Origin: an uncultured bacterium
GTDB taxonomy: Bacteria > Lernaellota > Lernaellaia > Lernaellales > Lernaellaceae
Length of the DNA stretch: 37,703 bases
Reading direction: 5' to 3'
Assembly (NCBI GenBank): GCA_964534375.1
Contig: CAZHPN010000039.1
Location: 1-37,703, forward strand
Positions 1 through 37,703 of the stretch are shown in pieces. The first letter of the stretch is position 1. Each line of letters opens with the position of its first letter. The notes beneath the pieces are model-generated. The model did no database searches. It was not told the origin of the DNA and worked only from the letters and a program-made list of their open reading frames with translations. The position numbers were made by a program, and so were the translations under genes.

Positions 1-9
1 GAGGGGCGG

Positions 10-178
10 GAAATTTCGGCGGGAGCCGAAATTTCCGGGGAGAGGTCTGCGCGACCAACAAAGAGCGCAATTCTGCGCCATTTGAAGCGTCGCCGCTCTT
101 CATCCTAAAGCCTATGCCGCGTCGGGGATGGGCGAGAAATTTCGGCAGCCGAAATTTCCGGGGAGGGGTCGGCGCGAC
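10..178. repeat. Two copies of a REP-like palindrome (GAAATTTCGGC-loop-GCCGAAATTTC) with a shared 3' tail
   Basis: Perfect 11-bp inverted repeats at 10-35 and 136-158. Each is followed by a near-identical tail (CGGGGAGAGGTCTGCGCGAC / CGGGGAGGGGTCGGCGCGAC). Confidence 0.7.
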
Positions 179-391
179 GAGTCGCATATGGAACCGGTAT
201 TTATGCAAGAGGCTCTTCTGACTTCTGGCTCCTGACTTCTGACGCCTGCGCCCACGCCTTGACGGCAAAAAGCCGGCGGAGTACGTAGGATTTCAACGAT
301 CGACAGTCGGGAATCTTCCATTGAGTTCGGCCCCGAGACGGCGAAGACGTGCGCTTGTCATCCCGGCGGCGGTTGGTGAAGGAGAAGCGGC

Positions 392-1939
392 ATGCGGCAA
401 TTGGCGTCCCGAAGCTCGGCGGTCCTGTTCGTGTTGCTCGTCGCCGGGGGTGTGTTGACCTTCGACTGCGCGACGGCGCCCACGCGGCACGAGCCCGCGA
501 TGGAGGAAGTCGGCCTGCCCTTGGAGGTCACGCTGGGGACGGCGCGCGAATGCCCGTCGCCGAAGATTTACCTGACCGACGCGACCGAATTGACGATCAC
601 GCCGAATTGCCCCTACGACGTGGTGGGCGTTTTCGATCGCATTTTGCCGCCCAAAGAGAAGGCCGAATACGCGCCGGACGTCGCGGCGAAGTTCGGCGGC
701 AAGACCGACTTCGACGTGGTCGTGTTCCAGCGCCCGCGCTACTTCTACTGGGTCGTGCCCAAGTCGATGGCCTGGAACCTGGACGCGCTGGCCCCCGGCG
801 ACCGCATCGCGCTCAGCGGCGTGCTGGTCGCGGCGGACACCTCGGCGCCGCCCCAGCCGGGCAAGGTCGCCGATTGGGACCTTTACTTCCGGGCGGACAA
901 CGTGCGCAAGGCGGCCGTCGAAGCCGTCGCGCCGCCGCCCCCGCCGCCGCCGCCGCCCCCGCCCCCGCCGACCGTCGCCATTACGCTGAACAAGAACCAG
1001 GCGCGGACCGCGAAGAAGGCCGTCGACGGCGCCGATATCGCGCTGACGCCGGCGCAATTGAAGTCCGTCAAACAGCAGTGGCCCGACTTTCACGGCAGGA
1101 AAGCGATCGTCGCCGCCGAGCATGTGGACCCCGCGGGCGCCGTCGCCCTGACCTTGCAGGACGGCGTGCTGATGTCGACCCGCGCCGCGGCGGCCGCGCC
1201 GGCCGGCGGCGACGAGACGACCGCCGCCGACAAGGCCGGCATGGTCCGCGCGCCCGGCGGGTCGTTTGTCATGGGCTGCGCGCCCGGCGACGCCGAATGC
1301 GCCGAAGCGGAAAAGCCGCCCCATGACGTGACGATCAACCCCTTCTGGATCGACGCGACCGCCGTGACCAACGCGGCCTACCGGCGCTGCGTGGCGGCCG
1401 GGGCCTGCCGCGCGGTGGACGAAGAGGCCTGCTACAAGCCCGTCGGCGCCGACTGGCGGCAGGGCGGCAGCCTCGAGGCGTCGTTCAAGGGCGACGGCCA
1501 GCCGGTCGTCTGCGTCGACTGGAACGACGCCCTCGCCTACTGCCGCTGGCAGGGCAAGCGGCTGCCCACCGAGGCCGAGTGGGAGTTCGCGGCGCGGGGC
1601 GGGACGGCCGGGCCGCGCTACGGCGACCTCGACGCCGTCGCCTGGTACGCCAGCAACTCGGGCGGCAAGCCGGCCGCCGTCGGCCAGAAGCGGCCCAACG
1701 CCTACGGGGTCTACGACGCCCTGGGCAACGTGTGGGAATGGTGCGCCGACTGGTATGACGACCGCTACTACGCGGCCTCGCCCACGCGCAACCCGAAGGG
1801 GCCGTCGAGCGGAACGCAGCGGGTGCTGCGCGGCGGATCCTGGAACGCCGGGTCGTCGTTCGTGCGGGCCTCGTACCGGTACAAGTTCAACCCGGCCTAT
1901 CGCTTCGTCTCCGGCGGCTTCCGCTGCGTGGCGAACTGA
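392..1939 (+). CDS. Exported protein with a C-terminal FGE-sulfatase (SUMF1/EgtB/PvdO family) domain and a poly-Pro linker
   Basis: Hydrophobic N-terminus and a long poly-Pro run. FGE-domain motifs FVMG, PVVCVDWNDA, RLPTEAEWEFAARGG, NAYGVYDALGNVWEW, RVLRGGSW, GFRC. GAAGGAG upstream of the ATG. Confidence 0.9.
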   Translation: MRQLASRSSAVLFVLLVAGGVLTFDCATAPTRHEPAMEEVGLPLEVTLGTARECPSPKIYLTDATELTITPNCPYDVVGVFDRILPPKEKAEYAPDVAAKFGGKTDFDVVVFQRPRYFYWVVPKSMAWNLDALAPGDRIALSGVLVAADTSAPPQPGKVADWDLYFRADNVRKAAVEAVAPPPPPPPPPPPPPTVAITLNKNQARTAKKAVDGADIALTPAQLKSVKQQWPDFHGRKAIVAAEHVDPAGAVALTLQDGVLMSTRAAAAAPAGGDETTAADKAGMVRAPGGSFVMGCAPGDAECAEAEKPPHDVTINPFWIDATAVTNAAYRRCVAAGACRAVDEEACYKPVGADWRQGGSLEASFKGDGQPVVCVDWNDALAYCRWQGKRLPTEAEWEFAARGGTAGPRYGDLDAVAWYASNSGGKPAAVGQKRPNAYGVYDALGNVWEWCADWYDDRYYAASPTRNPKGPSSGTQRVLRGGSWNAGSSFVRASYRYKFNPAYRFVSGGFRCVAN

Positions 1940-1943
1940 GCGG

Positions 1944-1983
1944 GAAGGCGGAAGGCAGTAGGCAGTAGGCAGAAGGCAGAAGC
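1944..1983. repeat. Short heptamer tandem repeat (AGGCAGT/AGGCAGA)
   Basis: gaaggcggaaggcagtaggcagtaggcagaaggcagaag directly after the stop codon of the FGE-domain gene. Confidence 0.7.
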
Positions 1984-2162
1984 CGACGGGCGCGAAGGGC
2001 AAATTGGCTTTGTTTCGTAATTTTGCTTAAATTGGCGCGTTGATGGCCGCCATAGATCGGCGATCGCGGCGGGAAAAATGACGTTCCCAGCCGTTCGCGG
2101 GTGATAACTTATATCAAGATAACATCTTCCGGCGACGGGAATCCAGGGACATAAACGCCCTT

Positions 2163-2244
2163 ATACGTTCGAACCTGACTCGGAGAATTTCGGCTCGGAC
2201 CTCATACGTTCGAACCTCACGCGGAGAATTTCGGCTCGGACCTC
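2163..2244. repeat. 41-bp direct tandem repeat, 2 copies
   Basis: ATACGTTCGAACCTGACTCGGAGAATTTCGGCTCGGACCTC (2163-2203) and ATACGTTCGAACCTCACGCGGAGAATTTCGGCTCGGACCTC (2204-2244), with 2 mismatches. Confidence 0.9.
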
Positions 2245-2393
2245 ACACCCCTCGACTGCGCTCGGGACAGGCTCCGACGCCGCAAAGACGGACAGAGATC
2301 TAATGACTCCGCCGCCGGTCCGCGGAAATCTGTGAAATCTGCACTACTAATCTGTGGATTGTCCGGTCCCCGGAACCCGGAACCTGAACCTGC

Positions 2394-4448
2394 CTACGTC
2401 ATCCCCATCGCCATGATCGCCGCTTTCGTGGGCGAATCATAAAACTGCCATTGGATCGCCGTGAGGATCGCGTCGGGAACGTCGGCGAGGTCGCGCTTGT
2501 TCTCGCTGGGAATCAAAATTCGCTTAGCGCCGGCTTCCACGGCGAGCTGCATGCGCTCGGGAAGCGAGGAGACCTTGAGCAGCATGCCCTGCACGCTCAT
2601 CTCCCCGAGCACAACCGTTCGGTCGAGAACCGGCTTTTCCAGAACGGCGGAGACAAGCGAGATGAAGAACGCGACAGCCGTTTCCGCCCCCTCTTTCGCC
2701 TGATTCAGATTGATCGCTTGGACCGTGAAATCGTAGGCCTTGAGGTCGTGGTCGATCCCCAGGTTCTTGATGTTCGCTTTCAAGTAGGCATCGGCCGTCT
2801 TTATTGCTTCCTTCATTTTGCTGGATAAGTTGCCCAACGGTATGATGCGGCCTGAGCCCCGGTTCATTTGCGTCTGAAGCAGGAACAATGCGAGGCGATA
2901 TTCGCTCACATCGCTGCCGACAGTATAGATGCTTCCCGGGGGGAGGCCGCCCTCGGTGATGATCGTGGCGCCTCCCATCTCCGGCAGTCTCACGAACGTC
3001 TCTTGGCCGCTTTCCCTGTCGATATACGAGAAGCTGGTGTCCCAATACTCGAGCCCGCCCATTTTCTTGAGCTGCTCCTTCACGCGTCGGCGCATTTCCA
3101 TGGCGTACGCGAGATACTCCTCCAGTTCCTCTTTCGACACTTCGCCGTCGGGGTTGAGCAACTTGATCAGGCCGGAGACCGTCTTGCGAACCGCCTTTTG
3201 GTCTCGCCCGCCGAGGTGCGGGCCGAATTTGAAATGGCGTTCGGCGAAATCGGCGTAGCCGCTCTTGCGGAATTCGCGAAACACCTCGGCGAGGTAGTCG
3301 GTAACGAGGCCGAAATGGTCGGTGTAAGCTGCGTCCGAGGTTTTCTGAAACTCCCACCCGGGCACATAGGCGTGGATGCGGTCGTAGAAAGCCGTGTCCA
3401 TTTCTTTCGGCAGCGGGTAGAATAGATGGGACGTGCGAACGATCGTTTCGATGTCGCCGTCGATGTTGCCGACGAACACCACCGAACCCTCGGCGGTGAT
3501 GATGTCCCTGCCGCGGCTGAAGGCGCCGTCCTCCATGTAGCCCTTCATGATGTTGATGCCGTTCTTGTCGGTGAAATGAATGCCGGCGGCTTCGTCAAAG
3601 GCGACAACGTCCCACAGGGCGACGAGTCCCCGCTGCCCGGTGCTGAGGTTCACGAACATCTGCGCCGTCGTCGTCTGGCCGCCGGAAATGAGGTGCGAAT
3701 ACGGGCTGATCTGCTGGTAGACAAAGCTCTTGCCGGTTCCCCGCGGACCCAACTCGATGGAGTTGAAGTTCTTTTCCACCAGCGGCAACAGCCGCAGCAT
3801 GTAATGAAACTTGCGCCTTTTTGTGTAATACGGATGGTTCGGCTCGTAACCCATCGAGCGCATGATCAGGTCGAGCCACTGCTCGCGGCTGAAACGCCGC
3901 CGGGCCTCGACGAAGCGATCGACGTTTCGGGTGGAAAGCTGGATCGGCCGCAGGCTTTCGACGACGAAGGGGCGATTTTGACCTTTGAAAACGAAGGAGT
4001 CATCGTAGCGGAGCGTGATCTCCGCCCAGATCCCACCCATCAACAGGCGGTCGTGGGCGCGAATTTCTTTCTCGTCGATATTGATGTAGTCGAGGTCGAG
4101 ATTGGCAAGACGCGCCCAGTATTTGTCGTGGGTTTCGACCAGGCGCACCGAAATCTTGTCGATAATCTCGTAGGTCGTATGCTGTTTGATGGCCGACTTC
4201 ACCGCTTCGCGTTCGTCGGGTTTGACATATTTGCTGGCCAGCGTTTCCCTGACGAATTCCAAGCCTTCGCGGATGGCCTCGTCGTCGGTGGACGCGCAAT
4301 ATTTGCCGAGCAGGAACTCGATCACAAACGCCGGCACGCCGAAGACGCTGCGCATGCGGCGCAGGAGGTCTTTGCGGACCACCAGGCCCGGAAAAACCTC
4401 GTTGGCCAGTCGATCCAGTTCATCGAGTTCGAACGGCTGCTCGTTCAT
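2394..4448 (-). CDS. brxL: BREX AAA+/Lon-like protein BrxL
   Basis: 684 aa. N-terminal FPGLVVRKDL and VPAFVIEFLLGKYCA, Walker A ELGPRGTGKS, Walker B VAFDE, C-terminal Lon-like domain (VVLGEMSVQG, GAKRILIP). Last gene of the BREX operon, after pglZ. Confidence 0.93.
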   Translation of the reverse strand: MNEQPFELDELDRLANEVFPGLVVRKDLLRRMRSVFGVPAFVIEFLLGKYCASTDDEAIREGLEFVRETLASKYVKPDEREAVKSAIKQHTTYEIIDKISVRLVETHDKYWARLANLDLDYINIDEKEIRAHDRLLMGGIWAEITLRYDDSFVFKGQNRPFVVESLRPIQLSTRNVDRFVEARRRFSREQWLDLIMRSMGYEPNHPYYTKRRKFHYMLRLLPLVEKNFNSIELGPRGTGKSFVYQQISPYSHLISGGQTTTAQMFVNLSTGQRGLVALWDVVAFDEAAGIHFTDKNGINIMKGYMEDGAFSRGRDIITAEGSVVFVGNIDGDIETIVRTSHLFYPLPKEMDTAFYDRIHAYVPGWEFQKTSDAAYTDHFGLVTDYLAEVFREFRKSGYADFAERHFKFGPHLGGRDQKAVRKTVSGLIKLLNPDGEVSKEELEEYLAYAMEMRRRVKEQLKKMGGLEYWDTSFSYIDRESGQETFVRLPEMGGATIITEGGLPPGSIYTVGSDVSEYRLALFLLQTQMNRGSGRIIPLGNLSSKMKEAIKTADAYLKANIKNLGIDHDLKAYDFTVQAINLNQAKEGAETAVAFFISLVSAVLEKPVLDRTVVLGEMSVQGMLLKVSSLPERMQLAVEAGAKRILIPSENKRDLADVPDAILTAIQWQFYDSPTKAAIMAMGMT

Positions 4449-4455
4449 GCCCGCC

Positions 4456-7038
4456 TCACATGTCTCGACCGACCGTCAGCGTGATGCCGCCTGCGGGAAA
4501 TTGCTCCAAAGTCTCAACGTCGCGGATGTCGAGTTCGAGCAGTTCCCCTTTCGCAAAAGACGCCGCCGAGTGGAAAAAAAGTTTCACAACCTGTTCCCTG
4601 TTTTTGCCATCCAGACGCACTTCCTTCGGCTTGCCCGCCAGCACGGACCTGAGTTCGCCGTCGGCATCTTTGCGCCGCACATCCAGGGACAAATTGCGGC
4701 CCATTTCCGCAAAGAGACCGAGTTGGGTTCCCGTTTCGGTTGCCGTCGAAACCGGACTGAGGACAACTTTGACCGCCGTTTGCATCAGCTCAAGAGCCGG
4801 CAGCACAACCTCGACGCCGATCCGCTTTGCCTTGGCGGCATGGCCGCGTGAAACGAGATGCGGAATAATTAGTTCCTGAAGAGAAGCGCCGCCGTGTGAG
4901 AAAGATTTTTCGCACTTGAAGAACGCCAGCCCCGGCGGGACAGCGACGAAATATCTCGCATCCCAGGCGAACGGAAAGCGCGCCAACGGGATATCCGCCT
5001 CGGCGGAAACCAGGGCGAAGCGTTCCTTCAACACGAGGCGCCATTCCTTCGGGAAGGGAACCTCGCTCGGCAGCCTGGCTTCGTCGAGCAAGATGAAACC
5101 GTGATCCGTGACGACATGAACTCGCGGATAGCCCCACCGGTGCAGATTACGGATGAGCCGGCCGAGCCGGTCGATTTCGGGCTGCACGTGGCGGGTTAGA
5201 GCGCCTGCGTTGCCGTGTCCGATATGATCCACATCGTCGTGGCCGAAAACGACCAGTAGCTCGCCGAGTCCGTCCGGCGCTTCGGGCGCCGCTTCCACCT
5301 CGGAAATCTCTCGGCAGTCGGCGCCGAAAGCTCGGAGCAAGGCGATTCGGTTGTCTCTGACAAAGGTGTCCTTGCCGTTGACGAGCGGATGGATGGAATT
5401 GTCTTTGAGATCGACCGCGATCGTGGCGCCGGCAAGCGGCAGCAGCGCCGTCATGCCGATGGCGGTGACCGTGGGCAAGACCGCGAGCAGCGGCTCGACC
5501 TCGACCGCATGACCGCGCAGCAATTCTTTGATCGCCAGGGCGCAATCGTAACGGAGCGCGTCGACGATCACGACGGCCCGCCGGCCGCTCGCCTGCCAGA
5601 TTGCGCGCTCCAAATGGGGCGTGACATCCGGAATCCCGGGAATTTCCAGTCGGCCCGATTCCGCGAGCCGTTTGAAGAAAGAGTCGTTGAGCGCCGTCGC
5701 GTAGTCGGCGTACGCCCGGTCCGCCGCCTTTGCCACGGACGGCAACGTTTGTTCATCGGCTCGTTGGCGGAGGTCAAGGTGACGGCCCTCGATGGCGCCG
5801 GCATTTTCCACATACTTCCCGGCGAGCGCTTCGGTCGTAATCGCCCATTCAAGTTTTCGCTCGGCTTCGGCGCACACCCGGACGAAGGCGCCAAGATCGC
5901 GGAGGAGATCCCACGCCCCCACCGGCGCGGGGCTTGCCTTGGCAAACTCGGCTTCGCGCGCCAGGAGTTCGCCGTAGATTTTGAAGTACTCTTCCACGGC
6001 CGATTTCCTGGGCGCGGCCTTCTCAAAGTCCGAAATCACCTGGCCCCAGCGCAGCCGAACCAGGTGCGGGAACCCGAATGAAATCCCCGGCCGGCCCCGC
6101 GCCCACGACGTGAGATCGATCTCGGTTTCGACGGCGGCAATCCAGCGATCCCAGGCCTGGCGGTATTCGGAATCCCGGAGCCATCGTTGCAGCAGGTGAC
6201 TGTGCTGCGACCGCAGCGCCAAAGGCGGCAAGCGATCCGCAAACGGAAAATCGGCCGGTTCTCGATAGCCGAGGAACGTTTCGGTCAGGGCCAGCGTCGC
6301 GACCAAATCCAGAATCCATTCGGCCGGCGCCCGCACGGGCTGGTCGTAGCCGTAGCGTTCGCGCACCATATCCAGGAACTCGCGGTCCAGAGCGCTCTCT
6401 TGCAGCTTCGCCCACTCTTCATCCGGCTCCATCGCCAGATCGAGAATCGTTTGCTCGACATCGCCGATCAGCAACAACTGGGCCGACTCGGCCGTAAGCG
6501 AGCGCGCCCAGAACACCGGGGGGCGGTCGGCGAACTTGGCGACGTATTTGGCCAGCAGTGAGTCGCGCCCGCCGTCGTAAAGACGGCGCTGCTCGGCCGG
6601 ATTGTCCGGCAGCGGCACATCGGCCTGACGCAGCAGGCTGAAGAGCGTCGGGCGCTTGCCGCCGAGGCGCCAGATCACCCCGGCGGTCCGGTATTCCTCC
6701 AGGAAGTCGAGGCGCGGGCGCCCGTCGCCGTCCGGATGGTCGAGTCGGTCCTCGGACATCGGCAGGTACAGCACGAAGCGCAACCCGTCGCGGTCGCTCG
6801 GCGGCGACTGGGCGGCCAGCGTATGCACCCGATGCTTCAACCAAATCTGGCCTCGCAACTTTTCTTCGTCATACGCCAGAAGAACGAACGGCGGCCGCGG
6901 CATCCCCGCCAAGTGGGCTTGCAACGCGGGCAGCAGCCGCGCGAATTCCTGCTTCTCGTCGAACCAGAGGCACACCTGGGCGCGTTTCTCGTGCTGAAAA
7001 CGCTGCTCGAGCTGGCTCACCAGGCATTCCAGAATCAT
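4456..7038 (-). CDS. pglZ: BREX alkaline-phosphatase-fold protein PglZ
   Basis: 860 aa. PglZ motifs IVDALRYD, LPTVTAIGM, VVTDHGF, FSHGGASLQE. Start overlaps the upstream stop (ATGA at 7035-7038). Confidence 0.93.
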   Translation of the reverse strand: MILECLVSQLEQRFQHEKRAQVCLWFDEKQEFARLLPALQAHLAGMPRPPFVLLAYDEEKLRGQIWLKHRVHTLAAQSPPSDRDGLRFVLYLPMSEDRLDHPDGDGRPRLDFLEEYRTAGVIWRLGGKRPTLFSLLRQADVPLPDNPAEQRRLYDGGRDSLLAKYVAKFADRPPVFWARSLTAESAQLLLIGDVEQTILDLAMEPDEEWAKLQESALDREFLDMVRERYGYDQPVRAPAEWILDLVATLALTETFLGYREPADFPFADRLPPLALRSQHSHLLQRWLRDSEYRQAWDRWIAAVETEIDLTSWARGRPGISFGFPHLVRLRWGQVISDFEKAAPRKSAVEEYFKIYGELLAREAEFAKASPAPVGAWDLLRDLGAFVRVCAEAERKLEWAITTEALAGKYVENAGAIEGRHLDLRQRADEQTLPSVAKAADRAYADYATALNDSFFKRLAESGRLEIPGIPDVTPHLERAIWQASGRRAVVIVDALRYDCALAIKELLRGHAVEVEPLLAVLPTVTAIGMTALLPLAGATIAVDLKDNSIHPLVNGKDTFVRDNRIALLRAFGADCREISEVEAAPEAPDGLGELLVVFGHDDVDHIGHGNAGALTRHVQPEIDRLGRLIRNLHRWGYPRVHVVTDHGFILLDEARLPSEVPFPKEWRLVLKERFALVSAEADIPLARFPFAWDARYFVAVPPGLAFFKCEKSFSHGGASLQELIIPHLVSRGHAAKAKRIGVEVVLPALELMQTAVKVVLSPVSTATETGTQLGLFAEMGRNLSLDVRRKDADGELRSVLAGKPKEVRLDGKNREQVVKLFFHSAASFAKGELLELDIRDVETLEQFPAGGITLTVGRDM

Positions 7039-8936
7039 CGGACCACCTTCGCCACGCGCAACGCTCCGGCTTTCTCCCAGGGTTCGATGTTGACCTTGAC
7101 GCCGTCATCGAGGTCCGGGTCCCACCCCTTCGGCAGCTCCTCCGCCTTTTTCCAAGGGGTCAGGATTCGGAAATCGTCCTCGCCGCCCTCTTCGCCTTCG
7201 CGGCGACCTTCCTGGATCGCCTGAAGCTTGCGTTCCAGCGCGTGCGTTTCTTCGATCCTGGTCTGAAAATCCAGCCGGTCGTCGGTGCGCCCGGCCTTGT
7301 CGGCAAGCGCCGCCTCGCGCCGGAAATTCTCGATGGCGTCGCGCAGATAAGTCGACCGCAGCTTCGCGAGCCGATTCTTGTCAAAGCGGTGGTAATGGAC
7401 GAGTACGCCGAAAGCCGCCGGCGCCGTACCTTGCGCCGACGCGATGTGCCAAAAGATCGGCCGCCGCTTGTAGAGCGAGCAATGGTATTCGAAGTAGGCG
7501 TTTTCGAGCCATTCCTCGAGGCTGCTGCACCGGCGATAGCCTTTCACGTTTTGTTTCAATTCGTTGACGATTTCCACCTCAACTTGATTGGCGTCCCGAT
7601 CGGGAAAGAACTCCGCCAATTCACCCCTGACCCGATCGACAAGGCGTGGCTCGTTGTTAATCGGGTCGAAGGGAACCATGCCGTCATCAGCGGCTTCGAC
7701 GACGCGTTTCACCGCATAGGAGAGCAGCCGCCAGATATGCTCCATGCGTTTCTGTTCAAGCGATTTCCCAGCAAGAACTGACCACAGTATCTCCCTTGGG
7801 CGATCTCCGACTGCTTCTTTGACGACGCCCCGCATGTGGTCATTCAACCCATATAGGCTAAACACGTGGTCCTCAATTTCAGCAAATTTTTCGCATATCT
7901 CGATCTCTGTCTCCCTTTCGCGCCGTGCAAGCGTGTCCAAACGCTCACCAATTGTTGGCGTGGCACTGTTGCCCAAATATTGCCGATCAACGATCCAGGC
8001 CGATTTGAAGTGTGTAGATACCTCATTCCCGTCGTCCCAGTTCATCTTAGAGTCATAAATCGAACGTGCGCGTTCAGACAAAAGTCTTTGTTGCTCGGTA
8101 CGGGTGGCCGGGATAGGAATCCCCTTAATCACGTGTAGTTCCCAACGAGCCCCCATCTCTTTTCGAGATAGCCTCGCTCTCATTATGTACTCAGCGACCG
8201 TTGAATTGGCGACTGCAGAAACAAACCACAAATCGTCGGCGTTATTCAAAAGAACGGCTGGACCTTTATCGGAAAATACGCAGTCTGGCGGCAAATACCG
8301 CATACTAAATTCACCACCAGCACGCGGCCAAGTGAGTCCCTCGCGAAAATATAACGTGCTGTCGCGGAGACGGTGAAATGCTCGCTGCGCCTCAGGCGAC
8401 CAGTCGATCACAAGATTGGCATCGAAGTAAAAACGGCTGAAAGCCCCGCCCTTGTGGAGTGTTTTCCAAGGGCGAATGTCCCGTGTCGGTGACACCTCCC
8501 AATGATATCGAAGGAAAGGTTCATCGGGCCTAATGATGACACCTTGAACAACCGTCGCAACGGAGCCCAAAGCTGGGGCATTACTCGTAAGAGAAGCGAC
8601 CAGTGCGACGCGATCATATGCGAAGGGAGAACTCTCTAACGCTGCGAAATCCCTCAAGGGGACATCATATCGAACCTTATCTATCTGCCCGCGTAGGGCC
8701 TTTACAAACACTGCTTCGCGATCGGCCGCCACACCAGCGATTGAAGGCAGTGACTGTAGATCGAAGAAAGCGGCGCGTTCCACCTCGGTGACAACGTAAT
8801 ATGCATGATCCGCTTGTTCGTATGTTGTTTCGATGCCTTCCCGCGCTTGGGTCGCCTGAATAGTTGACACCATGAGCTTTCGTCTCAAGTCGGCGTCAGC
8901 GAGGATATCCTTTACTTTAATGCGTTTACTTCCCAT
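7035..8936 (-). CDS. pglX: PglX C-terminal half (target-recognition + C-terminal domain) with an N-terminal putative Fic-antitoxin segment
   Basis: 633 aa. From about residue 55 it shows PglX TRD-type motifs (SPFAY, FLRYHWEV, KGG..SRFY, YFREGLTW, RYLP..VFSDKG, ANS). The tail matches PglX C-termini (YKRRPIFWH, DLDDGVKVNIEP). No SAM-binding or NPPY motif. Residues 29-34 are TQAREG. GGAGA RBS upstream; start overlaps the Fic gene end by 11 bp. Confidence 0.85.
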   Translation of the reverse strand: MGSKRIKVKDILADADLRRKLMVSTIQATQAREGIETTYEQADHAYYVVTEVERAAFFDLQSLPSIAGVAADREAVFVKALRGQIDKVRYDVPLRDFAALESSPFAYDRVALVASLTSNAPALGSVATVVQGVIIRPDEPFLRYHWEVSPTRDIRPWKTLHKGGAFSRFYFDANLVIDWSPEAQRAFHRLRDSTLYFREGLTWPRAGGEFSMRYLPPDCVFSDKGPAVLLNNADDLWFVSAVANSTVAEYIMRARLSRKEMGARWELHVIKGIPIPATRTEQQRLLSERARSIYDSKMNWDDGNEVSTHFKSAWIVDRQYLGNSATPTIGERLDTLARRERETEIEICEKFAEIEDHVFSLYGLNDHMRGVVKEAVGDRPREILWSVLAGKSLEQKRMEHIWRLLSYAVKRVVEAADDGMVPFDPINNEPRLVDRVRGELAEFFPDRDANQVEVEIVNELKQNVKGYRRCSSLEEWLENAYFEYHCSLYKRRPIFWHIASAQGTAPAAFGVLVHYHRFDKNRLAKLRSTYLRDAIENFRREAALADKAGRTDDRLDFQTRIEETHALERKLQAIQEGRREGEEGGEDDFRILTPWKKAEELPKGWDPDLDDGVKVNIEPWEKAGALRVAKVVR

Positions 8937-18369: not shown

Positions 18370-19646
18370 TCACGGCCGCGGGAAGTTCTCGGCGAACCAT
18401 TTGGCGAAGATCTCGGCGTTTTGTTGCGCGCGGGCGACGAACTGCGGGTGCATCGCGGCGATGCGCGCCTTCACTCGCCTTCGCGGTCGATCAGGCGGCG
18501 CGTCATTTCGATCAGCCGTTCGTAGAGGTTGTCGACGTGCGGCGCCGGCTCGGGGTGCTTCACGTAATCGACGTACATATCCATGATGTCCAATTCGCGG
18601 AACACCGCTTCGCAGCGCGTGTCGGACGACACGGCGATCATCGGGATCGCCGAACACGACGACAGCACGACCGCGTGATACCGCGTCGTGATCAGCGCCT
18701 TAAGGACCGACAACACCGAGATGATGTCGTCGACGATATATTCGTCGCTGGCCACGATGACGGCGCGGTCCTTGCGTTTCATCGCCTCGCGAATGCGCCG
18801 CGTCGGCGGCAGGTCCATGCTCTCCATCGAAATCAGCGCAATGTCGGCGTCGTAGGTCTCGACGCACCAATCGGCGTGCCGCGCCGACTGCGCGATGTAG
18901 CGCGCGCTGCTTTCTTTGCCGCCCTGCGGCCATTGGTGATAAAATGGGTACATATAGAGATCTTCTTTGGGCCCCCATGGCCGGAAGGCGATCGGCCACC
19001 AAAAAAACTCCTTCGGCGCAATGCCGATAATTGGCCGCTGTTGCGGATCGAGGCCGATTTTTTGCAGCACCGCCTGGCGATATTCCGGCGGCGGCAGCGG
19101 ATATTCATAGGCGCCGTCGGCGGTCTCGTGGATTTCCTTGGTCACGCCGTATTCGCGCATGCGGGCCGCAGCGTCGGGATTGCGCAGCATGATCAAATCG
19201 GCGCGGTTGAGCGTGTCGCGCACGACGCCCTGGTTGAACGGCTTGAGGTGGCCGCAATCGTTGGCGTAGGCGATGACGGTTTTGCCTTTGAGCTTCTGGA
19301 TCCGCGCCGCGGCGCAAAACGCGTACAGAAACAGCGACGAGAAGTGGTCGATGAACGTCGAGCCTTCCGAGAGGAAGAACAGATCGTAGCCCGGGCCGAA
19401 CATCTCCCGCGGGTTGCGCACGAGCATCGCCGGGTCGACCCGCAGCATTTTCGCGTCGGGATAATCGCGCAGATAACGCCGCTGCTTGGTTTCGTCGAGC
19501 GTCAGGATCGTCAGATCGCCGACGCGATCGCCGACCACGTCGCGGATCGTTTTCAACGTCGTGAGCAGTTTCGCCTCGGAACCGGTGTTGTTGGCGCCGT
19601 TGTACCCGAAGCACGCGACACTCAGTTTTTCCTTGTTTTTCGACAT
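18370..19646 (-). CDS. Polysaccharide pyruvyl transferase family protein, apparently frameshifted near its 3' end
   Basis: GYNGANNTGSEA, IMLRN, TADGA, LITTRYHAVV..S...IPMIAV. The main ORF stops at 18471, but a codon-biased helical tail (KARIAAMHPQF...FPRP) continues in the adjacent frame to 18370. Confidence 0.75.
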
Positions 19647-19734
19647 CTTCGGCGTCCTCGCGAGATGGTAGTGGAACGGAGATAACCAATGGACGAAATT
19701 TGAGCCAGCGGTTTTGCCTTGTCAATCCGCGGGA

Positions 19735-19960
19735 AACCGCGAAGGACGGATTTTGGGACCGCGAAGGAGGGATTGTTTTCTGTAACCGCGAATGCACGCG
19801 AATAGGCATGAAAAATACGAGGCGGGAAGACAGGGAACCGCGAATGCGCGTGAATAAGCTCATGAACATGCATATCCGTTCCGATTCGCGTGCATTCGCG
19901 TGAATTCGCGGTTAAACCCCTGATCCTTTCGCGGTTCAATCCCGCGGTTCTTGACGCGGC
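19735..19960. repeat. Nested palindromic intergenic element (AACCGCGAATGCACGCGAAT ... ATTCGCGTGCATTCGCG..GGTT)
   Basis: Arms at 19784-19803 and 19884-19913, flanked by ACCGCGAAGG / CCTTTCGCGGTT. A related copy lies at 23539-23733. Confidence 0.75.
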
Positions 19961-20024
19961 GGAGGGGAACCGCGACAATTGGTTTTTGTGACCGGCGTTG
20001 TTCCGTCGAGAAAGAGATGCACCG

Positions 20025-21215
20025 ATGATAGGCAAACCATTCGCGGCGATCGCCATTTTGTCGTTTCTCGTGCTCGGCGCCGCGTGGGCCGCGGCCGACG
20101 ATCTCGAGCAGGTGCAACAGGCGATTGCCGGCCAGGGCCTGCGTTGGACGGCCGCGCCGCCGCTGTTCACCTTCGATGATTTTCGCGCGCGGCTGGGCGG
20201 CCGCGCGTCCGACATCGCCGCCCCGCCCCGGCCGGAGCGGTTCCGCCTGACGTTGCCGGCGACGTTCGACTGGCGGAACGAAAATGCGGTGACGCCGGTG
20301 CGCGATCAGGGCATGTGCGGCAGTTGCTGGGCGTTCAGCGCCGTCGCCGCGCTCGAATCGGCGGCCGTGCGCACGGCCGGCTATCCGCTGACGCTCGACC
20401 TTTCGGAGCAGTATCTCGTTTCGTGCGAAAGCGATCAGAGCGGTTGCGTGGGCGGTTATCTGACCAACGTGTTGGCGTACCTGCGCGGCAACGGCACGGT
20501 CGACTCGGCGTGTTTCCCGTACGGCGAACTGTTGTGGTTGACCGGCGAACCGGTCGAAAGCTGCGCGCCGTGTTCGGATTGGCAAACGGGCCTGTACAAG
20601 GTGGGCGACTACGCCAGCGTCAACGCCGACGTCGATTCGCTGAAGCAGGCCGTGTACCAGAACGGCCCGTTGTCGGTCACGATGGACGTTTACGAGGATT
20701 TCTACTTCTATTTCGGCGGCATTTATTCGTACGCCTGGGGCAAGCTGGTCGGCTCCCATGTGATCTTGCTGATCGGCTGGGACGACGCCGACCAATGCTT
20801 CGTCGTGAAAAATTCGTGGGGCACGTGGTGGGGCGAGAAAGGCTTCTTCCGCATCGCCTACAGCGAGGTCGGCGGCAAAACGCAATTTGCGTCGGAAGCG
20901 TATTGGGTCGCGTTCGGCTCCGGCCCGGGGTGCACTGCCGCGACCTGCCCGAACGGCTGTTGCGACGGGACGCAATGCCTCCCCGGAACCGCCGACGCCG
21001 CCTGCGGCGCCGGCGGCGCCGAGTGCGTCGCCTGCGCCGCGGGCAAGCATTGCCAAAGCGGCCAATGCGCGCCCGGCGCCGACGACGACGGTGCGCCCGA
21101 CGACGATGACGACAACGACGATAACGACAACGACGATAACGACAGCGCGCCCGACGACGGCGCCACGCCCGCCCCGGCCACGCACTCCGGCAGCGGCGGC
21201 GGCTGCGGGCGGTGA
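20025..21215 (+). CDS. Secreted papain-like cysteine protease (C1A) with Cys-rich and Asp-rich C-terminal regions
   Basis: Signal peptide, LPATFDWR, QGMCGSCWAF (catalytic Cys), DLSEQYLVSC, GSHVILLIGW (His), KNSWG (Asn). Ends with an Asp-rich tract and SGSGGGCGR. Confidence 0.93.
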   Translation: MIGKPFAAIAILSFLVLGAAWAAADDLEQVQQAIAGQGLRWTAAPPLFTFDDFRARLGGRASDIAAPPRPERFRLTLPATFDWRNENAVTPVRDQGMCGSCWAFSAVAALESAAVRTAGYPLTLDLSEQYLVSCESDQSGCVGGYLTNVLAYLRGNGTVDSACFPYGELLWLTGEPVESCAPCSDWQTGLYKVGDYASVNADVDSLKQAVYQNGPLSVTMDVYEDFYFYFGGIYSYAWGKLVGSHVILLIGWDDADQCFVVKNSWGTWWGEKGFFRIAYSEVGGKTQFASEAYWVAFGSGPGCTAATCPNGCCDGTQCLPGTADAACGAGGAECVACAAGKHCQSGQCAPGADDDGAPDDDDDNDDNDNDDNDSAPDDGATPAPATHSGSGGGCGR

Positions 21216-21499
21216 GACGACAGAGATAAGACAGCTTGGAAATGACGATTTAATTTCTGATAGGAAATGTGAGAGGAGTGGGAGCCATGGGAAACATGGG
21301 AGTGATGGGGCTCGACCGGACCTGGAGAGACTGTCGATTTTCTTGCGAAACCCCGACAATCGTTGCGCCCGGCGTTGCGGGGGCGGGCTCTTCCGGGTGT
21401 GATCTTACGAACTGCGCCTGGAAAGGCCCGCTGGCAGATGGAGGCGCGGCAAGCGGCGCCCCTGCTTCTGTCTTTTGAGTTCTATCTTCCGACTTCTCG

Positions 21500-22522
21500 T
21501 CAGTCGAACCGTTTCACGCGGAAATGGCAGTAGGGAGTTTCGCCGTTCTTGAAGTAGTAATCCTGGTGGTAATCCTCGGCCTTCCAGAAATGGCCGGCGG
21601 GGACGACCTGAGTCACGACTTTGAAGCCTTTGGCGCGCAGTTGGCCGATGAGTTTTTCCGCGACCGCCTTCTGCTCGTCGTTGCTGTAGAACACGATCGA
21701 GCGATATTGCGTGCCGACGTCCGGCCCCTGGCGATTGACCTCGGTCGGGTCGTGAATCTCGAAAAACAGCTTGGCGAGCTGCTCGTACGAAACGCGGGTC
21801 GGATCGTACGTGACCATCACCGTTTCGGCGTGGCCGGTGCGCCCGCCGCTGACGTCGCGATAGGACGGCGAATCCATCGTCCCGCCCATGTAGCCGACCT
21901 CGGCGGCGATCACGCCCGGCTGCTGCCGCAGATAATACTCGACGCCCCAGAAGCAGCCGCCGGCGAAATAGGCGGTCAGCGCGGGCCCGGCGGCCTCGGC
22001 CTTCGCGGCCTGGACGGCGACGACCGCGCCGGCGCCGGTCGGCGCGCCGCGCGCGAAGTCGAGCGAGACGGAATTGACGCAGAAGCGCGCCTCTTTGGGC
22101 GTGAAGTTTTCGCCGAAGAAGACGTGGCCGAGGTGGGCGCCGCAGGCGGCGCAAACGATTTCGACGCGGCTGCCGTCGGCGTCGGGGATTTGCTTCACGG
22201 CGCCGGGCAAGGCCTCGTCAAAGCTCGGCCAGCCGGTGCCCGAGTTGAATTTCGCCGCCGACGAAAAGAGCGCAGCGCCGCACCGTTTGCAGTGATAGAC
22301 GCCGGTTTCGTGGTTGGCCAGCAAGGCGCCGCTGAACGGGGCCTCGGTGCCCTTGTACACGATGACCCGTTCTTCCTCGGGCGTCAGCCGATGATGGGAT
22401 GGCATCGCCGTTTGCTCCGTTTGTTCCGTTTTTTCCTTGGCCGCCCGGACGACACTGATCGTGAAGATCACGATCGCGGCGACCGTCCCAAGCGCAAAAA
22501 TCGCCGTTTTCCAACGCTCCAT
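21500..22522 (-). CDS. msrAB: Bifunctional peptide methionine sulfoxide reductase MsrB/MsrA, exported
   Basis: MsrB motifs GTEAPF, GTGWPSF, HLGHVF, RFCVNS. MsrA motifs AGGCFWGVE, GHAE, NRQGPDVGTQYRS, AEDYHQDY. N-terminal hydrophobic segment. Confidence 0.95.
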   Translation of the reverse strand: MERWKTAIFALGTVAAIVIFTISVVRAAKEKTEQTEQTAMPSHHRLTPEEERVIVYKGTEAPFSGALLANHETGVYHCKRCGAALFSSAAKFNSGTGWPSFDEALPGAVKQIPDADGSRVEIVCAACGAHLGHVFFGENFTPKEARFCVNSVSLDFARGAPTGAGAVVAVQAAKAEAAGPALTAYFAGGCFWGVEYYLRQQPGVIAAEVGYMGGTMDSPSYRDVSGGRTGHAETVMVTYDPTRVSYEQLAKLFFEIHDPTEVNRQGPDVGTQYRSIVFYSNDEQKAVAEKLIGQLRAKGFKVVTQVVPAGHFWKAEDYHQDYYFKNGETPYCHFRVKRFD

Positions 22523-22546
22523 ACCGCGCCTCTCCGTTCCGCGCCG

Positions 22547-23434
22547 TCAGATCGCCTTGCGGGGCGCGTCGACGCCGAAGCAGCAGTGCAGCCAGTCGCC
22601 GAGCTTCAGCGGCCGGATGCCGTATTTGGTCGCCAGGGCGTCGATGTCCGCCGAGTAGCCGACGGTCTCGAACCACTCCGACATCTTCGCCATGTCTTCG
22701 CTCATCGCGCGCACCTGGTCGATGGGCACGCTGACGAAGGTGATGGGCCGGCCGAGCGCTTCCGTGAGCAACTCCGCGGCCTGCGGCAACGTCACCTCGT
22801 CGCCGGCGAGGTCGATCTCGGCGCCGCCCAGTTCGCCTGCCTTTTCGAAGAGCAGCGCGCCATAGCGTCCGATGTCGTCAACGGCGATCATCTGGAGGCT
22901 GGTCGTCGGGCTGAGCGCCATGAAGAGCGTGTCGTTCTTAAGGATCCAATCCGCGTTGAGGTTCTCCATGAAGAACACCGGCCGCAAAATGGCCCACGAG
23001 GGGAAATTCAGCGACTTCACATATTGCTCAATCCGGTATTTGCTGTCGAAGTGCGGTATGCCGGTCGACAAGGGCGCCGACCCGACCGACGCCTGCACGT
23101 AACGCTGCACGCCGCTGTCGCGCGCGACGCGCGCCAGGCGTTTGCCCTGTTCCTCCTCGCCAAGGACGCCGGCTTCCCAACTATTCTGCACGGCGTACAC
23201 GCCCCAGACGCCGGCGAGCGCCGGGCGCAACGATTCTTCGATGTCGAGATCGCCCTTGACGACCTCGATTCCGAGCTTCGCGAGGTCTTTCGCCGAGTCC
23301 TTGAACGGATTGCGCGTCATCGCCCGCAGGCGGAAACCGCGCTTCTTCAATAGATGCCGCAGCACGGCCCCGCCCTGGTGGCCGGTGGCGCCGGTGACGA
23401 GGATCGTCCGCATGTCTTCTTTCACTCTGGCCAT
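22547..23434 (-). CDS. NmrA/HSCARG family NAD(P)-binding protein
   Basis: ILVTGATGHQGGAV, PHFDSK, LRPVFFMEN, IAVDDIG. AAGGAG RBS before the ATG at 23434. Confidence 0.92.
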   Translation of the reverse strand: MARVKEDMRTILVTGATGHQGGAVLRHLLKKRGFRLRAMTRNPFKDSAKDLAKLGIEVVKGDLDIEESLRPALAGVWGVYAVQNSWEAGVLGEEEQGKRLARVARDSGVQRYVQASVGSAPLSTGIPHFDSKYRIEQYVKSLNFPSWAILRPVFFMENLNADWILKNDTLFMALSPTTSLQMIAVDDIGRYGALLFEKAGELGGAEIDLAGDEVTLPQAAELLTEALGRPITFVSVPIDQVRAMSEDMAKMSEWFETVGYSADIDALATKYGIRPLKLGDWLHCCFGVDAPRKAI

Positions 23435-23538
23435 GTTTTGCTCCTTATTGCAGCGGCCGCGCCGCCATTTTTTACCGCAAACAAGGTAAGAACTGGTCTC
23501 AATAAATGCCAGTACGGCCACCGCTGATTTTATTTTTT

Positions 23539-23733
23539 AACCGCCAAGGAAAGGAAAGTGGAGGATTTTTTTGAAACCGCGTATGCACGCGAATGCACGC
23601 GAATAAGAACGCTTTCGGCATGATTCGTGGGCATTCATTGCCAGAAACATGCCTATTCGCGTGCATTCGCGTGCATTCGCGGTTCCCAATTCCTTCCCTT
23701 CGCGGTTCCAAATTCATTCCCTTCGCGGTTCCC
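23539..23733. repeat. Second copy of the nested palindromic intergenic element
   Basis: AACCGCGTATGCACGCGAATGCACGCGAATA (from 23575) pairs with TATTCGCGTGCATTCGCGTGCATTCGCGGTT (to 23684). Followed by two CCTTCGCGGTTCC units. Confidence 0.75.
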
Positions 23734-23822
23734 ACGGTTGACAGGAACGGTGAAAAATGGTTTTCCAAGTTGACCGTCGCCGGCACGCCAGCCCGACGGG
23801 AAAACAGGTCGCCGCCGCAGTC

Positions 23823-25577
23823 ATGCCGAAAAGCAACGAGTTGTCTCGCGCCCGCGTTTACGACGGCTCGGCGGCGCTGCTGATCGCGGCGGTCTTCGCC
23901 ATGCTCGGCGTGCGCAACACGTGGTGGCACACCAACGACTCGTACACGAATCGCGTGTGCTGGGACCACTGGGTGCTGCAATCGATCGCCGGCTTCGACG
24001 AGCAAGGCGGCCTGCGCAAAAACGACTTCCTGCCCTCGGCGATCGTCAACGGCAACGGCTGCATCCATTACGCCGGCCACTACGCGCACACCCCGCCCGG
24101 CAACGAGATTTTTTACACGACGCTCTACGAGCTCGGCCTGAACACGGTGCACCGCCTGCGCTGGGCGGCGATCGCGCTGAACGTGCTGGCGCTCGCCGGG
24201 TTGTACGCGGCGCTGGCGCGGCTCGCGAACCGGCCGTTCGCGCTGACGGCGCTGTTGCTGGTCGCGGCCAACTCGCTGTTCTGGGAAAAGGCCGACAGCC
24301 TCTACGAGCCGGGCTTTCAATTGCCGCACCAGGCGCTGCTGCTGCTCGGGCTCGGGCTGCTGGCGAGCGACCGCGTGCGCGCGGGCGTCGCGCTGGTCTG
24401 GCTGGCGTCGTTTTGGCAGGGGGCCGTCGCGGCGACGTATCACATTCAGACGCTGTTTCTCATCGGCGGCGTCTGGCTGACGATGAAAAATCGCAACCGC
24501 CTGCTGCCGTATTTCGCGCTGGCGGCGAGCGGCGGCTTCGTCGCGGTGCTGCTGCATTTCCTGCAAACGGCCAAGACCTTTGGCGGCGCGGCGGCGGCGT
24601 TCGCCGACTGGACCGGCGTGCTGCGCGTGCGGGCCTTCGCGCAGCCGACGGTCGAACCGGGCGAAACGGCCGTCTTCGCCTCGTACGGCGATTACCTGGT
24701 AAAGGTCTACCACCGCTATCTGTATGACCGCGGCATCGACGGCGCCCTCGCCCTGCCCGTGCTGCTGGCCTTCGGCGTGCTGCTGTTCGCGGTTTACGTG
24801 CAGAAAAATACGACGTGGCGCAAGCACCTCGTGCGCTACGCCTGCCTGGTCGCCGGCGCGAGCGCCTGGGTGTTTCTGATGCGCGAGGATTCCTACCGCT
24901 GCTGCGGCGGCGTGCGCCACGAGTTGTCGCTGATGCTGCTGATCGCCTACGCCGTGACCTTCGCCGCCTATTTCGGCTGGCTCGGTTCGCCGGCGGCGGG
25001 CGCGCGGCCGCAGCGGGCGGCGGCGCTCGCGCTCACGCCGTTCGTGCTGTATCTGGCGTACGCGCGCACGGCCGACTTGCGGCCGTTTTTCCGCACGGAG
25101 TTCAACTGGGCGGCGAGCCCGCTGGCGCGCGACGCGGGTCTGGAGACCGGCATCGTCGGCTATTGGCCGACGGCCGGGCTCGAGGGGCCGTCGAACCCAG
25201 CGGCGCTTTTCGAATTCGCCCCGCAGCACGACGTGTATCTCGCGCGGGTCCGGCGGAGAGACGCCTGCGCGCCGGCCGACGCCGCCTGCCGCGACGCGAC
25301 GCAGGCCGTGCAAACGGTCTCGCTGCGGAAGATCGCGCCGACGAAGTTGGAGGCCGCGTTCGCCAGTCGCGAGCCGTGCCAGATGCAGGTGAACTTCTAT
25401 GCGCTCAACGACCCGGCGGCGTGCGACCGGCGGCTGCTGGGCTCGGCCGCGCTGTCGTTCACCGGCGCGGGCGAGGCGACGCTCGCGCTCGAACCGGTCG
25501 CGACGCGCTGGCATCGGCTGGAAATCGTCGCCGGCGATTGCCCCGCGCCGCAATTGAAGTATATAAAGTTGCATTGA
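23823..25577 (+). CDS. Multi-pass membrane protein, probable GT-C fold glycosyltransferase (ArnT/PMT-like)
   Basis: Many hydrophobic helices, YAHTPPG motif in the first extracytoplasmic loop, soluble C-terminal domain. Start uncertain. Confidence 0.55.
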   Translation: MPKSNELSRARVYDGSAALLIAAVFAMLGVRNTWWHTNDSYTNRVCWDHWVLQSIAGFDEQGGLRKNDFLPSAIVNGNGCIHYAGHYAHTPPGNEIFYTTLYELGLNTVHRLRWAAIALNVLALAGLYAALARLANRPFALTALLLVAANSLFWEKADSLYEPGFQLPHQALLLLGLGLLASDRVRAGVALVWLASFWQGAVAATYHIQTLFLIGGVWLTMKNRNRLLPYFALAASGGFVAVLLHFLQTAKTFGGAAAAFADWTGVLRVRAFAQPTVEPGETAVFASYGDYLVKVYHRYLYDRGIDGALALPVLLAFGVLLFAVYVQKNTTWRKHLVRYACLVAGASAWVFLMREDSYRCCGGVRHELSLMLLIAYAVTFAAYFGWLGSPAAGARPQRAAALALTPFVLYLAYARTADLRPFFRTEFNWAASPLARDAGLETGIVGYWPTAGLEGPSNPAALFEFAPQHDVYLARVRRRDACAPADAACRDATQAVQTVSLRKIAPTKLEAAFASREPCQMQVNFYALNDPAACDRRLLGSAALSFTGAGEATLALEPVATRWHRLEIVAGDCPAPQLKYIKLH

Positions 25578-25594
25578 TTTCGTTCGAGGTTTCG

Positions 25595-26176
25595 ATGAAA
25601 GTTCTGCGCCGCCTGCCCCTGCTCGTCGCGCTCGCGCTGGCGGCGCTGCTGCCGCCGCGCGGCGGGCTCGCCGGCGATTATCGCAAATTCTCGTGGGGCG
25701 TCGCGATCGACGAGGTCAAGGACAAGGAACGCGATTTTCGTTTTTTCTATCGCGGCGAGGACAAGCTTTATTACAAGGGCCGCGTCGCCGGCTACCCCGC
25801 CGCGATCATTTACCTGTTCACCGACAGCCGTTTGAGTGAAGTGACGGTGCTGATCGAGCAGAAGCACACGAACAACCAGGAATTCATCGCCGATTACAAA
25901 AAGCTGCTCGGCCTGCTTTCGGAGAAATACGGCAAGCCGGCGAAGGAAGAGCAAGTCTGGAGCGGCGGCGATTTTCTGCGCCACAATCAGGACGTCTGGG
26001 GCGACGCGGTGGCCGGCGGCTACCTCGAATTTCGGGCGCAATGGCAGGACGAGCGCACGGCGATCCAGCTCATCCTCGGTGGCGACAACATGCACGTGAG
26101 CCTCGGCATCACGTACAGCGATCGCAAAGCGGAGAAGGCGAAGGCTTCGCCGCCGTCGGCGACGAAGGATTTGTGA
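25595..26176 (+). CDS. Hypothetical secreted protein
   Basis: GAGG RBS, signal peptide MKVLRRLPLLVALALAALL, strong codon bias, motifs YRKFSWG and LSEKYGKP. Confidence 0.8.
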   Translation: MKVLRRLPLLVALALAALLPPRGGLAGDYRKFSWGVAIDEVKDKERDFRFFYRGEDKLYYKGRVAGYPAAIIYLFTDSRLSEVTVLIEQKHTNNQEFIADYKKLLGLLSEKYGKPAKEEQVWSGGDFLRHNQDVWGDAVAGGYLEFRAQWQDERTAIQLILGGDNMHVSLGITYSDRKAEKAKASPPSATKDL

Positions 26177-26186
26177 TTCGGACTTT

Positions 26187-26257
26187 CACCACAGAGGCAC
26201 AGAGGGCACAGAGGATTTTAATAAATTTGACTCTGTGATCTCTTTGCCTCTGTGGTT
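26187..26257. repeat. Inverted-repeat element (ACCACAGAGGCACAGAG ... CTCTTTGCCTCTGTGGT) between convergent genes
   Basis: Long imperfect hairpin around an AT-rich loop. It may act as a bidirectional terminator. Confidence 0.7.
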
Positions 26258-26289
26258 TAATTCATATTGAAACAAACGAATCTCCGTGT

Positions 26290-27312
26290 TTAGCCCTCCG
26301 GATATCCGAACTTCGCCCGGAAATGTTCGCAGCACTTCCGAAAAACGTAGCTGATGAAGAACCCGGACGAGTAGTGCCCGGTCGGGATGATCAGGCGCTG
26401 CGGCCGGCCCGCGGCTTCCCACCATTCGTTCGCTAACTCGAAGGGCACCACGTCGTCGAAGCGCGCCGAGATGACCAGCACCTTCCGCGGGTCGACGCGC
26501 GGCGCGAGCACGCGCGGGTCGATGTCGGCGATGTATTTCGCCGCCTGCGCCCGCATCGCGGGCGCATCCCAGCCGTACATCTTGTTGATGCGCGCGCGCA
26601 GGTCGATGACCTCCGGCTCGCCGCTGATTTCCAGCAGCCGCGGAAAATCCGCGCCGTTGAGCATCAGCACGGCGGCCGCGATGCGGTCGTCGACAGCGAC
26701 TAGCAGGCTGCTGAGCATGCCGCCCATCGAGATGCCCGTGACGCCGAGTCGATGCGGGTCGACTTCGGGCTGCGCCAACCACCAATCGAGGCAGCGGCGT
26801 TGGTCGATGATCGTCTGAAGGATCACCTGGCGCGTGTGTTGAAAACCCTTTTCGATCGCGAACAGGCCTTCTTTGCGTTCGATCAGCAGCGCGTGAAACC
26901 CCTGCTCGGCGTAGTGGCTCGCGAAGAACTTCTCCGGTTCGTAGTCGCCCCCGAGAATCGGCACCTGGACGATGGCGGCGCGGCGATGATTGTCTTTCTG
27001 GCGGTAGTACCAGGCGACCGTCTCGCGGTTGATCGGATCGCTCTGGTCGTACGAAGGAAACACCACGCGATAGATTTCGTAGCCCGGGTGGTCTTCCTTC
27101 AATTCCACCCGCGCCTCGATCGGCCGCTTTTCATAATCGAACAACTTCAGGATGGTTGGCGCGGGCGCAACCGGCGGCTGGGAGGCTGAGAGGCTGGGAG
27201 ACTGAGAGGCCGGCAGGCGCGCGGCGGCGCACGCCCCGAGCATGAGCGAAACGAAGAGGATTGCGATGCGAGAAAGGCGCGCGCGCCGGTGCATTTTCGC
27301 CTCCGCCGTCAT
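26290..27312 (-). CDS. Alpha/beta hydrolase, probable lipoprotein
   Basis: Lipobox-like LMLGAC, nucleophile elbow GISMGG, Asp in ARFDDVVP, His in PTGHYS. ATGA overlap with the upstream stop at 27309-27312. Confidence 0.85.
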   Translation of the reverse strand: MTAEAKMHRRARLSRIAILFVSLMLGACAAARLPASQSPSLSASQPPVAPAPTILKLFDYEKRPIEARVELKEDHPGYEIYRVVFPSYDQSDPINRETVAWYYRQKDNHRRAAIVQVPILGGDYEPEKFFASHYAEQGFHALLIERKEGLFAIEKGFQHTRQVILQTIIDQRRCLDWWLAQPEVDPHRLGVTGISMGGMLSSLLVAVDDRIAAAVLMLNGADFPRLLEISGEPEVIDLRARINKMYGWDAPAMRAQAAKYIADIDPRVLAPRVDPRKVLVISARFDDVVPFELANEWWEAAGRPQRLIIPTGHYSSGFFISYVFRKCCEHFRAKFGYPEG

Positions 27313-28565
27313 TCCCAAATGAGCAATTGCGCGCTCAGATAATCGACGGGCATCGTGTGATCGCCGCTGTTGTAGTCGCAGTTGCCGGGGCTGTCGTCGA
27401 ACGCGCAGCCGGCGCACTGATCGTTCGCGCCGCCGGCGCCCGGCCGGCAGGTGTTGACGTACGTCGCGTTGTCGAAAAGCACATTGTAGGAGAAGGCGTT
27501 TTGCCCGCCGGCCGTCAGCGCGGACGTGACGTCGATCACGTCGGGCACGACCGGCGCGCCCGGGCACCAGCCGTCGCGCGGATAAGTCCAGGTGCCCATT
27601 TCATTGGGGCCGATCGGGTTCGCGTGGCAATCGGTCCGCCACGGGAAGTCGCTAATGGTCTGGTCGTTGACGCCGGCCGCGTACACCAGTTCGCAGAATT
27701 CGCCGCAATCTTGCAGGTTGCCCTGGCCGTGCCCGGTGGTGAACAGCCGCAGTTGCGCGCGCGAGATCGTCGCCGGCAGCGACATCGTGCGCGGCGGAAT
27801 CTGCGTGGCGATGGTGTTGTCCGGGTTCCCCAATTCGATGGACCCGTACGGCCAGATGTTGACGATTTGCGCCGGCGACGCGTCTTTGCCCGCCGCCGGG
27901 TGGAAGATGAACGAGGCGCTTACGGTCCAACCGGCGCCGTCGCCGGTCGAGCCCGGGCCGACCCAGGTGTCGATGAACGAGCGGATCGTCTGCGGCCCGC
28001 TCAACATCGCGGCGAACGGCGTGATGTCCACCAGCATGCACATCGACGTGCCGAACGGGGTGATGTAACGCCACAATTCGAATGGATTCTCGTTGGCGCC
28101 GGGATTTTGCACGAGGAAGATATTGGCGAGGCGGTCGTAATGGTCGCAGCCGCCGTCGGCCGGGCAGCCGAGTTCCAGCCGCAGCGTGACCTGCGCCCAA
28201 TTGCCGGCGGGGAACGTCGCCTGCACGTCCACCTGGCGCTTGTTGTCGCTGTCGCCGTTGTAATACTGCGCCACGTTGTCGAGCGCTTTCACGACGGTCG
28301 CGTTCGCGGGGATGTCCTGGTCGGTGCAGCCGAACCACGGCGGCCCCGGCCAACCGTTGGGCGAGGCGTCGTCGTCGCCGGGCGAGGCGTCGTCGTCATC
28401 GTCGGGCGAGGCGTCGTCGTCGTCATTGTCGTCGTCGTCGACGGGCGCCGTGTCATCGTCGCCGCCGCTGCTGCTGCTCTTGCCGCCGGATGCGCAAGCG
28501 ATCAACAACGCGGCCAGCACGCACAACAACGAGCCGGTCAGCCAAAACCAACGTTGCCATCTCAT
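27309..28565 (-). CDS. Peptide-N-glycosidase F-related lipoprotein with Asp-rich linker
   Basis: Lipobox LLIAC, Ser/Asp-rich linker, motifs CDHYDR, FELWRYITPF, TTGHG, CGEFC, WRTDC..NP, GTWTYPRDGWCPG. GGAGA RBS. Confidence 0.8.
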   Translation of the reverse strand: MRWQRWFWLTGSLLCVLAALLIACASGGKSSSSGGDDDTAPVDDDDNDDDDASPDDDDDASPGDDDASPNGWPGPPWFGCTDQDIPANATVVKALDNVAQYYNGDSDNKRQVDVQATFPAGNWAQVTLRLELGCPADGGCDHYDRLANIFLVQNPGANENPFELWRYITPFGTSMCMLVDITPFAAMLSGPQTIRSFIDTWVGPGSTGDGAGWTVSASFIFHPAAGKDASPAQIVNIWPYGSIELGNPDNTIATQIPPRTMSLPATISRAQLRLFTTGHGQGNLQDCGEFCELVYAAGVNDQTISDFPWRTDCHANPIGPNEMGTWTYPRDGWCPGAPVVPDVIDVTSALTAGGQNAFSYNVLFDNATYVNTCRPGAGGANDQCAGCAFDDSPGNCDYNSGDHTMPVDYLSAQLLIWE

Positions 28566-28596
28566 CTTGTTTTCTCCCTGGTCGCGCAATTGCCGT

Positions 28597-29232
28597 TCAA
28601 AACCCGGTTCGCCGCGCACGCAACGCCGTCGCCAATTCTTTGTCCGCGAGCGTTTCGACGGCGAGCAATTCGGACACGCCCGGATACGAAAGCGCGGGCT
28701 CGACGATGCGCTCGTCGGCGTCGCGCACGATGTCCGCCATCGAGCGGTGTGTCAAACGCCCGAGTTCGGCCAGCAACGTGCGGCTCTCCCGCTGGCTGAC
28801 GCTGCGCGGCGGCGGGTAGCCGGCGCCGCGCTCGACCTCGAACAAGGCGTCGAAAATGAATTTCAGATTGATGTCCGACGCCCAGCCGAAGCCCTGATTG
28901 AGCATCAACGAGACGCAGTTGCCCGCGTTGATTTGCGGAAACAACCAGGCGTCGAGCGGCGACAGAATATGGCCGCAGATCACGCCTGGGTATTGCATCA
29001 CCGCGTTGAGAAACCCCTGCCCCGTGCCGCAACCGGCGACGACGAAATCCGCCCGCCCGGCGTTCAACAGCAGCGCCGCGAGAAAGCTCGTGTGCAGGTA
29101 CGTCAACTCGGGCGCTTCGCCGCTTTTCTTCATGCCGACGTTGAGCACCTCGTGACCGCGCCCCTGCAACGCCGCGACGATCGCCGCGTTCTTGTCCGCC
29201 GCGCTGGTCTCATTAATCACCGCAATCTTCAT
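28597..29232 (-). CDS. RpiB/LacA/LacB family sugar-phosphate isomerase (long, DhuI-like subgroup)
   Basis: MKIAVINETS..DKN, LTYLH, DFVVAGCGTGQG, QINAGN, GFGWA, GYP..R. Confidence 0.85.
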   Translation of the reverse strand: MKIAVINETSAADKNAAIVAALQGRGHEVLNVGMKKSGEAPELTYLHTSFLAALLLNAGRADFVVAGCGTGQGFLNAVMQYPGVICGHILSPLDAWLFPQINAGNCVSLMLNQGFGWASDINLKFIFDALFEVERGAGYPPPRSVSQRESRTLLAELGRLTHRSMADIVRDADERIVEPALSYPGVSELLAVETLADKELATALRARRTGF

Positions 29233-29303
29233 ATTTCACGCCCCTGAAAATGGAACGCCGTTTTGTTCATTCCGCAATCCGCATTCCGCATTCGTCATTG
29301 CCT

Positions 29304-31226
29304 CTACAGCCCGATCTTGTGCCGCAACGCCTGCGTGTCCGCCACCCAATTGCCGACGTTCCAGCGGCCCCACGCGCCCAGTCCGCCGAGCGGATCGTCG
29401 CCGCAATAAACCGGCACGTGAATCAGCGACAGCCCGCCGTGCGCGCGCGCCCGCTTCAGCGCCGCCAACAACTCCGGAATCGACCGCCCGCCGAAAACCG
29501 CCTGCACGCCGCTGACCGCCGCCGCGAGCGCGACGTAGTCGACCGCGACGCCGTCGTTCGTCGCGAAATCCGCGCCGTACTGCGCGCGCTGCAGCCCCGA
29601 GATCGCGGCCATGCGCCGATTGTCGAACAGCAAAATGCAGCCGTGCGCGCCGTGCTCGACGCCGTCGATCAGAATCTGCGGATTCATCATGAACGAGCCG
29701 TCGCCCGTGAACGCCACGGCGTAAAACGGCTTCGCCGCCAAGCCCGTCGCCAGCAGCGCCGAAACGGCGAAGCCCATGTAGCTGGCGCCGGTGTCGGTGA
29801 AGGTCTGGCCGAGGCTTTCGTCCTCGACGATTTGAAAGCCGTTGGCCTGCACGTCGCCGGCGTCGAAGAGGGCCACGGCGCCGTTGCCGCGCGCCCAATC
29901 GACCGCCGCCTTGATCGCCGCCGGCTGGGTCAAAACTTCCGCCTGCCAGGCCGCGTCGAACAACGTCGGCCGGCGATAGCGTTCGGCCTTGAAGTCGTCC
30001 CAGCGTTGCTTTTGCGCGCGACAGGCCGCGAACCACGGCGATTCGCCCGCGGCCTTCGGCTTGCCGCCGAGCCGCCGGCGCAGGCGCGCGTTCAACTCGC
30101 GCAACGTCGCCGCCGCGTCGCCGAACAGCGGAATCGTTTTGTTGTAATGCACGACATCGCGCGCGTCGGCGTTGATCGCGACGACGCCCCGCGCCTGCGG
30201 ATACGCGGTGCGGCTGCTGTCGGATTGGCAGACGGCGCGCGTGCCGATCGCGACCAAGAAATCGCCTTCGTCCTGCGCGTAATTGCCGCAGATCGAGCCC
30301 TTGCTGCCCGCGACGGTCATGTTGCGCGGATGGCCGTAGGGAATCACGCCCGAGGCGACGGGGCTGGTGACCGCGACGCCGTCGACGAGTTCGAGAAACT
30401 CGGCCAACTCCGGCCCCGCGCGCCGCGCCCCGCCGCCGGCCCGCACCACGACGCGCTCGGCCGCGAGCAAGGCGTCGGCCGCGGCCTCGTACGCGTCGCC
30501 GTCGGCCGCCGCCGGAACCGCCGCCGGCTGACCCGCGGGCAGTTCGTCGAGGTTGAAAGCGGGCAGTCGCGCGGCCTGCGTGTTCATTGGCATCAACAGG
30601 AAAAACGGCCCGCCGCGATAGGGGTGATCGACCACGTTCATCCCGCGCCGCAGCGCCGCGCCGAGCGCGCCGGGCGTGTGCAACGAATAGGCCTCGCCGA
30701 GCGTCGAGAAAAGCTTGAGGAACAGACCCTGCTCGTGCTTCGGGATCTGCTGCATGTTGAAGCCTTCGTCTTCCGTCGTCTCGTCGCCCAGCAAATACCA
30801 CACGCCCAGCCCGTTGCTGGCCGGAGCAATCGACGCCGCGAGGGCCTGCAGCGCGCCCGGCCCGATCGAGGTGACGACGGCCGCCTTCTCGCCCGTGACC
30901 CAGCGCAGGGCGGCGGCGGCGTGCGAGGCTTCGATCTCGCTGCGCACGCCGTGCACGCGCACGAGCCCGGCCTGCGCGTACAGCCGCAGCACCTCGCCGA
31001 TCTCGGTCGAGCCGTGGCCGAGCACGCAGACGAACCGCGCGACCTCCTGCCGCAACAGACCGAGAACGAGGGCTTCGGACAGCGTGACGTCGGCGTCGCG
31101 GGGCAGCGCGCCGCTGTGCAACGCGGCTTCGACGCCGCCGGCCGCGGCGATCGCCTGGGCGCGCGCCAAGCGGCGTTGCGCGAGGTCTTCTCTTGCCAGG
31201 TCGTTCGAATTGGGCGTCATGCGCAT
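29304..31226 (-). CDS. Thiamine-diphosphate-dependent enzyme, IolD-like
   Basis: GHG, conserved Glu in SEIEASH, TSIGPGA, ASYMGF, ThDP motif GDGSFMM...DN. Confidence 0.8.
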   Translation of the reverse strand: MRMTPNSNDLAREDLAQRRLARAQAIAAAGGVEAALHSGALPRDADVTLSEALVLGLLRQEVARFVCVLGHGSTEIGEVLRLYAQAGLVRVHGVRSEIEASHAAAALRWVTGEKAAVVTSIGPGALQALAASIAPASNGLGVWYLLGDETTEDEGFNMQQIPKHEQGLFLKLFSTLGEAYSLHTPGALGAALRRGMNVVDHPYRGGPFFLLMPMNTQAARLPAFNLDELPAGQPAAVPAAADGDAYEAAADALLAAERVVVRAGGGARRAGPELAEFLELVDGVAVTSPVASGVIPYGHPRNMTVAGSKGSICGNYAQDEGDFLVAIGTRAVCQSDSSRTAYPQARGVVAINADARDVVHYNKTIPLFGDAAATLRELNARLRRRLGGKPKAAGESPWFAACRAQKQRWDDFKAERYRRPTLFDAAWQAEVLTQPAAIKAAVDWARGNGAVALFDAGDVQANGFQIVEDESLGQTFTDTGASYMGFAVSALLATGLAAKPFYAVAFTGDGSFMMNPQILIDGVEHGAHGCILLFDNRRMAAISGLQRAQYGADFATNDGVAVDYVALAAAVSGVQAVFGGRSIPELLAALKRARAHGGLSLIHVPVYCGDDPLGGLGAWGRWNVGNWVADTQALRHKIGL

Positions 31227-31299
31227 CCCCCGATGCAGGTGGCTTCGGTCAGCAAACGGAAATTCGACGCATCCGAGACTATCATCGGCGGCCGGTTTT

Positions 31300-32976
31300 T
31301 CAAAGATGGGGCGCGGGCTCCGGGGCAGTCAGCGGCAGGTTGTACGGCGCGAACGCGGCGCGCACGCCGGCGGGCGCGTCTTTGCGGACGTAGAACAGCG
31401 CCAGCAGCGCCGGATCTTGCAGACGCATCAGTTCGTACAGGTCGAGGAACCGCGGCTCGGCGAAGAGCAGGCTCAGGGCGATTTCCGTGGATGCCCAGTG
31501 CGTCGAGGCGGGTCCCGCCTCGGGAACGGGCACAGGGGTCACAGCGCAGTCCCCGTCGACAAAGCTCCAAGTCGTGGTGCGCGCGTAATGCGGCAGGCAC
31601 TTGAGTTTCGTGCCGTTGGGGAACGCGCCGAGTACGATGATATCCGGCCGCAGCGCAAAGATGCGCTCGACGTCGTGCTTCTCGTGGCCCGGCTTGCCGG
31701 CGCCGAGTTCGACCCGCTTGAACGCGACGGCCGGATCGGTCAGCCCGAGGGCGTCGTACGCGCGCAACTTGCTGAAATACGGCAGCGCGCCGGCCGTGAT
31801 CGTGTACAGCGTCGTGCCGCGGTCGGGCAGCTTGCGATGCAGCGCCTCGCCGATCATCGTGCGGCTGGCGGTGGCCCCGGCGTCGATCCACCATACGCCG
31901 AGTTGGAACGGGAAGAACGCGGCCAGCAGTTCCGCGCCGACGAACAGCCCAATCAATTTCCTGCGCGAGATCGCCGTCCACAGCGGCCACTGGTCCGCGA
32001 TCATCCAGGCGGCGATCGGCGCGACCGGCAGGAAAAAACGAAAGTACGGCAGATAGTCGCCGCCGACGCGCGCGACGTAGCCGATATACGCGAGCAGCCA
32101 CGCGAGACCCACGGCGCACCGCTGCGCGATCGCGGTTTTCGCGCGCCAAAACCGCAGGCCCAGGACGATCGTCAGGGGCATCAGCGGATTGAGAAAGAGC
32201 CACCGGCCCACGTAGCCGACCCCGCGGCCCGTGAGCAGATCGCCGCCGCCGTCGACCTTCACGTAATACGCCAGCGGCAGCGGATGGCCGTACGTATGCC
32301 AGCGCCAGAAGAGCGCCGGCAGGAAGATCGCGGCGAACGGCAGCACGACGGCCCACGCGTCGCGCCAGCGGCGTTGGGGCTTGCCGTGCACGAGCGTCAA
32401 CGCGACGGCGAGAACGGCCAACCCCGCCGCTTCCATGCGCGTGATCGCGGCGAAGCCGAGCGCCACTCCCGCGAGCCAGGCCGGCCGATCGCGTTCCAGG
32501 TTGTCGAGCAGAAGCAGAAAGCCGGCGAAAACGAGGCCCGTAAAGAAAACGGTTTCCATGCCGGAATGAGCGTACGCCCACAAGCCGGGGTGCAGCGCCG
32601 CGAACCAAAAGCCCGCGGTGCGCGGAAACGACGGCGGCGCCAGCGCGGCGTCGCGCCCGGCCCGCCGCGCCAGCGCCCAGAGCAGGAAAAAATAGGCGCT
32701 GAAGTTCAAGACGGCGGCCGCGACCGCCGGCCCGACGCCGCCCCAGCGGCGCGCCAGGCCCAGCAGCACGGCGAAGAAAAAGCAACTCGACGATTCCACG
32801 GGCTCGTCGGGGTTGAAATTCAGGCCGTGACCCTCGGCAAAATTGTCGGCGCAGCGAAAGGTGATATAGGCGTCTTCGAGCACGCGGAGGCCGACCAGCC
32901 GGCCGGCCGCGAGGCAGACGAGCGTCAGCAACGCCGCGCGCACGAAATAGGGATATTTTTGCAACAGCCTCGTCAG
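31300..32976 (-). CDS. GT-C fold membrane glycosyltransferase-like protein (AftB-like), paralog 2
   Basis: EDAYITFR.ADN...GHGL.FN...PVE, SGMET, TRME, YYVK, VGGDYLPY.RF, AGALPYFS, DALGLTD, GHEK. Start uncertain (CTG 32976 or TTG 32964). Confidence 0.75.
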   Translation of the reverse strand: MTRLLQKYPYFVRAALLTLVCLAAGRLVGLRVLEDAYITFRCADNFAEGHGLNFNPDEPVESSSCFFFAVLLGLARRWGGVGPAVAAAVLNFSAYFFLLWALARRAGRDAALAPPSFPRTAGFWFAALHPGLWAYAHSGMETVFFTGLVFAGFLLLLDNLERDRPAWLAGVALGFAAITRMEAAGLAVLAVALTLVHGKPQRRWRDAWAVVLPFAAIFLPALFWRWHTYGHPLPLAYYVKVDGGGDLLTGRGVGYVGRWLFLNPLMPLTIVLGLRFWRAKTAIAQRCAVGLAWLLAYIGYVARVGGDYLPYFRFFLPVAPIAAWMIADQWPLWTAISRRKLIGLFVGAELLAAFFPFQLGVWWIDAGATASRTMIGEALHRKLPDRGTTLYTITAGALPYFSKLRAYDALGLTDPAVAFKRVELGAGKPGHEKHDVERIFALRPDIIVLGAFPNGTKLKCLPHYARTTTWSFVDGDCAVTPVPVPEAGPASTHWASTEIALSLLFAEPRFLDLYELMRLQDPALLALFYVRKDAPAGVRAAFAPYNLPLTAPEPAPHL

Positions 32977-33043
32977 CGAGATCGCCTCCTGCCCGCGGCG
33001 CCGCGGCCGGCCCGCCGGCCCGGCGTAGAGCGGCGCGCCGGGC

Positions 33044-34759
33044 TCATGGCTCCTCGCGCCAATCCATCGGCCGGCCGTGCAGCCGGAACGGTTCGAAGGC
33101 GCGGCGCACGCAGGCCGGCGCATCTTTGCGGACAAAAAACACCGCCGTCAACGCCGGGTCGCGCAGTTTCATCAACTGGTAGCGGCTTTGGAAATTATCG
33201 TCGTCGAAGAATTTGGTCATCGCCTGATGGGCGCCGATCAGACTCGTCGGCCCGGATTGGTCGGGCGTCAGATAGAGCGGGTACACCTTGCCGAAGGCGT
33301 CGACGTAGGCCTTCGGCTCGGTCTTCGTGTAGTAGGGCAGATTCTTGATTTCCGCATCTTTGGGAAACGACAAGTAAATGATGATATCCGGCGCGAGCGT
33401 GAGAATGCGGCTGGTGTCGGATTTTTCGTGGCCGGGCACGCCCGTGCCGAGCGCGACCTTTTTGAACGCGACCTGCGGGTCGGTCAGGCCCAGGCCGTCG
33501 TAGGCGCGCAGTTTGCTGAAGTAGGGCACGGCGCCCGCGGCGAGCGTGTAGATCGAGGCGTGGCGATCGGGAATCTGGCGGTGCAATGCTTCGCCGACCT
33601 CCCGCCAGCCCGCCGTTTTCCTGATTTCGCCGAACAACCCGAGAAATTGGAGCGGGATGATCCAGGCGAACACTTGGCAGCCGACGAACACGCCCAGCAG
33701 CTTCCCCCGCGTCAGCGGCGGCAGGTTCGGGCGCGACGCGGCCACTCGCGCGGCCCACAGCGGCCACTGGTCGTCGATCATCCACGCGGCGACGGGGATC
33801 AAGGGCACGAGAAAACGGTGGTACGGCAGATAGTCGCCGCCGACGTACGCCGCGTAAGCCGCGTACGCGCCCATCCAGAGCAGGCCGAGGGCGGAGCGCC
33901 GCGCAATGACCGTTTTCCGGCGCAGGTAGCGTTCGGCCAGGAAGAAAGTCAGCGCGACCAGCGGGTTGGTGAACAGCCAGTGCGCGACGTACGACAGGCC
34001 GCGCGACAACAGCGCGAAGCTGCCGCCGTCGACCTTGACGTAGTATGAAATCGGCAGCGGATGTCCATAGTAGCGCCAGCGGTACGCCAACACCGGGCCG
34101 AAGACGATGACGAATGGCGCCAGAACGCCCGCGACGCCGCGCCACCGCCGATCGCGCGCGCCGAAATACAGCGCGATCCCCGCCGCCAGAATCGCGAAGG
34201 CCGCCGCCTCCATGCGGGTGATCGCCGCAAAACCGAAGGCGAGCCCCGCCGGCCACGCCGGGCGGCCGAGTTCCACGTGGTCGAGCAGAAACAGGAAGCC
34301 CGCAAACAGCAGGCCGGTGAAGAAAATCATCTCCATGCCGGAATGCGCGTACGCCCACAGGCCCGGATTCAGCGCGCCGAACCAGAAGCCGGCGTTCGGC
34401 AGCGCGGGCGGCGGCGTGTCCGGCGTGCGTTGCGCGCCCCGCCGGGCAAGCGACCAGAGGATGAAGAAAACCGCGCCGAAATTGAGCACGCCGGCCGTGA
34501 ACGCCGGGTTGAAATGCAGAAACTTTCGCGCCAGGCCGAGCAGCAGCGCAAAGAAGAAACAGGTTGTGGACTCGACGGGTTCGCCGGGGTTGAAGGTCAG
34601 GCCGTGCCCTTCGGCGAAGTTGTCGGCGCAACGAAACGTGATGTAAGCGTCTTCGAAGATGCCCAGGCCGATGAGTTTGCCGACCGCCAGGCACAAGATT
34701 GTCGCGAGCGCCGCCTGCGCAAAATACGGATGTTGTTTGAAATACGCGTTCCGCGCCAT
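33044..34759 (-). CDS. GT-C fold membrane glycosyltransferase-like protein (AftB-like), paralog 1
   Basis: Same motif set as 31300-32976. GGAG RBS before MARNAYF. Confidence 0.8.
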   Translation of the reverse strand: MARNAYFKQHPYFAQAALATILCLAVGKLIGLGIFEDAYITFRCADNFAEGHGLTFNPGEPVESTTCFFFALLLGLARKFLHFNPAFTAGVLNFGAVFFILWSLARRGAQRTPDTPPPALPNAGFWFGALNPGLWAYAHSGMEMIFFTGLLFAGFLFLLDHVELGRPAWPAGLAFGFAAITRMEAAAFAILAAGIALYFGARDRRWRGVAGVLAPFVIVFGPVLAYRWRYYGHPLPISYYVKVDGGSFALLSRGLSYVAHWLFTNPLVALTFFLAERYLRRKTVIARRSALGLLWMGAYAAYAAYVGGDYLPYHRFLVPLIPVAAWMIDDQWPLWAARVAASRPNLPPLTRGKLLGVFVGCQVFAWIIPLQFLGLFGEIRKTAGWREVGEALHRQIPDRHASIYTLAAGAVPYFSKLRAYDGLGLTDPQVAFKKVALGTGVPGHEKSDTSRILTLAPDIIIYLSFPKDAEIKNLPYYTKTEPKAYVDAFGKVYPLYLTPDQSGPTSLIGAHQAMTKFFDDDNFQSRYQLMKLRDPALTAVFFVRKDAPACVRRAFEPFRLHGRPMDWREEP

Positions 34760-35094
34760 CGCGACTCCGCCATCGACTGCATCCTGCCCGGCCGCGCCGG
34801 CCGCTCCATTGCACCTGCGACCGGCCGCGGCGCGGCGCCGACCGGATTTATCGCCTCCTGGGCCTGCGAAGATGCGAGACCTGCCAAGCGGCGAAATCGT
34901 AGGGGAATCGCCCCGCCCGCGCAAGAGCGGCGGTCAGAACGCGTGCACGGCAAACGGTCCGCACACCCCGGACCTCGATGCTCGGTCGGAAATGCGCCAC
35001 CCCGAACGCCTTATCCGATAAGAGGGCGATCGCCGAATAGACATCCGTTGCGCGACACCGTTACCATAGCGTAATTGGTAAATGGCCACTGGGT

Positions 35095-35126
35095 GGCACA
35101 CTTTTGCCGCCGCGGCAAAGGTGTGC
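35095..35126. terminator. Hairpin downstream of the GH31 gene (terminator or REP-like)
   Basis: GCACAC-T-TTTGCCGC / GCGGCAAA-G-GTGTGC inverted repeat about 10 bp past the stop codon. No clear U-tract. Confidence 0.45.
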
Positions 35127-35136
35127 TTCGCGGCGA

Positions 35137-37703: not shown

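Follow-up and report, generated by a model that had tools for sequence, protein, structure and literature searches.

Results

Organization of the BREX operon and the interrupted pglX gene

The window, by which we mean the whole stretch of 37,703 nucleotides that was analysed, carries a type 1 BREX operon on the minus strand with the gene order brxA-brxB-brxC-pglX_N-fic-pglX_C-pglZ-brxL. All six BREX-1 genes were found in one operon and in the usual order with Pfam, PADLOC, and NCBIfam profiles, with pglX in two pieces that are interrupted by a fic gene. The upstream end of the operon is formed by brxA (16215-17027), followed by brxB (15675-16214) and brxC (11906-15715), and the downstream part by pglZ (4456-7038) and brxL (2394-4448), all on the minus strand and all recognized by their profile matches. 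The genes between brxC and pglZ, on the same strand, encode PglX-N, a protein of 707 amino acids that represents the N-terminal and methyltransferase half (9786..11909; Pfam Eco57I, E 3.2e-20), a Fic protein of 287 amino acids (8926..9789; Pfam Fic, E 2.7e-13; PADLOC PDC-S04, E 9.7e-33), and PglX-C, of 633 amino acids (7035-8936), which begins with the sequence given in an earlier note made from the DNA letters alone.

PglX-N and fic overlap by 4 nt, and the fic open reading frame overlaps the start of PglX-C by 11 nt. A GGAG-type ribosome-binding site can be read 8-9 nt 5' of the PglX-C ATG, and a scan for promoters and terminators between 6800 and 12200 gave nothing exceeding the shuffled expectation. 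We found no paper, by full-text searching of the literature, on a fic gene within a split pglX combined with a Fic-partner module on the C-terminal half.

An additional N-terminal module in PglX-C

The body of PglX-C, residues 55-633 (7035..8774, minus strand), constitutes the target-recognition and C-terminal half and is matched by PADLOC PglX profiles with E values down to 6e-42. Within the NCBIfam profile BREX_1_MTaseX, PglX-N covers positions 2-604, and coverage by PglX-C begins at position 644, corresponding to residue 78, and continues to position 982 and beyond. Seventeen PADLOC profiles, 15 of them PglX-named, match PglX-C and none of them begins before residue 70; two split-C-half profiles enter the protein with position 10 at residue 70 and with position 23 at residue 86. 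Judged by these profiles, residues 1 to about 60 of PglX-C are extra to PglX. The earlier note had described residues 1-54 as unlike PglX, and no alignment of them to ordinary PglX was obtained with either the PADLOC or the NCBIfam profiles. It had also placed the resumption of PglX at AAFFDL (residues 55-60), which is close to the boundary found here, the profiles putting it slightly later, at about residues 61-78.

The additional segment, referred to as the module, comprises residues 1-54 (8775..8936, minus strand) and was delimited from the translation, from its being extra to all PglX profiles, from family alignments, and from an AF2 model. It is present as a single copy in the source genome, as determined by a genome search. 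Pfam and NCBIfam searches with residues 1-91 of PglX-C assigned no family, NCBIfam returning only TATA-box-protein noise (E about 0.1), and PADLOC matched neither the module nor one free-standing member of its family. The AF2 model (pLDDT 89) predicts a helical hairpin with helices at residues 8-13, 15-32, and 39-61. The hexapeptide TQAREG, T29-G34 (8835..8852, minus strand), fits the Fic inhibitory motif (S/T)xxxE(G/N), as had been noticed before, with E33-G34 ending helix 15-32, the first long helix of the model.

A six-residue motif alone is weak evidence, as the earlier note had itself cautioned: in the eight BREX proteins, 4889 amino acids in all, [ST]xxxE[GN] occurs three times, with about 0.03 occurrences expected per 54 amino acids. 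TQAREG stands above chance because it is conserved across the family, falling within the most conserved stretch of the module. Q30 occurs in all of the 72 family representatives, and E33 and G34 in 70 each; T29 is found in 44 only, being replaced by I (15), L (8), M (3), or A (2), and the S/T position is hydrophobic in 28 of the 72. One BREX locus, L030, has an E-N variant of the motif.

When the PDB was searched by sequence with the profile of the family, no Fic antitoxin came up; the best row, 9dee_A 'serine hydrolase' (39 residues, E 7e-4), was taken as a chance match. The rows listed by Foldseek (pdb) and VIA-align (wide) for the module model are generic helical hairpins, without a Fic antitoxin among them, the fold being very small.

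It is extremely unlikely, in our judgement, that the module is a small DNA-binding domain of a helix-turn-helix-like kind, or some unrelated domain, that acquired the motif by chance. One database source calls a family member a 'MarR family regulator', HlyU-type regulators appear as weak profile matches (E 0.5), HU/IHF-type arms appear among the VIA rows (Z about 5), and the motif expectation of 0.03 given above belongs on the same side. However, the HlyU-type and HU/IHF-type matches are at noise level, the model shows a hairpin of two long helices and no compact three-helix bundle, and the position of the motif in the most conserved stretch, together with the association, homology, and complex results described below, all count against it.

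Association of the module with fic across genomes

Fifty-two related genome loci from many phyla hold the module, and in 44 of them fic lies directly upstream on the same strand; four further loci (L007, L009, L030, and L014) have it with an insertion or in partly decayed form. The module is associated with fic, and the adjacency on which the earlier note had relied is seen in the window, with its 11-nt overlap, and in these 44 loci. Over 36 complete loci, the mean identity to the window is 74.0% for the module, 62.7% for Fic, 67.4% for PglX-N, and 48.5% for the PglX-C body, and the module exceeds Fic in conservation in each of the 36. These data show the module to be a distinct domain under strong constraint.

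A single locus of the 52, L053, has a split PglX with the module fused to PglX-C and no fic in the locus, and a search of its genome with the BREX Fic as query found no fic. Its module sits on an end branch of 0.78, compared with about 0.02-0.2 in other BREX rows, and is 59% identical to the window, whereas fic-bearing loci of similar PglX-N divergence show 70-77%. Split PglX loci lacking fic had been named earlier as an observation that would speak against an antitoxin; one such locus does carry the module, and it does so on a long branch. Its existence, together with the presence of the module in every split-PglX locus of the clade, favours the alternative that residues 1-54 serve as a docking peptide by which PglX-N and PglX-C reassemble, the adjacency to fic being incidental. 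We consider this very unlikely, since the module evolves fast where fic has been lost and since no such module precedes the start, near residue 61, of other split PglX-C profile families.

Small open reading frames next to non-BREX Fic genes

The nearest family to the BREX Fic is PDC-S04 of PADLOC, a single Fic gene of about 205-220 amino acids, and the nearest non-BREX Fic relatives match it over their full length with E values of 1e-67 to 1e-73 (four of four tested). Among the 72 non-BREX loci that have at least 150 nt of flank, 54 contain a small open reading frame, detected at E<=1e-3, that abuts the 3' end of fic; 34 of these 54 played no part in building the HMM. These small open reading frames carry S-x-x-x-E-G, the strict pattern [ST]xxxE[GN] being present in 41 of the 54, and the check for small homologues beside similar fic genes that had been proposed thus came out positive. 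The order with the toxin gene first, which the earlier note had pointed out, is that of the window, where fic is upstream of the module, and the putative non-BREX small partners also lie at the fic 3' end, which they overlap from the opposite strand. A convergent layout of this kind is unusual for a toxin-antitoxin pair.

Aligned with hhalign, the module family matched the small open reading frames of set A5 at 96.4% (E 1.1e-9, 52 columns, motif in register), a comparison that is circular in that set A5 was picked through weak matches of the module's own HMM; set A6, consisting of 30 members chosen independently of that HMM, gave 74.4% and E 2.7e-5. On these profile alignments, the module shares homology with small open reading frames that are paired with Fic genes and form a family without a name, which counts against a role confined to rejoining the PglX halves. 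The family of these putative small Fic partners comprises at least 1296 proteins, and PADLOC models matched no family in the two partner open reading frames tested. PDC-S04, which PADLOC lists as a 'single-gene' candidate, would thus seem to be a Fic module of two genes, the second encoding an unannotated small partner.

No similarity at the sequence level is detectable to antitoxin families that have been established by experiment. Neither the module nor any of 38 family members was matched at E<=10 by the Pfam families VbhA (PF18495) and YhfG (PF10832), and a search of the genome with the VbhA model did not match the BREX locus. VbhA family members were found in none of 17 genomes of the phylum of the window, and control genomes likewise gave no match. 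With hhalign, the module reached E 0.2 against E. coli YhfG alone and E 0.25 against a YhfG/EcFicA alignment, with the motif in register, and two families of Fic-adjacent open reading frames reached E 0.002 and 0.0046 against YhfG, with probabilities of 14% and 8%. The likeness to VbhA suggested in the earlier note holds for motif and topology, and it does not extend to a Pfam VbhA match or to a convincing alignment with YhfG/EcFicA.

Free-standing homologues in phage contigs

Free-standing homologues of 50-70 amino acids, for which a search had also been recommended, are numerous, with 375 cluster representatives at E<=1e-3, and hundreds of them come from uncultured phage contigs. These contigs lack BREX, and the plentiful occurrence of the homologues there argues further against a docking peptide for the PglX halves. 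No Fic domain was found near the phage copies, either in 116 neighbouring open reading frames or in five large phage records. A tblastn search of 50,697 cultured phage records and of PLSDB plasmids gave no match to the module or to a free-standing member, and PHROGs searched with 25 members returned noise only, the best being phrog_27754 (E 0.01, two proteins).

The free-standing phage homologues may be antitoxin mimics, which would make these orphan proteins candidates for Fic-directed anti-defence; our literature search found no Fic-directed phage antitoxin mimic. A phage antitoxin homologue that serves as anti-defence, the DarG2-like antitoxin of a chimallivirus, is reported in PMC13309987. 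Like that protein, the module homologues occur in phage contigs without a cognate toxin; unlike it, their role in anti-defence is putative.

Features of the BREX Fic enzyme

Residues 78-280 of the BREX Fic have a class-I-type fold in the AF2 model, and residues 1-77 form an extra Trp-rich domain that is conserved according to the alignment of copies and the model. The PADLOC profile PDC-S04 (E 9.7e-33) spans residues 85-272. In VIA alignments, the whole length of each of the toxins VbhT (Z 15.3, rmsd 3.4, 180 aligned), EcFicT (Z 14.5, rmsd 4.0, 183 aligned), and Fic-1 (Z 13.7, rmsd 3.8, 176 aligned) is spanned by model residues 78-280, and the best structural match to the core is FICD (Z 17.1, rmsd 2.8, 173-175 aligned). 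The alignments begin at residues 253-255 of FICD, after E234, and at residue 92 of SoFic, after E73, and extend up to residue 170 of NmFic, before E186, these inhibitory Glu positions being those given in passages of PMC3667792 and PMC13327609. The pattern [ST]xxxE[GN] has no occurrence in the whole protein. On the model, the BREX Fic is a class-I fold without a cis inhibitory helix, either N- or C-terminal.

The segment RREDEGVARA (residues 103-112; 9454..9483, minus strand), which is invariant or nearly so in the alignment, lies within helix 98-119 of the AF2 model. RREDEG in this helix was considered as a cis (class II) inhibitory helix and rejected, its place in the alignments being behind the cis helices of FICD and SoFic; the helix corresponds to alpha1 of class-I toxins and is the docking surface of the module in the complex model.

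The Fic signature motif, HPFREGNGRTAF (residues 212-223; 9121..9156, minus strand), is incomplete with respect to HxFx(D/E)GNGRxxR, every position being kept except the last, where the second canonical Arg is replaced by Phe223. Phe occupies this position in 29 of 29 BREX-type copies and in five of five further copies, 34 of 34 in all, and the second Arg is present in 72 of 75 non-BREX Fic relatives. The His, Glu, Asn, and first Arg of the motif are invariant in the BREX-type copies. In the textbook mode of inhibition, the Glu competes with the gamma-phosphate for the second Arg, a scheme that is inapplicable here as written because the second Arg of the BREX Fic is Phe. In the solved complexes, according to passages of PMC3667792 and PMC13327609, the inhibitory Glu and Ser engage the second Arg; here, that contact is precluded, the position being Phe223. 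With such a motif, the BREX Fic may fall outside the canonical AMPylases and toxins altogether.

Predicted complex of Fic and the module

A complex prediction for Fic and the module scored 0.91, and the best of three controls scored 0.00; 58 of 80 solved complexes attain that mark, as do 2 of 110 mismatched pairs, counts that apply here only approximately, our own alignments having been used. Because like complexes have already been solved, the prediction shows likeness and not binding by this copy. The runs agree in at least 90% of contacts, and the partner pLDDT is at least 82. An extensive interface of 97-108 confident contacts is predicted, which joins Fic residues 102-120, 217, 219-220, 223-224, 227-250, and 278-285 with module residues 3-53. 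The contacts of lowest error link Fic 105-113 with module 25-30 and 41-49, and the alpha1 segment is the predicted main docking surface. Module residues 24-35 lie in the model on alpha1 and on the signature loop (G217, G219, R220, F223, and I224), with T29 touching R220, which agrees with the placement of the motif at the Fic active site that the earlier note had expected. A complex in which the module sits on Fic, with controls at 0.00, also counts against a docking peptide for PglX.

It is possible, if rather unlikely, that the module derives from a Fic partner and binds Fic without inhibiting a toxin, a re-purposed Fic having become a permanent BREX subunit; in that case, the Fic-module pair would itself act as the enzyme, whether in removing a modification or otherwise, or would bridge the PglX halves. 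The uniform Phe at the second-Arg position next to invariant His, Glu, Asn, and first Arg fits such a subunit, as do the added and conserved 77-residue domain and the large interface, and off-consensus Fic motifs are held, in a passage of PMC3667792, to mean other activities, for example in AnkX. However, according to a passage of PMC13327609, Fic-1 retains both AMPylation and toxicity when its second Arg is replaced by Ala, so that a toxin need not become inactive merely because this Arg is missing. The binding evidence, moreover, is common to this explanation and to an inhibitory module, the two differing in consequence alone.

Discussion

Our findings largely support an antitoxin-type interpretation of the N-terminus of PglX-C. 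The first 55 or so residues are probably an antitoxin-type ('alpha-inh') Fic-partner module fused to the target-recognition half. The hairpin of the module would dock on helix alpha1 of Fic, with the turn T29-G34 covering the signature loop, and docking would tether Fic to PglX-C and keep its active site occupied, so that Fic would be silenced or switched in activity. The output of Fic could then depend on what happens to PglX-C, such as its recognition of phage DNA or an attack by a phage inhibitor, and the 11-nt overlap may provide translational coupling by which Fic and PglX-C are made together. Binding of Fic, its inhibition, what it modifies, and what releases it are steps that we infer.

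An enzyme of a known toxin class, attached to the BREX specificity subunit as proposed here, would be a specific candidate effector or guard in the arrest of phage replication by BREX. Fusing an antitoxin to part of a second defence system would couple two layers of immunity by simple molecular means. As a wider and more speculative proposal, these loci might represent a BREX subtype of wide distribution, a fused antitoxin helix linking a class-I Fic to the half of PglX that recognizes DNA. Recognition of phage DNA, or a phage inhibitor directed at PglX, would then free or switch Fic to serve the system as executioner or as back-up (guard), and uncultured phages, including jumbo phages, would carry orphan modules as trans-acting silencers of Fic. 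If this is true, the phage orphan modules would be a new anti-defence family, with the abundant Fic modules of PDC-S04 type also among its targets.

Split PglX proteins are known elsewhere, as PADLOC holds half-length profiles and a split PglX in a Brevibacterium locus is discussed in a part of PMC9881135. Compared with unsplit type 1 BREX and with other split-PglX variants, the present locus has fic in the split and a Fic-partner module on the C-terminal half. PDC-S04 is the nearest Fic family of the BREX enzyme, and its metagenome members adjoin a small open reading frame homologous to the module. The Fic proteins of PDC-S04 type keep the canonical HPFREGNGRxxR (72 of 75), whereas the BREX Fic has Phe at the last position, and their partner is free-standing and convergent, whereas the BREX module is fused to PglX-C.

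The class I pairs VbhA/VbhT, YhfG(EcFicA)/EcFicT, and AntF/Fic-1 consist, as here, of a class-I Fic without an inhibitory helix of its own and of a small helical hairpin with the E-G of (S/T)xxxE(G/N) at the end of its first long helix. In E. coli K-12, yhfG and fic overlap by 11 nt, as do fic and PglX-C. The solved AntF/Fic-1 interface is borne by the Fic helices alpha1, alpha5, and alpha6, as set out in passages of PMC13327609, and in our complex model the module lies on alpha1, alpha5, and alpha6 and on the signature loop, as AntF does. The class I antitoxins are free proteins, whereas the predicted partner here is the N-terminus of a 633-amino-acid BREX methyltransferase half; in addition, the fic gene comes first, the BREX Fic is without the second Arg that is engaged by the antitoxin Ser and Glu, and it has an extra N-terminal domain of 77 residues. 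In the class II and III enzymes FICD/HYPE, SoFic, and NmFic, the same logic is seen, with the inhibitory helix covalently on a larger polypeptide; there the helix is on Fic itself, whereas the candidate helix described here is on a different protein, PglX-C.

A fic gene within the split pglX of a BREX operon

The minus strand of the window carries a complete type-1 BREX operon (2394-17027), in which all genes were identified with Pfam, PADLOC and NCBIfam: brxA (16215-17027), brxB (15675-16214), brxC (11906-15715), the N-terminal half of pglX (pglX_N, 9786-11909, 707 aa), fic (8926-9789, 287 aa), the C-terminal half (pglX_C, 7035-8936, 633 aa), pglZ (4456-7038) and brxL (2394-4448). The genes are tightly packed, with overlaps of 4 nt between pglX_N and fic and of 11 nt between fic and pglX_C. 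The same genome encodes a second Fic protein of 348 aa (contig C131), unrelated to the BREX Fic; the window's phylum has 17 species genomes in the collection searched. Full-text literature searches gave no account of a split pglX that encloses fic, nor of PglX carrying a Fic-partner module; PMC9881135 describes a type I R-M locus that contains a Fic/DOC gene, and a Brevibacterium BREX operon that is split.

The N-terminus of PglX-C is a separate domain

An earlier note had proposed an antitoxin-like helix at residues 1-54 of PglX-C (8775-8936, minus strand), with the motif TQAREG (T29-G34) at 8835-8852. Both positions are exact, and profile coverage bears out that some 55 N-terminal residues do not belong to PglX. 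In NCBIfam's BREX-1 PglX profile, positions 2-604 fall on the N-half, and the match resumes only at position 644, at residue 78 of PglX-C. Of 17 PADLOC profiles matching the C-half, none starts before residue 70, and the first positions of two PADLOC profiles of other split C-halves fall at about residue 61. No model in Pfam, NCBIfam, PHROGs or PADLOC matched residues 1-91 or 1-65. With residues 1-65 as query, 52 small proteins were matched at 55-87% identity, and a profile run against 1.84 billion cluster representatives gave 375 hits at E<=1e-3, of which 229 reached E<=1e-10; most of the 150 matches listed are 50-120 aa long. This segment, here called the module, is a domain of its own with a large family.

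Among 72 family representatives Q30 is invariant, and conservation is high at R32 (68/72), E33 (70/72), G34 (70/72), T37 (69/72) and A42 (71/72). At T29, which takes the S/T place in the Fic inhibitory motif (S/T)xxxE(G/N), 44 representatives keep Thr and 28 have a hydrophobic residue. An AF2 model built from the 72-row alignment (pLDDT 89) has helices at residues 8-13, 15-32 and 39-61, with E33-G34 at the end of the first long helix. Its nearest structures in the ESM Atlas were hypothetical proteins of 52-64 aa from tailed phages (TM 0.60-0.74). The window's genome holds one copy of the module.

The BREX Fic resembles class-I toxins but has an altered signature

The Fic model (pLDDT 76) was matched over their whole length by toxins of class I, in which the inhibitory helix lies on a separate antitoxin: VbhT (Z 15.3, rmsd 3.4, 180 aligned, model 78-278 to chain 8-196), EcFicT (Z 14.5, rmsd 4.0, 183 aligned, 78-280 to 10-198) and Fic-1 (Z 13.7, rmsd 3.8, 176 aligned, 78-280 to 10-197). 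FICD was the best structural match (Z 17.1, rmsd 2.8, 173-175 aligned). Inhibitory glutamates are placed at FICD E234, SoFic E73 and NmFic E186 in the accessible text of PMC3667792 and PMC13327609; the FICD alignment starts at its residue 253-255, past E234, that of SoFic starts at 92, past E73, and that of NmFic stops at 170, short of E186. The 287-aa protein contains no [ST]xxxE[GN] motif of its own. Because class-I toxins match end to end, the cis helices of FICD, SoFic and NmFic fall outside the alignments and an own motif is absent, the modelled Fic is of the class-I type and would need a partner in trans.

In the Fic alignment A2, the His, Glu, Asn and first Arg of the signature HPFREGNGRTAF are invariant. 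The second Arg is Phe223 in the window (9121-9123, minus strand), and Phe occupies this position in 29/29 aligned BREX-type copies and in 5/5 further ones (L083-L087), whereas Arg is kept in 72 of 75 non-BREX relatives. The Phe in all 34 BREX-embedded copies suggests that the co-substrate or the reaction has changed. The enzyme also has a conserved, Trp-rich extra domain at residues 1-77 (9559-9789, minus strand), with W6, R7, W8, E10, D12, G14-R16 and others invariant, for which the model gives short strands at low to middling confidence; neither Pfam nor structure searches matched this domain. It could be a contact to PglX-N or another BREX protein.

Small homologues of the module lie beside PDC-S04-type fic genes

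Metagenomes scanned with the Fic alignment yielded five BREX-type loci and 75 distant relatives of ~215 aa with 25-40% identity. All four relatives tested were full-length matches to PADLOC PDC-S04 (E 1e-67 to 1e-73), a candidate defence system recorded as a single-gene Fic. When these loci were searched in six frames with the module-family HMM, small ORFs were found that abut or overlap the fic 3' end on the opposite strand. A second HMM was built from 20 such ORFs. Downstream flank of 150 nt or more was available in 72 loci, and in 62 of these the second HMM detected an ORF placed and oriented alike. For 54 the match reached E<=1e-3; 34 of the 54 lay outside the HMM-building set and 41 carried a strict [ST]xxxE[GN]. 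Profile-profile comparison (hhalign) aligned them with the module family at 96.4% probability (E 1.1e-9, 52 columns, motif in register). As this set had been picked through weak matches to the module HMM, the comparison was repeated with 30 members that the module HMM had missed, again with the motif in register (74.4%, E 2.7e-5, 30 columns, residues 7-36). Small homologues beside similar fic genes, which the earlier note had proposed to look for, thus exist.

The motif Ser and Glu are invariant in both alignments of these ORFs. Their family has at least 1296 members in a large protein collection, unnamed or annotated as hypothetical, with three mislabelled "Fic family protein"; its members belong to no Pfam family and have no PADLOC model. 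The ORFs encode 45-70 aa with an invariant S-x-x-x-E core and converge on fic, overlapping its 3' end, as in locus L135 (ORF 1845-2027, minus strand; fic 1208-1864, plus strand), one of loci L088-L162. PDC-S04 probably consists of two genes, a Fic toxin and its antitoxin, in an unusual tail-to-tail layout; the accessible literature on it consisted of survey papers only.

Membership of known antitoxin sequence families did not hold. Pfam VbhA matched neither the module nor the Fic-adjacent ORFs, the one row among 20 ORFs being at E 0.21. The YhfG/EcFicA family, taken from E. coli K-12, aligned with the module family at the motif without significance (E 0.25), as it did with the two Fic-adjacent ORF sets (E 0.002 and 0.0046; probability 14% and 8%).

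The fic-module arrangement is conserved across phyla

Scanning one genome per species gave 52 module loci in Myxococcota, Acidobacteriota, Pseudomonadota, Actinomycetota, Verrucomicrobiota, Gemmatimonadota, Spirochaetota and other phyla. In 44 of them a same-strand fic of the window type ends right at the module start, in the order brxC-pglX_N-fic-[module-pglX_C]-pglZ-brxL. Genes are inserted between fic and module-pglX_C in three loci: two genes (153 aa and 871-900 aa) in the Chromatiaceae loci L007 (2800-5800) and L009 (2788-5861), and one (139 aa) in L030 of Puniceicoccaceae (5386-5805), where the module has E-N in place of E-G. L014 is decayed, and L041 and L042 are remnants, adjoined by a 348-aa Fic with a cis T-x-x-x-E-G-N that resembles the contig C131 Fic. 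In L054 a free-standing module lies in a phage-like region beside a family-A DNA polymerase and an SNF2 helicase. The BREX subtype with fic and module is conserved across many phyla.

In 36 complete loci, mean identity to the window was 83.6% (BrxL), 74.0% (module), 67.4% (PglX-N), 64.6% (BrxC), 62.7% (Fic), 57.8% (PglZ) and 48.5% (PglX-C body); in all 36 the module was more conserved than Fic. The earlier note had named a module in a split pglX lacking fic as evidence against its reading, and one locus, L053 (3778-7935), keeps the module with ~80 nt separating the halves. The window's Fic as query found no Fic of its type in the 12.7-Mb L053 genome bin. The L053 module is 59% identical to the window's, against 70-77% in fic-bearing loci of equal PglX-N divergence, and it sits on an end branch of 0.78 in the tree, where other BREX rows have roughly 0.02-0.2. 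This single case fits relaxed constraint after fic loss.

Free-standing copies in phages

An IMG/VR scan yielded 23 loci: two BREX, one BREX remnant with a Fic C-terminal stub (L056) and 20 other forms, mostly 50-100-aa ORFs, some on contigs of 205-463 kb. In L058 (2866-10440) the module is embedded in a 2524-aa ORF on a 93-kb viral contig, and it is fused to further domains in L062, L063 and L065. In L063 (5842-7593) it forms the N-terminus of a 583-aa phage protein, its E-G core decayed to G-G; in the 222-aa protein P0156 it is fused to an alpha/beta-hydrolase domain. In the viral contig L062 (5740-10228) the module gene, extended N-terminally by a Cys-rich stretch, lies immediately upstream of genes for an integrase and a T7-type single-subunit RNA polymerase. 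Anti-restriction genes of T7-like phages usually sit in the early region, and the L062 module would share this place if its region is early.

Sixteen non-redundant phage contexts were compared, five near-duplicate loci having been dropped. None of 116 ORFs within 3 kb of the module copies had a Fic domain at E<=1e-4 (58 of 174 ORFs, shorter than 105 aa, were omitted), and five large phage records, of which two are estimated to be complete, had no Fic domain either. Neighbours include T7-type RNA polymerase, integrases, DNA polymerase A, and SNF2 and UvrD helicases. A tblastn search of 50,697 cultured phage records and of PLSDB plasmids gave no module homologue.

A maximum-likelihood tree of 141 rows and 61 columns, from which L041 and L042 were excluded, is weakly resolved. 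It places the BREX-fused modules in a single clade of 50 BREX rows and one 54-aa fragment (support 95/89), joined by a free-standing sister (97/88). The free-standing family encloses this group (95/87), and the Fic-adjacent ORFs fall outside; the tree is rooted at the midpoint only and so gives no direction of transfer. The orphan antitoxin-type genes suggest phage mimics that would silence host Fic modules, a lead rather than a finding; a literature search on phage-encoded Fic antitoxins and anti-defence returned no such mimic.

A putative Fic partner on PglX-C and its relation to known systems

The complex of Fic (29-row alignment) and module residues 1-62 (22 rows) was predicted with a score of 0.91 (three runs: 0.91, 0.87, 0.91), the best of three controls reaching 0.00. 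Among solved complexes 58 of 80 reached this mark, as did 2 of 110 mismatched pairs; both counts apply only roughly, since our own alignments were used. Contacts agreed by at least 90% between runs, with partner pLDDT of at least 82. The confidently predicted interface comprises Fic 102-120 (helix alpha1, with the invariant RREDEGVARA), G217, G219, R220, F223 and I224 of the signature loop, 227-250 (alpha5 and alpha6) and 278-285, and module residues 3-53, 24-35 included, with a T29-R220 contact. Since similar complexes have already been solved, the predictor may have learned them; the score shows likeness to a class-I antitoxin pair, and binding is a prediction.

Homology, gene neighbourhood, the missing cis helix and the complex model together argue that the module is probably an antitoxin-type Fic partner fused to PglX-C, the central claim of the earlier note. 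The module would hold Fic on PglX-C and place the T29-G34 turn over the Fic active-site loop, where it would probably silence a toxin. The BREX Fic lacks one residue that the textbook form of inhibition needs. In solved class-I to class-III systems, according to the accessible part of PMC3667792, the inhibitory Glu and the ATP gamma-phosphate are rivals for the second Arg; in AntF/Fic-1 this Arg also binds an antitoxin Ser, and its mutation weakens binding (PMC13327609, in part). With Phe at this position the contact must differ from the solved systems, and the BREX Fic may not be a standard AMPylase. Fic proteins with a deviating motif, such as AnkX, are held to have other activities (PMC3667792), and Fic-1 with Ala in place of the second Arg retains AMPylation and toxicity (PMC13327609). 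That Fic and module form a working two-part enzyme rather than a silenced toxin, a reading to which the Phe lends itself, is the less probable of the two.

The proposed silenced-toxin arrangement has close counterparts. AntF contacts helices alpha1, alpha5 and alpha6 of Fic-1 (PMC13327609, in the part available), the same surface as in our model. In E. coli K-12 the antitoxin gene yhfG overlaps fic by 11 nt (L082, 5454-5464), equal in length to the fic/pglX_C overlap, but in the opposite gene order. The fic gene and the probable Fic-partner module in BREX would be a variant of the known class-I Fic pairs.
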